Below, in pieces: positions 1-64,000 of a stretch of DNA of 64,000 bases (positions within the stretch are counted from its first letter, which is position 1; each line of letters begins with the position of its first letter). The notes beneath the pieces are model-generated. The model searched no databases. It had not been told where the DNA came from and worked only from the letters and a program-made list of their open reading frames with translations. The stretch covers positions 413-64,412 of the forward strand of contig CACBHX010000001.1 of NCBI GenBank assembly GCA_902539145.1, written 5' to 3'. Source of the DNA: an uncultured Pelagibacteraceae bacterium. Lineage in GTDB: Bacteria; Pseudomonadota; Alphaproteobacteria; Pelagibacterales; Pelagibacteraceae. The position numbers and the translations under genes are program-made.

Positions 1-2
1 TA

Positions 3-872
3 TTAACTACTGTTGGAATAGTTTTCTCACTTATATTTCAAACTATAGATTTTTTTAAAGTAATTCCATTATTTGATTTTGTCTTTGGAACTCACTGGTA
101 TCCAGCAAAAGCTTTTGTTAGAGATTCTTCTGAGGCTTTAGATCCGACAATGTATTCAGATACTTTTGGAGCAGTCCCTATTTTTGCAGGTACTTTTTTT
201 ATTGCATTTATTGCTATGTGCGTTGCTATCCCAATTGGATTAATGAGTGGAATTTATTTAGCTGAATATGCATCAACTAAAGTTAGACAATATGCAAAAC
301 CATTAATTGAAATTTTAGCTGGTATACCAACAGTTGTTTATGGTTTTTTTGCTGCCCTAACTGTTGGACCATTTTTGAAAGAATTAGGAACTTCAATGGG
401 TCTTGAAGTTTCAGCTGAAAGTGCTTTAGCAGCAGGAGGGGTAATGGGTATTATGATTATACCATTTATTTCAAGTTTAAGTGACGATGTAATTACAAGT
501 GTGCCTCAAAGTTTAAGAGATGGAAGTTACGCTATTGGAGCAACTAAATCAGAAACAATTAAGAGAGTTATTTTTCCCGCGGCATTGCCGGGGATAGTTG
601 GATCTATTTTACTTGGTGTTTCAAGAGCTATTGGAGAAACAATGATAGTTGTTATGGCCTCTGGTTTAGCTGCTAATTTAACTTTAAATCCTTTAGAGTC
701 TACTTCAACGATTACAGCTCAAATTGTAGTTATTCTAATTGGTGACCAAGCTTTTGGCGACCCAAAAACGCAAGCTGCTTTTGCTTTAGGTATGTCATTA
801 TTTTTAGTAACACTTTGTTTAAATATTGTGGCCTTGAGAGTAGTTAAAAAATATAGAGAAAAATATGAATAA
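3..872 (+). CDS. pstC: Phosphate ABC transporter permease PstC (5'-truncated by window edge)
   Basis: Frame is open from nt 3, upstream of the ORF-track ATG at 150; LAGIPTVVYG and SRAIGETM motifs; followed by pstA/pstB. Confidence 0.95.
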   Translation, partial: LTTVGIVFSLIFQTIDFFKVIPLFDFVFGTHWYPAKAFVRDSSEALDPTMYSDTFGAVPIFAGTFFIAFIAMCVAIPIGLMSGIYLAEYASTKVRQYAKPLIEILAGIPTVVYGFFAALTVGPFLKELGTSMGLEVSAESALAAGGVMGIMIIPFISSLSDDVITSVPQSLRDGSYAIGATKSETIKRVIFPAALPGIVGSILLGVSRAIGETMIVVMASGLAANLTLNPLESTSTITAQIVVILIGDQAFGDPKTQAAFALGMSLFLVTLCLNIVALRVVKKYREKYE

Positions 873-2133
873 AAATAAAGAACAATTATTAAATAAAAGA
901 TATAAAGCTGAACAGCGATTTCGCTTATACGGTCTGAGTGCAATTTTTATGGCACTTTTATTTTTAACAATCTTTATTTTTAAAATTTTTTCAACTGGCT
1001 ATTCAGCTTTTCAAAAAACATGGCTTATTGTTCCAGTAACTTTCGATGCTGAATTAATGATGTTAGACCAAAATCCTTCTAAAGAAGATTTACAGGACGC
1101 TGATTATTACGATATAGCATTAAAATCAATGGCTGATTTAGATCCAAACGCCAATGAAGATCAAGAAAATGAATTGAAGAGAATGGTGTCTTATTTTTTT
1201 GAAAAAGAAATTAAAAATGAACTTTTAAATGACCCTAATTTAATAGGAAAAACAAAGGAAGTTTATCTAACTGCTTCAGATGATTTAGACCAAGTCTTTA
1301 AAGGAAATTATCCAAGAGATTTACCTGAAGACCAAAGAAGAGTAAGCGATTATCAATTAAAAATTTTTGATCAACTTGTTGCAAATGGTAAGGTTGAAAG
1401 TAAATTTAATATAAGTTTTTTTACAAATGCTGACTCAAGAGAAGCTGAGCTAGCTGGAATAGCAAGTTCATTTATGGGCTCAATTTTTTCTATACTTGTT
1501 TGTTTAATGATAGCTTTTCCTGTTGCGGTTCTAGCTGCAATCTATCTTGAAGAATTTGCCCCTAAAAATAGATTTACTGATTTTATTGAAGTTAATATAA
1601 ACAACTTAGCAGCGGTTCCATCTATAGTTTTTGGTCTATTAGGGTTAGGAGTTTTATTGGCTATATTTCATTTACCAAGGTCTACCCCATTAGTTGGAGG
1701 TATCACTTTGTCCTTAATGACTTTACCAACAATAATTATAGCTGCTAGAGCATCTTTAAAAGCAGTTCCACCAAGTATAAGAGAGGCAGCACTTGCTATG
1801 GGAGCAAGTCGAATGCAAACCACAATGCATCATACAGTCCCTCTTTCTATGCCTGGCACGTTATCAGGAACAATAATTGGTTTAGCTCAAGCTTTAGGAG
1901 AAACTGCACCCTTAATTTTAATTGGAATGGTTGCTTTTGTTAACACGATACCTGGATCACCCATGGATCCTGCTGCAAGCTTACCAGTTCAAATTTATAT
2001 TTGGGCTGAAAGTGCTGAAAGGGGATTTGTAGAAAAAGTTTCGGCATGTATAATGGTCTTACTTGGCTTTTTAATAATAATGAATTTATTTGCCCAAATA
2101 ATAAGACATAAGTTTGAGAAAAAATGGAGTTAA
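865..2133 (+). CDS. pstA: Phosphate ABC transporter permease PstA with N-terminal soluble domain
   Basis: [17 protein letters not shown] loop ([11 protein letters not shown]), GETAPL. Confidence 0.95.
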
Positions 2134-2134
2134 A

Positions 2135-2890
2135 ATGATAAAGATTAAAGCAAAAGATGTTGATGTTTTTTATGGAAAAAAACAAGCGCTCTTTAATATA
2201 AGTTTAGATATTGAGGAAAATCAAGTAACGGCATTAATTGGTCCATCTGGTTGTGGTAAATCAACTTTCCTAAGATGTCTTAATAGAATGAATGATGTAA
2301 TTGATATCTGTAGTGTTAAAGGAGAAATTTTAATTAATGATTTTAATATCAATGATAAAAGTTGTGATGTCGTAAGACTAAGAGAAAAAATTGGTATGGT
2401 TTTTCAAAAACCCAATCCTTTCCCAAAAACTTTATATGAAAATGTGTCTTATGGTCCAACAATTCATGGTATGGCTCAATCAAAACAAGAAATGGATGAA
2501 ATTGTTGAAACTAGTTTGAAAAAGGCTGCACTATGGGAAGAGGTAAAAGATAGGTTGCATGAACCTGGAACTGGATTATCTGGAGGACAACAGCAAAGAC
2601 TTTGTATTGCTAGAGCGATTTCTGTAAGACCTGAAGTTATATTAATGGATGAACCTTGTTCAGCATTAGATCCAATAGCAACAGCTCAAATCGAAGAATT
2701 GGTTGATGAGTTAAAAAAAGAGCACACAATAATAATTGTAACTCATTCTATGGCTCAAGCAGCACGTGTTTCTCAAAATACAGGTTTTTTTCATTTAGGT
2801 CAATTGATTGAACATGGATCTACTGATAAAATATTTAAGAATCCTGATAATAAAAAAACGCAAGATTATATAACAGGGAGGTTTGGATAA
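2135..2890 (+). CDS. pstB: Phosphate ABC transporter ATPase PstB
   Basis: [34 protein letters not shown]; ATG at 2135 just after the pstA stop preferred over TTG 2114. Confidence 0.97.
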
Positions 2891-3597
2891 TGTCTGAAGC
2901 ACCACATACAGTCAAATCTTACGAAGAAGAACTAAAAAATCTTAATGCTAATATAATTAAAATGGGAAGTGCATGTGAAGATTCTTTAGGTAAAGCAATT
3001 CAAGCCATTACAACAAGAGATAATAATATTGCAGAAGCTGTTATTCAAGAAGATGAAAAAATAGATAAATATGAGACTTTAATTGAACAGCAAGTTGTGA
3101 ATTTAATTGCTTTAAGACAACCTATGGCAATTGATTTAAGAGAGACAGTAACGGCTTTGAAAATGTCTTCAGATTTAGAAAGAATAGGTGATTTAGCAAA
3201 AAATATATCCAAGAGAACACTTTTGCTTAACGAAAATCTTCCAAAGAACTTGGTAGACTCATTGAATAGAGTATCTACCAATGTTCAAAAACAATTAAAA
3301 TCAACATTAGATGCTTATCTAGAAAGATCTGCGCCAATGGCAGTAAATGTTTGGGAAGGTGATGAGCAAATAGATGATCTAACAAATCTTTGTATGCAAG
3401 AAGTTATAAAATATCTTAAAGAAAATGAAAAAAATTTAGAAGATGGAACCCATTTATTGTTTGTAACTAAAAACATAGAGCGTATTGGTGATCATACTAC
3501 AAATGTTGCAGAACAAGTTTATTATTTAGTTAAAGGCGAATATTTAGAAGGTGATAGACCCAAGGGAACAGAGCCAATTGTAACCGGAGAAAAATGA
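2890..3597 (+). CDS. phoU: Phosphate signalling protein PhoU
   Basis: QPMAIDLR, DLERIGD and NIERIGDH repeats. Confidence 0.96.
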   Translation: MSEAPHTVKSYEEELKNLNANIIKMGSACEDSLGKAIQAITTRDNNIAEAVIQEDEKIDKYETLIEQQVVNLIALRQPMAIDLRETVTALKMSSDLERIGDLAKNISKRTLLLNENLPKNLVDSLNRVSTNVQKQLKSTLDAYLERSAPMAVNVWEGDEQIDDLTNLCMQEVIKYLKENEKNLEDGTHLLFVTKNIERIGDHTTNVAEQVYYLVKGEYLEGDRPKGTEPIVTGEK

Positions 3598-3600
3598 TTT

Positions 3601-4284
3601 ATGTCAGCTCATGTTTTCATAGCTGAAGATGAAGCATCAATTGTTAGTTTGTTAAAGTACAATCTTGAAAAAGAAGGTTATAAAGTCAGTCATTCAGAAA
3701 ATGGAGAAGATGCTCTTAAACAAATAAAATTAAAACAGCCAGATTTAATATTAATGGATTGGATGTTACCAGAATTATCTGGTGTTGAAATTTGTAAAAA
3801 CTTAAAAAAAGATAATAAGTTTAATGATATTCCTGTCATTATGTTAACTGCAAAAGGGGAGGAAGAAGACAAATTAAAAGCATTTGATACAGGTGCAGAT
3901 GATTATGTAACTAAACCTTTTAGTCAAAAAGAATTGAATGCTAGAATTAAATCTTTATTAAGAAGATCTAAACCTCAATCATCATCAGACATTGTAGAAT
4001 TTACTGATTTAAAAATAGATCGGATTACAAAAAGAGTTTATAGAAAAGATAAAGAAATTACTTTGGGTCCAACTGAATTTAAACTCTTAGATTTTTTTAT
4101 CAAAAATCCAAAAAGAGTTTATTCAAGAGAACAACTCTTAAACAATGTTTGGGGAGAAAATATATATGTTGAGTCTAGAACAGTTGATGTTCATATTAGA
4201 AGATTAAGACAAGCAATTAACATACAAAATACAAAACCTTTAATTAGAACAGTAAGATCAGCTGGTTATTCTTTAGAATCTTGA
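3601..4284 (+). CDS. phoB: Phosphate regulon response regulator PhoB
   Basis: Receiver domain (LMDWMLP, GADDYVTKPF) plus OmpR wHTH (RTVDVHIRRLR); follows phoU. Confidence 0.95.
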   Translation: MSAHVFIAEDEASIVSLLKYNLEKEGYKVSHSENGEDALKQIKLKQPDLILMDWMLPELSGVEICKNLKKDNKFNDIPVIMLTAKGEEEDKLKAFDTGADDYVTKPFSQKELNARIKSLLRRSKPQSSSDIVEFTDLKIDRITKRVYRKDKEITLGPTEFKLLDFFIKNPKRVYSREQLLNNVWGENIYVESRTVDVHIRRLRQAINIQNTKPLIRTVRSAGYSLES

Positions 4285-4790
4285 AGATCTTTGGGTCTTA
4301 TAAATTTTTTTAATACTCCCTTTTTCTCAACTTCATTCCAGGATTTAATATCAAACTCAATTTTTGCAAATGCTGCTGTTGGGAATTTATAATTCATTAG
4401 TTTAAAATTATTCGTATTATGATTTTTTGTAAGATTTCGTACTAAATTTTTCACTGATGGTTCATGGTTTATAATCAAAATTGATTTATATTCACTGGAT
4501 ATTTCTTTAATTTTTTTTACAATTGCATTCTCGTCAACTAAATATAAATCTTTTGAAAAATTAACTTTTTTTGGCTTATTAATTTTCTTGGATAAAATTT
4601 GAAAAGTTTTTTTTGTTCTTTTTGATGATGAAATTAATGCATAATCAAATTCAAATTTTTTTTTAACAAAAAATTCACAAATCATTTTTGCATTTTTCTT
4701 GCCTCTTTTAGTAAGTGGTCTATCAAAATCATTAATACTTAAATCATCCCAACTAGATTTTGCGTGTCTCATGACGTATAATTGATACAT
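4266..4790 (-). CDS. sixA: SixA-type phosphohistidine phosphatase
   Basis: RHAKSSWD...DFDRPL, SSSKRT, second His (NHEP), FPTAA; ATG at 4790 (MYQLYVMRH) preferred because the longer ORF overlaps ppk. Confidence 0.88.
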   Translation of the reverse strand: MYQLYVMRHAKSSWDDLSINDFDRPLTKRGKKNAKMICEFFVKKKFEFDYALISSSKRTKKTFQILSKKINKPKKVNFSKDLYLVDENAIVKKIKEISSEYKSILIINHEPSVKNLVRNLTKNHNTNNFKLMNYKFPTAAFAKIEFDIKSWNEVEKKGVLKKFIRPKDLQDSKE

Positions 4791-4803
4791 AAAATCTAAA
4801 TAT

Positions 4804-6960
4804 ATGACTGCTTTAAAAAAACAACATAAAGAAGAGTTGAAATCTAAATATATAAATAGAGAGCTTTCTTGGTTAAAATTCAACGATAGAGTACTTTTAG
4901 AGGCGCAAAATATCGAAAATCCTCTTTATGAAAGAGTAAAGTTTTTATCAATTGCTGGGTCTAATCTAGATGAATTTTTTATGGTCCGTGTAGCTGGGTT
5001 ATATAGTCAAATAAAACAAGAAGTTGACTCACTAAGCTCTGATGGTTTGACACCTGAAGAGCAAATGGATGAGGTAGTGCTTGAAACTAAGAATCTATTA
5101 AAAAAACAGAACAAAATTTTTATTCAACTGATTATGGAATTAAAAAAAAATAATATCAATTTAGTTAAACCAGTTAATTTAAATACTAAGGATAAAAAAA
5201 AACTTTTAGAAATATTTAAAGAAGAGATTTACCCTTTATTAACACCATCAGCAATTGATCCTGCACATCCATTTCCATTTATAATTAATCAAGGAAGAGC
5301 AATTGTAATGAAGTTAAGAAAAAAAAATAAAAAAAGGATTTTAAACTCAATAATAGTAATACCAAAAGCATTATCTAGATTTATTGAAATTGAGTCTTCA
5401 AAAAATCATAAGAAATTTGTGATTCTAGATGATGTAATAAGTTTTTTTGCTAATGAAATTTTTCCAGATCATGATTTAGAAAAGAAAATGATTTTTAGAG
5501 TAATAAGAGACAGCGATGTAGAGATTCAAGAGGAAGCAGAAGATTTGGTTAGATCTTTTGAATTGGCTTTAAAAAGACGTAGAACGGGTGATATTGTTCG
5601 TTTAGAGGTTCTTGAAAATAGTGATAACGAATTGATAAGATTTATAACTAATAAATTAGATATAAATCCTGACTATATTTATGATGTTGCTGGCCTTGTT
5701 GGAATTCAAGATATAGATCAAATATGTAAAGTAAAAAATCCAAAATTAAGATTTAAACATTTTACACCTAGAGAAGTTGAAAGATTAAAAGAATATAATG
5801 ATAATTTTTTTGAAACTATTAAAAAGAAAGATTTAGTTGTTCATCATCCTTTTGAAACATTTGACTCAGTAATTGAATTTTTAAACCAAGCAGCAAATGA
5901 TAAAAAAGTTATAGCTATAAAACAAACTCTATATAGAACAACTCTAGACTCACCTATTGTTAAAGCTTTAATAACAGCTGCAGAAAACGGAAAAACAGTT
6001 ACCGCTTTAATTGAAATTAAAGCTAGATTTGATGAGGAAGCTAATATTCAACTATCAAGAAGTTTAGAACAAGTAGGTGTTCAAATTGTTTATGGTTTTG
6101 CTAAATATAAAACTCATGCAAAATCATCATTAGTTTTAAGAAGAGAACAGGGTAAAATACAAACTTATTTTCATTTAGGAACTGGCAATTATCATCCAGT
6201 AAATGCTAAAATTTATACTGATTTGTCTTTATTTAGTTGTGATAAGAAAATGGCATCAGATGTTGAAAAGTTTTTCAATTATGTAACAGGATATGCAAAA
6301 CCAAAAAATTTAAATAAAATTTCTATTTCGCCAGTAAATATGAGGCAAACCTTAAATGAAAATATTGATGCTGAAATTAAAAATTCTAAAAATGGAAAAT
6401 TTGCAGCTATTTGGGCAAAAATGAACTCTTTAGTAGATCCAGAAATTATTGATAAATTTTATGAAGCTTCGAATGCTGGTGTAAAAATTCATTTATTTGT
6501 AAGGGGTGTTTGTTGTTTAAGACCAGGAGTAAAAGATAGATCAGAAAACATATTTGTAAAAAGTATCATAGGAAGATTTTTAGAGCATTCTAGAATTTAC
6601 TGCTTTAGTAATGGTACAAAAAAAATGCCTAATAGAAATGCAAAAGTATATATTTCGTCAGCTGATTTAATGCCGAGAAATTTAAATCGAAGGGTAGAAC
6701 TTCTAGTCCCAATTGAAAATGAGACTGTTCATGAACAGATCTTAGATCAAATAATGTTGGCAAATTATCTTGATACTAATCAGAGCTGGGAACTTGAAGC
6801 TGATGGTAATTATAAAAAAATTAAATATAGTAAGAGCGATTCCTTTTCAGCTCATGAATATTTTATGAATAATCCGAGCTTATCTGGAAGAGGTAAAGCT
6901 AAACTAAGAATGCAGCCTAAACAACTGCACTTAAGATTGATTAAAAGTGGAAGTAATTAA
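4804..6960 (+). CDS. ppk1: Polyphosphate kinase 1
   Basis: NRELSWL, NLDEFFMVRV, HHPF, KTHAK, GRFLEHSR, RRVE. Confidence 0.97.
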   Translation: MTALKKQHKEELKSKYINRELSWLKFNDRVLLEAQNIENPLYERVKFLSIAGSNLDEFFMVRVAGLYSQIKQEVDSLSSDGLTPEEQMDEVVLETKNLLKKQNKIFIQLIMELKKNNINLVKPVNLNTKDKKKLLEIFKEEIYPLLTPSAIDPAHPFPFIINQGRAIVMKLRKKNKKRILNSIIVIPKALSRFIEIESSKNHKKFVILDDVISFFANEIFPDHDLEKKMIFRVIRDSDVEIQEEAEDLVRSFELALKRRRTGDIVRLEVLENSDNELIRFITNKLDINPDYIYDVAGLVGIQDIDQICKVKNPKLRFKHFTPREVERLKEYNDNFFETIKKKDLVVHHPFETFDSVIEFLNQAANDKKVIAIKQTLYRTTLDSPIVKALITAAENGKTVTALIEIKARFDEEANIQLSRSLEQVGVQIVYGFAKYKTHAKSSLVLRREQGKIQTYFHLGTGNYHPVNAKIYTDLSLFSCDKKMASDVEKFFNYVTGYAKPKNLNKISISPVNMRQTLNENIDAEIKNSKNGKFAAIWAKMNSLVDPEIIDKFYEASNAGVKIHLFVRGVCCLRPGVKDRSENIFVKSIIGRFLEHSRIYCFSNGTKKMPNRNAKVYISSADLMPRNLNRRVELLVPIENETVHEQILDQIMLANYLDTNQSWELEADGNYKKIKYSKSDSFSAHEYFMNNPSLSGRGKAKLRMQPKQLHLRLIKSGSN

Positions 6961-8458
6961 AAGTAAAAATAGTTTAAAATTAAATCAGGCAAAATTAGCT
7001 ATAATAGACATTGGATCAAACTCTATAAGAATGCTAATTTATGAAGATTTCAGTTCTTCTCGTGTGCCTTTTTTTAATGAAAAAGCAATTTGTGAACTTG
7101 GAAAAAATTTAGATAAATCTAAAAAACTTCACAGATCTGGTACCGAATATGCTTTAAAAGTTTTAAAAAGATTCTCTGAAATTTTAAATGTTTCAAAAAT
7201 CACAAATCTTAAAATCATTGCAACAGCAGTTTTAAGAGAAGCGACTGATACAAAACCATTTATTAATGAAGTTGAAAAACTTTTTAAAACTAAGATTAAT
7301 ATATTATCTGGTGAAGAAGAAGCTGAATGCTCAGCTGAGGGAGTAAAAATAGGCTTTGAAAATGTCAATGGATTAGTTGCTGATCTTGGAGGTGGAAGTT
7401 TAGAATTAGCTCGAGTTGAAAATAATATAGTTACTAATAAAACCTCATTACCTATTGGAGTTTTAAGATTATTAAATAATCCTATAGTTAAAAAAAGAAA
7501 TTTAGCAAAATATATCAAAAAATTATTAAGAGAAGAAAAATGGCTTTCAAAAAAGAAATTTAATAATCTATATTTAGTTGGAGGTACCTGGCGAGCATTA
7601 TTTAAATTACATCTTTTTCAAAATAATCATCCGGTACATATAATTCATCAATATAGTATTGATAACAATGTTTTATCTAAGTTTGTTGAAAAAATTTCAT
7701 CTTTTAATAAATCTAAACTTAAAACAGTTGAGTATATTTCAAAATCTAGAACAGCGTATTTACCTTATAGTTGCATTATACTTGATGAAATTATGAGAGT
7801 TACAAATCCAAGAAATATAATTTGTTCTATAAGCGGTTTGCGTGAAGGTTCTTTATCAATTGACTATTTTAAAGATGTAAAAGAATCAGAAATTTTTCAT
7901 AAAGCACTTGAGAATATTGCAAAAAAAAGAGGTGATCTAGGATCGAACTATAAAAAATATTATGATTTTATTCAGCCAGTTTTTGAAGGCAATGAACATT
8001 TTAATAAGAAATTATTATATCTGGCATGTGTATTAAGTCATATGGATTGGGGATTAGGAGCATTTCAAAAAGCTGAATTGGTATTTCAAGAAACAATAAA
8101 TACTCCTTTACTTAGATTGACTCATAAAGAAAGAATACAATTAGCTTTGTCATGTTATTGGCGGTACTGTAGTATCAAGTATAATCCAAAGATGGAGTAT
8201 CTAACTTTTTTGAATAATAATGAAATTTTTTCAAGCAAACAAGTTGGAGCAGCATTAAGATTTTCACAATCATTGACCTCGATATCTACGATATTTCTTG
8301 AAGAGTTTAAATTGTATAAAAGAGGTAATGCTGTATTTTTAAAAATTCCATCACAACATCAAGAAATAATCTCAAAACAAGTTACTAAAAGATTTAAAGC
8401 TCTTGCTAGAGAATTATTTTTAGAACCAAGAGTAATTTACTCAAATAATTCAAGATAA
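6947..8458 (+). CDS. ppx: Ppx/GppA exopolyphosphatase
   Basis: IDIGSNS, ATAVLREA, GEEEA, DLGGGSLE, GLREG; GTG start overlapping ppk1. Confidence 0.92.
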   Translation: MEVIKSKNSLKLNQAKLAIIDIGSNSIRMLIYEDFSSSRVPFFNEKAICELGKNLDKSKKLHRSGTEYALKVLKRFSEILNVSKITNLKIIATAVLREATDTKPFINEVEKLFKTKINILSGEEEAECSAEGVKIGFENVNGLVADLGGGSLELARVENNIVTNKTSLPIGVLRLLNNPIVKKRNLAKYIKKLLREEKWLSKKKFNNLYLVGGTWRALFKLHLFQNNHPVHIIHQYSIDNNVLSKFVEKISSFNKSKLKTVEYISKSRTAYLPYSCIILDEIMRVTNPRNIICSISGLREGSLSIDYFKDVKESEIFHKALENIAKKRGDLGSNYKKYYDFIQPVFEGNEHFNKKLLYLACVLSHMDWGLGAFQKAELVFQETINTPLLRLTHKERIQLALSCYWRYCSIKYNPKMEYLTFLNNNEIFSSKQVGAALRFSQSLTSISTIFLEEFKLYKRGNAVFLKIPSQHQEIISKQVTKRFKALARELFLEPRVIYSNNSR

Positions 8459-8496
8459 ATTAAATTTAATTCTATTTTTAATTGAGTGATATTTTT

Positions 8497-8573
8497 TTGT
8501 AACATTATTTTAATTTAAATTCATTTAACTTTAACAATAAGTAAATAATTTTGTAATTTAGTTTATGTATAAA
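8497..8573 (+). promoter_or_regulatory. Putative array of Pho-box half-sites with -10 element
   Basis: TTGTAAC 8497, TTTTAAT 8508, AATTCAT 8518, CTTTAAC 8529, TTGTAAT 8551 at ~11-bp period; TATAAA at 8568 exactly 10 nt after the last unit; AT-rich background weakens this. Confidence 0.4.
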
Positions 8574-8577
8574 GCAC

Positions 8578-8668
8578 CATCAAAGTTTAAATATTCATTA
8601 TTTCTTCCCCTGTTTAAATTTTGATGATTAACTACTTTCTTCCTTCTCTTAAATGAGAAGGGAGAAAG
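8578..8668 (+). ncRNA. Candidate two-hairpin small RNA (or tandem terminator structure)
   Basis: 16-bp stem 8578-8593/8611-8626 with loop TTCATTATTTCTTCCCC; 14-bp stem 8635-8648/8655-8668; all non-Watson-Crick pairs are G-U on the + strand. Confidence 0.5.
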
Positions 8669-8679
8669 ACGATTTGGAA

Positions 8680-8889
8680 TTAATTATTTATAGATGCAGG
8701 AGACTGCTCTGCATTTTTCTTAGCAAGCTTTTTTGCTTTTTTTTCTGCAACCTTTTTTTCTAGACCAGCAATTTTAATATTAAGGCTTGATAATTTTTTT
8801 TCTTTTGCTGTAATTTTATTTTTAAGTTTGTCTATTGATTTTAATATCTTTGTTTTTTTCTTTTCATTTTTTTTTAGTTTTTTTCTCAT
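8680..8889 (-). CDS. Small Lys-rich coiled-coil protein, unknown function
   Basis: 69 aa, 24 Lys; strong GGAGG Shine-Dalgarno (cctcc 8895-8899) upstream of ATG. Confidence 0.7.
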   Translation of the reverse strand: MRKKLKKNEKKKTKILKSIDKLKNKITAKEKKLSSLNIKIAGLEKKVAEKKAKKLAKKNAEQSPASINN

Positions 8890-8968
8890 TACTGCCTCCG
8901 AATTATTTAATATTTGATTTAATCATATAATCCTTAAATAAAAAAGATATTTTGATACAACCTTTAGT

Positions 8969-9460
8969 TTATAGTTTTTTAAGAACTGTTATTAAATAAA
9001 AAAACATTGCTATATGAGAACTATTATTGAATTTTTGATTTAATATTAATTTAAATATCTCTCTTTGATTAAAAAGATGAATTCTAATACCTTGTTCTGG
9101 TTTCGAAATTTTAATTAAGTCTTCTGTGTAATAACCAGTAATTTTAGTAGTTAGTCTTCCAGGTTCATTATAAAAAGTTATTATTTTACTCAATTTTGAT
9201 CTTGATCTATATCCTGTTTCTTCTCTTAATTCCTTATATGCTGATTGGAGAGTTGTTTCCTTTTTTTCCACTATGCCAGAAGGAAACTCGTAGTTAATTT
9301 TATTAATTGGAACTCTTTTTTGGGAAACTACTACATATTTGTCTTTAATCTTAGGTATTACTAATGAAAGATTAGAAGTTTTAAGATAATGATAAAACTC
9401 TTTTTTTTTAAATTTTTTGTTAATTAAACTTATTCGATTGGTAAGTTTTATATTTTTCAA
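8969..9460 (-). CDS. NUDIX hydrolase (ADP-ribose pyrophosphatase-like)
   Basis: Nudix box GIVEKKETTLQSAYKELREETGY; TTG start overlapping upstream stop. Confidence 0.85.
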   Translation of the reverse strand: MKNIKLTNRISLINKKFKKKEFYHYLKTSNLSLVIPKIKDKYVVVSQKRVPINKINYEFPSGIVEKKETTLQSAYKELREETGYRSRSKLSKIITFYNEPGRLTTKITGYYTEDLIKISKPEQGIRIHLFNQREIFKLILNQKFNNSSHIAMFFYLITVLKKL

Positions 9461-10116
9461 TTTTTTTCTAAAAATAACTTTTTAACAATAAGTACAGCAA
9501 TTAACATTCCAATAAGCTCAGCTAAAATATAATAAGGAGTATTTAAATAACTAATACCAGTAAAAGATTCTGTAAATGTTCTGGCAATAGCAACCGCAGG
9601 ATTTGCAAAAGAAGTTGAAGAAGTAAACCAATAACCAGCAGTAATATAAAGACCAACACTAGCAGCAACAGCAATTTTGCCCGACTTCATAGACCCAAAA
9701 ATTATAATTATAAGCCCTAATGTTGCTATTACCTCAGATGTGAGTATGTAAATTCCATCTCTTGATTTAGTAGACAATTCATAAACTTCATGTTCAAAAA
9801 AGAAATTAGCTAAACCAACACCAATTAAGCAACCAACCAATTGAGCAATGATATAGTAGGGTAATAGTTTCTTTTTTAATTTACCCGTTATTGCCATTGC
9901 GATACTTACAAATGGATTAAAGTGAGCTCCTGATACATCAGCAAAAACTGTAATAAGCACAAATAAACCTGCTCCTGTTGCTATAGTATTAGCTATTAAC
10001 ATCACAGCAACATCATTAGTTAAGTTTTCAGCCATTAAACCTGAACCAACAATAATCATTACTAAAAAACAACTTCCTAATAGTTCAGCAAGAAAATAGC
10101 GGCTTTTATTTTTCAT
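9457..10116 (-). CDS. MIP/aquaporin family channel, AqpS-like arsenite efflux
   Basis: SGAHFNPF and YWFTSSTSFANPA motifs; coupled to arsC. Confidence 0.88.
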   Translation of the reverse strand: MKNKSRYFLAELLGSCFLVMIIVGSGLMAENLTNDVAVMLIANTIATGAGLFVLITVFADVSGAHFNPFVSIAMAITGKLKKKLLPYYIIAQLVGCLIGVGLANFFFEHEVYELSTKSRDGIYILTSEVIATLGLIIIIFGSMKSGKIAVAASVGLYITAGYWFTSSTSFANPAVAIARTFTESFTGISYLNTPYYILAELIGMLIAVLIVKKLFLEKN

Positions 10117-10537
10117 AAAATAGTTCCTTTATTCTTTTATGAATATTATTGTAAACTTTTTCTATTATTTCATCTTTTTTATTTAAGTCGTTTGTTTCAT
10201 TAAGTAATTTAACAGGATCCTCTATATCCCAATGAATTATCTGATCTTTATTTGGCCAAATAGGACAGACTTCGTTATTGGCATTATTACAAACTGTAAT
10301 CACATAATCCATTTTAATTTGATCATTAATAAACTCATTAAAATTTTTAGATCTATAATTTGAAAGATCATAATGTTTTGATAATAAATAATTCTTCACA
10401 TCTTCATTAATTTTTCCTGTTGGATTACTCCCAGCACTAAAACCTTTATACAAATCGTCATACTCGTTATTTATTATACTTTCAGCAATAATACTTCTTG
10501 CTGAATTACCTGTGCATACGAACAATATATTCTTCAT
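10106..10537 (-). CDS. arsC: Arsenate reductase, LMW-PTP/thioredoxin-coupled type
   Basis: CTGNSARS P-loop, VCNNA and CPIWP resolving cysteines, HWDIEDP. Confidence 0.9.
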   Translation of the reverse strand: MKNILFVCTGNSARSIIAESIINNEYDDLYKGFSAGSNPTGKINEDVKNYLLSKHYDLSNYRSKNFNEFINDQIKMDYVITVCNNANNEVCPIWPNKDQIIHWDIEDPVKLLNETNDLNKKDEIIEKVYNNIHKRIKELFYEK

Positions 10538-10759
10538 TTAAAAAATAACTTTATAAATACCAATTACAAACAATGGAATTTGTAATCCAAAGTTTGTTAA
10601 GATTGCTTTATCTTTGCTAATAAATCCAGCAATGGTCCATCCAACAACTCCCAATCCATGAAAATATATATTTAATGGATATATATTTAAATTTGTAAGA
10701 AGTATTCCCACTAAAACTAGAAACGTACTGATCCACTTTAGATATTTTTTTATAAACAT
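10538..10759 (-). CDS. Small 3-TM membrane protein, unknown function
   Basis: 73 aa hydrophobic, AAGGA SD upstream, stop abuts arsC start. Confidence 0.75.
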   Translation of the reverse strand: MFIKKYLKWISTFLVLVGILLTNLNIYPLNIYFHGLGVVGWTIAGFISKDKAILTNFGLQIPLFVIGIYKVIF

Positions 10760-10817
10760 AAAATTTCCTTTCGTTATTATTATTTCAGTTATGTTAAGAA
10801 TTTATTAAAATAAAGGA

Positions 10818-11219
10818 TTATCTACACTTTTTACATAATCCAAAAAACTCAAGATTGTATTTACTGTATTTCATACCATCTTTGTCTTTGAAATTAGCTA
10901 AGTATTTAGAAAGACCCGTGCTACTTATTTCTGTTACTTTCTCACAGATCTCACAGATTGAAAATGCAGTAGCTTTTGATACCTGGCAGCTTGAATTATG
11001 ACATGCAATAAAGGCATTTCGACTTTCAATTTTATGAATTTTTCCTATTTCAACTAGCTTATCTAATGCTCTATAAACTTGTAATGGAGCTTTAATGCCT
11101 TTTTTTTGAACACTAAAAAGGATTGAATAAGCTTTCATTGGTTCAGGAGATTTATCAATTAAATCAAAAATAATTTGCTGATTTTTTGTGAGAGGATGTT
11201 CTTTATGCATTGCTTTCAT
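10818..11219 (-). CDS. zur: Zinc uptake regulator Zur (Fur family)
   Basis: QVYRAL wHTH, CEIC and CKKC motifs; downstream of znuCB. Confidence 0.9.
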   Translation of the reverse strand: MKAMHKEHPLTKNQQIIFDLIDKSPEPMKAYSILFSVQKKGIKAPLQVYRALDKLVEIGKIHKIESRNAFIACHNSSCQVSKATAFSICEICEKVTEISSTGLSKYLANFKDKDGMKYSKYNLEFFGLCKKCR

Positions 11220-11234
11220 TTTACTGATTCCTCA

Positions 11235-12038
11235 TTAATTTTTCAATTTAATAGATTGTTTTATTTTAAATAATGAAAGTATGAATAATAATAAGGCTGC
11301 TGTTATAATTGATGGACCTGAAGAAGTATTAAACTCTAAAGATGTGAACAATCCTATAATTACAGATAACAATCCTCCTATAATTGAATAGATAACCATA
11401 CTTTGAGGACTTGATGATAAATTTCTGGCCATTGCAGCAGGGATAATCAGCATTCCAGTAATTAATAGTAATCCAACCATTTTAATTGAAATAGCAATGA
11501 TTGCTGCCATTAAAATTGTAAATATAGCTTTAGCTCTATCAGGATTTAATCCTTCTGCCTCTGCTAGTTCATAATTTACTGTTGAAGCAAATAAAGGTTT
11601 CCAAATTAATTTTAGAACTAACAGGATTAATGCACCTCCAATCCATATGATCAATAAATCATCAACCGAAACCGCTAAAATATCTCCAAATAATAATCCC
11701 ATAATATCAAATCTAATGAATGTTAAAAAACCAATAACAACAAGTCCAACCGCCAGAGACGAATGAGCTAGAAGACCCAATAAAGCATCACCTGGTAAGT
11801 TAGTTTTTTTTTGAAGTTGAATTAAAATTAAAGCTATCATTGAGGAAATAACAAATACTGAAATAGCAATATTAAATTCCATAGTAAAAGCTAATGTCAC
11901 TCCCAATAGAGCAGAGTGAGCTAAGGTGTCACCAAAATAAGATAATCTTCTCCATATGACAAAGCAACCAAGAGGTCCTGTTACAAAAGCAACTCCAATT
12001 CCAGCTACCAAAGCTCTTATAAAAAAATCATCAAACAT
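11235..12038 (-). CDS. znuB: Zinc ABC transporter permease ZnuB
   Basis: YFGDTLAHSALLG, LLFGDIL. Confidence 0.95.
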   Translation of the reverse strand: MFDDFFIRALVAGIGVAFVTGPLGCFVIWRRLSYFGDTLAHSALLGVTLAFTMEFNIAISVFVISSMIALILIQLQKKTNLPGDALLGLLAHSSLAVGLVVIGFLTFIRFDIMGLLFGDILAVSVDDLLIIWIGGALILLVLKLIWKPLFASTVNYELAEAEGLNPDRAKAIFTILMAAIIAISIKMVGLLLITGMLIIPAAMARNLSSSPQSMVIYSIIGGLLSVIIGLFTSLEFNTSSGPSIITAALLLFILSLFKIKQSIKLKN

Positions 12039-12785
12039 CTAATTTTTTTTAATTTCTCCTTCATCTGTATGAATATGGTCGTGCTTATGCTGATATCTAG
12101 ATAATATTTGAGAAGCTTGTTCTCCAAACAAGGCTTTATACTCGTTGTTTTTTGCAACATCCATTGGAGATCCTGAGCAACAAACATGGCCGTTTAGACA
12201 AACAACATGGTCTGTTGCACTCATAACTGTATGTAAGTCGTGTGAAATTAATAAGATCCCACAACTTAATTCATCAGAAATTTTCTTAATTAGTTCGTAT
12301 AAAGCTATTTCACCAGTAAAATCAACTCCCTGTACTGGTTCATCAAGCACTAATAGATCAGGTTTTTTTGATATAGCTCTAGCAAGTAGCACTCTTTGAA
12401 ATTCACCACCTGATAAATCTCCTAAATTTTTATCTTTAAGATGAATGACACCAGTTAAAGATAGAGCTTCATCTATTGTCTCTTTATTAAGACTTTCTGT
12501 TAACATCATGAAATCATTTACTCTTAGCGGTAACGTCCAATCAATTGAAATTTTCTGTGGAACATATCCAACTTTATTAGTGTATTTTTCAACAGAACCA
12601 TCAATCTTTTTGTAAATACCTAGAGCAATTTTAGCTGTTGTGCTTTTTCCTGATCCATTTGGGCCTATGAGAGTCACTATTTTACCTTTTTCAACTTGTA
12701 GAGAGACTCCTTTTACTAACCATTTGCTGTTCAACTGTAAACCAGCATCATTTAATTTTACCAATATATTTTGATCAGTGCTCAT
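12039..12785 (-). CDS. znuC: Zinc ABC transporter ATPase ZnuC
   Basis: GPNGSGKST, LSGGEFQR, DEPVQGVD, HVCCSG, His-rich tail. Confidence 0.95.
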   Translation of the reverse strand: MSTDQNILVKLNDAGLQLNSKWLVKGVSLQVEKGKIVTLIGPNGSGKSTTAKIALGIYKKIDGSVEKYTNKVGYVPQKISIDWTLPLRVNDFMMLTESLNKETIDEALSLTGVIHLKDKNLGDLSGGEFQRVLLARAISKKPDLLVLDEPVQGVDFTGEIALYELIKKISDELSCGILLISHDLHTVMSATDHVVCLNGHVCCSGSPMDVAKNNEYKALFGEQASQILSRYQHKHDHIHTDEGEIKKN

Positions 12786-12805
12786 TTTATTTCTTGACTA
12801 ATAAG

Positions 12806-12838
12806 TGTAATATTATTACATAATGTTATATTATAACA
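12806..12838. promoter_or_regulatory. Two tandem Zur boxes in the znuC/znuA divergent promoter
   Basis: Perfect 7-1-7 palindromes TGTAATA-T-TATTACA (12806-12820) and TGTTATA-T-TATAACA (12824-12838), matching the proteobacterial Zur core TGTTATAnTATAACA. Confidence 0.88.
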
Positions 12839-12855
12839 ATTCAAATAAACAACAT

Positions 12856-13881
12856 ATGAAAAACATAAAAAAATTACCATTATTTCTATCAATATTATCA
12901 TTCTTAACAATTTTTGTACCAGCAAACGCTGAAATTAAAGTAGTTGCAACAATTAAACCAATCCATTCTCTTGCAAGTTATCTAATGGATGGTGTTGCTA
13001 AACCAGATTTAATTGTTGATGGTTATGCTTCCCCACATGGATTTGCGCTTAAGCCATCACACGCAAAAATGATTCAAAATGCAGATATTATATTTTGGGT
13101 AGGAGAGGACATAGAAAATTTCTTGGAAAAACCATTAAAAACAATTGCGAAAGATGCTGAAAAAATTGAATTAATGGAAATTAAAGGTTTAACTAAACTT
13201 AAATTTAGAGAAAGAAATATTTTTGATGAACATGGTCACAAAGATAAAGATGATGATCATGGTCATAAAGAAGATGAACATGGTCACAAAGATAAAGATG
13301 ATGATCATGGTCATAAAGAAGATGAACATGGTCACAAAGATAAAGATGATGATCATGGTCATGATGAACACGCTCATGGCGAATTTGATCCACATATTTG
13401 GCTGGACCCTATGAACGCAAAAATAATTTTAAGTGAGATGGCTGAACATCTGATAGAAAAAGATCAGAAAAATGCTTCTACATATAAAGCAAATTTAAAG
13501 AAAGCACATAATGATTTAGATAAATTAACAAAAAAAGTTAAGTCTGAATTAAACAAAGATTTTAAATCAGTAGTCTTTCATGATGCTTATCAATATTTTG
13601 AAAAAAGATTTGGTATAAATATTCTTGGAGCATTTACAGTAAATACAGACGTTATGCCTGGTGCTGAACAATTAGCTGAAATTAGAGAAGTAATCGAGCA
13701 TGATAAAGTGAGTTGTATATTTTCTGAACCTCAATTTAATCCTGATATAATTAAAGCTGTAGCAAAAGATACCAATGTTGCAACAGGTGTTATAGATCCA
13801 TTAGGAGCTACACTTGATCCAGGAAAAAATTTATATTTTGATTTGATTGGCAACATGTCAAAATCATTTAAAGGTTGCTAA
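12856..13881 (+). CDS. znuA: Zinc ABC transporter substrate-binding protein ZnuA
   Basis: Signal peptide, IKPIH, SPHGF, His/Asp loop, DPHIWLDP, FHDAY; ATG 12856 preferred because ATG 12823 lies in the Zur box. Confidence 0.95.
   Translation: MKNIKKLPLFLSILSFLTIFVPANAEIKVVATIKPIHSLASYLMDGVAKPDLIVDGYASPHGFALKPSHAKMIQNADIIFWVGEDIENFLEKPLKTIAKDAEKIELMEIKGLTKLKFRERNIFDEHGHKDKDDDHGHKEDEHGHKDKDDDHGHKEDEHGHKDKDDDHGHDEHAHGEFDPHIWLDPMNAKIILSEMAEHLIEKDQKNASTYKANLKKAHNDLDKLTKKVKSELNKDFKSVVFHDAYQYFEKRFGINILGAFTVNTDVMPGAEQLAEIREVIEHDKVSCIFSEPQFNPDIIKAVAKDTNVATGVIDPLGATLDPGKNLYFDLIGNMSKSFKGC
13225..13362 (+). repeat. Perfect 48-bp tandem repeat (~2.9 copies) in the ZnuA His-rich loop
   Basis: gatgaacatggtcacaaagataaagatgatgatcatggtcataaagaa at 13225, 13273 and (42 of 48 nt) 13321. 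Confidence 0.97.
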
Positions 13882-14654
13882 GCTAAAGTTATTTCTACAG
13901 GAGTGTGGTCTGATGGCTTTTCTCGACCTCTAGGGTCTTTATTAATATTGATACTTTTAATATTGTCTATCAAAGAATTTGAAACTAAAAAATGGTCTAT
14001 TCTCATTCCGTTATTTTTTTGCCAGGCGCCTCTCATATAATCCCAAAAAGTATATTCTTCTTTGGTATCATAAAAATGTCTATAGACATCATTAAAACCT
14101 AGATTAATCATTTCTCTCAATTTTTTTCTAATTTCCAATCTAAATAAGGCATCATCTTCAAAACTTTTAGGATTATATACATCTTCCGCTGATGGTATTA
14201 TGTTAAAGTCCCCAGCCAGAATAATATTTTGATTTTTTTTACTTAAATTTTTTAATTGCTTAATTAAGTCATCGAGCCATTTTTTTTTATAATCATACTT
14301 TTCAGTGTCGACTGGATTACCATTAGGAGTGTAAATATTGATTAATTGAATATTTTTCTTTTTATATTCAATTTCAGCAGAAATTATTCTTGATTGTTTT
14401 AATTTATCTTTAATTAGATCTTTTCTGATATTTTTTAATTTCCCTTTCGAAATAATTGCTACGCCATTATAACTTTTTTGACCAAATACATGGCTTTCAT
14501 AATCCATAGATGAAAAATCATCATATGGAAAATTTAAGTCTTCTGTTTTGATTTCCTGCATCATCAAAATATCAGGCTTATATTTTAGCAGATAACTTTT
14601 TATATTTTCAATTCTAGCTCTAACAGAATTTACATTCCACGATGAGATTATCAT
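13878..14654 (-). CDS. xth: Exodeoxyribonuclease III
   Basis: SWNVNS, QEIK, YNGVA, GDFN, RIDH, SDH; ATG at 14654. Confidence 0.95.
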   Translation of the reverse strand: MIISSWNVNSVRARIENIKSYLLKYKPDILMMQEIKTEDLNFPYDDFSSMDYESHVFGQKSYNGVAIISKGKLKNIRKDLIKDKLKQSRIISAEIEYKKKNIQLINIYTPNGNPVDTEKYDYKKKWLDDLIKQLKNLSKKNQNIILAGDFNIIPSAEDVYNPKSFEDDALFRLEIRKKLREMINLGFNDVYRHFYDTKEEYTFWDYMRGAWQKNNGMRIDHFLVSNSLIDNIKSININKDPRGREKPSDHTPVEITLA

Positions 14655-14971
14655 TAAAGTGAAAAGGAGACACCACAACCACAAGATGATTTTGTTTGCG
14701 GATTATTTATTTTAAATTGTTCACCAATTAATTCAGAAACATAATCAACTTCTGATCCTTTGAGTAAATCTGCCGAAGTTTTATCAATTAAAATATTTTG
14801 ATAATTTAAATCGTCATCATTTTTTTCTTTGTCAAAAGTAAATTCGTATTGAAAACCCGAGCAACCACCACCTTTGATAGCGATTCTAAAAAAAGAGCCT
14901 TTATCTTTTTTAGATAAAAGAACATTGATCTGTTTTAGTGCTTTATCGGTAAATTTAATTTCTTTAATCAT
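14654..14971 (-). CDS. erpA: A-type Fe-S carrier ErpA/IscA
   Basis: GGGCSGFQY and CGCGVSF; xth-erpA-dgt-argS order. Confidence 0.9.
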   Translation of the reverse strand: MIKEIKFTDKALKQINVLLSKKDKGSFFRIAIKGGGCSGFQYEFTFDKEKNDDDLNYQNILIDKTSADLLKGSEVDYVSELIGEQFKINNPQTKSSCGCGVSFSL

Positions 14972-15021
14972 AATTGATCACTGATATTACTAATATAATA
15001 CTTAAAATTATATTTTAAAGG

Positions 15022-16140
15022 ATGAAAAATTACTCAAAGCTAGGATTATTCAAAAGTAAGGGTAGAATATCTTACGAAACACCCTCAAAATATAGATCTC
15101 CATTTCAAAGGGATAGAGATAGAATCATACATAGCGCTTCATTTAGAAGATTAAAACATAAGACTCAAGTGTTTGTAAACACGGAGGGTGATCATTATCG
15201 AACTCGTATAACTCATTCAATGGAAGTATCTCAAATAGCACGGTCTATAGCACGTTATTTCAATTTAAATGAAGACCTAACAGAGACTTTAAGCTTGGCG
15301 CACGACTTAGGCCACACTCCGTTTGGCCATGCAGGCGAGGAGTCTTTGAATGATTGCATGGCTGATCACGGTGGGTTTGATCATAATTTGCAAACATTGA
15401 GAATTGTGATGTTTTTAGAAAATAAATATATGAAATTTAATGGTCTAAATTTATCAATTGAGACCTTGGAGGGCCTTTTAAAACACAATGGGCCAGTGGA
15501 GGACTTAAATTTAGTAAATGATTTAATAGGCACAAAAAAATTTAAGAATTTAATCAATTTTAAAACATATCCACCATTAGAAGCTCAAATTGCAGCTATT
15601 TCAGACGATATTGCTTATAATAATCACGACATACAAGATGGACTTAAGGCTAATTTATTTTCAATTGAGGAGTTAGTTGAAATAGATTTTTTTAAAAACA
15701 TTTATAAAAAATATAAAAGAAAAATAAATAGATATAACTATGATATCGCAGTATATCAGATCATAAGAGATTCAATTGATATAATGATAAAAGATCTAAT
15801 ATCTAATACTTTAAAAAATTTAAAAAAAAATAGAATTAAAGAGTCTAAAGATATAAAGAAAACAAAAGATTTAACCGTAGATTTTTCTAACAAAATAAAA
15901 AATTCTGATTATGAGATTAGATTTTTCCTAAAATCGAAAATGTACAATAACAAAAATGTCTTAAAAAAAAATAACAGAGGAAAATATATTATCAAAAAAC
16001 TTTTTGAAATGATTATAAAAAATCCCAAAAAATTTATTTCAAGAAAAGAGCTTTCTATTGATAAGTTTAGAGCAATTTCTGATTTTATATCTGGGATGAC
16101 TGATAGATATGCTATTAATTTATATAAAGATTTAAAATGA
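15022..16140 (+). CDS. dgt: dGTP triphosphohydrolase
   Basis: RDRDRIIH, RTRITHS, HDLGHTPFGH, DDIAY. Confidence 0.95.
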   Translation: MKNYSKLGLFKSKGRISYETPSKYRSPFQRDRDRIIHSASFRRLKHKTQVFVNTEGDHYRTRITHSMEVSQIARSIARYFNLNEDLTETLSLAHDLGHTPFGHAGEESLNDCMADHGGFDHNLQTLRIVMFLENKYMKFNGLNLSIETLEGLLKHNGPVEDLNLVNDLIGTKKFKNLINFKTYPPLEAQIAAISDDIAYNNHDIQDGLKANLFSIEELVEIDFFKNIYKKYKRKINRYNYDIAVYQIIRDSIDIMIKDLISNTLKNLKKNRIKESKDIKKTKDLTVDFSNKIKNSDYEIRFFLKSKMYNNKNVLKKNNRGKYIIKKLFEMIIKNPKKFISRKELSIDKFRAISDFISGMTDRYAINLYKDLK

Positions 16141-17870
16141 ATATTTTTGATCTATATCTGATTAAAATAAAAGACATACTTAAAGATTTGTCTAAACAAA
16201 ATAAGATTATTTTGCCTGAAAATTTGGAAGGAATTACCGCTGAAATTCCACCAGTCAAGTTTGAAAGTGATATTTCAACTAATGTAGCAATGTTCTTGGC
16301 AAAGATTAATAAAAAGACACCTAATGATATTGCTGAAATTTTATCTCCAATTCTACGTGATAATGATATGCAAATTGAAAGGATATCGATTGTAAAGCCT
16401 GGTTTTATTAATATTAAATTTAAACCAATATTTTGGACAAATTTTATTAAAGACGTAATCGAAAATTACAAAAGTTTTGGAGTAAATAAAAAAGAAAAAA
16501 AAATAAATTATTTAATAGAATTTGTATCTGCCAATCCGACTGGACCATTACACGTAGGTCATTGTCGAGGTGCTATTTTAGGCGACGTAACGGCAAATTT
16601 GTTACAGTACAACAAGCATAAGGTTACAAAAGAATACTATGTAAATGATTATGGTAATCAAATAATTAATTTTACAAAATCAGTATATTTTAGAATTAGA
16701 GAGATAAAATTTAAGGAGGACTTTCCGTCTAATGATGAAAACTTGTATCCAGGCGATTATATAAAAGATTTTGCTCAAAATATTATAAAATCAAATAAAG
16801 ATCTAAACTTTGAAAATTTTGAGAGTATTTCTGAAAATCTAACTATTCTTTCAATTGAAGAGGCATTAAATTTAATTAAAAAAAATCTTAATAGTCTTGG
16901 AATTAATCATGATAGTTTTGTCAGTGAGAAAAAATTGGTTTCCAATAAAGAAGTGGAAAAAGTTGTTCAAACACTTGAAGAGAATAATTTTGTTTATAAA
17001 GGAAAGATTAAAGCACCAATCGGAGAGAATAAAAATAGTTGGGAGGAGAGAGAGCAGCTTCTTTTTAAATCAACTGATTTTGGTGATGATAAAGATAGAG
17101 CATTAAAAAAAAGTGATGGCTCATGGACTTATTTTGCGAGTGACGTAGCTTATCATAAAAATAAATTAGACAGAAATTTTGATTGTTTAATAAATATTTT
17201 AGGTGCTGATCATGCTGGTTATATAAAAAGAATTTCATCTTCTGTTGATGCATTATCTAATTCAAAGATCAAATTAATTTGTAAAGTAAGCCAACTAGTA
17301 AAACTTATAAAAAATAAAAAACCTTTTAAAATGTCAAAAAGAAAAGGTGACTATATTACTGTGGATGACCTAATTGGTGAAGTTGGCAAAGATGCTACTA
17401 GATTTATAATGCTAAATAGAAGTAGTGATGTGGAATTAGATTTTGATTTTGACAATGTTGTGGAGAAGTCAAAAGAAAATCCTCTTTATTATGTACAATA
17501 TGCTTATGCAAGAATAGCTTCTGTATTTAGACATTTAAATAAAGATTTAAGTTCTGAATTAGATATTGATAGTTATGATTTTAGATATTCAAACGATGAA
17601 ATCCAGATTTTAAAAAAAATAGCTGAATGGCCAAAATGTATAGATATATCATGTAATAGATTGGAGCCACATAGAGTAGCTGTTTATCTTTATGATTTAT
17701 CATCACTATTTCATTCTTATTGGAATTTAGGAAAAGATAATCCAGATAAACGATTTATTAATGAACAAAAAAAAATCAATAATGATAAATTGATTTTTCT
17801 TAAAGTTATCTCTAACGTAATAAAATCAGGTATGAATATTATTGGTGTTTCAACACCAGAAAAAATGTAA
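16137..17870 (+). CDS. argS: Arginine-tRNA ligase
   Basis: EFVSANPTGPLHVGH, GADH, KMSKR, YVQYAYAR. Confidence 0.97.
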   Translation: MNIFDLYLIKIKDILKDLSKQNKIILPENLEGITAEIPPVKFESDISTNVAMFLAKINKKTPNDIAEILSPILRDNDMQIERISIVKPGFINIKFKPIFWTNFIKDVIENYKSFGVNKKEKKINYLIEFVSANPTGPLHVGHCRGAILGDVTANLLQYNKHKVTKEYYVNDYGNQIINFTKSVYFRIREIKFKEDFPSNDENLYPGDYIKDFAQNIIKSNKDLNFENFESISENLTILSIEEALNLIKKNLNSLGINHDSFVSEKKLVSNKEVEKVVQTLEENNFVYKGKIKAPIGENKNSWEEREQLLFKSTDFGDDKDRALKKSDGSWTYFASDVAYHKNKLDRNFDCLINILGADHAGYIKRISSSVDALSNSKIKLICKVSQLVKLIKNKKPFKMSKRKGDYITVDDLIGEVGKDATRFIMLNRSSDVELDFDFDNVVEKSKENPLYYVQYAYARIASVFRHLNKDLSSELDIDSYDFRYSNDEIQILKKIAEWPKCIDISCNRLEPHRVAVYLYDLSSLFHSYWNLGKDNPDKRFINEQKKINNDKLIFLKVISNVIKSGMNIIGVSTPEKM

Positions 17871-18130
17871 TGATTAAAGAGATTAAGTATTTAGTATTTA
17901 TTATCTTAATTTCTTTGTTCTTATTTTTTACTATTCGATATTATTTTTCTGATGAAAACAAAAAAAAGTCATATAGATCATTGAACAATATTGATATGAA
18001 AATAAATAATTATGTAAAAAATTTACCTATTTTAAAAAGTGATACTCAAAATATAATTGAATACGTTGAAGAGACCAAATCCAATAAAAAAAAATATAAT
18101 TTTTGGAAATTGTTAGAAAGCGATGAATAA
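17870..18130 (+). CDS. Small bitopic membrane protein, unknown function
   Basis: N-terminal TM helix; overlaps argS stop and nagZ start. Confidence 0.75.
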   Translation: MIKEIKYLVFIILISLFLFFTIRYYFSDENKKKSYRSLNNIDMKINNYVKNLPILKSDTQNIIEYVEETKSNKKKYNFWKLLESDE

Positions 18131-19070
18131 TCGGAGATCATTTATAGTTGGTCTTAAATCGACTGAAATTAGTTCAAAGGAACAACTTTTTTTAAAAAAA
18201 TATAAACCATGGGGGGTTATTCTATTTACTAGAAATATAAAGAATTTAAATCAAACTAAAAAACTAACTTCAAAAATAAGAAATATTTTCAATGACAAGA
18301 AATATCCTATAATGATTGATCAGGAGGGTGGACGTGTAAGCAGATTAGAAAATATCATCTCTTTTAAGAATCTGACCTCTGACTTTTTTGGAAAAAAATA
18401 TGTTAAAGATAAAAAGGATTTTGATATCTGCTTTAAAATTTTTATAGACAAAACATCATATTTATTAAAAGAATTAGGAATAAACATCAATTCTGTTCCA
18501 GTGTTAGATCTTAAAATTAGTGGTTCCAGTAAAATAATCGGAGACAGATCCTTTTCAAGAGATCCTAATATTGTCTCTAAAATTGGCGATATATGTATTC
18601 AAACTTATAAAGAAAATTCAATTGGTACCATTATCAAGCATATACCTGGTCATGGTCTTGCTAAAGTTGATAGTCATTTTTCTACTCCATATATTGATAA
18701 AACGCTTAAATATCTTTTAAGAAATGATTTTAAAGCCTTTAAAAATAAAAATTCCTTTTTTGCAATGACTGGTCATTTGATTTTTAATCAAATTGATAAA
18801 GTCAATACAGTTACTCATTCTAGAAAAATGATAAATATTATTAGAAAAAGAATTGGTTTTAAAAATCTCTTAATTTCTGACGATTTATCAATGAAGAGCC
18901 TTAAAAAGGGTCTCAAAATAAATACAATTGATACTTTTAAAGCAGGTTGTAATTTAGCGTTACATTGTAATGGTAAATTAAAAGAAATGGAAATTGTTGG
19001 TAAAAACTCACCTTTACTAAGTAAATTTATAATAAAAAAAACATCACAATTTTACAATATTTTAAGATAA
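18123..19070 (+). CDS. nagZ: Beta-N-acetylhexosaminidase (GH3)
   Basis: DQEGGRV, KHIPGHG...DSH, SDDLSM. Confidence 0.93.
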   Translation: MNNRRSFIVGLKSTEISSKEQLFLKKYKPWGVILFTRNIKNLNQTKKLTSKIRNIFNDKKYPIMIDQEGGRVSRLENIISFKNLTSDFFGKKYVKDKKDFDICFKIFIDKTSYLLKELGININSVPVLDLKISGSSKIIGDRSFSRDPNIVSKIGDICIQTYKENSIGTIIKHIPGHGLAKVDSHFSTPYIDKTLKYLLRNDFKAFKNKNSFFAMTGHLIFNQIDKVNTVTHSRKMINIIRKRIGFKNLLISDDLSMKSLKKGLKINTIDTFKAGCNLALHCNGKLKEMEIVGKNSPLLSKFIIKKTSQFYNILR

Positions 19071-19079
19071 TATTGGCAT

Positions 19080-19820
19080 ATGTCTTTCAACGATTCTGAA
19101 TTTTTTAACGTTCAAATTGAAAATTATAATGGTCCACTAGATGTTTTACTAGATCTCGCAAAAGCTCAAAAAGTAAATTTAGAAAAAATATCAATAACTA
19201 AATTAGCAGATCAATTTAATGATTATATTAAAAATGAAACAAATCTAAATTTAGAGACAGCTTCTGAATATTTGTTAATGGCAACATGGTTAGCTTACCT
19301 AAAATCAAAATTATTGTTACCTAGCTCTCCAGAGGAAGAGTTCAAACTTCAAGAAGTTGCTGAAAAATTAAAATTACAACTTAAAAAATTGGAATTAATT
19401 AGATTATTGTCAGATCAAATGCTTAAGCGTAAACGTCTTGGAAAAGAGATCAGAACAAGAGGCATGAAGGCTGGAATAAGACCAATTTATAATAGTGAAA
19501 TTAATATCAGTTTATTTGACCTTTTAAAAACGTACTCCTCTATTTTAATGACTAAAGATTTTCAAAAAATTAATATCCCAAGACTTCCAGTTTTTACAAC
19601 TGAAGACGGCATAAAAACTATCAGAGATTTTTTCGGTAAGCTTTTAGATTGGAAGAAATTAGATGATTTGATACCAAAAAATTTTAAAAATGAAAAAAAA
19701 TTTAAAAGCACTGGAACAGCTGGAATTTTTGCTGGTTCATTAGAATTAGTTAAAGAGGGAAATTTAAGAATAAAACAAGATGATCTTTTTGAAGAGATTT
19801 ATATAAAAGAGAATAAATGA
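19080..19820 (+). CDS. scpA: Segregation/condensation protein A
   Basis: GPLDVLLDL, YLLMATWLAYLKSKLLLP, SLELVKEG. Confidence 0.94.
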   Translation: MSFNDSEFFNVQIENYNGPLDVLLDLAKAQKVNLEKISITKLADQFNDYIKNETNLNLETASEYLLMATWLAYLKSKLLLPSSPEEEFKLQEVAEKLKLQLKKLELIRLLSDQMLKRKRLGKEIRTRGMKAGIRPIYNSEINISLFDLLKTYSSILMTKDFQKINIPRLPVFTTEDGIKTIRDFFGKLLDWKKLDDLIPKNFKNEKKFKSTGTAGIFAGSLELVKEGNLRIKQDDLFEEIYIKENK

Positions 19821-20512
19821 TTAAAAAGAAGAAAAAAAATAATATAATTGATTTTCCCTCAAAGTTATCAAATGTTGAAAAAGAAATTGAAGCGATAATT
19901 TTTGCTGCAGCTGAACCTTTAGATATTAGTACTATTGAAAGTAAAATTTCTAAAAAATCAGATGTAGAAAAAATTCTACACAAATTACAAAATGAATATA
20001 AAGATCGAGGAATAAATTTAGTTTGTATATCTAATAAATGGTCTTTTCGAACGTCTGCTAAATTGTCAAGTTTGATGGTTCAAGAAAAGACTGTTGAAAA
20101 AAAATTATCTAGGGCTGCAATAGAGACTTTATCAATTATTGTTTATCATCAACCTGTAACCCGAGCAGAGATTGAGGAAATTAGAGGTGTAGCTTTTGGA
20201 ACAAATACTATTGAGATATTGATGGAATTAGATTGGGTTAAGCCTGGTGGAAGAAAAGATGTTCCTGGAAAACCAATTCAATATGTTACGACTGATAATT
20301 TTCTAAGTCATTTTAACCTGCAAAAGTTATCTGATTTACCTACTGTTGATGAGTTAGGAGCCGCAGGTTTAATTGATAGCGCTAATATAGATAATGCAAT
20401 ATTCGGTACAGGAAAATTTTACAAGGAAAAACAAGAAGAAAAAAAAGAGGACATTTACTCGAATATTGATGAAATGTTGAGCAGTACTCTTGATAAGGAT
20501 GAGCAAAAGTAA
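19817..20512 (+). CDS. scpB: Segregation/condensation protein B
   Basis: LSRAAIETLSIIVYHQPVTRAEIEEIRGV. Confidence 0.95.
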   Translation: MIKKKKKNNIIDFPSKLSNVEKEIEAIIFAAAEPLDISTIESKISKKSDVEKILHKLQNEYKDRGINLVCISNKWSFRTSAKLSSLMVQEKTVEKKLSRAAIETLSIIVYHQPVTRAEIEEIRGVAFGTNTIEILMELDWVKPGGRKDVPGKPIQYVTTDNFLSHFNLQKLSDLPTVDELGAAGLIDSANIDNAIFGTGKFYKEKQEEKKEDIYSNIDEMLSSTLDKDEQK

Positions 20513-20554
20513 TTTGTCACTTTAAATTTTTAATAAAAAGGATATAAGTTACTT

Positions 20555-20764
20555 ATGAGCATAGGAATTTGGCAAATAGCTATAGTAGTAATATTAGTTG
20601 TTTTACTATTTGGTCGTGGCAAAATATCTAGTTTGATGGGCGATGTAGCCAAGGGTATTAAGAGTTTCAAAAAAGGTATGGCATCTGACGTAACAGATGA
20701 GTCAGAACCTAAAAATATTTCTGACGATAATCAGGACAATAATAAATCTAATAATAAAGAGTAA
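20555..20764 (+). CDS. tatA: Twin-arginine translocase TatA
   Basis: LLFGRGKI...GIKSFKKG. Confidence 0.95.
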
Positions 20765-20769
20765 ACCAC

Positions 20770-20982
20770 ATGCCTACGATTGGTTGGTTTGAAATTTTAA
20801 TTGTCGTAGGTATTGCTATTGTAGTCTTAGGTCCAAAGGATTTTCCAATAATGCTCAAGAAGGTTGGTTCTTGGATTGGCACTGCTAAAAGGTATGTTAA
20901 TAATGTTCAAAATGAAGTTTCTAACATCGATATTGATGAAAACGAAATAAAAGAAAAAAAAGAAGAAAAGAAAAATGACTAA
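20770..20982 (+). CDS. tatB: Twin-arginine translocase TatB (short)
   Basis: IGWFEI...VLGPKDFP between tatA and tatC. Confidence 0.9.
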   Translation: MPTIGWFEILIVVGIAIVVLGPKDFPIMLKKVGSWIGTAKRYVNNVQNEVSNIDIDENEIKEKKEEKKND

Positions 20983-21751
20983 CGATGATAAAGACACAGG
21001 TTTTATTAGTCATTTAGCTGAATTAAGAAAAAGGTTAATACACAGTTTTATATTTCTAATTATTTTTTTTGTAGGATGTTATTTTTTTGCTGAACATATA
21101 TATGGTTTTTTAGTTGAACCGTATGCTAAAGCAGTCAAAGACGATGAGACAAATAGAAGATTGATATTTACTGCTCTACAAGAGACCTTTTTAACTTATC
21201 TAAAAGTTTCTTTTTTCACAGCTTTTTTTGTAACTTGTCCGTATATTTTAATGCAAATATGGAAGTTTATTGCGCCAGGTCTTTACAAGCATGAAAAAAT
21301 TGCGATTTTACCTTATTTAGTTTTAACACCTGTATTATTTTTTTTAGGAGGGTTACTTGTCTATTATCTTATAATGCCTTTAGCGATTAAATTTTTTCTT
21401 TCATTTGAAAGCTCAGGTATTTCTACCAATTTACCAATTCAATTAGAAGCTAAAGTGAATGAATATCTATCTTTAGTTATGAAATTAATTTTTGCATTTG
21501 GAATAAGTTTTCAGCTTCCAGTTGTTTTAAGTTTGTTAGCAAGAGTGGGATTAGTTGACTCAGATTTTTTAAAAAAAAGAAGAAAATATGTTGTTGTAAT
21601 TATATTTGCAGCAGCTGCATTATTAACACCACCCGATCCAATAACTCAAATTGGATTAGCGATACCTTTATTAATTTTATATGAATTATCAATTTTTTCA
21701 GTAAAGTTTATTGAAAATAAAAATTTAGAAAAATCTGATGCACAATCTTAA
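20975..21751 (+). CDS. tatC: Twin-arginine translocase TatC
   Basis: HLAELRKR, FIAPGLY, TPPD. Confidence 0.96.
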   Translation: MTNDDKDTGFISHLAELRKRLIHSFIFLIIFFVGCYFFAEHIYGFLVEPYAKAVKDDETNRRLIFTALQETFLTYLKVSFFTAFFVTCPYILMQIWKFIAPGLYKHEKIAILPYLVLTPVLFFLGGLLVYYLIMPLAIKFFLSFESSGISTNLPIQLEAKVNEYLSLVMKLIFAFGISFQLPVVLSLLARVGLVDSDFLKKRRKYVVVIIFAAAALLTPPDPITQIGLAIPLLILYELSIFSVKFIENKNLEKSDAQS

Positions 21752-22997
21752 AGAGATTAGAAAAGATTTTGATAATTTCAAAAAGTCTTTAAAAAAAAGA
21801 TCAATCGAAATAGACATTTCAAATTTAGAACAATTAGACAAAAAAAATAGAGAGTTAATCCAAAAAAAAGAATCTTTAGAGCAAGAAAAAAAAGAAATAT
21901 CTAGATCTAAAGATAAATCATTGTTTGAAAAATCAAAAAAATTATCTCAAGAGATTGATAATATTACAGAAGAACAAAAAAAAATTAAAATCGAATTAGA
22001 TAGTATTTTATCAAATATTCCAAATATTCCACACAAAGATGTTCCAACTGGTAAGGATGAAAATGACAATGTTGAAGTCATGAAATCTGGAACAATTCCA
22101 AATTTTGATTTTAAAGTTAAAAGTCATTATGAATTAGGTGAAGATCTTGGCATGCTTGATTTTGAATTAGCTACAAAGACTACCGGATCAAGATTTGTTT
22201 TTGTAAGAGATAAACTAGCTCTACTGGAAAGAGCATTATCAAATTTCATGTTAGATACTCATGTAACTAAAAATGGTTATAGCGAAATATCACCACCATT
22301 ATTAGCATCAGAAAGCACTATGTATGGCACAGGACAATTACCCAAATTCGAAAATGATCAATTTGAAGTTAAAATTGAGGAAGGAAATGAAAGAAAATTT
22401 CTTATACCCACAGCTGAGGTGATTTTAACAAACATGGTTAAGGATAAAATTATAAATCAAAAAGATTTACCAATGAGATTTGTTGCTTCAACTCCTTGTT
22501 TTAGAAAAGAGGCGGGTAGTTACGGTAAGGATACGAAAGGGATGATAAGACAACATCAATTTTATAAAGTTGAACTTGTTAGTATTGTAGAGCAAGAAAA
22601 TTGTCTAGAGGAGCTTGAAAGAATGACTAATTGTGCGACTGATATTTTAGATCTACTTGAATTACCTTATAGAAAAGTTATCCTTTGTAGTGGAGATATG
22701 GGATTTAGTGCAGAAAAAACTTACGACTTAGAAGTATGGTTGCCATCGGAAAATAGATATCGTGAAATATCCTCTTGTTCTTCTTGTTCTACATTTCAAG
22801 CGAGTAGAATGAAAGCAAGATATAAAACTCAAAATAAAGATACAAAGCATGTTAGTACATTAAATGGTAGTGGTCTAGCAATAGGTAGAACTTTGATCGC
22901 AATTTTAGAAAACTATCAAGAAAAGGATGGTTCTATTCTAATCCCAAAAGCGTTACGTCCTTATATGAATAATTTAGAAAAAATTTCACTTAAATAA
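21738..22997 (+). CDS. serS: Serine-tRNA ligase
   Basis: LIPTAE, FRKEAG, RQHQF, EISSCS, TLNGSGLA. Confidence 0.97.
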   Translation: MHNLKEIRKDFDNFKKSLKKRSIEIDISNLEQLDKKNRELIQKKESLEQEKKEISRSKDKSLFEKSKKLSQEIDNITEEQKKIKIELDSILSNIPNIPHKDVPTGKDENDNVEVMKSGTIPNFDFKVKSHYELGEDLGMLDFELATKTTGSRFVFVRDKLALLERALSNFMLDTHVTKNGYSEISPPLLASESTMYGTGQLPKFENDQFEVKIEEGNERKFLIPTAEVILTNMVKDKIINQKDLPMRFVASTPCFRKEAGSYGKDTKGMIRQHQFYKVELVSIVEQENCLEELERMTNCATDILDLLELPYRKVILCSGDMGFSAEKTYDLEVWLPSENRYREISSCSSCSTFQASRMKARYKTQNKDTKHVSTLNGSGLAIGRTLIAILENYQEKDGSILIPKALRPYMNNLEKISLK

Positions 22998-23051
22998 AGT
23001 TGTTTTAATTCTTTAGATGGTATAAAAGTTCAAATTAAAATCAGGAGTTTT

Positions 23052-23339
23052 ATGGATAGTTCAGGATTTGGTCAGTTTATACCGTTAATATTAATTTTTG
23101 TAATATTTTATTTTTTCCTTATTAGACCTCAACAAAAAAAAGTAAAAGAACACAGGACTATGGTCGAAAATTTAAAAAAAGGAGATAAAGTTGTTACATC
23201 AGGTGGAATAACCGGGATTATCACAAGGGTTGTAGATAATGATAAAGTTGAGGTTGAAATCGCAGAAAATGTAACTGTTGAAGTCATAAGAGGCACAGGA
23301 ATTCAAAGCTTAATGAATTCTCAAGAACCAAAGAAATAG
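23052..23339 (+). CDS. yajC: Preprotein translocase YajC
   Basis: FYFFLIRPQQK, GDKVVTSGG. Confidence 0.96.
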   Translation: MDSSGFGQFIPLILIFVIFYFFLIRPQQKKVKEHRTMVENLKKGDKVVTSGGITGIITRVVDNDKVEVEIAENVTVEVIRGTGIQSLMNSQEPKK

Positions 23340-23353
23340 TCTAATTTAATAGT

Positions 23354-24907
23354 GTGTTATATTTTTCTAAATTAAAGATAATTTTCATTTTAATTATATC
23401 TTTATTTTTAATTTTAATCGCATCATCAAATTTATTTAAATTTGATAATAATTTTCTTAAAAGGAATATAAATCTTGGTTTAGATCTTCAAGGTGGATCT
23501 TATCTTTTATTGGAAATTGATAATAAACCTGTTATTGAGCAAAAACTTCAAAATTTAACGATCACTTTACGAGATTATTTTAAAGGAAAAAATATAAAAT
23601 TAGTAAATTTTATACTTCAAAATGAAAAAATTCTATTTAAAGTTAATGAAAAGGATAAACAAAAAGTCCTAGATATATTTAACGATAAAAAAAGTGAAAT
23701 AAATCCTTATTATGAAAGATTTAAATCACACCAACTAGAAATAACTGAAGAGAATGATTTTCTAAGTGTAATTTTTTCTAAGCAAGGTTTAATAAAGCTC
23801 AAAACATCTTCACAGGAACAGGCTCTTGAAATAGTAAGAAGGAGAATAGATGAAGTTGGAACGAATGAACCCAATATTCTTAAAAGAGGAAATGACAGAA
23901 TATTAGTAGAACTTCCTGGCCTTGATGATCCCATGAGAATAAAAACTTTATTAGGAAAAACTGCTAATCTTACATTTAGATTTGTTTCTAATAACAATGA
24001 AGATTCATTTGGCAATGAAAAATTAAATTATGAAGATGAAGAAGGGTCAGAATTTGTTAGTAAAAGAATAATTCTTAGTGGAGACAACTTACTTGACGCT
24101 CAACCAAGGATGGACAGTGAGGCAAATGAGACAGTTGTTACTTTTAGTTTAGACAGGGTAGGGGCAAAAAGATTTGGTAAAGCAACCTCAAAAGGGATCG
24201 GTAGACAATTAGCCATAATTCTTGATGGAAAGATTATTAGTGCTCCAGTTATTCAAGATACAATAGCTGGTGGTTCTGGACAAATTAGTGGAGGCTTTAC
24301 ATTTCAGTCAGCAACCGATTTAGCTCTTTTGTTGAGATCAGGGGCACTACCGGCACCGTTAAATATAATTGAAGAAAGAACAGTTGGACCCAGTCTCGGT
24401 CAAGATTCGATCGATGCTGGTATAATAGCTTTAATTATAGGTTTCATTTTAGTTATAGTTTTTATAATTGTTAAATATAAAATTTTCGGAATAATTACAA
24501 ATACGGCTTTAATAATTAATTTACTTCTTTTAGTGGGTGTTCTCACATTATTTGAAGCAACTTTAACATTACCAGGTATAGCAGGGATAATTTTGACTGT
24601 TGGTATGGCTGTAGATGCGAACGTGTTAATTTTTGAGCGTATAAGAGAAGAACTTAAAAATGAGAAAAATAGATTGATTGCTTTCGACAGTGGTTACTCA
24701 AAATCAAAAACTGCAATTCTTGATGCAAACATAACAACTTTATTAGCAGCAATCATATTATTTTTTATGGGCTCAGGCCCTATTAAAGGTTTTTCAATAA
24801 CTTTAGGTGTCGGAATTTTTACAACTCTATTTTCTGTTTATTTCATCGCAAGACTTTTAACCGTCTTGTATATTTCAAAAAATAAAAACAAAGAAATTGT
24901 TATATAA
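23354..24907 (+). CDS. secD: Protein translocase SecD
   Basis: LGLDLQGG, VGPSLG, GMAVDANVLIFERIREE. Confidence 0.96.
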   Translation: MLYFSKLKIIFILIISLFLILIASSNLFKFDNNFLKRNINLGLDLQGGSYLLLEIDNKPVIEQKLQNLTITLRDYFKGKNIKLVNFILQNEKILFKVNEKDKQKVLDIFNDKKSEINPYYERFKSHQLEITEENDFLSVIFSKQGLIKLKTSSQEQALEIVRRRIDEVGTNEPNILKRGNDRILVELPGLDDPMRIKTLLGKTANLTFRFVSNNNEDSFGNEKLNYEDEEGSEFVSKRIILSGDNLLDAQPRMDSEANETVVTFSLDRVGAKRFGKATSKGIGRQLAIILDGKIISAPVIQDTIAGGSGQISGGFTFQSATDLALLLRSGALPAPLNIIEERTVGPSLGQDSIDAGIIALIIGFILVIVFIIVKYKIFGIITNTALIINLLLLVGVLTLFEATLTLPGIAGIILTVGMAVDANVLIFERIREELKNEKNRLIAFDSGYSKSKTAILDANITTLLAAIILFFMGSGPIKGFSITLGVGIFTTLFSVYFIARLLTVLYISKNKNKEIVI

Positions 24908-25798
24908 ATGATAGCTTTTAATAAATACTATAACCAGTTTAATATATTATCTATATCATTAGTTGTTATTTCTTTATTATTTTTAATATTTAAGGGATTA
25001 AATTTTGGTATTGATTTTAAAGGAGGTATTTTAATTGAACTTAGGTCTACAGACTCAAAGGTTAACGTATCATCTTTAAGAGACAGATTTAATCAAATGG
25101 ATTTAGGAGATGTTTCAGTTAAAAAATTTGGTAATGAAACTGACTATTTAATTAAGTTTGAAAACAAAGATAATAAAAAGAACATTATTGAAGAAGTTAA
25201 AAAAAATTTAGATAAATCATTTGGAAACAATATAGATTTTAGAAGAGTTGAGAATGTTGGCCCCAAAGTTAGTGCTGAATTATTAAGATCAGGCATAATT
25301 GCTATTTCGGTAGCATTAGCTCTTATGCTAATCTATATTTGGATAAGATTTGAATGGCAATTTAGTCTTGGTGCTATTTGTGCATTATTTCATGATGTAA
25401 TTGTTACGCTGGGTCTGTTTTCGTTACTTGGTTTGGAAATAAATTTATCAATAATAGCTGCTGTTTTAACAATAGTTGGTTATTCAATGAATGATACAGT
25501 AGTTATTTTTGATCGTGTTCGTGAAAATTTAAGAAAATATGCTGATATTAAAATATTTGAATTAACTAATATCTCAATTAATGAAACTTTATCAAGAACC
25601 TTAATCACATCAATAACGACACTTTTAGCATTAGTCTCAATTTTTATTTTTGGTGGAGAAATTTTAAAAGGTTTCTCATTGGCTATGATTTTTGGTGTTA
25701 TTTTTGGAACTTATTCGTCAATCTATATAGCGAATACAATTCTCGTAAGACTAAATGTTTCTCAAAAAACTATTTTAAAAGATGAAGAAAAAAATTAA
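24908..25798 (+). CDS. secF: Protein translocase SecF
   Basis: GIDFKGG, VGPKV, GYSMNDTVVIFDRVRE. Confidence 0.96.
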   Translation: MIAFNKYYNQFNILSISLVVISLLFLIFKGLNFGIDFKGGILIELRSTDSKVNVSSLRDRFNQMDLGDVSVKKFGNETDYLIKFENKDNKKNIIEEVKKNLDKSFGNNIDFRRVENVGPKVSAELLRSGIIAISVALALMLIYIWIRFEWQFSLGAICALFHDVIVTLGLFSLLGLEINLSIIAAVLTIVGYSMNDTVVIFDRVRENLRKYADIKIFELTNISINETLSRTLITSITTLLALVSIFIFGGEILKGFSLAMIFGVIFGTYSSIYIANTILVRLNVSQKTILKDEEKN

Positions 25799-26397
25799 TA
25801 CAAATTTTGCGCTATAACCATTGTAAATAGCATAGGTATTGATAGTAAGGTATTTGTTCTTGATGTTAGCATTGCTATTCTTGCGGATTTAGTTTTAATT
25901 TCTTGTTCACACTCCACTATGCCCAATGCTCTTTTTTGATTCGGCCATATTATAAACCATACATTAAAAGCCATAATAACCCCTAGCCACATTCCAATCC
26001 CAATTACTGTATGTTTTGGAATACCAGAAGAAATACTCAATGTCATTGCATCATACAAGTAACCATTTAAAAGAGCCAAAATAGATCCAGATAAAATAGT
26101 AAGAAGAGCAGCCCAACGGAAATAAAATAAGGCAGCTGGGGCGATAACTTTACTTATAGCAGGTTTTTGTTCATCTGGAATTTGCGACATATTAGGAATT
26201 TGAATAAAATTAAAGTACCATAATAAACCAATCCACATAATTGCAACACTTACGTGTAAAAATCTGCATATAGAACTCCAGAACAGAGTATCAAAAACAA
26301 AACCCCCATTAAAAAAAAATAAAACTAAAAACAATAATATTGTTAAAGCGAAAGAAAAATGGATAGTTTTTGATAAGGATGATAATATCTTAATCAT
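25795..26397 (-). CDS. Urate hydroxylase PuuD-like membrane domain protein
   Basis: RFLHV...WIG..WYFNF, FRWAA, NVWFIIWPNQKR, SRTNT motifs. Confidence 0.75.
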   Translation of the reverse strand: MIKILSSLSKTIHFSFALTILLFLVLFFFNGGFVFDTLFWSSICRFLHVSVAIMWIGLLWYFNFIQIPNMSQIPDEQKPAISKVIAPAALFYFRWAALLTILSGSILALLNGYLYDAMTLSISSGIPKHTVIGIGMWLGVIMAFNVWFIIWPNQKRALGIVECEQEIKTKSARIAMLTSRTNTLLSIPMLFTMVIAQNLY

Positions 26398-26470
26398 AAA
26401 ATAAAATTTTATTTAAATAAAAAATTAATTATATTATAAATAATATATTTTTCAAACTGAGTTAAATAAT

Positions 26471-27064
26471 ATGGAATTTACATTACCAAAACTAGATTAC
26501 GCAAATAATGCATTATCTCCTATAATGTCTGAAGAAACATTAGATTTACATCATGGCAAACATCATCAAACCTATATTACGAATTTAAATAACTTTATAA
26601 AAGATACAGATATGGCGAATAAGTCATTAGAGGATATAATTTTGGCAAGCTCAAAAGATAATTCAAAATTGGGAATATTTAATAATGCCAGTCAACATTG
26701 GAACCATAATTTATTTTGGAAATGTATGAAACCTAAAGGAGGTGGAAATATGCCGCCGAAATTAGAAAAAAGGATAGTATCTGATTTTGGAAATATCGAT
26801 AATTTCAAGAAGGATTTTAAGCAAGCGGGGATCACTCAGTTTGGTTCTGGTTGGTGTTGGTTATCGATAAACAATGACAAACTTGTCGTAACAAAAACTG
26901 CTAATGCAGCCAACCCCTTAATTGACAATATGAAACCAATTTTGGGATGTGATGTATGGGAACACTCTTATTATATTGATTATAGAAATCGAAGACCGGA
27001 ATATTTGGACAAATTTTTAGACAGTTTGGTTAATTGGGAGTTTGTCGACTCTTTACTTGATTGA
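26471..27064 (+). CDS. sodB: Fe-type superoxide dismutase
   Basis: HHGKHH, NNASQHWNH, FGSGW, TANA, DVWEHSYY. Confidence 0.92.
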   Translation: MEFTLPKLDYANNALSPIMSEETLDLHHGKHHQTYITNLNNFIKDTDMANKSLEDIILASSKDNSKLGIFNNASQHWNHNLFWKCMKPKGGGNMPPKLEKRIVSDFGNIDNFKKDFKQAGITQFGSGWCWLSINNDKLVVTKTANAANPLIDNMKPILGCDVWEHSYYIDYRNRRPEYLDKFLDSLVNWEFVDSLLD

Positions 27065-27490
27065 TTAAGTATTTATCTCTTTTGATTTTCTAGCATGTAT
27101 AAAAGATTTTATACATTGAAACGTAAAAAAGGAACCTGTCAACAACATCATTAGTTTTGAAATATCAGCCCAAATATTTTCAAAAGCACTACCTGTTAGT
27201 AGTGATCTTACAAAATCTAAACCTCCAAAAAAAATAATCAGTCCAAAAAGAACTACTATATGCATAAATATTTTTTTCTTGGCTTCAAATTTAATTGCTA
27301 GATAAGAAAAAATTAAAATGGGTAGACCTAAAAAGGATGGAATATATGAAGTAAAGGAGCCAGATTTACTTATTAAGCTAACTATAATTCCCCATATAAC
27401 TAAAAATAGTCCATAACAAATTGAAAGATTTTCCATAGTCAACCCCATAGCCTTAAAATCTTTGTTTGTTTGATCTAGATCATTGTTCAT
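27065..27490 (-). CDS. 4-TM membrane protein, unknown function
   Basis: Hydrophobic; ATG 27490 avoids the uvrA overlap of the longer ORF. Confidence 0.7.
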   Translation of the reverse strand: MNNDLDQTNKDFKAMGLTMENLSICYGLFLVIWGIIVSLISKSGSFTSYIPSFLGLPILIFSYLAIKFEAKKKIFMHIVVLFGLIIFFGGLDFVRSLLTGSAFENIWADISKLMMLLTGSFFTFQCIKSFIHARKSKEINT

Positions 27491-27509
27491 TTTGGCATTT
27501 ATAATTAAT

Positions 27510-30368
27510 TTAGTTGATAAGTAAAGGTTTAAGGAATTTTCCAGTATAACTCTGATCAATTTTACAAATATCTTCTGGTTTTCCCTCTGCAATAATTTTT
27601 CCACCTTTAACTCCACCCTCGGGGCCCATATCAACTATGTAATCCGCTGTTTTTATAACATCAAGATTATGTTCAATTACTACTACTGTATTTCCAAGAG
27701 CAACAAATGTATGCAAAATTTCTAATAGCTTTTTTATGTCATGTTGATGTAAACCAGTTGTTGGCTCATCAAGTATATACATTGTACGTCCAGTTGATCT
27801 TTTGGATAATTCTTTTGCAAGCTTTATTCTTTGAGCTTCTCCACCAGAGAGAGTGGTGGCTTGTTGTCCAATTTTTATATAACCTAATCCAACTTTTTTA
27901 AGAGTAAGTAATTTAGTCTTGATATTTGTTATATTTTCGAAATATTCACATCCTTCATCAACCGTCATATTCAAAACATCCGCAATACTTTTATCTTTAA
28001 ACTTTATTTCTAAAGTCTCACGATTATATCTTGTACCTTTACATTCATCACATTGAATATATACATCAGGGAGAAAGTGCATTTCATATGTAATAACTCC
28101 ATCACCTTCACAAGCTTCACATCTTCCACCCTTAACATTAAAAGAAAATCTACCTGGTTTGTAACCTCTTGATTTAGATTCAGGTAGAGATGTAAACCAA
28201 TCTCTTATTGGTCCAAAAGCACCAGTGTACGTTGCTGGATTTGATCTTGGAGTACGACCTATAGGTGATTGATCAATATCAATAACTTTATCTATTAATT
28301 CCGTTCCTTTAAAATTTTTAAATGGTTTGGGAATTTTTCTAGATTTATTATTATTTAAAGTTAGGTTAAGGGCATTATAAAGCGTTTGTAAAACTAATGT
28401 AGACTTTCCACTTCCAGATACTCCAGTCACACATGTTAAACTTCCTAGAGGTATCTTTAAATTTACGTTATCTAAATTATTTCCTGTAGCACCAGTAATT
28501 TCTAAAAATCTTCCATTTTTTGCCAACCTTCTTTTTGGTGGAACTATTATTTTGAATTTATTTGATAAATATTTTCCAGTAATACTATCTTTGTTTTGAC
28601 CTATTTCTTTAAAAGTTCCTTGTGCTACAACTTGTCCACCATTATTACCGGCTTCAGGACCAAGATCGATGATGTGATCGGCGTTCTCCATTGTCTCTGT
28701 ATCATGTTCAACAACAATAACAGTGTTTCCTAAATCCCTTAATCGTTTTAAAGCATTAATTAATTTTACATTATCTTTTTGATGAAGACCTATAGAAGGT
28801 TCATCTAAAACATAGAGTACACCTGTTAAACCCGATCCTATTTGTGATGCAAGTCTTATCCTCTGTGACTCACCACCCGATAATGTTCCTGACTCTCTTG
28901 ATAGAGTTAAGTAATCAAGTCCAACATTTAATAAAAAATCTAATCTTTCATTTATTTCTTTTAAAATATGTTCAGCAATTTTAAATTGTTTTTTATTCAG
29001 GTTTGTCTGAAGTTCTTTAAACCATTTTGAGGCTTCTAAAATTGATTTTTCGGTTACCTCACTGATATGTAAACCATCTATTTTTACACATAGAGCCTCA
29101 TCCTTTAGTCTATGACCATTACATCTTTCACATTTAGTATCTGATTGATATTGGGATATCTCCTCTCTTTTCCAATCACTATCAGTTTCTAAATAACGAC
29201 GCTCAAGATTATTTATAACACCCTCAAACGATTTCTTATGTGAATATTTTTCATATCCATCATCGTAAGTAAATTTTATTTCTTCGTCATCAGAACCATA
29301 AAGAATTATGTCTCTTATTTTTTTCGGTAATTTATTCCATCTTTCATTGAGAGAAAAATCGTAGTGTTTTGCGAGAGAAGAGAGAGTTTGGGCATAATAT
29401 AAAGTAGTAGTTTTTGCCCATGGTTCGATTGCACCGTCAATAATAGATTTTTTTTCATTTGGTATAACTAAGTTAGGGTCGACATTAAGTTTTATACCTA
29501 TACCCTCACATTCTTCACAGGCACCAAACGGACTATTAAAAGAAAATAATCTTGGTTCAATTTCCTCGATAGTAAATCCACTTTCAGGACAAGCAAATTT
29601 AGTTGAGAAGATTAATCTCTCTAATTTTCTAAATTTTTTGGGTAAAGTTTCATTTTCATATTCAACGAAAACAAGACCATTTGCTAAATTTATTGATGTT
29701 TCAATTCCCTCTGCTAACCGATTACCTAAAGATGAATTTAGTATAATCCTATCAACTAAGACATATATATCGTGCTTTATCTTTTTATTAAGTTCAGGAA
29801 CATTATCTATGTCATAAAGTTTATCATCTATTTTAATTTTTCTAAATCCACGCTTTTTAAAGCCCAATATTTCTTTTTTGTATTCACCTTTACGTCCTCT
29901 TACTACCGGAGCAAATAAATAAATTGTTGATTTTTTCGGTAATTCTTTAATTTTATCTACAATTTGAGTAATTGTTTGAGATACTATTGGTTTACCGGTG
30001 AAAGGTGAATAGGGAATTCCTGCTCTTGCATAAAGAACTCTCATATAATCATAAATTTCCGTAACTGTTGCGACAGTAGATCTAGGATTTTTTGAAGTAT
30101 TCTTTTGCTCAATCGAAATAGCAGGGCTCAAACCTTCAATTAAATCAACATTAGGTTTTTTCATTTTGTCTAAGAACTGACGTGCATAAGCTGATAAACT
30201 TTCAACGTATCTTCTTTGACCTTCTGCATAAACGGTATCGAATGCTAGCGAAGATTTTCCAGAGCCAGATAGACCTGTTATAACTACAAATTTGTCTTTA
30301 GGTATTTCTAATGAAATATTTTTTAAATTGTGCTCTTTAGCCCCCTTAATAAGTATCTTTTTCATCAT
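27510..30368 (-). CDS. uvrA: Excinuclease ABC subunit A
   Basis: Two ABC cassettes ([21 protein letters not shown]), Zn-finger CxxC pairs. Confidence 0.98.
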
Positions 30369-30458
30369 AATTCTTATTGCTTTGACTTAATAAAATTAAT
30401 ATTCAGAGTAAATTGTGATATAAATCTAATTAATTAATAATACAAATATTAAAATATT

Positions 30459-30914
30459 ATGGCTGGAAGTTTAAATAAAGTACTTTTAATTGGTCGTTTG
30501 GGCGCAGATCCTGAAATTAAGCAAATGGTAAATGGAAAAAATGTTGCAAGGCTTAGTCTTGCCACAAGTCAATCGTGGAAAGATAAAAATTCTGGAGAAA
30601 AAAAAGAAAAAACAGAATGGCACCGTGTGGTTGTATTTAATGAGGGTCTAGTTAACGTTGTTCAACAATATTTAAAAAAAGGAGCTCAAATTTATGTTGA
30701 GGGACAGCTCTCAACGAGAAAATGGAAAGACGAACAATCGGGCCAAGATAAATTTTCTACTGAGATTATTATTCAAGGATATAATTCTTCACTTACAATG
30801 TTGGGTGGAGGCAACTCTGGTGGTGGTATTGCAAATGACAATAATAAATCATTAAATAATAATGATGATATGTCTCAGATTTCCAACGAAATGGATGACG
30901 AAATTCCATTCTAG
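30459..30914 (+). CDS. ssb: Single-stranded DNA-binding protein
   Basis: [15 protein letters not shown]-terminal DDEIPF. Confidence 0.98.
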
Positions 30915-30919
30915 CAATT

Positions 30920-33496
30920 ATGCAAAATTCTGAAAATCAAAACGATAAGAATATTAAGTTGATATCTATGCATGACGAGATGAGCTCGTCATATTTGTCT
31001 TATGCAATGAGCGTTATCGTCAGTCGTGCTCTACCTGATATCAGAGATGGATTAAAACCTGTTCATAGAAGAATTTTATATGCAATGTATAAAGGGGGTT
31101 ATGACTGGTCAAAACAATTTAGAAAATCAGCTAGAATAGTCGGTGATGTAATTGGTAAATATCACCCCCATGGAGATCAATCTGTATATGACGCATTAGT
31201 TCGAATGGTTCAAGATTTTTCAATGAGTTTACCTTTGGTTGAGGGTCAAGGAAATTTTGGTTCTATAGACGGAGATCCAGCAGCGGCAATGAGATATACT
31301 GAGACAAGACTCTCAAAAGTATCTCAGTTTCTTATAGATGATATTGAAAAGAACACTATTGATTTCAAAAGTAATTATGATGAAACGGAAAAAGAACCGA
31401 GCGTTCTTCCTGCTCAATATCCTAATCTTTTAGTTAATGGTGCCGGCGGTATAGCGGTTGGAATGGCAACAAGTATTCCACCTCATAATTTGGGAGAAAT
31501 AATAGATGGAACTTTAGCATTAATTGAAAATAAGGACATTACTGTTAAGCAATTAATGAAATTTATACCTGGTCCTGATTTTCCAACGGGCGGAGTGATC
31601 ATAGGAAAAGATATGATTAAAGAGGGTTACACTAAAGGAAGAGGGTCTTTTAAAGTCCGCGGTCAAATTTCTATTGAACAATTGAAGAATGGTAGGGAGA
31701 GATTAGTAATAACTTCTATTCCGTATCAAGTTAATAAGTCGGTTTTAAATGAAAGAATAGCTCAATTGGTAAGAGAAAAAAAAATAGAAGGCATAAAAGA
31801 TATAAGAGATGAGTCTAATAGGGAAGGTATAAGAGTATCTATAGACTTAAGAACCGGTGTTGAACCGGAAACAGTCAAAAGACAATTATATAAAAATACT
31901 CAAATAGAAAGCTCTTTTGGTTTTAATACTTTAGCGATAGTTGAGGGAAAACCTATTACATGTAATTTAAAAGATTTTTTATCCCATTTTTTAAATTTTA
32001 GAGAAAGTGTAGTAATCAAAAAAACAAAATTTGATTTGAATAAAGCTGAAGAAAGAGCACATATATTGATTGGCTTATCTGTGTCAGTTGAAAATTTAGA
32101 TAAAGTTATAAAAATTATTAGATCATCAAAAAATCCTGAAGAAGCAAAAAGCTCGCTTCTTAAAATTAAATGGAAAATAAATAAATCATTAAAGATGATA
32201 AATTTAATTGAAAACAAAACTTCTAAAGGAATGTATTCTTTATCTGAAATTCAAGTTAATTCAATTTTAGAACTAAGATTGCAAAAACTAACTGCACTGG
32301 GTATCAATGAAATAGAAATTGAAATAAAAAAACTTTCTGAATTGATAAAAAAATATAAAAAAATTATTTCTTCAAAAAAAGAATTGTTAAATGTAATTAG
32401 CAATGAGTTAAATAATATAAAAGAAAAATTTTCGGTTAAAAGAAGAACAGATATTATCGATGCTGTTTTAAATTATGATATTGAGGAAACTATTCAAAAA
32501 GAGTCTGTAATAATTACTGTTACTCTTCAAGGCTATATTAAAAGAGGATCTTTAAATAATATAAAACAACAAAAAAGAGGAGGAAAAGGAAAAACTGGTA
32601 TTACAACGAGAAATGAAGACTCTGTTGTCCAAACACTATCGGTTAATACTCATACTTCTGTTTTGTTTTTTTCAACCGAAGGTCTTGTTTACAGAATTAA
32701 AGCTTGGAAAATACCGGTTGGATCTTCATCCTCTAAAGGAAAATCTTTATTCAACATTTTACCTCTCAAAAGTCATCAATCTATAAGCTCTATAATGCCA
32801 TTTCCTGAGGATTCTGAGTTAAAGAATTACCAGATAGTATTTGCAACGGCTAATGGAAAGATAAGAAAAAATAGTTTAGAGGATTTTTCTTCAATAAATA
32901 CGGCAGGTAAAATTGCGATGAAATTGGACAACAATGATAAAATTGTTGGAGTAAAGATTTGTAAAGAAGATCAAGACATAATACTAAGCACCAAATTTGG
33001 AAAGTGCATTAGATTTGAATCAAAAAAATTGAGAGTTTTTAAAGGTAGATCTTCAAAAGGGATTAAAGGTATTGTTTTATCACCAAATGATCAAATTGTA
33101 TCATTATCTATCATTGATAACGACAAATATAGTAAAAATGGAAAAAAGAGCAAAGATGAAAAATCTGAAATTAAAGCAAAAGAAAAATTTATTTTATCGA
33201 TTACACAAAATGGGTTTGGAAAAAAAACATTGCATACTGATTACAGAGTTACGAATAGAGGTGGTAAAGGTATAATAGGAATTGTTAATTCACCAAGAAA
33301 TGGTGATATTTCATCATCTTTTCCTGTATTTGAAGGAGATGAAATTCTTATATCAACAAACAAAGGTAGAGTTATAAGAGTAGCTGTGAAAGAAATTAGA
33401 ACCGCTGGAAGAAATACACAAGGTGTAAGAATAATTAAATTATCAGGTGAGGAAAAAGTAGTTTCAGCTAATAAAATTGATGATAATTTAATTTAA
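30920..33496 (+). CDS. gyrA: DNA gyrase subunit A
   Basis: [22 protein letters not shown], GyrA-box QKRGGKG. Confidence 0.97.
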
Positions 33497-33990
33497 TGAC
33501 TAAAATTTCAATTTATCCAGGAACCTTTGATCCGATTACTTATGGTCATATAGACGTTATAAAGAAAGGATTAAAACTTTTTAATAAAATAATAGTTGCT
33601 GTTTCTGATGTTGATAATAAAGATTATTTATTTGATATTAATGAAAGAATAGAGATTGTTAAAAAAGCACTTTTTTTTGATTTAAAACTTAATAAAAATA
33701 AAATTAATGTAATCCCTTTTAATACTCTAACAACGGATTTATGTAAAAAAAATAAAGCCAGCATTATACTAAGAGGGCTTAGAGCAGCTTCAGATTTTGA
33801 ATATGAATTCCAACTTGCTGGAATGAATAGAAAACTTAATAATAGCATAGAAACTGTCTTTTTAATGTCCGACGTTGAAAATCAAATTATTTCATCAAAA
33901 TTTGTAAAAGAAATTGTAAAATTAAAAGGTAATATTAAAAAATTTACAACTAAAAGCACTATAAAAGCTTTAGAAAGAAAATATGTTTAA
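33496..33990 (+). CDS. coaD: Phosphopantetheine adenylyltransferase
   Basis: YPGTFDPITYGH, RGLR...DFEYE. Confidence 0.97.
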   Translation: MTKISIYPGTFDPITYGHIDVIKKGLKLFNKIIVAVSDVDNKDYLFDINERIEIVKKALFFDLKLNKNKINVIPFNTLTTDLCKKNKASIILRGLRAASDFEYEFQLAGMNRKLNNSIETVFLMSDVENQIISSKFVKEIVKLKGNIKKFTTKSTIKALERKYV

Positions 33991-34537
33991 GATAACCTTA
34001 AAATTATTTTTTTTATTTTTTGTATTAATTAATCAATCAATATCGGAGGAAAATATAATGATCTTAAAACTTAAAGATGGTGATGTTAAAATAGAATTAT
34101 TTGATGATGTTGCCCCAAATCACGTAAAACGAATTAAAGAATTAGCATCAGCTGGTAAATATGATGGAGTTGTCTTTCATAGAGTAATAGATGGTTTTAT
34201 GGCACAAACAGGAGATGTAAAGTTTGGAAACTCAAATTCTAAAGATTTTAATTTAAGTATGGCTGGAATGGGTGGATCAGATTTACCAGATCTAAATCAA
34301 GAATTTAGTAATCTTCCACATGACAGAGGAACTTTATCAATGGCTAGATCATCAAACCCAAACAGTGCCAATAGTCAGTTTTTTATATGTTTTAAACCAG
34401 CACCTTTTCTAGATAAACAGTATACAGTTTTTGGAAAAGTTGTTGAAGGTATGGAATTTGTAGACAAAATTAAAAGAGGAGATGAAAATAATAACGGGGC
34501 GGTAAGTGATCCAGATAAAATTATAAGTTTTAAATAG
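33983..34537 (+). CDS. Cyclophilin-type peptidyl-prolyl isomerase with signal peptide
   Basis: FHRVIDGFMAQTGD, SMAR, SANSQFFI, YTVFG. Confidence 0.95.
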   Translation: MFKITLKLFFLFFVLINQSISEENIMILKLKDGDVKIELFDDVAPNHVKRIKELASAGKYDGVVFHRVIDGFMAQTGDVKFGNSNSKDFNLSMAGMGGSDLPDLNQEFSNLPHDRGTLSMARSSNPNSANSQFFICFKPAPFLDKQYTVFGKVVEGMEFVDKIKRGDENNNGAVSDPDKIISFK

Positions 34538-34550
34538 TCATAAATTTTAA

Positions 34551-35663
<1,113 letters not shown>

Positions 35664-35745
35664 TTAATTAACTTTTTTGTCTCACAAATTGCCATTTGAA
35701 ATATTCTTATAATTATGTATATACATCCCAATCAATAATATATTT

Positions 35746-35821
<76 letters not shown>

Positions 35822-35825
35822 CATC

Positions 35826-36653
35826 TTAAGAAATTTTAAGTGGTGGGTATTCTAAAAGTATTTGATTTGTCCACTCGTTAATTTTTTTAATTCTATTCTC
35901 AGCAGAAGGATGCGTACTCATAAATTCTGGAGGTGTCTGACCTTTATTATATTCTTTCATTCTTTCCCAAATTTTTGGAGTTTCCCTGATATCATAACCA
36001 GATAAAGACGAAAATATCATACCTAGATAATCAGCTTCACTCTCTTGTTTTCTATTAAAAGGGTTCATTATTCCTAATTGAGATAATAATCCTACAGTAT
36101 CCATACCTGTTGTTCTATTGATATCAGACAAAACACCTCCACTTGCAATATCTATAATTTTTGTACCAACATTCAATAATGTTCCTCTGCTTGCTCTTTC
36201 TACTGAATGTTTTGCCACAGCGTGAGCAATTTCATGTCCCATTACAGCGGCTAAACCATTCGTATTTTTGGTAACATCTAATATACCTGTGTAAACTGCA
36301 ATTTTACCACCTGGCATACACCACGCGTTTCTAATTTTCTTATTTTCAATTAATATATATTCCCAATCAAAATATTTTGTAGGATCATCTAATTTAGATT
36401 GATAAAAATATTCACTAATTGAATTTTCCATATTTTGTCCAATATCTTTTATTAAATTAAGTGTTTTAGTATCTTTGCTTAATTTTTCTTGTTTCTTAAC
36501 TTTTTCGTAGATTTTTGCTGCTTGAGCATTTAGTTTTGCCTCAGGAATTATACTTAATTGTTTTCTTTCAGTAATAGGTGCTGATGCACAGGAATTGAGA
36601 ATAAAACCACCACAACTACAGCCAACATATGATAAAAATTTTCTTCTATTCAT
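35826..36653 (-). CDS. M48 family Zn metallopeptidase (lipoprotein)
   Basis: NAWCMPGG, HEIAH, ESEAD, STHP. Confidence 0.92.
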   Translation of the reverse strand: MNRRKFLSYVGCSCGGFILNSCASAPITERKQLSIIPEAKLNAQAAKIYEKVKKQEKLSKDTKTLNLIKDIGQNMENSISEYFYQSKLDDPTKYFDWEYILIENKKIRNAWCMPGGKIAVYTGILDVTKNTNGLAAVMGHEIAHAVAKHSVERASRGTLLNVGTKIIDIASGGVLSDINRTTGMDTVGLLSQLGIMNPFNRKQESEADYLGMIFSSLSGYDIRETPKIWERMKEYNKGQTPPEFMSTHPSAENRIKKINEWTNQILLEYPPLKIS

Positions 36654-36763
36654 TTTTCTTTAACATTGATATTATATTTATGCATGAATCTAAATAACAA
36701 AATTTTATTAGTGTTATTTATAATTGCAATTGTTTTTGTTATTTATTCAAGTTTTAATTAATT

Positions 36764-37381
36764 ATGTCAAAAAATAAAAAGAAAAAATCATTAACTTTAC
36801 TTTTAAGAAACTATTTCATTACCGGGGTAGTCGTTCTTATCCCGATAGGATTTACCTTATACCTTAGTAAAGTTCTAATTGGTCTTTCCTCTAAAATTTT
36901 ACCTGAAAATATTAACCCAAATAGTTATTTACCATACGAAATTCCAGGTATAGAAATCTTAATTTCACTAATATTCATAACTATTGTTGGAGGTTTGTCT
37001 TTATCATTTTTAGGAAAAAGAATTTTAAAACTTATTGATGATCTTTTTAAAAGAATTCCATTTTTAAGAACTATTTATTCTGCCATAGTTCAAATGACAG
37101 AAACATTTTCAAAAAAAGATAATGATAAAAAAAGTGTAGTTTTGATTGAATATCCTAGAAAAGGTGTGTGGGCTGTAGGTTTTGCAACAAAAGAAAATAC
37201 TGGTGAAATGGCAAAAAAAACTAATAAAAAATTAATTAATGTTTTCGTACCGACAACTCCAAATCCAACAAGTGGATTTTTATTAATGTTTCCGACAGAG
37301 GACGTAATCTATCTAGATATGACTTTTGAGGAAGCGTCTAAATTTATTGTTTCTGCTGGAACATCTTCAGGTAAAAATTAA
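36764..37381 (+). CDS. DUF502 membrane protein
   Basis: EYPRKG, VFVPTTPNPTSGFL. Confidence 0.9.
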   Translation: MSKNKKKKSLTLLLRNYFITGVVVLIPIGFTLYLSKVLIGLSSKILPENINPNSYLPYEIPGIEILISLIFITIVGGLSLSFLGKRILKLIDDLFKRIPFLRTIYSAIVQMTETFSKKDNDKKSVVLIEYPRKGVWAVGFATKENTGEMAKKTNKKLINVFVPTTPNPTSGFLLMFPTEDVIYLDMTFEEASKFIVSAGTSSGKN

Positions 37382-39429
37382 GCAATATCATTTATTATAT
37401 CTGCTCGATCATATAATTTTATTAATGGTTTAAATTTACTTATGTCCTCTTTTTCATTCTCTATTCTTTTAATTTCTTTTTCTGCTAAAATAAAAAGATT
37501 ATGATTATGTACTGGATCAGCTAATCTAAAATTTTTAATTCCACTTTGTTTAAAACCAAGAATATCTCCAAAACCTCTCAACTTCATATCTTCCTCAGAT
37601 ATTTCAAATCCATCATTTGAGGCTTTTAATATATTGATTCTTTTTTTTGCGTTCTCGCTTAGATTTGACTTAAACATTAATATACATGAAGATTCTTTAT
37701 TGCCTCTTCCAACTCTACCTCTAAGTTGATGTAATTGCGACAATCCAAATTTATTTGCATTTTCTATTATAATTACATTCGCATTAGGAAAATCTATACC
37801 AACCTCAATGATAGTTGTCGAAACTAAAATTTTGAATTCATTTCTTAAAAATTTATTTAGGATTTTTTCTTTTTCCTCAATGGTTGTTTTTCCATGAAGT
37901 AAATAAACCTCATTAGGAAATATTTTTTTTAGATATTCAGACTTTTTGATTGCTGAGGTATGATCAATTTTTTTAGACTCTTCTATTAATGGACATACCC
38001 AGAAAATTTGGTTTCCAAGTTTGATTTCTTTTTTAATGAATTTTATTACATCTTCAATCTTACTTTCAAGTTTACTATAAGTTTTTACTGGTTTTCGACT
38101 ATTAGGCTTTTCTCTTATAATTGAAAGATCCATATCACCATAAATAGTCATTGTTAAAGTTCGTGGAATTGGTGTAGCTGTCATCAAAAGAACATCACAA
38201 TCTTTTCCAGCTTTGTCAGATAATTTTTTTCTTTGACTAACCCCAAATTTATGTTGTTCATCAATTATTATTAATCCTAGTTTTTTAAATTCTACTTTTT
38301 TTTGAAATAAAGCATGTGTTCCAAAAACTATATCGATCTCTTTTTTTAAAAGTTTATTTACAATAATCTTTTTGTCTTTATAAGTTGATTTTCCAGAGAG
38401 CAATTCAATTTTAATATTTTCTGTAAATATTTTCTTTGCTAATAAAAAATGCTGTCTAGATAAAATTTCGGTAGGAGCCATTACTGCAACTTGAAATCCA
38501 GAATTAATAGTATTGAATGCAGATAATAAAGATACTATTGTTTTACCACTGCCAACATCTCCTTGAAGTAATCTAAACATTTTATTATCTGAACATAAAT
38601 CATTATTAATCTCATTTAATGTTTTAGCTTGGTCATTGGTTAATGAAAAATCTAAATTAGATACTATTTCATTTTGTTTTTTGATATCAAATTTTTTTTT
38701 TGTTTTTTTTATTTTTTTTATTTTCTTTCTAATTTCTGAGTTAACTAAAAAAGTTGAAAAAATTTCATCAAAAGCAAGTCTTTGATAAAAGTTTTCTTTA
38801 AATTTACCAATATTTTCAGGTTCATGTAGCTTTTTGATTGAATCATTCCATCCAATATTGTCAAATTTTTTTAATATGTTTTCTGAGTGCCATTCATCAA
38901 TTTTAGGCAAATTTTTAATTATTTGTAACATTATTTTATTATAAACCTTTTCACTAATACCATCAGTCAATGAATAACTATTATGTTTTTGTTTTATTAT
39001 AGACGAATCTTCTGAAACATATTTTGGATTTGTTAATTGATATTTATTCCTAAAATATTTAATTTTACCACTTATTGTAATTTCTTTTCCAATGGGCAAT
39101 ATCTTTTTAATATATCCCTCATAACTATTAAAGAAAACACAATCTATCTCACCAGTTTCATCCTTACATAAAACTCGATTTGGTAAGTTTCTTATTCTTG
39201 GAAATGAATATTTTTGAGGGATTATCGTTATAGTTTGTACTTCATCTATTTTCAAATCTTTAATTTTCGATGATAAACTTCGATCTGTATAGGATTTCGG
39301 TAATTTCCATAATAGATCGAAAATAGTATTAATTTTTTTCTTTTTTAATAAATTTGTTGTCTTTACTCCTACACCTTTTAGAGAACTTAGATCAGACAAT
39401 AAATATTCATAATTTCTTTTAATATTCAT
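37378..39429 (-). CDS. recG: ATP-dependent DNA helicase RecG
   Basis: QGDVGSGKT, DEQH, TATPIPRT, QLRGRVGRG. Confidence 0.97.
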   Translation of the reverse strand: MNIKRNYEYLLSDLSSLKGVGVKTTNLLKKKKINTIFDLLWKLPKSYTDRSLSSKIKDLKIDEVQTITIIPQKYSFPRIRNLPNRVLCKDETGEIDCVFFNSYEGYIKKILPIGKEITISGKIKYFRNKYQLTNPKYVSEDSSIIKQKHNSYSLTDGISEKVYNKIMLQIIKNLPKIDEWHSENILKKFDNIGWNDSIKKLHEPENIGKFKENFYQRLAFDEIFSTFLVNSEIRKKIKKIKKTKKKFDIKKQNEIVSNLDFSLTNDQAKTLNEINNDLCSDNKMFRLLQGDVGSGKTIVSLLSAFNTINSGFQVAVMAPTEILSRQHFLLAKKIFTENIKIELLSGKSTYKDKKIIVNKLLKKEIDIVFGTHALFQKKVEFKKLGLIIIDEQHKFGVSQRKKLSDKAGKDCDVLLMTATPIPRTLTMTIYGDMDLSIIREKPNSRKPVKTYSKLESKIEDVIKFIKKEIKLGNQIFWVCPLIEESKKIDHTSAIKKSEYLKKIFPNEVYLLHGKTTIEEKEKILNKFLRNEFKILVSTTIIEVGIDFPNANVIIIENANKFGLSQLHQLRGRVGRGNKESSCILMFKSNLSENAKKRINILKASNDGFEISEEDMKLRGFGDILGFKQSGIKNFRLADPVHNHNLFILAEKEIKRIENEKEDISKFKPLIKLYDRADIINDIA

Positions 39430-39451
39430 AAACTAATATTATATTCCTATT

Positions 39452-39709
39452 ATGACCACTGATATAGAACAAATAAAAAAAAAAATAATTTACAGATCAA
39501 ATTATCGTGGCACTAAAGAAATGGATAAACTATTAGGATCTTTCACCAATAAATACTTAAATGAATTAGATTTTAGTGATTTAAATGAATTATTAAAGCT
39601 CTTGGAAGTAGATGATAACAATCTTTATAATTTTTATAATGGTTTAAAAACTGATATGGAATTTGAGAATAATAAAATTAATAATTTATTTAAAAATTTT
39701 GAATATTAA
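39452..39709 (+). CDS. sdhE: Succinate dehydrogenase flavinylation factor
   Basis: YRS.YRGTKEMD (RGxxE). Confidence 0.9.
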   Translation: MTTDIEQIKKKIIYRSNYRGTKEMDKLLGSFTNKYLNELDFSDLNELLKLLEVDDNNLYNFYNGLKTDMEFENNKINNLFKNFEY

Positions 39710-39718
39710 TAATTTTGA

Positions 39719-39808
39719 TGGCGGAGAGACTGGGATTCGAACCCAGGAAAGAGTTGCCCCTTTGCCGGTTTTCAAGACCGGTGCTTTCAACCGCTCAGCC
39801 ATCTCTCC
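39719..39808 (-). tRNA. tRNA-Ser(TGA)
   Basis: Reverse complement GGAGAGATGGCTGAGCGG...CCGGT-CTTGAAA-ACCGG, long variable arm, CCA. Confidence 0.97.
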
Positions 39809-39892
39809 TTGTAAAAGCTTTTATAATTAAAAATATTTAATTCAACTATAAAATAGTCTAATTAGTCTTGATATTTTGTTGATTTAATTAGT

Positions 39893-40771
39893 ATGAAAAA
39901 TAATTTTAACAAAGGTTTGATTTTAACTTCACTGGGTTCATTTTGGTGGGGATTTATTGGAGTTATATATTTTGAGTCAGTATCTTTCATTGGTCATACT
40001 GAGTTAGTTGTGCATAGATGTTTATGGACTGCGATCATGTTAGTTTTTACGACAACTTTTTTATCTAAATGGCAAATATTTCTAAAAGAAATAAAAGATA
40101 AAAAAAAATTAATTGCATTATTTGTATCTGGTTTTTTGATTTTTGTTAATTGGTCTATATGGATTTATGCCGTAGCATCTGAAAGAATAATAGATGCAAG
40201 TTTTGGATATTTTATTATGCCAATAATTAGTGTTCTTATAGGATATATTTTTTTTAAAGAAAAACTTAATAAAAGAAGAATTTTCTCAATCCTTTTAGTT
40301 TTATTATCAATCATAATATTAATTATATTTAATCTTAAATCTTTACCTTGGGTTGGTCTTATCGTAGCTTTTAGTTGGGCATTTTATAACTTAGTAAGAA
40401 AAAAAATAGAAATAGATACTGATATTGGATTATTAATTGAAAGCTTCTATATTTTTCCATTTGCTCTTGTTGCATTTTATATTATTGCAAATAACAATTT
40501 TAATGATTTTAATTTGAACAACCCTGGACTAAGTCTGTATCTGCTTTTAGCTGGTCCTATGACTGTGATTCCTTTATTTCTTTATGTAAGAGGTGTCGAG
40601 TTAATTGGTTTAGGTCCAACTGGAATGATTTTTTACATAACACCAACTTTACAGTTCATTTTAGGTTATTTTTATTATGAAGAGGATTTTTCATTAGTAA
40701 AATTTCTAAGTTTTATTATCATTTGGATTGCTGTAATTATATATTTAAAAGATTTATATGAACAAAATTAA
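39893..40771 (+). CDS. rarD: EamA/RarD family transporter
   Basis: HRCLW, DASFGYFI.P, FYITPTLQF, 10 TMs. Confidence 0.88.
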   Translation: MKNNFNKGLILTSLGSFWWGFIGVIYFESVSFIGHTELVVHRCLWTAIMLVFTTTFLSKWQIFLKEIKDKKKLIALFVSGFLIFVNWSIWIYAVASERIIDASFGYFIMPIISVLIGYIFFKEKLNKRRIFSILLVLLSIIILIIFNLKSLPWVGLIVAFSWAFYNLVRKKIEIDTDIGLLIESFYIFPFALVAFYIIANNNFNDFNLNNPGLSLYLLLAGPMTVIPLFLYVRGVELIGLGPTGMIFYITPTLQFILGYFYYEEDFSLVKFLSFIIIWIAVIIYLKDLYEQN

Positions 40772-41759
40772 AATTTTTTTTTTAATTGTATTTTTTTTCT
40801 ATTCTAATTCCTTTGCTAATGAAAGTCAGAGCTTTGAAAACTGGAAAAAAAATTTTAAACATAGAGCTTTAGCAAATAATATTTCTGAGCAAACTTTTGA
40901 CCTTGTAATGGCTGATGCTAAGTTTCTATCCAATGTAATAAAATATGATAGATATCAGCCTGAATTTTATGAGGATACTAAAACTTATATTTCGAAAAGA
41001 ACATCTTCTAAAAAATTGATTAAAGGGCTTAATTTTTATTCTAATAATAAAGATTTGATTAATGTCGTTGAAAACAAGTTTGAGGTTGAGAAAGAACTTT
41101 TATTGTCTTTAATGGGTATAGAGACAAATTATGGAACTTATGTTGGCAAAATGGATATTATCTCCTCACTAGCGACATTAAGTTACGATAAAAGAAGATC
41201 TGAATTTTTTACTAAAGAACTTCTAATCTTACTTAAGTTAATAGATGAAAATCAAATAGATTATAAATCTTTATACGGTTCATGGGCTGGTGCATTTGGT
41301 TTTTTTCAATTTATGCCCTCAACTATAAAGAATCATGCCATAGATTTTAATACTGATAATTATATAAATTTAAAAAATTCTCATGACGCTTATGCGTCTG
41401 CAGCGAACTATTTAAAAAAGATCGGTTGGAAAAAGAACTCTCCTTGCTTTTACAGAATAAATCTTAAAGAAAATATACCAAAAAAATATTTAAATGTTTC
41501 TGCTAAAAAACTTAATAATAAAAAAAAATTAAGTTTCTTTAAAAAATATATAGAAAATTATAATGAACTAAATTTCTTAAAATCAAACTATAAAGTTGCA
41601 ATAATTACTCCTGATAAAGATATTATTCCAGGAGCAGATACTTTAAATCCTGCTTACATTGTATTTGACAATTATGAAATAATTCTTCAATGGAATAGAT
41701 CTTTAAGATTTGCTTTAGCTGTTTGCACTTTAAAGGATAAATTTAAAAATGAATTATAA
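40758..41759 (+). CDS. mltB: Lytic murein transglycosylase (MltB family)
   Basis: GIETNYG, GSWAGAFG..QFMPS, WNRS. Confidence 0.92.
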   Translation: MNKIKIFFLIVFFFYSNSFANESQSFENWKKNFKHRALANNISEQTFDLVMADAKFLSNVIKYDRYQPEFYEDTKTYISKRTSSKKLIKGLNFYSNNKDLINVVENKFEVEKELLLSLMGIETNYGTYVGKMDIISSLATLSYDKRRSEFFTKELLILLKLIDENQIDYKSLYGSWAGAFGFFQFMPSTIKNHAIDFNTDNYINLKNSHDAYASAANYLKKIGWKKNSPCFYRINLKENIPKKYLNVSAKKLNNKKKLSFFKKYIENYNELNFLKSNYKVAIITPDKDIIPGADTLNPAYIVFDNYEIILQWNRSLRFALAVCTLKDKFKNEL

Positions 41760-42495
41760 GATTTTATTTATATCATCGCTTTTCTTTTTAATAAGTTGTA
41801 CTCAAGTAACCGAAGAATTAAATAAGACCGAGATAAAATTTGAAAAAAAATACGCAAATAGTGGATTTGCTCTAATTTATGATGAAAATTTAGAAAAAAT
41901 AAAAAAATTAGATGATAGATCATTAATGATTTACCACAAATCTCTAAAAAGAAAATCAACTGTCAAGATTACAAACCCAAAAAATGATAAGTCTTTGATT
42001 GCTGAAGTTAAATCTAATAATCAAAAGTTTTCTGATTTTTACAATTCTGTTATATCAAAAAGAATAGCTGAAGATTTGGATATTGATTTTAACGAACCAT
42101 TATTGGAAATTGTATTAGTTTCAAGAAATTCTACTTTTATTGCAAAAAAAAGTAAAACTTTTGATGAAGAAAAAAAAGTAGCTGAAAAAGCACCTATTGA
42201 TGGTATACAAATAAAAGACTTGAATCCTAAAACTCAAAAAATTAAAAAAAAAGTAAAAGCAAAATTTTCTTATTCAATTAAAGTAGCAGATTTTTATTAT
42301 AAAAATTCAGCAAAGATCATGATTTCACGAATTAAAAATGAGACAAGTATAAAAAATTCTAGAATACTGCAACTTTCTAAAACAAAATTTAGAGTACTAA
42401 TAGGTCCCTTTAATGATATAAAAAGTTTAAAAGTGTCCTATGAAAAACTCAAAGAAATGAATTTTGAAAATTTAGAAATATTCAGCAATGTTTAA
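41749..42495 (+). CDS. RlpA-like lipoprotein with degenerate DPBB and SPOR domain
   Basis: Lipobox LISC, HKSL...VKITNPKN remnant, C-terminal FRVLIGPF; mltB-rlpA-dac-tmk order. Confidence 0.75.
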   Translation: MNYKILFISSLFFLISCTQVTEELNKTEIKFEKKYANSGFALIYDENLEKIKKLDDRSLMIYHKSLKRKSTVKITNPKNDKSLIAEVKSNNQKFSDFYNSVISKRIAEDLDIDFNEPLLEIVLVSRNSTFIAKKSKTFDEEKKVAEKAPIDGIQIKDLNPKTQKIKKKVKAKFSYSIKVADFYYKNSAKIMISRIKNETSIKNSRILQLSKTKFRVLIGPFNDIKSLKVSYEKLKEMNFENLEIFSNV

Positions 42496-43639
42496 AAAAG
42501 CAATTATAATAAACTTCCTCATATTATTTATTTCAACTTACTCCAGCGGTAATATAAAGATAAATGCAAGGACAGCAATTTTGCAAGATTTTTTATCTGG
42601 AGAAATTCTTTACGAAAAAGATCCAGACAGATCAATTTATCCAGCATCTATGACTAAGATTATGACATCTATAATTGCATTTGATTTAATTAAGTCTGGT
42701 GACTTAAGTTTAGATGATAAATTTGTCATTTCAGAAAAAGCTTGGAGATTATCTACGGCAGGATATTCATCTATGTTTATAATGGTCGGTGACCAAGTTT
42801 CTGTTGAAAATTTACTAAGAGGGATAATTGTTGCATCTGGTAATGATGCTTGTATAGCTCTTGCCGAAGGTATAGCTGGAACTGAAGAAGAGTTTGCAAT
42901 CATTATGACGATGAAAGCTAAAGAGTTGGGAATGGATAATACAAACTTTACTAATTCATCTGGAATAAATGATCCAGATAATTATTCTACAGTTAGAGAT
43001 ATTCTTAAAATGTCTAATTACCTAATTAAAGAACATCCCGAGTTTTATAAATGGTTTAGTGAAACAGAGTTTACATGGGATAGAACTGGGGGCGATCCAA
43101 TTACTCAAGGAAACCGAAACCCACTACTTTATAAAAATCTAGGAGCTGATGGAATTAAAACTGGTTATTTGGCTGTAGAAAAATATTCTCTAGCATCATC
43201 ATTAGAAAAAAATGGACGAAGATTGATAGCTGTCGGAAGTGGATTTGAAACAAAAAATAGCAGATCAAAAGAGAGTGCAAAATTACTGACATATGGAATT
43301 ACAAATTTCGATCTCATCGAAATAGCTAAAGCAAAAAAATCTTTAGATAAAGTTGACGTATGGTTAGGGAAAAAAAACCAAGTAGACGTATATGTAAATG
43401 AAGACATCTATAGAATTATAAAGAAAGCTCAGAAAAGATTTTTAAAAGTTTCAATTAACTATTCAGGACCCATTGAAGCTCCAATTAAAAAAGATCAGAT
43501 AATTGGAAAATTAAATATTTCTTATAAGGAAAATATAATTGGAGAATATGATTTGTTAGCTGCTAATGAAGTCAATAAAGTTAATATGTTCTCAAGACTT
43601 ATGAAGTCTATCAATTATTTGATTTGGGGTGATGTCTAA
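42488..43639 (+). CDS. D-Ala-D-Ala carboxypeptidase (PBP5/6 family)
   Basis: SMTK, SGN, KTG motifs. Confidence 0.95.
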   Translation: MFKKAIIINFLILFISTYSSGNIKINARTAILQDFLSGEILYEKDPDRSIYPASMTKIMTSIIAFDLIKSGDLSLDDKFVISEKAWRLSTAGYSSMFIMVGDQVSVENLLRGIIVASGNDACIALAEGIAGTEEEFAIIMTMKAKELGMDNTNFTNSSGINDPDNYSTVRDILKMSNYLIKEHPEFYKWFSETEFTWDRTGGDPITQGNRNPLLYKNLGADGIKTGYLAVEKYSLASSLEKNGRRLIAVGSGFETKNSRSKESAKLLTYGITNFDLIEIAKAKKSLDKVDVWLGKKNQVDVYVNEDIYRIIKKAQKRFLKVSINYSGPIEAPIKKDQIIGKLNISYKENIIGEYDLLAANEVNKVNMFSRLMKSINYLIWGDV

Positions 43640-44246
43640 TAAGCCTGTTATTGTTTTTGAAGGTATTGAATGTAGTGGAAAATCTCTTCATATTAAAAAT
43701 GTATGTAAATTTTTTAAAAAAAAAAAGATCCCATATATATATTTAAGGGAACCTGGTGGTAGTAAAAATTCAGAGATTATTAGAAAATTAATTCTTAATA
43801 AAAAATCGAATTTTAACCAAAATACTGATTTATTTTTATATTCAGCCTCGAGGAGCGAAAATATACAAAAATTAAAAAAATTTCATAAAAAAAAGATTAT
43901 ACTTATTGATAGATTTATCGATTCCACTATAGCTTATCAACATTTTGGATTTGGTGTTGACTTAAATCTAATTAAAAAAATTCATAGTGTGATTCTAAAT
44001 GATTTTAAAATTGATTTTACTTTTTTAAACATTGTAAATAGCAAAAATATGTTATCAAGATTAAGAAAAAGAAATAAACTGAATAGATATGATAAATTTA
44101 GCAGTAAGTTTTATGAGAAGGTACAAAAAGGTTACTTAAAAATTGTTAGAAATAAAAAAAATAAACACTTAATAGTTGACTCAAATCTAGAATTAAAAAA
44201 AAATAAAGAAATTATAATTAGAAAGATTAATGATCTTATTAAATGA
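43632..44246 (+). CDS. tmk: Thymidylate kinase
   Basis: FEGIECSGKS, REPGG, DRFIDSTIAYQ. Confidence 0.94.
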   Translation: MSNKPVIVFEGIECSGKSLHIKNVCKFFKKKKIPYIYLREPGGSKNSEIIRKLILNKKSNFNQNTDLFLYSASRSENIQKLKKFHKKKIILIDRFIDSTIAYQHFGFGVDLNLIKKIHSVILNDFKIDFTFLNIVNSKNMLSRLRKRNKLNRYDKFSSKFYEKVQKGYLKIVRNKKNKHLIVDSNLELKKNKEIIIRKINDLIK

Positions 44247-45163
44247 AATTAACTCCTTCAAATCAACTAAAATTACTTATTCACGGGGATGTATTAAAAA
44301 ATCTTATTTTTTTATATCAAGAAAACAAACTTCCAAATAAAATTTTGTTAAAAGGACAGAAGGGGATCGGTAAATCCACATTGGCCTATCATTTAATAAA
44401 TTTTGTTCTCTCTAAAAATGAGAATTTTACATATGATATTGATCATTTTAAAATTGATGAAAGAAATAGATCTTTTAAATTAATTAACAATGGATCGAGT
44501 CCAAATTTTTTTTTAATAGATATACAAGCTGATAAAAAGAATATTAATATTGATCAGATTAGAAATATAATACAAGATTTGAATAAATCATCACTTAACA
44601 ACAAACCTAAATTTGTTTTGATAGACAATAGTGAGTATCTCAATAAAAATAGTGTAAACGTTTTATTAAAAGAGATTGAAGAACCGAATGACAATATTTA
44701 TTTTATACTTATTCAAAATCAAAAAAATCTATTATCCACGTTAACCTCTAGATTTATAAAATTTAACATTAATTTAACTTATAAAGAATCTATTTTTGTA
44801 ATAAATAAATTAATTAATAATGACATCCATAATTCAGTTAATAGTGATTTTATCAATTATTACTTTTCTCCAGGTAATGTTTATAGAATGATAGAGTTTT
44901 GTGATGAAAATAATATAGATCTAAAAAATATTGAGTTAAAAGATTTCATTAATATCTTAATTCAAAATAATCATATCAAAAAACAAAAAGACCTAAGATA
45001 TATCTTCTATGAAGTAATAGAGTGTTTGTTAAAAAAGAAATCAATATTATTTAATATGGACTACTATAATTATTTCGTTAATAAAATAGAAAAAATTAAT
45101 AAATTTAACCTTGATGAGGAGTCTTTTTTTATAGAATTTAATGATAAAATTTTGAATGGCTAA
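44243..45163 (+). CDS. holB: DNA polymerase III delta' subunit (divergent)
   Basis: GQKGIGKST, INIDQIR, NVLLKEIEEP, TLTSR; tmk-holB-metG order. Confidence 0.85.
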   Translation: MKLTPSNQLKLLIHGDVLKNLIFLYQENKLPNKILLKGQKGIGKSTLAYHLINFVLSKNENFTYDIDHFKIDERNRSFKLINNGSSPNFFLIDIQADKKNINIDQIRNIIQDLNKSSLNNKPKFVLIDNSEYLNKNSVNVLLKEIEEPNDNIYFILIQNQKNLLSTLTSRFIKFNINLTYKESIFVINKLINNDIHNSVNSDFINYYFSPGNVYRMIEFCDENNIDLKNIELKDFINILIQNNHIKKQKDLRYIFYEVIECLLKKKSILFNMDYYNYFVNKIEKINKFNLDEESFFIEFNDKILNG

Positions 45164-46697
45164 AAATTTTTATATTACCACCCCAATTTATTATCCGTCT
45201 GCAAAACCTCATATGGGTCATGCTTATTCAAGTATAATAGCAGATTTTTTTGCTAGATTTAAAAGGATGGACGGCTTTAATGTTCATTTTCTTACTGGTA
45301 CTGATGAACACGGATTAAAAATACAAAGAGCGGCTGAAAAAAAAGGAGTTAAAACTTTAGAATTTTGTGATGAATTAAGCAAAACATTCAAAGATTTATC
45401 AAAAACTTTAAATCTAACAAATAACGATTTTATAAGAACAACAGAAGATCGTCATAAAAAATCAGTTCAATATTTATGGAATGAATTAAAAAAAAATGGA
45501 GATATTTATTTATCAAAGTATTCGGGTTGGTATTCAGTTTCTGATGAAGCTTTTTATAACGACGATGAAATTGAAGATTTAGATAATAAAAAAGTAGCGA
45601 TTTCATCTAAATCTTTAGTTGAATGGGTCGATGAGGAATCCTATTTTTTTAAACTTTCAAAATGGGAAAAACCATTATTAAAATTCTATAAAGATAATCC
45701 AGATTTTATATCCCCCAAATCTCGTAAAAATGAAGTAATCAGTTTTGTTAAAAGTGGTTTGAAAGATTTATCTGTAAGTAGAAAAAGTTTTTCTTGGGGT
45801 ATAAAAGTACCTCATGACGATAATCATGTGATTTATGTATGGTTAGATGCTCTTACAAATTATATGAGTGCATTAAATTATCCTCAGGTAGACGATGAAT
45901 TATTCAAAAAATTTTGGCCAGCAAGTATACATTTAATTGGTAAAGATATACTAAGATTTCATGCAATCTATTGGCCAGCTTTTTTACTTGCAGCCAAAAT
46001 AACTCCGCCAAAAAAAGTATTTGGTCATGGATGGATACTTTCTAACGAGGAAAAAATGTCAAAATCAAAAGGAAATATTTTAGATCCAATTGAAATTATA
46101 GATCAATATGGTCTAGACCCGTTAAGATACTATCTTATAAAAGAAGTTTCTTTTGGAAACGATGGTAATATATCGCAAGATAAATTAGAGGATTGTATAA
46201 ATAGCGATTTGGCTAATAATTTTGGTAATTTATGTCAACGTGTTATTTCTTTCACAATTAAAAATTGTTCAGGTAAAATTCCAGAAAAAATTAATTTTGA
46301 AAAAGACGACTTAGATATTTTAAATAAATATAAAGAAAATCTTAGTAAAATTAGACTTGAAATCGATAATCAAAATATCAATTTTTACATTGACTACATA
46401 ATTAATTCTTTATTTGAAGCAAATAAATATTTTAATGACCAAGAGCCGTGGAAAAAAAAAGACAACCCTTTAAGATTGAATACAATTGTATATTCTACAC
46501 TTGAGATCGTAAGAAAAGTAAGTTTCTTGCTTTATCCAATTATACCTCAATCATCTTTAAAAGCTTTAAAGATTTTTAACTTAACTGAAAAAGATATTGA
46601 TTTTACATCGATAGGAGATAATACTTTTTTAAAACAAGGAAATTCAATTAATAAGATAAATATTCTTTTTAATAAAATAGAAAAAAAAAATGATTGA
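45156..46697 (+). CDS. metG: Methionine-tRNA ligase (short form)
   Basis: PHMGH, GTDEHG, YVWLDAL, KMSKS. Confidence 0.97.
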   Translation: MAKNFYITTPIYYPSAKPHMGHAYSSIIADFFARFKRMDGFNVHFLTGTDEHGLKIQRAAEKKGVKTLEFCDELSKTFKDLSKTLNLTNNDFIRTTEDRHKKSVQYLWNELKKNGDIYLSKYSGWYSVSDEAFYNDDEIEDLDNKKVAISSKSLVEWVDEESYFFKLSKWEKPLLKFYKDNPDFISPKSRKNEVISFVKSGLKDLSVSRKSFSWGIKVPHDDNHVIYVWLDALTNYMSALNYPQVDDELFKKFWPASIHLIGKDILRFHAIYWPAFLLAAKITPPKKVFGHGWILSNEEKMSKSKGNILDPIEIIDQYGLDPLRYYLIKEVSFGNDGNISQDKLEDCINSDLANNFGNLCQRVISFTIKNCSGKIPEKINFEKDDLDILNKYKENLSKIRLEIDNQNINFYIDYIINSLFEANKYFNDQEPWKKKDNPLRLNTIVYSTLEIVRKVSFLLYPIIPQSSLKALKIFNLTEKDIDFTSIGDNTFLKQGNSINKINILFNKIEKKND

Positions 46698-47451
46698 CTC
46701 ACATTGCCATTTAGACCATGAGCCTTTATTAAGTAACTTGGATCGTATTATTCAAAGATCAAAAGATGTTGGTATTGAAAAGATACTAACAATATCAACA
46801 TCTATAGAGAGTTTTTCAAGGGTTAAAGAAATAGTAAAAAGAGATGATATAATTTATGGTTCTATTGGAATTCATCCTCATGAAGCAGATAAAAATATCG
46901 TCGACTGTGAATTTTTTAATAAAAATTTAAGTGAAAATAAGAAAATTATTGGTATAGGTGAAACAGGTCTTGATTATTATTATGATAACTCTGATAGAAA
47001 AAAACAAATTGAAAGTTTTAAGATTCACATAAACGCAGCTATAGAAAATAATCTTCCGTTGATTGTTCATTCTAGAAATGCAGAAGAAAATACCTTCGAT
47101 ATTTTAAATGAATATAAAGATACAGAACTTAAGATCTTAATGCACTGTTTTACTGGTTCACAAAAATTTGCGGAAGATTTACTCAATCTAAATACGTATT
47201 TTTCAGCAAGCGGTATTATAACTTTTAAAAATTCTAAAGAATTACAAAAAACATTTAAATTTTTACCTTTAGATAGAATTTTAATTGAAACAGATAGTCC
47301 GTTTTTAGCCCCAGTTCCTAATCGAGGAAAAAAAAATGAACCCTCTTTTATTGATTTTACCTCAAAAAAACTTGCAGAAATTAAAGATATTGAAAAAACA
47401 AAACTTGACAAAATAACTACTGAAAATTTTGATAATCTTTTTTTTAAATAG
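46690..47451 (+). CDS. tatD: TatD family deoxyribonuclease
   Basis: DSHCH, GIHPH, GETGLD, HCF, ETDSP. Confidence 0.93.
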   Translation: MIDSHCHLDHEPLLSNLDRIIQRSKDVGIEKILTISTSIESFSRVKEIVKRDDIIYGSIGIHPHEADKNIVDCEFFNKNLSENKKIIGIGETGLDYYYDNSDRKKQIESFKIHINAAIENNLPLIVHSRNAEENTFDILNEYKDTELKILMHCFTGSQKFAEDLLNLNTYFSASGIITFKNSKELQKTFKFLPLDRILIETDSPFLAPVPNRGKKNEPSFIDFTSKKLAEIKDIEKTKLDKITTENFDNLFFK

Positions 47452-47457
47452 TTTAAT

Positions 47458-48228
47458 ATGAAGTTTATTATACTTGGATGCGGTAGTTCTATGGGTGTTC
47501 CCAGACCCGATGGCTTTTTTGGGAATTGTGATCCAAAAAATGAAAAAAACTACAGGACAAGATGTTCTGCTTTATTAAAAACCTCAAACGAGAATATTTT
47601 ATTTGATACATCCCCTGATTTACGTCAACAGTTGTTAAGACATAATATTAAGAAAATTGATAAAGTGTTTTATTCTCATATGCATGGAGATCAAACGCAC
47701 GGTATTAATGATTTAAGACCTTTCTATCTTAGCAGTAAAAAACAGATAAACGTTTATGCAGACCAGATTACTTCAAAATACTTAAAAAAAAGTTTTTCAT
47801 ATATATTTAACAGTTACTCGAAAGAATATCCTGCTACTCTTAAGTTAAATAAACTAACAAAGAATTTTTTTACAAGAAGTAATAACAAAAAAATTAATAT
47901 TAGATCAATAATTGTTGATCATGGTAATGTAAAATCAAATTGTTTTATAATTGATAAGAAGATAGCTTACATTAGCGATGTTAGTAAAATTTATGAAAAA
48001 GATTATAAATATTTTCGTAAATTAAAATATATTGTTATTGATTGTTTATGGTATAATTATCATCCATCCCATTTTAATTTAGAAAAATCATTATTCATGG
48101 TTAAAGAATTTAAACCAATGAAGGCTATTTTAACAAATCTGTCTCCTGTTTTAGATTATGGTGAGCTTAAAAAGATTTTACCTAAAAATGTTATTCCTGC
48201 TCACGATGGTCTTATGTTGAAATTATAG
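47458..48228 (+). CDS. PhnP-like metallo-beta-lactamase hydrolase
   Basis: GCGSS.GVP, SHMHGDQTHG, SHF. Confidence 0.88.
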   Translation: MKFIILGCGSSMGVPRPDGFFGNCDPKNEKNYRTRCSALLKTSNENILFDTSPDLRQQLLRHNIKKIDKVFYSHMHGDQTHGINDLRPFYLSSKKQINVYADQITSKYLKKSFSYIFNSYSKEYPATLKLNKLTKNFFTRSNNKKINIRSIIVDHGNVKSNCFIIDKKIAYISDVSKIYEKDYKYFRKLKYIVIDCLWYNYHPSHFNLEKSLFMVKEFKPMKAILTNLSPVLDYGELKKILPKNVIPAHDGLMLKL

Positions 48229-48768
48229 AATACTTTCTATTTTCGTTATTATCTTATTTGACAGTGGTTTAGTAAAAGATGAATAAGTATTTTCAACTTT
48301 ACCTTCTTTATTTATTAAAATCTTATGGAAATTCCATTTTGGAATAGCTGATTTACCATAATTATCGGCGGCCCATTTAAATAATTCGTGCGCATTTTGC
48401 CCTTTAACCTCTGTTATACTTGATAATGGAAAACTGATATTAAAATTAACTTCACAAAATTTCTTTACATCTTCATCATTTCCCTTTTCCTGATTGAATG
48501 AATTAGAGGGCACACCCAATACAATAAAACCCTTGGACTTATATTGATCCCAAAGTTCTTGTAATTCACTATACTGTTTTGTAAAACCACAATAGCTTGC
48601 TGTATTTACAATTAAGACAACTTTATTTCTATATTTATCAAAATTAATAATCTCACCTGAAATACTTTCTATTTTAAAATCATAAAAAACTTTTTCATAA
48701 TTCCCTGCAGATGAGTTTTTAAAAAAAAACATAAATATTGTTAAAGCTACTAATAATCTTATTTTCAT
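48223..48768 (-). CDS. Glutathione peroxidase family protein (Cys type, signal peptide)
   Basis: NTASYCGFT, PSNSF.QE, KWNFHK. Confidence 0.92.
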   Translation of the reverse strand: MKIRLLVALTIFMFFFKNSSAGNYEKVFYDFKIESISGEIINFDKYRNKVVLIVNTASYCGFTKQYSELQELWDQYKSKGFIVLGVPSNSFNQEKGNDEDVKKFCEVNFNISFPLSSITEVKGQNAHELFKWAADNYGKSAIPKWNFHKILINKEGKVENTYSSFTKPLSNKIITKIESIL

Positions 48769-49937
48769 TTATTGGGTGTAAGTAATATTAAAAAATAACC
48801 AAATAAAGTGGATAAAAGTGACCCAGTTAAAACACCTATTTTTACACCATCCATATATTGCATATTTTCTACAAAAGCTAAATTTCCAACAAATAAACTC
48901 ATTGTAAAACCTATTCCTGTTAATACTCCAACACCATAAAAATTATACCAGTTGGAGTTATTTGGCATTTGCGCTATTTTTGTTTTAATAGCTACATAAG
49001 AAAAAACAAAGACCCCAAGTTGTTTTCCAACAAATAACCCTAATAATATTCCAAGAGGAACTTTGTTTAGTAATGAGGTTATGGATAAACCCTCTAGCGA
49101 AACACCAGCATTTGCAAAAGCAAATAAAGGCATTATGCCAAAAGCTACATAGGGACTAATTGCATGCTCAACTTTGATTAATAAAGAAAAATCTTTTTCT
49201 TTTTTTCTATGAGGTATAGTCATTGCTAATAATACTCCTGCGATTGTTGCGTGTATTCCAGAATTATGAGTAAAATCCCAAAGAAAAATTCCTATTATCA
49301 AGTACGGTAAAAACTTTTTGATATTAAATTTATTTATAATTAATAAAACCAAAAAAGCTAAAAGCATTAAGCTTAAGTATTTAATACTCAGGTCTCCAGA
49401 GTAAAATAAAGCAATAATCACTATTGCACCTAAATCATCAATTATAGCAAGAGCTGTCAAAAAAACTTTTAATGACAATGGAACTCTTTTTCCCAATAAA
49501 GAGAGAACACCTAAAGAAAAAGCTATATCTGTGGCCGAAGGAATAGCCCAACCATTGAGAGTTTCACTGTCACCAAAATTTATAAAAACATAAAATAGCG
49601 CAGGAACAAGCATTCCTCCGACTGCAGCAATAATGGGAAGTAAAGCTTGCTTGATGTTAGAAAGCTCTCCTTGTAAAAATTCTCTCTTTATTTCTAAAGT
49701 AACAAAAAAAAAGAATATTGCCATTAAAGCATCGTTGATCCAATGTAAAACACTCAATTTAATTCCAAAATTGTTTATTCCTAAAAAAAGATATTTGTCT
49801 AAAGTAGAAAAGTATATTTCTGATAAATTTGAATTACTTATAAATAAGGCAATTATAGCAGCAAATAACAAAACCAAACCACTAGCTGCCTCTAATTTAA
49901 AAAACCATTTAAAAGGTTTAGAAATATAATTAATCAT
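48765..49937 (-). CDS. nhaA: Na+/H+ antiporter NhaA
   Basis: WINDALM, ATDIAF, LAIIDD, GIGFTMS. Confidence 0.97.
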   Translation of the reverse strand: MINYISKPFKWFFKLEAASGLVLLFAAIIALFISNSNLSEIYFSTLDKYLFLGINNFGIKLSVLHWINDALMAIFFFFVTLEIKREFLQGELSNIKQALLPIIAAVGGMLVPALFYVFINFGDSETLNGWAIPSATDIAFSLGVLSLLGKRVPLSLKVFLTALAIIDDLGAIVIIALFYSGDLSIKYLSLMLLAFLVLLIINKFNIKKFLPYLIIGIFLWDFTHNSGIHATIAGVLLAMTIPHRKKEKDFSLLIKVEHAISPYVAFGIMPLFAFANAGVSLEGLSITSLLNKVPLGILLGLFVGKQLGVFVFSYVAIKTKIAQMPNNSNWYNFYGVGVLTGIGFTMSLFVGNLAFVENMQYMDGVKIGVLTGSLLSTLFGYFLILLTPNK

Positions 49938-49938
49938 T

Positions 49939-50412
49939 TTATTTAAGTAAATCTTTTGTAAAAAGATATATATCTATTAAAGTTTCATAAAAATTAAATA
50001 AAATTAATTCAAGATTTGGAAAAACGGTAGATAATAAAGCTTGAAATGTATCTAAAAAAATTATTAGTGCGACAAATGATAATATTAATACAATAAAATA
50101 ACCTACAAGGTTAGACAAACTTAATTTGGTTTTTTTCTCATATTTAACTAAAGCTTTATCTTTTCTATTCTCGCTATTTTTCTTTTTATTAACACGTATT
50201 TCTTTTTTTATATCATTTTTAATTTCACTACTATCACCATTATTAATTACTTCTTTTATCGTATCTTCATTTTTTGGGCTTAAAATATCTTGTTTTAACT
50301 TATAAAACCAAACATTTGAACATGATCCACATTGTAAATTACGACCCTCTTTAGGTATTAAATTCCCATCAATTTCAAATTTTTTTTTACAAGAGGGGCA
50401 CGTAATTATCAT
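49939..50412 (-). CDS. MJ0042-type zinc-ribbon membrane protein
   Basis: CPSC...CGSC at N-terminus, C-terminal TM. Confidence 0.85.
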   Translation of the reverse strand: MIITCPSCKKKFEIDGNLIPKEGRNLQCGSCSNVWFYKLKQDILSPKNEDTIKEVINNGDSSEIKNDIKKEIRVNKKKNSENRKDKALVKYEKKTKLSLSNLVGYFIVLILSFVALIIFLDTFQALLSTVFPNLELILFNFYETLIDIYLFTKDLLK

Positions 50413-50505
50413 GTATATTTATATATCAGATTTTTATTAAAATTCTTCAAATTTGGGAGCTTTATACATTGAAAATATCGATAACTTCTGTATTAGTACA
50501 ACACT

Positions 50506-50582
<77 letters not shown>

Positions 50583-50589
50583 CTAAATT

Positions 50590-51336
50590 ATGCTTTCTTT
50601 TTTTAATAAGAATAAAAAAATAAACAATAGTAGGTTAAAAATACTATCTGGTTATAACTTTAGATATAGAAGTGTTGGCAAACATTCTGAAAAAAACATT
50701 ATTAAATATGCTAATCATTTCAAATTTGATTACGAGATACATAAATCTAATAAATTCGAAAGACATTTTTATTGGCTTAAAATTAAGATGTTAATAGACA
50801 ATTTAGAAAGTGGTAAACATGAATTTTATTTTTGGTTAGATGCAGACACTTTTTTTTGTAGATATGAGAATATACTAAATCATGTTGATCAATCAAAACA
50901 TATTTTTATTCATAAAAATTTCTTGCTCTCAAAACACAAAACAAAATATCCAAATGTTTCATATCTTACTGAAGGTGTTAATGTTGGCGTGTTAATGGTA
51001 AGAAATACAAAATGGTCATTGAATTTTTTAAAAAATGTTTGGAAAAAAAAAAAATATTTATCACATTATTGGCCAGATAATGCTGCTTTTATGGATGAAT
51101 TAGGATATAAAGCAGAATTTTCAAAAATAAGTAACAATACCCCAACTAAAAGTATTTTAAATAAGTGTTATTTTTTATCTGGTCAATGGAACAGTATGCC
51201 TAAAAGAAACTATGAAAACCCTAAAAGCGACGAATTTTCAAATTTCTATTTTGATCCAATTATAATACATTTGGCCGGTATAAGAAGAAGAGACAGATTA
51301 AAGTTTTTGAAAAAGTATAAACATTTACTAATATAA
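50590..51336 (+). CDS. GT34-like (GMA12/MNN10) glycosyltransferase
   Basis: WLKI, FWLDAD, NVGVLMVRNTKWS..FL, IIHLAG. Confidence 0.75.
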   Translation: MLSFFNKNKKINNSRLKILSGYNFRYRSVGKHSEKNIIKYANHFKFDYEIHKSNKFERHFYWLKIKMLIDNLESGKHEFYFWLDADTFFCRYENILNHVDQSKHIFIHKNFLLSKHKTKYPNVSYLTEGVNVGVLMVRNTKWSLNFLKNVWKKKKYLSHYWPDNAAFMDELGYKAEFSKISNNTPTKSILNKCYFLSGQWNSMPKRNYENPKSDEFSNFYFDPIIIHLAGIRRRDRLKFLKKYKHLLI

Positions 51337-51345
51337 GTCTTATTA

Positions 51346-51627
51346 ATGAAAAAAGCAAAAATCTATATACCCAATAAAAATCCAATGCAATCTGGTTTAG
51401 GTAAAATAAACAAATGGATATTAGAATTTGATACAAAAGATCCTACAAAAAATCCTTTGATGGGCTGGGAAAGTTCATCTGATACAATGGGTGAGTTAAA
51501 ATTAGAATTTTCATCAAAAATAAGTGCAATAAATTATGCAGAAAGAAAAAAGATTGATTACGAAATAATTGAACCGAAGAAAAGAAAAATTGTTAAAAAA
51601 TCTTACGCAGAAAATTTTTTAAAATAA
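51346..51627 (+). CDS. ETC complex I accessory subunit (NDUFS4-like)
   Basis: MQSG, NPLMGW.SSSD, KSYAENF. Confidence 0.92.
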   Translation: MKKAKIYIPNKNPMQSGLGKINKWILEFDTKDPTKNPLMGWESSSDTMGELKLEFSSKISAINYAERKKIDYEIIEPKKRKIVKKSYAENFLK

Positions 51628-52620
51628 ATGTTTAAATTTTTTAGTCAAAAAAAGTGGTTTCCTTGGAGTATCGGAGGTACAATATTAATTCTGCTTGCTA
51701 CCTGGTACCAAGTTCAATTAGATGTAAGAATTAATGAATGGTTTGGAGAGTTTTATGACACTTTACAAAAAGCTTTAACAGAACCTAATTCAGTTTCAGA
51801 AAAAGAATTTATAAGTTACCTTTTCACCTTTGCTAAAATCGCTGCCATCTATATTCTCGTTGTCATCTTTAGTGATTATTTCACAAGTCACTGGACATTT
51901 AGATGGAGAACAGCCATGGCTGATTTTTATCATGATAAATGGGATGATGCTTCATCTATAGAGGGTGCTTCTCAAAGGGTTCAGGAAGACACTCTCAAAT
52001 TTGCCCGAATTATGGAAGGTTTAGGTGCTGAACTGTTAAGAAGCTTGATGACTCTAATAGCATTTACACCAATTTTATGGGGCCTGTCTAAAAGCATTAC
52101 TGTTTTGCCTTGGATTGGTGAGGTTGAACACGCCTTAGTTTGGGTTGCTATTCTTTCAGCGTTAGGTGGCACAATTATTTTAGCAAGTGTTGGAATAAAA
52201 TTACCTGGGATAGAATATGATATACAAAAAGAAGAAGCCGCATATAGAAAAGAACTTGTTTTAGGAGAAGATTTTAAAGAAAGCGCTAAACCAGAGAAGA
52301 TAACAGACCTATATGGGGGTGTAAGAAAAATCCATTATAAGATGTATTTTCATTACCTTTATTTTAACGCTGTAAAATGGAGTTACCTACAAGGAATGGT
52401 GATTGTTCCCTATTTAGCATTAGCACCTACAATAGTTACAGGTGCTATAACGCTTGGTTTTGTTCAGCAAATTATAAGAGCTTTTGGAAGAGTTGAAACT
52501 TCACTTCAATATTTAGTTAGAAGTTGGCCAATTATTGTTGAGTTAATTTCAGTTTGGAAAAGGTTAAGAGAATTTGAGGCAAGATTAGAAAAAAATCCAT
52601 CTTTTGAGGCTATAAAATAA
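51628..52620 (+). CDS. SbmA/BacA-like peptide transporter
   Basis: FRWRTAM, IEGASQRVQEDT, EAAYRKELV, ELISVWKRL. Confidence 0.88.
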   Translation: MFKFFSQKKWFPWSIGGTILILLATWYQVQLDVRINEWFGEFYDTLQKALTEPNSVSEKEFISYLFTFAKIAAIYILVVIFSDYFTSHWTFRWRTAMADFYHDKWDDASSIEGASQRVQEDTLKFARIMEGLGAELLRSLMTLIAFTPILWGLSKSITVLPWIGEVEHALVWVAILSALGGTIILASVGIKLPGIEYDIQKEEAAYRKELVLGEDFKESAKPEKITDLYGGVRKIHYKMYFHYLYFNAVKWSYLQGMVIVPYLALAPTIVTGAITLGFVQQIIRAFGRVETSLQYLVRSWPIIVELISVWKRLREFEARLEKNPSFEAIK

Positions 52621-53561
52621 TGCTAATAGATAAAAAATTTGAAAATTTATTTGCAAATGTAACCAGTCGTGCTGCATTGTCTTCATATTTTTTGATTGGA
52701 AAAAATGATAAGATTGCAGCTGACAAAGCTGCTGTAGATTCTATGAGGAATGAATTAAATAAAATCGAAATGGATGGAAAAATCGTGATAGGCGAGGGTG
52801 AGCTCGATGAGGCACCTATGCTTTATATAGGAGAGAATATCGGAACAAAAAATGGGCCTAAATTAGATATTGCTGTTGACCCTTTGGAAGGTACTAATTT
52901 TGTTGCTAATAATCAACCAGGCGCTCTATCAGTAATAGCTGTTGCAAGTAAAGAAAATTTATTTGGTGCACCTGAAAGTTATATGAGCAAAATTTCTGCA
53001 AAATGTTCTGAATCAAATGTAATTGATTTAGATTTTACTGTAAAAAAAAATATCTATAATCTAGCTGAATTTCAAAATAAAAAACCAGAAAATTTAACCG
53101 CATGTATTCTAGATAGACCTAGGCATAAAGAAATTATTGATGAATTAAAAAAATTAAACGTTAAGTTAAAATTAATATCTGATGGAGACGTATCTGGTGC
53201 CCTTATGATTATAGATAAAAAGTATTCAGTGGATATATTTCTTGGTATTGGGGGAGGACCAGAGGGTGTTTTGGCTGCTGCAGCCCTTGATGCTTATAAT
53301 TGTCATTTTCAGGGCAGATTTTTATTTAACACCGACAAAGAAAAAAAACGCGCTAAAAAAATGGGTATAGTAGATTTAGAAAAAAAATATGAATTAAATG
53401 AAATAATTTCTGGTGATTCTATTTTCTGTGCCACTGGAATAACTAGTGGAGATCTTGTTTCTGGAATTAAAATAAAGGATGATAAGTTTACCTCCGAGAC
53501 TCTAATCACTCATAAATCCTCTGGTTTAAAAAAAATTATAAAAACCGAACAATTTATTTAG
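52620..53561 (+). CDS. glpX: Fructose-1,6-bisphosphatase class II
   Basis: VIGEGELDEAPML, DPLEGT, DRPRH, DGDV, GGGPEG. Confidence 0.95.
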   Translation: MLIDKKFENLFANVTSRAALSSYFLIGKNDKIAADKAAVDSMRNELNKIEMDGKIVIGEGELDEAPMLYIGENIGTKNGPKLDIAVDPLEGTNFVANNQPGALSVIAVASKENLFGAPESYMSKISAKCSESNVIDLDFTVKKNIYNLAEFQNKKPENLTACILDRPRHKEIIDELKKLNVKLKLISDGDVSGALMIIDKKYSVDIFLGIGGGPEGVLAAAALDAYNCHFQGRFLFNTDKEKKRAKKMGIVDLEKKYELNEIISGDSIFCATGITSGDLVSGIKIKDDKFTSETLITHKSSGLKKIIKTEQFI

Positions 53562-53620
53562 TGATTGTATATTTTAAAGACTTGATAAATAACTTTTTAT
53601 GCAATAAAAAACAGCTTTTT

Positions 53621-53695
53621 GGTCCCTTCGTCTATCGGTTAGGACACGTGGTTTTCATCCTCGAAAGAGGGGTTCGATTCCCCTAGGGACCGCCA
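53621..53695 (+). tRNA. tRNA-Glu(TTC)
   Basis: GGTCCCT/AGGGACC acceptor, loop TTTTCAT, GGTTCGATT, CCA. Confidence 0.93.
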
Positions 53696-53711
53696 ATATC
53701 ATATATAATTA

Positions 53712-53975
53712 ATGATATATTATGTCTATCTTATAAAAACCACAAAAGGATTTAAAAATAAGTCTTATGTTGGATTTACAAATAATATAAAAAGTAGATT
53801 AACTAAACATAATACTAATAAAGGAGCAAAAGCTACTAAGGGTTATAAATGGGAACTTGTTTTCAAAAAAACTTTCTATAATAAATCTAAAGCTCTTTCA
53901 TTCGAATATGAATTAAAAAAAGATAGATTAAAAAGATTTGAACTAATAAATGTCTTTAATAAAAAAAAACATTAA
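53712..53975 (+). CDS. Stand-alone GIY-YIG nuclease family protein
   Basis: YVY...YVG.T...R...HN..KGAK.T. Confidence 0.88.
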   Translation: MIYYVYLIKTTKGFKNKSYVGFTNNIKSRLTKHNTNKGAKATKGYKWELVFKKTFYNKSKALSFEYELKKDRLKRFELINVFNKKKH

Positions 53976-56076
53976 AATAGCAACAATATTACCTTATAAA
54001 GAAAATTATACTCATGCTAAAGCATCAGCAGCATCATTATGGGTTTCTGAATTTTTTAAAAAATCAAAATATAATAAGACAAATCATATTTATGGTCATA
54101 CTAAAAATAAAGATTATTTAACAAATAATTATTATAATATTGAATTAGCTAATATTAAATCAAAATTAAAAAGTGCTACCAGAGAATACATAAATAAATT
54201 AATCAAAAAATTTAAAACTCAAAAATATGATATAATTGAAATTCATAATAGACCAATAATACTTAATGAACTCACAAAGAAAGTAAAAAGCAGATACATA
54301 ATGTATTTTCATAACGATCCGTTGTCAATGAATGGGTCAAAAACTATAAATCAAAGATTAGACATCATTTCTAGAGTTGAAAAAATTATTTTTGTAAGTG
54401 AATGGACTCAAAAAAGATTTTTTATTGATATAGACGATAAGTTAAAAACTAAAACTGAAGTAGTTTATCCTAGTGTAAATTTAAAAAAAAAAATTACTAA
54501 AAAAGAAAATTTTATAACTTTTATTGGTAAATTAAATGAGTCAAAAGGATATGATCTATTTGCAAAAACTATAGTTAAGATACTTAATAAATTTCCAAAC
54601 TGGAAAGCTTATTCACTTGGTGATGAAGAAAGGAGAAAAATTTATATAAATCACAAAAATCATTACGAATTAGGATTTTTAAATCATAAAAAAGTTTTGG
54701 AAATTTTAGATAAAACATCAATATCAGTTGTTCCCTCTAAATGGGATGAACCTTTTGGAAGAACAGCTTTAGAGGCAACTTCTAGAGGCTGTGCAACAAT
54801 AATATCAAATAAAGGGGGATTGCCAGAGACGTCAAACCAAGCAATTGTATTAAAAAATCTTAGCGAAGAAATATTATATAACCAAATACATTTTTTAATT
54901 AAAAATAATAAAGCAAGAAAAAAGATTCAAAAAGATTCATTAAAAAATGTTCAACATATTATTTCATCAAATTCAAAAATTATTGATAAGTTAAGACAAG
55001 AAAGTCTGCCTTATAGTAATTTTAATTTTATAAAAAAAAAAATAAAAATCTTAAACATTTATAATCAAGGTCAAAAGTTAAACCACAGACTTTATAATAT
55101 TTCTGTAGGTAAAAAATTTTCAAATGGATTTATAAGAAACGGACACGATGTTTTAGAAATAAGCGATAGGGATTATATAAGAAATAATAGGTCGTTAAAT
55201 TTTCTCTCTATTAAAAATACTTTTCAAAAATATCTTATAGAAACATTTAAAAATTATAATCCTGACCTAATTTTTTTTGGTCATACAAAAAACATTGATC
55301 ATGAAACGATAGATAATTTTAAAAATATAAATAGAAATTTAATAGTTTCACAATGGAACGAAGATCCTATAATGCCAAGTCTAGAATACTCAAAAGATAA
55401 CATTTTAAATATTAAAAGATATTCTGATGTTGTTGATCACACTTTTATAACGACACACCCTGACGAATTAGTTAAACAAGATAAGAATATTAAAAATACA
55501 CATTTTTTTTTCGTTCCAGTAGATCAAAATATCGAGTTTTTTGACGTTTATAAACTTAATCCACAAAAAGATCTTTTTTATGCAATGAGTCATGGTGTTA
55601 ATAGAGCTGTATTAAAAGAGGGAACTGAAGATGATAGAATTATTTTTTTAAATAAATTAGTAAAAAAGATTCCAAAAATTAAATACGATTTTTATGGCTT
55701 TGCAAATAAACAACCAATTTGGGGTAATAATTTTTTTAGAACACTGATCAATTCTAAAATGGCTCTAAATTTAAGTAGAGGGAAACCAACAAAATATTAT
55801 TCAAGTAATAGAATAGCATCAATTATGGGTAACGGTCTTCTAACATTTATTGATACCAAAGTGAAAATGGATCATTTTTTTTCAAATAATGAAATAGTTT
55901 TTTATAATTCTATTAATGATTTATCAGAAAAAATTAAATTTTACGCTAAAAATGACAAATTAAGAGTCGAAATTGCGAAAAATGGAAAAAAAAAATATTT
56001 TCAATTATTCAACGAAAAAAGAGTTGCAAAATATATAATAGATATATCTTTGGGAGGAAATTATAATCTCTTTTAA
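53950..56076 (+). CDS. Two-domain glycosyltransferase (GT4 fused to a CgeB-like GT-B module)
   Basis: PSKWDEPFGRTALEA in first half; LNLSR...SNR...GNG in second. Confidence 0.85.
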   Translation: MSLIKKNIKIATILPYKENYTHAKASAASLWVSEFFKKSKYNKTNHIYGHTKNKDYLTNNYYNIELANIKSKLKSATREYINKLIKKFKTQKYDIIEIHNRPIILNELTKKVKSRYIMYFHNDPLSMNGSKTINQRLDIISRVEKIIFVSEWTQKRFFIDIDDKLKTKTEVVYPSVNLKKKITKKENFITFIGKLNESKGYDLFAKTIVKILNKFPNWKAYSLGDEERRKIYINHKNHYELGFLNHKKVLEILDKTSISVVPSKWDEPFGRTALEATSRGCATIISNKGGLPETSNQAIVLKNLSEEILYNQIHFLIKNNKARKKIQKDSLKNVQHIISSNSKIIDKLRQESLPYSNFNFIKKKIKILNIYNQGQKLNHRLYNISVGKKFSNGFIRNGHDVLEISDRDYIRNNRSLNFLSIKNTFQKYLIETFKNYNPDLIFFGHTKNIDHETIDNFKNINRNLIVSQWNEDPIMPSLEYSKDNILNIKRYSDVVDHTFITTHPDELVKQDKNIKNTHFFFVPVDQNIEFFDVYKLNPQKDLFYAMSHGVNRAVLKEGTEDDRIIFLNKLVKKIPKIKYDFYGFANKQPIWGNNFFRTLINSKMALNLSRGKPTKYYSSNRIASIMGNGLLTFIDTKVKMDHFFSNNEIVFYNSINDLSEKIKFYAKNDKLRVEIAKNGKKKYFQLFNEKRVAKYIIDISLGGNYNLF

Positions 56077-56090
56077 TCAACTTTTTATTA

Positions 56091-56999
56091 ATGAAAAAGA
56101 AAATTATTTCTAAAATATCAGAAGGACTTGGTAACCAACTTTTCATGTATGCTAATTCTTACTCATTAAGTAAAAAAAATAATTTTGATCATTACATAGA
56201 CTCCACAAGTGGATATTATCAAAATAAACATATATACAATTTTATTTTGGATAGATTTTGTATATCTGCAAAGATAGCACCTAAAAAATATACTTTTGAA
56301 AATTCACATAAGAATTTTTTAAAAAAAATTTTGATTTTCTTTGATAGATTTAGTTTAGATAACAAATTTTATTTTGAAAAAAAAGACATCAACAAAAGTA
56401 CACAATTTTCGCCATTGGATCTAGACAAATCTCATAATCATTTTTTTTTAGATGGTAACTTTGAATCTGAGAAATATTTCGATGAATATCGAAATGACTT
56501 GTTAAAAGAATTTACTTTAAAAAATAAAGATCAATTTTCTAATAATAGATATTTAGATATCATCAAAAAAAATAATGTCGTATCGATTTGTGTTAGACAA
56601 AATAGATTTTCAGAAAGAATAAACAATAGAAATTCCTCAAAAAATTTACGTAAATCTTCTGTTTACGTGGATGAAACAATAAATTATATCAATAAAGCAA
56701 TGAATTATTTTAATAAAAGAGTTAATAATCCAAAATATCTGATTTGGAGTAATAATTTTGATAATCTTGAAAAATATTTCGATACAAAAAAATTTATTTT
56801 TGTAGTCAATGATAATGATAAAATTCTAACTGATTTTTTTTTACTTACACAATGTAAATATTTCATTGTAGGTCCATCAACCTTTCATTGGTGGGGTGCT
56901 TGGTTATCAAATTTTAATGATAAAATCTGTGTTAGACCTAAAAATTTAAATCCATCAAATAATAAGGATTTCTGGCCAGAAAAGTGGGTTATAATTTAA
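56091..56999 (+). CDS. Alpha-1,2-fucosyltransferase-like (GT11)
   Basis: GLGNQLFMYA, G.FESEKYF, STFHWWGAWL; HxRxxD motif altered to CVRQNR. Confidence 0.82.
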   Translation: MKKKIISKISEGLGNQLFMYANSYSLSKKNNFDHYIDSTSGYYQNKHIYNFILDRFCISAKIAPKKYTFENSHKNFLKKILIFFDRFSLDNKFYFEKKDINKSTQFSPLDLDKSHNHFFLDGNFESEKYFDEYRNDLLKEFTLKNKDQFSNNRYLDIIKKNNVVSICVRQNRFSERINNRNSSKNLRKSSVYVDETINYINKAMNYFNKRVNNPKYLIWSNNFDNLEKYFDTKKFIFVVNDNDKILTDFFLLTQCKYFIVGPSTFHWWGAWLSNFNDKICVRPKNLNPSNNKDFWPEKWVII

Positions 57000-57949
57000 A
57001 TTTTTATTTTATTAAGTGCATTATTTTTAAATATATTTGCTTCCCTAATATATCTTCTGACCATTTGTGTTGTCTTATGGCCTGTCATTGCCATTATACT
57101 TCTTTCATCTGCCCCAGATTCAGCGGCTACAGTTGCAAAACCTGACCTTAAACTATGACCTGCAAAATTTTTATTTTCAATACCTGCTAAATTTAAATAT
57201 TCTTTCATTAGCCAAACTACAGATTGATCAGTCAATCTTTGATTAGTTAATGATGAACCTTTAGAAAATCTTCTAAATATTGGTCCTGAATTAATTTTAG
57301 AAATTTCTAACCATTTTTTTAAATTTGTAACAGGACAGTAAATATCATTAGTGAAGTAGGGCAGTCCTTTAACCATTCCTTCACCAAATTGATCAGTTTT
57401 TGATTTTTTAATAATGATTTTGAGACCTTCAGGGACAAATTCTAAATCCTCATGGTCAATTGAAACTAGTTCGGTTCTTCTAAAACCGCCTCCAAAGCCA
57501 ATTAAGATTAATGATTTGTCTCGAAGTTTTTTTATTTCCTCAGTTTTTTGTTCATTTATTACATTAATAATTAATTTTAAATGATTGATTAATAATGGTT
57601 TTTTACCTTTCTGAATGCTACCTTTAACCCTTCTTATCCCCATTAAATTTTCAACTATAATTGGATGTTTAGTGTCTAGATAATGACCTTTCAGCTTATG
57701 AACCATACTTATTGAAACTAATCTTCGTCTTAAAGTGCTTATTTTTGAGTTTTTAGAGAGATGGGTTAGATACAAGGAAACTATTTTCGGCTCTGTTGGT
57801 AATGAATTTAATCCATGTTTTGCACAAAAAGTTCCAAAGTCTTTAAAATCCGATTTGTAAGCTCTTAGAGTATTGTTTGCTTTAGAGATTTTAAGATTGT
57901 TTAAAGTTGCCTCATGAAGTGATTTTAGGTCTGTAGTAAGTTCATTCAT
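56996..57949 (-). CDS. Cre-like tyrosine site-specific recombinase
   Basis: NTLRAY N-domain; catalytic R (GFRRTEL), K (KSKTDQ), HxxR (GHSLRSG), H (TGHK), Y (VRRY) all present. Confidence 0.93.
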   Translation of the reverse strand: MNELTTDLKSLHEATLNNLKISKANNTLRAYKSDFKDFGTFCAKHGLNSLPTEPKIVSLYLTHLSKNSKISTLRRRLVSISMVHKLKGHYLDTKHPIIVENLMGIRRVKGSIQKGKKPLLINHLKLIINVINEQKTEEIKKLRDKSLILIGFGGGFRRTELVSIDHEDLEFVPEGLKIIIKKSKTDQFGEGMVKGLPYFTNDIYCPVTNLKKWLEISKINSGPIFRRFSKGSSLTNQRLTDQSVVWLMKEYLNLAGIENKNFAGHSLRSGFATVAAESGADERSIMAMTGHKTTQMVRRYIREANIFKNNALNKIKI

Positions 57950-57952
57950 ATA

Positions 57953-57987
57953 ATTACTATTGATAACATTTAATTATCATTAGTAAT
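57953..57987. promoter_or_regulatory. Putative recombinase binding/crossover site (14-7-14 inverted repeat)
   Basis: ATTACTATTGATAA-CATTTAA-TTATCATTAGTAAT, 13 of 14 arm positions complementary, asymmetric spacer, 3 bp upstream of the recombinase ATG. Confidence 0.72.
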
Positions 57988-58029
57988 ATATCAAGTGATT
58001 TTTAATGTCAATAGTTTAAATTAAAATAT

Positions 58030-58203
58030 ATGGGTTCAATTGATGGAGAAATACCTGCGGTATGGTTTTTGATAAGTTCAATTGGATTTATTATTTTAAG
58101 TGTTATTCAGTATAAAAATACTGGCAAAAGTATAAATACAATATTTTTATCAAGTATGGCTATTATATTTTTTGTAAGTTACCTAATATTGCTTACAAAA
58201 TAG
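58030..58203 (+). CDS. Unannotated 57-aa two-TM membrane protein
   Basis: ATG 58030 to TAG 58201-58203: MGSIDGEIPAVWFLISSIGFIILSVIQYKNTGKSINTIFLSSMAIIFFVSYLILLTK; absent from the ORF track (shortest listed ORF is 60 aa). Confidence 0.6.
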   Translation: MGSIDGEIPAVWFLISSIGFIILSVIQYKNTGKSINTIFLSSMAIIFFVSYLILLTK

Positions 58204-58300
58204 GAGTTATCCCCGAAATTCACAGAAAAATCATCTAATTATGAAAAACAACTATTTAGTGATAACAATTTATATTTAGGTCTGATAAGGTAATTATAAC

Positions 58301-58485
58301 TTAAGAGGCAACTCTTAACTGGCCAGCCAGAGAAAGGCCGAGAGGTTTAAGTCTGGAGGGCAGAAAACCCTGTAAAGCAGCGCTAAACATACAGGGTGGT
58401 CGGTTCGGCGGTAGCGCATAAAACGACGAGCCATAAAATTCTGATCTTTGCACTGTAAAAAGTGTAAAGAATCAGGGTTTTTTTT
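58301..58485 (+). ncRNA. GC-rich structured RNA upstream of ogt (sRNA or riboswitch-like leader)
   Basis: Five stems, two GNRA tetraloops, G-U pairs on + strand, loop-loop complementarity GCGCTA/TAGCGC, terminal terminator. Confidence 0.8.
58437..58485 (+). terminator. Intrinsic terminator ending the structured RNA
   Basis: AATTCTGATCTTTGCACT-GTAAAA-AGTGTAAAGAATCAGGGTT stem running into T8 (58478-58485). Confidence 0.78.
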
Positions 58486-58764
58486 ATGAGACCCTTACTT
58501 GGAACAAAATTTCAATTAAAAGTTTGGAAATACCTGATTACTATCCCTAAAGGCAGCGTGAAAACATATAAACAAGTAGCAATTGCCATTAAAAACCCTA
58601 AAGCAGCCCGTGCAGTCGCAAATGCTTGTGCAAAAAACCCATATGCTCCAAAAATACCCTGTCATAGAGTGATTAGGTCTGATGGAGGTCTTGGAGGTTA
58701 TTCTGGGAGAGGTGGAATCAAGCAAAAGCTCAAATTACTTAGATCTGAAAAAGTATCTATTTAG
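58486..58764 (+). CDS. ogt: O6-methylguanine-DNA methyltransferase, C-terminal domain only
   Basis: GTKFQLKVW, TYKQVA, ARAVA, PCHRV active site. Confidence 0.92.
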   Translation: MRPLLGTKFQLKVWKYLITIPKGSVKTYKQVAIAIKNPKAARAVANACAKNPYAPKIPCHRVIRSDGGLGGYSGRGGIKQKLKLLRSEKVSI

Positions 58765-59230
58765 CACTATTTTAAACCATTTTTAAGTTAAAAAAGTAAG
58801 TAAAATCAACCTTTTTAAACCTTTTTACATGATTTCATTCTAAATAACATAATTCACCCTTTAGTTGTACCATATATTAGCCTATACTTAAAATAGACCC
58901 CTCTACGGGCGTTTAAATGGTATATTCAGTTAGTGCATCGCTCTACTATTAAACTATATCAATGCTTTTAGACTGCCCTATTTTTAGGAAATTTTCATTA
59001 ACACAATTGGAAAAAAGTCCCTATTTTAAAAGGCTATTTGATATTTTCCATAATTTGCAATAAATCTCTACTCTTACTCAGTAAATCAAGAAAATTTTAG
59101 CATTAAATAATCTAAAATGTTCAAAAATTATATTATTTATATTATTAATAAAATATAATAAAAACAATAGTTTAAAATTAATGCTTAATGTAATACTTTA
59201 GATAATAGTAAATAAATAATACCTATTATT

Positions 59231-60076
59231 TTACTTTTTTACTAAGATCTCTCTTCTTGAGATATAGATACCACTTAATACAATAATGAATAAACCTAAG
59301 AAAGTCCAATTATCAGGGAAATCACTAAAGAAATAATAACCTATAATTATGTTTGTAATAATTTCAAAGTAACTAAATGGAGCTAATTTTGAGGCATGAG
59401 CGTATTTAAGAGACAATATTAGAAAAAAATGGCCTAAACATGCAAAAATACCTATTGCAGCCATGATAGACCACTGATTAAAATTAGGTTTAACCCAAAC
59501 AAATGGCATCACAAAAGATATGATTATGGCCCCTACTACACCAGTTAATAATAAAGTTAATAAAGGGTTGTCTGACGTACTCAATTTACGAGTAATAATT
59601 AAATAAAACCCATACATTACACCTGTCCCAAGCGCAGCAATACTTGCTAAATTTATTTCAACGAAACCAGGCCTTATAACTACTAATGAACCTATAAATC
59701 CTATAATAACTGCAGACCATCTCCTAAATCCAACTCTCTCACCTAAAAAAATTGGAGAAAAAGCAGTTACAATTAAAGGAGCAACAAAAGCCAAAGTTAG
59801 TGCTTTAGCTAAAGAAATTATCGAAATTGCATAAAAGAAACAAATATTAGCTGTTAAAAGAATTATCCCTCTCGTAATTTGTAATTTTGGTTTATCAGTC
59901 CACACAAGATTTTTTCTAAAAAATAGGAACATAATTGGAAAAGTAAATGCAACAGTAAAAAAATATCTTGCCCAAGTTATTTGTAAGACTGGAAGATCAG
60001 CACTTAAATATTTTGCAAATCCATCCATAATTGGAAGCATTACCCAGGCCAATAGATTAAAAGTTATAGCCTTCAT
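59231..60076 (-). CDS. DMT/EamA family transporter
   Basis: 10 TMs, FLGERVG.RRW, LAPFSY. Confidence 0.9.
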   Translation of the reverse strand: MKAITFNLLAWVMLPIMDGFAKYLSADLPVLQITWARYFFTVAFTFPIMFLFFRKNLVWTDKPKLQITRGIILLTANICFFYAISIISLAKALTLAFVAPLIVTAFSPIFLGERVGFRRWSAVIIGFIGSLVVIRPGFVEINLASIAALGTGVMYGFYLIITRKLSTSDNPLLTLLLTGVVGAIIISFVMPFVWVKPNFNQWSIMAAIGIFACLGHFFLILSLKYAHASKLAPFSYFEIITNIIIGYYFFSDFPDNWTFLGLFIIVLSGIYISRREILVKK

Positions 60077-60094
60077 CTTTTAAGAGGATATATA

Positions 60095-60997
60095 TTAATT
60101 AAAGTATTTTAAAGCAAAGAATACTACTATTGGCACAGTTATAAATGACATCAATGTCGAAACAACAATAGTACTAGCAACACTATCAACAATCTTTTTA
60201 GGAGAATATATAGAGGCAACAAGGTAATTAAGAACTGCACTTGGCATAGAACATTGAATTAACAAAACACCGGCTGCAAATCCCTCTAGATTAAAATATA
60301 AAATCAAAAAGTATCCAATTATAGGACCAATAATTACTCGTCCTATAGAAGAAAATATTGCTTTATTAAGTGAGAAGACCTTTAGTCTTGTTAAAGCAAT
60401 TCCTAAAGACATTAAAATTAGAAATATTGTAGCATACATTAATAGAAAAGTGGTATTTTCAACAAATCCTGGAAGTTCTAAGTCGTAATAAAGCAAAAAA
60501 ACGGAAATTATTATTGCGTAAAACGGAGGGCTTTTAAGTATAACTTCCAAACTAAATTTTCTATCAGCAAGAAATACACCTAGAGTAAAATGGCATAAAA
60601 TAATTAAAGCAGATATTGCGGCTGAAACTCCAAGTCCTTGTGAACCATAAGCAAACAAACATATAGGCAAGCCCATATTTCCAGTATTGGGCATTGTTAG
60701 TGGAGGTAATTCTCTTATAATATCTTTAGTGTTTAGAAGAAATAGTATTATAACTCCAGTAATCATAAAACCAACAATAGCTAGCGCGTAATACCAAAAA
60801 TAATTTAAAAAAATATTGAAAGAGATATTAACTGGATTTAATGCATAAATAATCATTGCTGGGGTTCCAACATTAGCAGCAAAATTAGTAATAAAAGTTG
60901 TATCTATTTTAGGATTTTTTTTACCTAAGTAATATCCAATACCAACTACGAAAAATACTGGGAATAAAACCTCAAAAAGTTTTATATAAATATCCAT
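60095..60997 (-). CDS. AEC family transporter
   Basis: PNTGNMGLP, SMPSAV, VVST. Confidence 0.9.
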   Translation of the reverse strand: MDIYIKLFEVLFPVFFVVGIGYYLGKKNPKIDTTFITNFAANVGTPAMIIYALNPVNISFNIFLNYFWYYALAIVGFMITGVIILFLLNTKDIIRELPPLTMPNTGNMGLPICLFAYGSQGLGVSAAISALIILCHFTLGVFLADRKFSLEVILKSPPFYAIIISVFLLYYDLELPGFVENTTFLLMYATIFLILMSLGIALTRLKVFSLNKAIFSSIGRVIIGPIIGYFLILYFNLEGFAAGVLLIQCSMPSAVLNYLVASIYSPKKIVDSVASTIVVSTLMSFITVPIVVFFALKYFN

Positions 60998-62289
60998 TAA
61001 TTATATAATCGAATTAATGTTGGAGATCTAAGAATATTCTTGTTTTTTCTAAATATAGATAAGCAATTACTAGCATTCTTCTCAGAAGTTTTATGGGTAA
61101 TGATGACTATTGTCGCCTTCTTGTTTTTTTTATCTGGTGTCTGGATTATTCTTTTTACAGAAATTTTATATTTAGATAATCTGTTTGTTATAAAAGAAAG
61201 AACCCCTTGTTTGTCATTTACCTCAAATCTAAGATACAAAGAATTAGTATAATTATCATTATTAAATGATTTAAGAGATTTTCTTTTTTTTGAGGATAAA
61301 CCAAACGGATACTTAATATTTCCTCTCAAAATTGACAATAAATCAGACAATAGAGAAGATGAGGTTGGACCTGGGCCAGCACCCTCGCCTTGCAGAACAC
61401 TTTCACCTATTGGTTCACCCTCTATGATAACAGCGTTCATAACACCATTAACATTTCCAATATAAGTATTCTTGCTAACTAAACATGGATGCACAGTTTC
61501 AAATAATCTATGATTGATTATTTCAGAAATACCAAGAAGTTTAACTCTTAATCCTAATTGACCTGCGATTTTAATGTCTTTTAAATCGATATTTTCAATA
61601 CCTTGCATTATACATTTATGTTTAGAAATTTTTGTATTAAACGAGAGAGCAGATAAAATTCTTACTTTCGCAAACGCATCAAACCCATTCAGATCAAGTT
61701 TTGGGTTTCCTGGCTCTGCATAGCCAAGTTGTTGTGCTTTTTGTAAAACTTTATTAAAGTTTTCGTTACTATTTTCCATTTCAGATAAGATATAGTTGGT
61801 TGTTCCATTCAAAATTCCGTAGACTTTATCGATTTTATTTGTTGCTAAACCTTCCTTAATCGTTCTTAAGATAGGGATCCCTCCTGCAACAGAGGCTTCA
61901 AATTCTAAATTTACATTATTTTTTTCAGCCAGTTTTGCTAAACGATCTCCATGTTTTGCAATTAAAGCTTTGTTAGGTGTTATGACGTGTATTTTATTTT
62001 TAAGAGCAGTTTCGACGATCTTTTTTGAAATACCGTCAGATTGACCTATACATTCAAATAGTACATCTATTTTTTTATCTCTAAAAATTTGAAGTGGTTT
62101 TTTAAAGAAGATTTTTTTTTGAATTTGAAATCTTCTTTTTTTGTTCCTATTTTTTGCAGATATAGCAACAATATTAATTTTTTTTCCAGTTTTTCTCTCA
62201 ATTTCTTTTTTTTTTGATCTCAACTCATTGTAAAGGTAAATACCTATTTGTCCTAAGCCAATTATTGCAATATTTACTAAATTTTTCAT
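60997..62289 (-). CDS. hom: Homoserine dehydrogenase with ACT domain
   Basis: GLGQIG, NKALIA, EASVAGGIP, GILNGTTNYIL, GAGPGPT. Confidence 0.96.
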   Translation of the reverse strand: MKNLVNIAIIGLGQIGIYLYNELRSKKKEIERKTGKKINIVAISAKNRNKKRRFQIQKKIFFKKPLQIFRDKKIDVLFECIGQSDGISKKIVETALKNKIHVITPNKALIAKHGDRLAKLAEKNNVNLEFEASVAGGIPILRTIKEGLATNKIDKVYGILNGTTNYILSEMENSNENFNKVLQKAQQLGYAEPGNPKLDLNGFDAFAKVRILSALSFNTKISKHKCIMQGIENIDLKDIKIAGQLGLRVKLLGISEIINHRLFETVHPCLVSKNTYIGNVNGVMNAVIIEGEPIGESVLQGEGAGPGPTSSSLLSDLLSILRGNIKYPFGLSSKKRKSLKSFNNDNYTNSLYLRFEVNDKQGVLSFITNRLSKYKISVKRIIQTPDKKNKKATIVIITHKTSEKNASNCLSIFRKNKNILRSPTLIRLYN

Positions 62290-62513
62290 CTTGCTATATC
62301 AGGATATTTACTTTTTTTAATATAATCATCTATATAAATCTTGTACTCATCTAGAGACATTAATGTAATATCTTCTGATTTTTTAATTATTTTAGCCAAT
62401 TTTTTTTGTTCTTTAACTTTTTTTTTGTTGTGTTGATTCCAATAAGCAGAATCATTACTAAAAGAACATGATGAGAAGATTATTAAAATTAAAATTAGAT
62501 TTATTTTTTTCAT
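62286..62513 (-). CDS. Small lipoprotein, unknown function
   Basis: MKK + hydrophobic stretch + FSSC lipobox; overlaps argC and hom by 4 nt. Confidence 0.75.
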   Translation of the reverse strand: MKKINLILILIIFSSCSFSNDSAYWNQHNKKKVKEQKKLAKIIKKSEDITLMSLDEYKIYIDDYIKKSKYPDIAR

Positions 62514-63532
62514 ATAAGTCCAGTTTTTAAAGGAAATCCAAATTTTAAATTCATGTTTTGTATACCTTGACCAGATCCACCCTTGATAAGATTATCTATT
62601 GTTGAAAGAATAATTAACTTATTTTTATTTTTCGTCTTACATACTGATATAAAACATTTGTTAGTATTTATTACATCATTAGTACTTATTAAAGTATCAT
62701 TTTTTAGAATTTTGATAAAAATATCGTTCTTATAATAATTTGCTAAAACTTTTTTAATTTTGTTTTGGGAAACATTTTTGTTGACCTCTACATAAATTGT
62801 ACTCAAAATTCCTCTAAACATTGGTGTTAGATGTGGAGTGAAATTAAACTCAATTTTTTTGTTTGAATATTCTTTTAAAGTTTGCTCTATTTCTGAATTG
62901 TGTCTGTGGAACCCAACTCCATAAGCACTAATTGACTCATATAAATTTTGATCTTTATATTTTTTGTGAACTCCTCTACCTGCGCCTGAATATCCTGATT
63001 TAGAGTCAATAATAATGTTGTTTAATCGAATCATTTTTTTCTGAACTAATGGAATTAAGGGTAATAGAATTGAAGTTGGGTAACATCCAGGACAAGCAAT
63101 TATATTAAATTTTTTAACTTCTTGTTTTGAAATTTCTGGTAATGAGTATATGCTTTTTTTAATATTCTTAGTTGATTTATGTTTCTTTTTATACCACTTA
63201 AAATAATCAGAAGCATTTTTTAGTCTAAAATCGGCAGCTAAATCAATTAACACATTATTTTTTTTTAAATAATTTGAAATTACCTGAGCTTCACCATTGG
63301 GAAGTGCTGTAAAAATTATGTCAATTTCATTAAGATATCTTTTATTAAATTTTACAATTTTTGGTAATTTTTTATTAATTAAAGATTTATCAAAATATGA
63401 AATCTTTTTTCCAACGGAGGAACTTCCACAAAGATATTTAATTTTTACATATCTATGTTTGACTAACAATTTAATTAATTGAATACCGATATATCCAGTC
63501 GATCCAGAAATTAATACATTAAGCTTAGGCAT
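62510..63532 (-). CDS. argC: N-acetyl-gamma-glutamyl-phosphate reductase
   Basis: GSTGYIG, DLAADFRL, PGCYPT, SGYSGAG, DNLIKG. Confidence 0.96.
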   Translation of the reverse strand: MPKLNVLISGSTGYIGIQLIKLLVKHRYVKIKYLCGSSSVGKKISYFDKSLINKKLPKIVKFNKRYLNEIDIIFTALPNGEAQVISNYLKKNNVLIDLAADFRLKNASDYFKWYKKKHKSTKNIKKSIYSLPEISKQEVKKFNIIACPGCYPTSILLPLIPLVQKKMIRLNNIIIDSKSGYSGAGRGVHKKYKDQNLYESISAYGVGFHRHNSEIEQTLKEYSNKKIEFNFTPHLTPMFRGILSTIYVEVNKNVSQNKIKKVLANYYKNDIFIKILKNDTLISTNDVINTNKCFISVCKTKNKNKLIILSTIDNLIKGGSGQGIQNMNLKFGFPLKTGLI

Positions 63533-63565
63533 TTTTTATTATAACAGTTAATTATTAAAAGAAAA

Positions 63566-64000
63566 TTATCTTTTAGAAAACTGGAAACTTCTTCTCGCTT
63601 TTTTTCTTCCAGGTTTTTTTCTTTCAACAGCACGAGAATCGCGAGTGGTTAATTTTTCAGTTCTAAGTGATGTTTTAAAATTTTCATCAAATAAAACCAA
63701 AGCTTTAGAAATTCCATGAACCATTGCTCCAGCTTGACCCGTTGGTCCTCCACCCTTTACATTGCATCTAACGTCAAAATCAGTAGATTGTTTAATCAAT
63801 TCAAAAGGTTTTGTTATTTGCATTTTATGATTATCACTTGAAAAATATTCACTATAAAGTTTTCCATTAACATAAATTTTACCAGAACCTTTTTTAAGCC
63901 AAACTTTTGCAATTGAAGTTTTTCTTCTACCAGTGGCATATTTGCTATCTTTAAAATCTAATTTTAACTTTATCTTTTTTTGATTTTGTTGAGTACTTTC
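63566..64000 (-). CDS. rpsI: 30S ribosomal protein S9 (5' end beyond window)
   Basis: Frame open to nt 64000 including YATGRRKTS; GGGPTGQ, RKKPG...QFSKR. Confidence 0.97.
   Translation of the reverse strand, partial: ESTQQNQKKIKLKLDFKDSKYATGRRKTSIAKVWLKKGSGKIYVNGKLYSEYFSSDNHKMQITKPFELIKQSTDFDVRCNVKGGGPTGQAGAMVHGISKALVLFDENFKTSLRTEKLTTRDSRAVERKKPGRKKARRSFQFSKR

What the first reader, a model, noticed from the sequence alone, without database searches (positions are those of the whole stretch)
56996..58011. Cre-like recombinase with its own lox-like site: candidate single-recombinase chromosome-dimer resolution system
Seen: an intact Cre-like tyrosine recombinase (R-K-HxxR-H-Y) has a 14-7-14 inverted repeat (ATTACTATTGATAA-CATTTAA-TTATCATTAGTAAT, 57953-57987) 3 bp from its ATG. 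A perfect minus-strand TTGACA (58006-58011) places the gene's -10 inside the right arm. No phage, conjugation or transposase genes are nearby. Genes left of it, including three of four tRNAs, are mostly on +, and all genes from 59.2 kb to rpsI are on -. Known: loxP-type sites are 13-14-bp arms around a 6-8-bp asymmetric spacer, and XerS/difSL and XerH/difH are single-recombinase systems with the site next to the gene. From memory (unverified), the GATAA-N7-TTATC core also matches sites of the Rhizobium etli IntA-type recombinases. Inference: a domesticated, autoregulated Cre-like recombinase may replace XerCD/dif at the terminus of a streamlined chromosome.
Basis: partly seen in the sequence, partly recalled or inferred. 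Interest (0 to 1): 0.85.

Follow-up and report, generated by a model that had tools for sequence, protein, structure and literature searches.

The report
SAR11 one-recombinase chromosome dimer resolver
Pelagibacter (SAR11), the most abundant ocean bacterium and once reported to lack the usual XerC/XerD-dif system, keeps one Cre-like recombinase gene next to its own DNA target site where replication ends, and this pair very probably separates fused sister chromosomes.

Summary
An intact 317-aa tyrosine recombinase (56996-57949, minus strand) lies 3 bp from a 14-7-14 inverted repeat (57953-57987, 13 of 14 arm positions paired).

- **Core gene:** it is single-copy in 183 of 201 Pelagibacteraceae genomes. 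The site precedes it in all 102 loci I examined, and both arms change together.
- **Terminus position:** in two complete genomes of different genera the site lies 0.9 and 1.8 kb from the cumulative GC-skew maximum.
- **No XerC/XerD:** the family has no XerC or XerD, while a sister family has both. RecA and FtsK with its gamma domain are present.

The predicted fold is Cre-like (TM about 0.8). By sequence the protein belongs to a family carried on about 1,500 plasmids. That family includes Rhizobium etli IntA, whose tested att site (TCCGATAA-N7-TTATCGGA) has the same core.

So this looks like a plasmid multimer-resolution module captured by the chromosome, a natural counterpart of engineered dif::loxP plus Cre. 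No recombination was measured, and FtsK dependence is only inferred.

The scan reached the same reading earlier on another SAR11 genome (e1-5508752). I found no published description, and one 2009 paper states that P. ubique has no dif/Xer system.

The parts
56996..57949 (-). Tyrosine recombinase gene, 317 aa. Cre-like fold, IntA/plasmid-type family. It is the only Phage_integrase-family gene found in this assembly.
57953..57987 (.). Candidate recombination (dif-like) site, 14-7-14. On the gene strand it reads ATTACTAATGATAA-TTAAATG-TTATCAATAGTAAT.
   Evidence: Single copy in the assembly, conserved in all orthologous loci examined, and at the skew switch in G013 and G063.
57953..57966 (.). 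Gene-proximal arm.
   Evidence: The arms change symmetrically across genomes.
57967..57973 (.). Asymmetric 7-bp spacer, the presumed crossover region. TTAAATG on the gene strand here; TTAATGG in 68 of 80 other species.
57974..57987 (.). Gene-distal arm. Its outer bases overlap the candidate -10.
57983..58011 (-). Candidate promoter of the recombinase gene: -35 TTGACA (58006-58011), 17-nt spacer, -10 TATTAC (57983-57988). An alternative extended -10 is TGnTATATT (57985-57993).
   Evidence: Read. TTGACA is conserved at fixed spacing. Not listed by the scanner. Function is inferred.

Best explanation
This is a single-recombinase chromosome dimer resolution module.

Proposed mechanism:
1. RecA-dependent crossovers between sister chromosomes sometimes join them into a dimer, which then carries two copies of the 35-bp site in direct repeat.
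2. Two recombinase monomers bind the two arms of each site. A tetramer pairs the two sites and exchanges strands across the 7-bp spacer, as Cre does at loxP. This returns two monomeric chromosomes.
3. The site sits where the two replication arms meet, so septal FtsK, which keeps its DNA-reading gamma domain, can bring the two copies together at division.
4. The site also lies over the gene's own promoter and 5' leader, so bound recombinase probably limits its own synthesis.

Shown here: gene and site are intact; they are conserved as a pair with co-varying arms; they sit at the skew-defined terminus; XerC and XerD are missing from the family; RecA and FtsK are present; the protein is homologous to IntA, which was tested on the same site core; the predicted fold is Cre-like.

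Inferred: binding, catalysis, dimer resolution, FtsK guidance, autoregulation.

Likely origin: a plasmid multimer-resolution module that replaced XerCD-dif in the ancestor of Pelagibacteraceae.
For: 1. Core, single-copy gene. An orthologue is found in 183 of 201 family genomes (150 of 161 high-quality ones) and in 10 of 11 genera. Most genomes have exactly one Phage_integrase hit.

2. Site tied to the gene. It precedes the gene in all 22 diverse genomes and in all 80 further named Pelagibacter or Pelagibacteraceae loci. Both arms change together, from ACTAAYGATAA/TTATCAATAGT to TTTCCGATAA/TTATCGGAAA. This change tracks a 12-aa indel in the protein. The site is single copy in complete genome G013 even when 8 substitutions are allowed. 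No second site lies within 10 kb in any of the 22 genomes.

3. Terminus position.
- G013 (1,343,202 bp): site at 617,601-617,635; cumulative GC-skew maximum at 615,774; AT-skew maximum at 620,847; the point opposite the GC-skew minimum is 619,240.
- G063 (another genus): site at 426,161; GC-skew maximum at 427,063.
- In 20 of 21 one-contig genomes of known length the gene lies 40-49% of the circle from dnaA.
- Flanking genes converge on the site.

4. The usual system is missing. In complete genomes of this family the best XerD and XerC model scores are 66-81 bits, against cut-offs of 330 and 335. Sister family f2 has a XerD-like gene (316-322 bits) and a XerC-like gene (311-314 bits). No CATAA-N6-TTATG core lies near the G013 terminus.

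5. The need and the helper are present. RecA is found, as is FtsK with its gamma domain, also in this assembly.

6. Precedents.
- R. etli IntA is a homologue (27% identity, E 8e-22). It recombines TCCGATAA-GCATTAC-TTATCGGA (PMC4928290), and that site lies 108 bp upstream of its own gene.
- Plasmid and marine MAG homologues at 38-45% identity carry the same kind of site next to the gene.
- The model (pLDDT 94) matches Cre best, with TM 0.77-0.83.
- Cre-loxP placed at dif resolves E. coli chromosome dimers and needs FtsK translocation to do so (PMC2680272).

7. Weak support. Metatranscriptome contigs from two studies cover the ORF.
Against: - No biochemical or genetic test exists for any SAR11 protein or site.
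- The palindrome alone is not beyond chance in this AT-rich window.
- The window's own contig ends 12.7 kb past the site, so its skew only plateaus there.
- One genome is an outlier. Its gene lies only 14% of the circle from dnaA and its skew pattern is rearranged. The local skew still switches within 1 kb of the site, but I could sample only half of that genome.
- Relatives of the protein are mostly plasmid or island genes. IntA's documented activity is cointegration of plasmids, so dimer resolution is not the only activity known in the family.
- Small variable gene cassettes flank the module. An integration role could explain them.
Confidence: 0.78

Rival explanations
1. The module is mainly a landing pad. 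The recombinase integrates or excises episomes, phages or gene cassettes at the site, as IntA cointegrates plasmids. The terminus position would be a by-product.
For: IntA's documented activity is plasmid cointegration (PMC4928290). Homologues sit on 1,504 plasmids and next to defence islands. Variable small cassettes lie on both sides of the module.
Against: There is no second or degenerate site within 10 kb in 22 genomes, and the site is single copy in G013. The gene is fixed, single-copy and syntenic across a whole family, and no mobile-element genes are nearby. This reading explains neither the exact match to the skew switch in two genera nor the loss of XerCD.
Confidence: 0.08
2. The palindrome is only a regulatory element of the gene, either an operator or an mRNA leader hairpin. 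The recombinase would then act elsewhere or be a domesticated relic with another role.
For: The site lies between the conserved TTGACA and the ATG, so it is in the leader. A 14-7-14 repeat would also fold as RNA.
Against: The same core is a proven recombination site for the homologue IntA (PMC4928290). In plasmid relatives the site can lie 100-880 bp from the gene, outside any leader. In L259 the whole 35-bp site is inverted in place while the gene stays intact. No other copy exists for the enzyme to act on. All six catalytic residues are invariant.
Confidence: 0.07
3. The main task is unlinking catenated sister chromosomes rather than resolving dimers, because the genus lacks topoisomerase IV.
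For: Five complete genomes of genus g1 have one GyrA/ParC-family gene, and three of them were also checked and have one GyrB/ParE-family gene. G063 and the f2 genomes have two of each. H. pylori, which lacks Topo IV, is proposed to use XerH in this way (PMC3325230, by title and as cited in PMC5357621). XerCD-dif-FtsK can decatenate in E. coli (cited in PMC2680272).
Against: The module is equally conserved in G063, which has two type IIA topoisomerases. Topo IV loss therefore cannot be why the module exists. The two roles are not exclusive.
Confidence: 0.05

Closest known systems
Cre/loxP of phage P1, including engineered dif::loxP plus Cre in E. coli
   Same: The best structural match is Cre over the full length, with TM 0.77-0.83. 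The site is two about 14-bp arms around an asymmetric 7-bp spacer (loxP, from my own knowledge, is 13-8-13). Cre keeps the P1 plasmid monomeric (PMC2409434). Cre-loxP at dif can replace XerCD-dif (PMC2680272).
   Different: Only 16-18% identity and a phmmer E-value of 3e-4. It is chromosomal, a core gene of a bacterial family, and naturally placed at the terminus.
IntA/attA of Rhizobium etli plasmid p42a and its wide plasmid-borne family
   Same: Homologous protein (E 8e-22 to IntA; 35-46% identity to other members). The site core is the same: GATAA-N7-TTATC here, and the exact TCCGATAA-N7-TTATCGGA in the type-B SAR11 sites. The site lies next to the gene.
   Different: IntA is 382 aa, plasmid-borne, and known for plasmid cointegration. 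The SAR11 genes form their own clade and sit at the chromosome terminus.
XerS/difSL of streptococci and lactococci, and XerH/difH of Helicobacter and Campylobacter
   Same: One recombinase, with the gene next to its site as one module, at the terminus, in bacteria without XerCD (PMC5357621, PMC2731167). The difSL arm TTTCCGAAAA resembles the SAR11 type-B arm TTTCCGATAA.
   Different: Not the same protein families. The XerS model scores 44 bits against a cut-off of 267. The XerH fold match has TM 0.58. The SAR11 protein is about 40 aa shorter, and its spacer is 7 bp against 11 bp (difSL) or 6-10 bp (difH).
XerL/dif of Legionellales
   Same: A single-recombinase system that homology searches overlooked, found in a group earlier scored as lacking dif/Xer (PMC9765430).
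   Different: In Legionella the gene and site lie more than 400 kb apart. I did not compare the sequences.
XerC/XerD-dif
   Same: Terminus position. FtsK with a gamma domain is present.
   Different: One protein, not two. Model scores are about a quarter of the cut-offs. The site is 14-7-14, not 11-6-11.

Membership tests
XerC/XerD-dif | Two paralogous recombinases that match the XerC and XerD equivalog models | tested here: not met
   P0001 scores 73 bits (XerD) and 61 bits (XerC) against cut-offs of 330 and 335. There is one such gene per genome.
XerC/XerD-dif | 28-bp dif site, 11-6-11, with a CATAA-N6-TTATG type core | tested here: not met
   The site is 14-7-14. No such core lies within 60 kb of the G013 terminus.
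XerC/XerD-dif | Site at the replication terminus | tested here: met
Single-recombinase Xer systems (functional class: XerS, XerH, XerL, XerA) | A lone recombinase in a genome without XerC/XerD | tested here: met
Single-recombinase Xer systems (functional class: XerS, XerH, XerL, XerA) | A unique palindromic site at the terminus, next to the gene (as for XerS and XerH) | tested here: met
Single-recombinase Xer systems (functional class: XerS, XerH, XerL, XerA) | Recombination at the site resolves dimers and depends on FtsK | not testable with these tools
   Needs experiments. FtsK and its gamma domain are present.
XerS (NCBIfam NF003462) | Sequence membership | tested here: not met
   44 bits against a cut-off of 267, C-terminal half only.
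Cre (P1) fold class | Five-helix N-terminal domain plus catalytic domain that superpose on Cre | tested here: met
   Model pLDDT 94 with five N-terminal helices. The top 33 Foldseek hits are Cre or Cre-derived recombinase chains, TM 0.70-0.83. This is a predicted structure.
Cre (P1) fold class | Close sequence relationship to Cre | tested here: not met
   E 3e-4 and 16-18% identity.
IntA-type plasmid recombinases | Protein homology | tested here: met
   E 8e-22 to IntA. 2,597 clusters at E<1e-30. 1,504 plasmids carry a homologue. The SAR11 clade nests in this family and lies far from XerD (quick tree).
IntA-type plasmid recombinases | att site of two CCGATAA-type arms around a 7-bp spacer, near the gene | tested here: met
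   PMC4928290. The window's own site keeps only GATAA/TTATC of the core. Type-B SAR11 sites match TCCGATAA/TTATCGGA exactly.
IntA-type plasmid recombinases | Recombination activity on that site | not testable with these tools
   Shown only for IntA itself, in the literature.

The most novel reading that the evidence does not exclude
Pelagibacteraceae replaced XerCD-dif with a captured plasmid Cre/lox-like resolution module. Its recombinase needs no activation by FtsK, only FtsK-driven alignment of the sites. In the Pelagibacter genus, which has a single type IIA topoisomerase, the same module also unlinks catenated sister chromosomes. This would be a fifth, independently evolved answer to the circular-chromosome problem, in the most abundant bacteria known.
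Probability: 0.3. Interest if true: 0.85.

Novelty: new variant of a known kind. Interest (0 to 1): 0.75.

Why it matters
SAR11 has been cited as a free-living bacterium that does without dif/Xer, taken as evidence that genome streamlining can discard the system (PMC2731167). If this module works as proposed, that conclusion is wrong: the function was kept and the machinery was swapped.

It would add a new protein lineage, Cre-like in fold and plasmid IntA-type by sequence, to the few known single-recombinase systems. It would show a plasmid stability module becoming an essential-type chromosomal function. It would also be a natural version of the dif::loxP experiment.

On the practical side:
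- The 35-bp site is a precise marker of the terminus in SAR11 genomes and MAGs.
- The small recombinase with a defined site is a candidate genetic tool.
- Automatic 'XerC', 'XerD' or 'integrase' labels in SAR11 genomes (bioRxiv 10.64898/2026.10.07.757358) need re-reading.

Tried and rejected
- **FtsK-gamma complex:** Complex prediction on the recombinase with the FtsK gamma domain returned no verdict. It counts neither for nor against.
- **G095 skew:** Only the first 680 kb were sampled.
- **G109 identity:** I tried to confirm by name that G109 (1,308,759 bp) is HTCC1062. The search for related loci did not list that genome, so the identity rests on my memory of the genome size.
- **Promoter scanner:** it did not list the TTGACA promoter under its own rules.
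- **RNA evidence:** the RNA runs are held only as contigs, so they give no transcript start or strand.
- **Second sites:** none within 10 kb, so inversion-switch and IMEX-type readings were dropped. 11-mer half-site matches inside the gene are at chance level.
- **Canonical dif:** the core search was negative.
- **KOPS-like motif:** GAGTAGG is 54:8 leading to lagging strand, and its polarity flips across the site. The motif was picked using the terminus itself, so it is only a lead.
- **Literature:** I found no description of a SAR11 system. Kono et al. 2011 does not mention Pelagibacter.
- **Window contig:** its skew is not decisive because the contig ends too soon.

Full report
**What is in the window.** ORF 56996-57949 (minus strand) encodes a 317-aa protein, P0001. 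It has a Phage_integrase catalytic domain (8e-19) and a SAM-like N-terminal domain. The XerD, XerC, XerA and XerS models match only at 44-73 bits against cut-offs of 220-335. Three bases upstream of the ATG lies ATTACTATTGATAA-CATTTAA-TTATCATTAGTAAT (57953-57987), with arms paired at 13 of 14 positions. It is the only such repeat in the window. Shuffles give one in about 11% of trials, so the case rests on conservation and not on chance statistics. A minus-strand TTGACA (58006-58011) lies 17 nt from TATTAC, and this -10 overlaps the outer edge of the distal arm. The scanner's stricter rules did not list it. The neighbours are glycosyltransferases, a GIY-YIG protein, glpX, an ogt-like gene, transporters, homoserine and aspartate-semialdehyde dehydrogenases, and rpsI. 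No mobile-element genes are among them.

**The organism.** The window is contig 1 of a 629-kb assembly that is 65% complete. Close homologues are named Candidatus Pelagibacter or Pelagibacteraceae and are annotated 'site-specific integrase' or 'XerD'.

**Conservation of the gene.** An orthologue is present in 183 of 201 genomes of the family (150 of 161 high-quality ones) and in 10 of 11 genera, at 52-94% identity. Most genomes have exactly one Phage_integrase-family gene. The extra ones are sporadic and longer. R157, K184, H265, R268, H291 and Y300 are invariant.

**Conservation of the site.**
- The site precedes the gene in all 22 diverse genomes and in all 80 further named loci.
- There are two arm types. 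Type A is ATTACTAAYGATAA...TTATCAATAGTAAT. Type B is TTTCCGATAA...TTATCGGAAA. The differences occur symmetrically in both arms, and type B goes with proteins that lack a 12-residue insert.
- In a quick tree, type B is basal and type A derived.
- The asymmetric spacer is TTAATGG in 68 of 80 loci.
- The site is single copy in complete genome G013 even when 8 substitutions are allowed.
- No second site lies within 10 kb in 22 genomes.

**Position on the chromosome.**
- G013 (one contig, 1,343,202 bp, 28.6% GC): the cumulative GC skew peaks at 615,774 and the AT skew at 620,847. The point opposite the GC-skew minimum is 619,240. The site is at 617,601-617,635.
- G063 (another genus, 1,059,009 bp, contiguous around the site and sampled elsewhere): the GC skew peaks at 427,063 and the site is at 426,161.
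- In 20 of 21 one-contig genomes of known length the gene lies 40-49% of the circle from dnaA. dnaA itself is offset from the skew minimum by about 7% in G013.
- The exception is G095. It shows a rearranged skew pattern but still a plus-to-minus switch within 1 kb of the site. I could not finish that genome.
- Synteny is conserved on both sides, and genes converge on the site. Small variable cassettes lie directly beside the module.

**Absence of the usual system.** In complete genomes G013, G109 and G063 the only XerC/XerD-like match is this gene, at 66-81 bits. Two genomes of sister family f2 each have one XerD-like gene (316-322 bits) and one XerC-like gene (311-314 bits). RecA is present. 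FtsK with its gamma domain is present, also in this assembly.

**What kind of recombinase it is.**
- An AlphaFold model (pLDDT 94, pTM 0.83) superposes best on Cre. The top 33 hits are Cre or Cre-derived recombinase chains, with TM 0.70-0.83. XerH reaches at best 0.58 and XerA about 0.45.
- By sequence, the nearest relatives outside SAR11 form a very large family: 2,597 clusters at E<1e-30 and 35-46% identity. Members sit on 1,504 plasmids across many phyla, often beside toxin-antitoxin genes.
- Only 3 of 199 other alphaproteobacterial genomes sampled have a close homologue.
- The SAR11 proteins form one clade (support 99). A marine alphaproteobacterial MAG is their sister, and XerD is a distant outgroup (quick tree).

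**The link to a tested enzyme.** Rhizobium etli IntA recombines the 23-bp site TCCGATAAGCATTACTTATCGGA (PMC4928290). On plasmid p42a that site, with one mismatch to the printed sequence, lies 108 bp upstream of a 382-aa integrase gene that matches P0001 at E 8e-22. Closer relatives carry the same kind of site beside the gene:
- Alicyclobacillus plasmid: ATGTCCGATAA-N7-TTATCGGACAT.
- Skermanella plasmid: CTTCCGATAA-N8-TTATCGGAAG.
- Rickettsiales plasmid: CCGACAA-N7-TTGTCGG.
- Marine MAG: ATTACTTCCGATAA-CATACAA-TTATCGGAAGTAAT, 3 nt from the ATG.

The palindrome is best read as the recombinase's crossover site.

**Mechanism and its limits.** Cre-loxP placed at dif resolves E. coli chromosome dimers without FtsK activation, but it needs FtsK translocation (PMC2680272). 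XerS and XerH have their sites beside their genes at the terminus (PMC5357621). The SAR11 module combines these features. Whether FtsK activates the enzyme or merely aligns the sites is open. A strand-biased motif, GAGTAGG, flips polarity across the site, but I selected it using the terminus itself. Metatranscriptome contigs cover the ORF, which is only weak evidence of expression.

[quoted passage not shown] Later surveys and reviews held in the library do not mention SAR11. A 2026 preprint lists 'XerC and XerD' in Arctic strains from automatic annotation. The scan reached the same reading on another SAR11 genome (e1-5508752). I file this as a new variant of a known kind: a single-recombinase dimer resolution system built on a different protein lineage.

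Noticed in passing
G013, G109, G111, G055, G083 (whole genomes) against G063, G025, G026: All five complete genomes of the window's genus have only one GyrA/ParC-family gene. G013, G109 and G111 were also checked for GyrB/ParE and have only one, so there is apparently no topoisomerase IV. G063 (another genus) and the sister-family genome G025 have two of each; G026, checked for GyrA/ParC only, has two. This recalls H. pylori, which lacks Topo IV and uses XerH.
   Followed up: partly
L259:1463-1497: In one single-cell genome (AG-430-G21) the whole 35-bp site is inverted in place relative to the gene (spacer CAATTAA). The promoter, flanks and gene are unchanged.
   Followed up: partly
This is either a large rearrangement or an assembly problem. 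The local skew switch still falls at the site.
   Followed up: partly
G056 (genus g11) against G119, G133, G174 (genus g1): Recombinase-and-site types do not follow genus. A g11 genome carries a g1-type (type A) module, and three g1 genomes carry the basal type B. This could be exchange of the module by homologous recombination or an old polymorphism.
   Followed up: partly
window 56091-56999, and the equivalent positions in 21 genomes: The gene just downstream of the recombinase (here a family-11 glycosyltransferase) and the small ORFs on the site side differ between strains. The next genes outward are conserved. The terminus is a small hotspot of cassette turnover, with no second recombination site.
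   Followed up: partly
G013, genome-wide: GAGTAGG (also AGTAGGG) is 87% on the leading strand, and its polarity flips between 586,756 and 627,810. It is a candidate FtsK-orienting motif.
   Followed up: partly
window 58030-58203 and 58301-58485: A 57-aa hydrophobic ORF lies divergent from the recombinase. Its start is conserved in some strains and replaced in others. An earlier follow-up identified the stretch 58301-58485 as the IMES-2 RNA.
   Followed up: no
L193:5881-5903: A 43%-identical homologue sits beside a BREX defence cluster, with a CCGATAA-N7-TTATCG site 116 bp upstream of its start. It is a family member in a defence-island setting.
   Followed up: no

Follow-up and report, generated by a model that had tools for sequence, protein, structure and literature searches.

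An RNA element upstream of ogt in a Pelagibacteraceae contig is a copy of IMES-2, probably a gene of its own

The GC-rich structured element that precedes ogt in the DNA analyzed here (a stretch of 64,000 nucleotides from an uncultured Pelagibacteraceae bacterium, referred to below as the window) is a complete copy of IMES-2, a catalogued RNA family of the SAR11 clade, an assignment about which there is next to no doubt. The element is therefore not a discovery, since the family is already in Rfam (RF02035). We consider it very likely that this identity, combined with a stand-alone transcription unit and a folded RNA that acts in trans, is the right overall explanation of the element.

IMES-2 is a conserved, complexly folded RNA present in about half of the sampled species of the most abundant bacteria of the ocean. 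Three points are added here: the association with ogt reflects an indel polymorphism at a locus that is otherwise conserved and not a functional link, a conserved promoter block is found in all three gene contexts of the RNA, and the pairing between the loops L3 and L4 is backed by a change that is complementary, not parallel, in one genus.

Identification of the RNA

When the whole window is scanned with cmscan against Rfam 15, five matches exceed the gathering thresholds: four tRNAs and RF02035, the IMES-2 RNA motif. The latter scores 150.3 bits, to be compared with a gathering score of 54.7, with an E-value of 3e-41; the match is untruncated, and its posterior probabilities are maximal throughout.

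58294-58434, plus strand: IMES-2 RNA core (RF02035, model positions 1-141 of 141; cmscan, full length)

A previous, sequence-only reading of this DNA had presented the element as an RNA of unknown class, and had set the comparison with Rfam beforehand as the test of novelty. The strong, full-length match to RF02035 at 150.3 bits removes that novelty: the element is a member of an already known RNA class, not of a new one. The same reading was right to say that the RNA is not a tmRNA, RNase P, SRP, 6S or common riboswitch. Indeed, a permissive rescan of positions 58100-58700 (E<=1, 4227 Rfam families) returns no family other than RF02035, hence no match to the models of tmRNA, RNase P, SRP, 6S or known ribozymes and riboswitches, and ARAGORN finds no tmRNA in the window. 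Its mention of an abundant small RNA of marine Pelagibacter was also on target, as was its view that the plus strand encodes a genuine RNA, about 185-190 nt long, whose structure can include a pseudoknot.

The description of IMES-2, from metagenomic and metatranscriptomic sequences of marine origin, is attributed to Weinberg, Perreault, Meyer and Breaker (Nature 2009, 462:656). Full-text literature searching on IMES-2 gave nothing relevant, the original 2009 descriptions being outside its reach. The window copy differs in nothing essential from the family: its four hairpins and their conserved loops are the same, its host belongs to the marine SAR11 clade, and it occurs in marine RNA libraries. 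It holds the loop words of the family, GGCAAC, CGAGAG, GCAGCGCUA and GGUAGCGCAU, in columns that are invariant or nearly so. The Rfam model ends at 58434, whereas the transcript of the window most likely extends through a terminator hairpin to 58485. IMES-1 (RF02034), from SAR86, an abundant marine RNA that comes from the same discovery, likewise stands alone, but the two RNAs are unrelated in sequence, structure and host clade.

Fold of the RNA and contact between its loops

The element had been noticed as a sharp GC-rich island, and so it is: the GC content of 58294-58434 is 50.4%, against a mean of 27.9% for the window (standard deviation 5.7%, 141-nt windows), which makes it the most GC-rich stretch of this length in the 64 kb. 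A 194-nt stretch folds with a minimum free energy (MFE) of -72.7 kcal/mol, compared to a mean of -45.4 for shuffled sequences (z = -6.6), and none of 200 shuffles folds as well. We compared 67 homologues (63 distinct sequences) from three genera, aligned to a covariance model. The features of the fold are the following.

58301-58318, plus strand: P1, UUAAGAG-GCAA-CUCUUAA, 7-bp hairpin with a GNRA loop (Rfam consensus; 98.6% of cells paired; both-side changes in 4 of 7 pairs)
58319-58363, plus strand: P2, long hairpin (Rfam consensus; CUG-G-CC with GG-CAG at 58359-63, GCCAGA with UCUGGA)
58367-58397, plus strand: P3, ACCCUGUA / UACAGGGU, 58367-74/58390-97, with the 15-nt loop L3 (both-side changes in 8 of 8 pairs)
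58402-58432, plus strand: P4, GGUUCGGCG / CGACGAGCC, nine pairs, 58402-10/58424-32, with the 13-nt loop L4 (both-side changes in 7 of 9 pairs)
58380-58385, plus strand: L3 side of the loop-loop helix, GCGCUA, partner of 58412-58417 (five core pairs standard in 57-62 of 62 sequences)
58412-58417, plus strand: L4 side of the loop-loop helix, UAGCGC, partner of 58380-58385 (same pairing evidence as the L3 side)

All four helices P1-P4 agree with the Rfam consensus structure and covary in the 63 distinct homologues; in this alignment, which is fitted to the P1-P4 model and therefore favors these helices, while the loops lie outside the model, 32 of the 39 pairs of P1-P4 alone have changes on both sides. 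When the loop-loop helix is added to the Rfam-type structure, 89.9% of the cells are paired, against 32-46% with slid partners, and both-side changes are seen in 33 of 47 pairs; none of 500 shuffles reaches any of these measures. P2 also has a GAAA/UAAG internal loop, and it is capped by GGCC-GAGA-GGUU; pairing in its outer helix reaches 95.1%, 9 of the 11 pairs there covary, and the four pairs of the cap helix all covary. The loops of P1 and P2 are invariant GNRA tetraloops, and conserved A-rich linkers join the stems.

Most of the helices proposed from the letters of the sequence are therefore found again in the Rfam consensus and covary: this is so for P1 (58301-58318, with its GCAA loop), for the inner part of P2 (CCAGA/UCUGG under the GGCC-GAGA-GGUU cap) and for P3 (58367-74/58390-97). 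P4 had been drawn as six pairs, 58402-07/58427-32; the helix itself is confirmed by Rfam and by covariation, but its length was underestimated, since it has nine pairs. On the contrary, the junction helix that would associate CUGGCC (58319-24) with GGUCGG (58398-403) has to be abandoned, as its pairing and covariation are no better than those of shuffles: in 63 sequences, 60.2% of the cells are paired compared to 60.9% in the shuffles, the covariation is 0.009 in both cases, and the two middle pairs do not form in 54 of 62 sequences. In Rfam, CUGGCC pairs locally with GGGCAG (58358-63), which closes P2, and the pairs of CUG/CC with GG/CAG covary. The latter observation also disposes of the proposal that AGGG (58357-60) is an alternative partner for CCCU: these nucleotides belong to the 3' strand of P2, and they are not free.

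An open reading frame of 50 aa on the minus strand (58301-58453) was rejected as a gene; the homologues differ from one another there by single-base indels and by paired compensatory changes.

The compact fold, the invariant junction nucleotides and the tertiary-contact motifs could be those of a small ribozyme or of an RNA that binds a metabolite and acts in trans. We regard this as very unlikely: no ribozyme or riboswitch of Rfam matches even at E<=1, no conserved cleavage-site architecture was recognized and there is no expression platform.

The complementarity of GCGCUA (58380-85) and UAGCGC (58412-17), from which a kissing loop had been predicted, is present and conserved, with one compensatory change. 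The loop word GUAGCGC is nearly invariant in L4, and in most lineages L3 and L4 share this identical word, so that conservation alone could mean that the RNA has two copies of one recognition motif. The sequences of one genus (g2) decide in favor of pairing between L3 and L4. At one position of the loop-loop helix, 51 sequences have a G-C pair and 11 have A-U; all the A-U cases belong to g2, where L3 reads GUAGCAC (GCGC has become GCAC) and L4 reads GUAGUGC (GCGC has become GUGC); the change is thus complementary, not parallel. An A-U pair is gained at one end of the helix and one pair is lost at the other, so that its length stays 6 bp. As the loops of g2 are no longer self-complementary, only the pairing of L3 with L4 is conserved, and the homotypic pairing of either loop with itself is not. 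In five other sequences (L020-24), one terminal loop-loop pair is lost and a G-U is kept, and a divergent copy (L025, described below) does not have the partner word UAGCGC in L4. As far as the data go, it stands up that L3 and L4 can form a 6-bp loop-loop helix, backed by one natural compensatory change; this covariation corresponds to a single evolutionary event, in g2, and it would be the same for pairing within a molecule and between molecules.

The same loops might be read as the seeds of a base-pairing small RNA, GUAGCGCUAAAAU in L3 and GGUAGCGCAUA in L4 being used to recognize mRNA targets. IMES-2 does look like a stand-alone gene with a promoter and a terminator, and its most conserved single-stranded words, which are GC-rich in a genome of 28% GC, could be specific. 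However, these candidate seeds complement each other, the change in g2 is complementary and not parallel, which fits mutual pairing better, and invariant GNRA loops together with A-rich linkers are features that one would expect of a tertiary fold. We therefore find a role as base-pairing small RNA distinctly unlikely.

Loop-loop (kissing) tertiary contacts are known from the L2-L3 interaction of purine riboswitches and from the HIV-1 DIS dimer. As in IMES-2, they consist of Watson-Crick pairs between two hairpin loops, with a GC-rich and partly palindromic core. IMES-2 differs from these systems in that we see no ligand pocket or expression platform in it, and its contact may be either intramolecular or intermolecular.

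In the intermolecular case, L3 of one molecule would pair with L4 of another, in a reciprocal or head-to-tail manner, and dimers or oligomers made of RNA only would be formed. The complementarity of L3 and L4 holds in all lineages. Besides, only 4 nt link P3 to P4, and on geometric grounds a coaxial P3-kiss-P4 stack of about 23 bp would not close within one molecule without a sharp bend. There is also a precedent in multimeric bacterial non-coding RNAs, RNA-only multimers being described in a cryo-EM preprint (10.1101/2024.12.08.627333). Against this, covariation cannot separate pairing within a molecule from pairing between molecules. The loops, of 15 and 13 nt, are also long enough for the two hairpins to lie side by side in the same molecule, as they do around the L2-L3 contact of purine riboswitches. 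All in all, we hold the formation of RNA-only assemblies to be possible, although unlikely; if it were true, the most abundant marine bacteria would contain a particle made of RNA only.

Gene contexts

In the window, a tyrosine recombinase gene (minus strand) and a 57-aa open reading frame precede IMES-2, which is followed by a gene for a 92-aa alkyltransferase (ogt) and by a gene for an EamA transporter (minus strand).

58486-58764, plus strand: ogt, 92-aa single-domain O6-alkylguanine-DNA alkyltransferase with a PCHRV motif and no N-terminal domain (Pfam PF01035, 4.5e-32)

Three fixed and unrelated contexts are found among 184 loci: recombinase/ogt (108 loci), mnmA and a 233-aa unknown protein (66 loci), and SNase/SRAP (10 loci). 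In the mnmA and SNase contexts, that is, in 76 of the 184 loci, the downstream gene converges on IMES-2, which means that there is no cis target there.

The arrangement seen in the window could be that of a cis-acting leader, either a riboswitch or an attenuator, that controls ogt through the terminator. IMES-2 lies directly upstream of ogt on the same strand, the ATG of ogt (58486) abuts the U8 tract of the terminator, some contigs from RNA libraries bridge the terminator into ogt, and 108 of the 184 loci have this arrangement. However, a leader would have nothing to regulate in cis in the 76 loci whose downstream gene is convergent. Conversely, five complete genomes of the genus of the window that do not have IMES-2 (loci L199-L203, from G007, G009, G101, G134 and G005) keep the order recombinase-ogt-EamA, with ogt orthologues at the same locus that are 76-85% identical to that of the window. 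Moreover, the RNA has a conserved promoter of its own in every context, and no alternative pairing between P4 and the terminator is seen by eye. The co-directional related genes and the expression platform that characterize a riboswitch or leader are not found, IMES-2 being in three unrelated contexts. Control of ogt in cis is, in our opinion, extremely unlikely.

Since the ogt locus is kept in genomes without IMES-2, the RNA cassette is an insertion/deletion polymorphism in a conserved locus. In these genomes, ogt comes directly after the small open reading frame in one case out of five; in the other four, a 145-aa open reading frame overlaps the start of ogt. The functional link to ogt that had been implied is thus only positional, considering that 76 of 184 loci have a convergent neighbor and that relatives without the RNA keep ogt in place.

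The interval between the recombinase gene and ogt varies within the genus: it contains IMES-2, or the small open reading frame alone, or open reading frames of 66 aa (121 aa in one genome) and 145 aa.

With the ATG of ogt next to the U-tract, there is no room in the window for a promoter of ogt's own. This observation and the RNA-library contigs that bridge the terminator into ogt (58402-58532, 58424-58520 and 58456-58650) lead us to think that ogt, as it is arranged here, probably owes its transcription to read-through. We regard this cis effect of the cassette as incidental.

Altogether, the three unrelated contexts, the convergent neighbors, the promoter and the hairpin that travel along with the RNA, and the conservation of ogt where the RNA is absent make us quite confident that IMES-2 is a stand-alone RNA gene that acts in trans and has its own promoter and terminator.

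The gene that converges on IMES-2 in g2 (L026-L037) belongs to the SRAP family (abasic-site DNA-protein crosslinks), and the neighbor in the genus of the window is an alkyltransferase gene; both encode DNA-damage proteins. The mnmA context lacks a gene of this kind, so that we take this to be probably a coincidence.

Promoter, terminator and transcript

58248-58266, plus strand: conserved upstream block, CAACTATTTAGTGATAAC in the window, consensus aATCAACTAnAAAGTGATAC, an imperfect ATCA-N9-TGAT palindrome in the -35 region (all three contexts)
58283-58291, plus strand: predicted extended -10 element, TGaTAAGGT, with TG at 58283-84 and the hexamer TAAGGT at 58286-91 (conservation upstream of IMES-2)
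58435-58485, plus strand: predicted intrinsic terminator, a long hairpin (58435-58481) and U8 (58478-58485) (MFE fold)

Transcription would be directed by the AAGTGATAC-type box at 58258-66 and by TGaTAAGGT at 58283-91, and it would produce an RNA of about 190 nt that starts at about 58297-58300 and ends with the hairpin and the U8 tract, at 58485. Of 172 distinct upstream regions, 169 contain a G[TCA]GAT[AT] box (consensus AAGTGATAC), which is the right half of the longer block aATCAACTAnAAAGTGATAC. In 154 of 165 upstream regions, the box is located 20-21 nt ahead of the -10 hexamer. A TAnnnT-like hexamer is found 7-9 nt before the first position of the Rfam model in 152 of 165 regions, with a TG ahead of it in 138 of 165. 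The box and the extended -10 element accompany IMES-2 in all three gene contexts, including those of mnmA and SNase, where no recombinase gene adjoins. The TGATAA-type words at 58260 and 58283, which might be taken for half-sites of the recombinase, belong to this box and to this -10 element. The block at 58248-58266 would thus seem to function in the promoter of IMES-2, to judge from its conservation and position. A simple sigma-70 scan, which assumes a spacer of 16-18 nt, does not pick out this promoter; the 20-21 nt spacing of the box falls outside that range.

The box was also considered as a general promoter motif, and this was rejected: the window contains two occurrences of the box plus hexamer, where 1.5 are expected.

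The positions of the block, the TG and the hexamer predict that transcription starts at about 58297-58299. The RNA-library contigs of two studies start at 58296 and 58300, in agreement with this prediction; this is a weak hint only, and assembled contigs cannot show true 5' ends. RNA libraries of separate studies contain contigs that match the window at 100% identity from 58296/58300 to 58401/58453; being contigs, they can neither rank expression nor prove transcription. In four RNA libraries, no contig covers positions 58081-58295.

As had been predicted, the last stem is followed by a terminator, which appears in the MFE fold as a long hairpin and the U8 tract at 58478-58485. Among the RNA-library contigs, ends are seen at 58453 and 58485. 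In every lineage there is a hairpin after IMES-2; a run of T comes next in the contexts of ogt and SNase, and a U/C-rich tail in that of mnmA. A simple terminator scan of 57900-58900 found none, and it may be that the one-base bulge in the stem of the MFE fold falls outside the rules of the scan.

The ATCA-N9-TGAT block is centered about 43 nt upstream of the predicted start, and a center about 43 nt upstream of the start is typical of the site of a class II activator. The SAR11 clade has very few transcription factors. The palindrome at 58248-58266 may be the operator of a regulator. One might go further and suppose that a dedicated regulator bound to this block sets the expression of IMES-2, and that the RNA forms oligomers through intermolecular L3-L4 contacts, as an RNA-only particle; the odds are clearly against this combination of hypotheses.

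Possible mode of action

With regard to what IMES-2 does, we return to the stand-alone gene for an RNA that acts in trans. The molecule folds into four consecutive hairpins; the loops of P3 and P4 would be paired in the 6-bp loop-loop helix, and this helix would hold the fold together with GNRA/A-minor contacts. IMES-2 would then act in trans as a compact folded molecule, not as a leader of ogt. The folded RNA might bind a protein partner, either as a scaffold or as a ribonucleoprotein that sequesters this partner.

Most bacterial RNAs that are abundant, encoded by a single copy, folded into a tertiary structure and devoid of a cis target bind proteins. It is from this usual role, and from the architecture of IMES-2, that the protein-binding mode is guessed; we offer it tentatively, as our best guess, with a little less than an even chance of being correct. 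The model for this guess is 6S RNA and the other abundant housekeeping RNAs, in which, as in IMES-2, a single-copy gene that runs from promoter to terminator encodes a structured RNA. IMES-2 differs from 6S RNA in that it does not form a rod with a central bubble, and the Rfam model of 6S RNA has no match in 58100-58700. Nor does this model find a 6S RNA in any of five complete SAR11 genomes, be they carriers of IMES-2 or not, and it matched only 5 of 14 control genomes. Considering that it misses SAR11 regardless of IMES-2, as well as most controls, these results provide no argument that IMES-2 is a substitute for 6S RNA.

Distribution and divergent copies

There is one copy of IMES-2 per genome, and that of the window is the sole copy in its 629-kb assembly, which is 65% complete. 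Of the 151 Pelagibacterales genomes sampled, 28 are positive with the Rfam model, all in one family (27 of 90 when the genome of the window is left out). The sister family has none in 60 sampled genomes, and 14 control genomes have none either, with the same model.

At the level of genera, where many of the genomes counted are incomplete, IMES-2 is found in 12 of 15 species of g2, in 45 of 61 species of g5 and in 21 of 77 species of the genus of the window with the Rfam model, while a purpose-built model gives about 78 strong matches among 150 in the latter. The complete, single-contig genomes G069, G001 and G021 carry the RNA. An exact-pattern scan of about 185,000 species, with one genome per species, gave at least 120 matches, and those listed are all from Pelagibacteraceae, Pelagibacter or Pelagibacterales. 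IMES-2 thus occurs in three genera of Pelagibacteraceae and, among the matches listed, every genome match is assigned to Pelagibacteraceae, Pelagibacter or Pelagibacterales.

An origin from a phage or another mobile element was also considered and rejected: the exact pattern has no match in the IMG/VR viral contigs, and blastn gives no match in 50,697 phage records.

Two copies do not fit the general picture. The complete genome G122 contains a divergent IMES-2-like copy (L025, 1501-1628, minus strand), which the Rfam model scores at 69.7 bits and which follows a MarC-family gene, a fourth kind of context. Its P2 is shortened and its P4 is without the loop word mentioned above, while L3 keeps GUAGCGCUA. 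This copy may be in decay, or it may represent a variant that has no loop-loop contact. The other case is L029, from a genome assigned to g2 (G157, 75% complete, with 4% contamination), in which the IMES-2 is of the g5 type (156 bits) and so are its flanks, unlike those of the other g2 loci; this could result from a binning error or from a transfer between genera.
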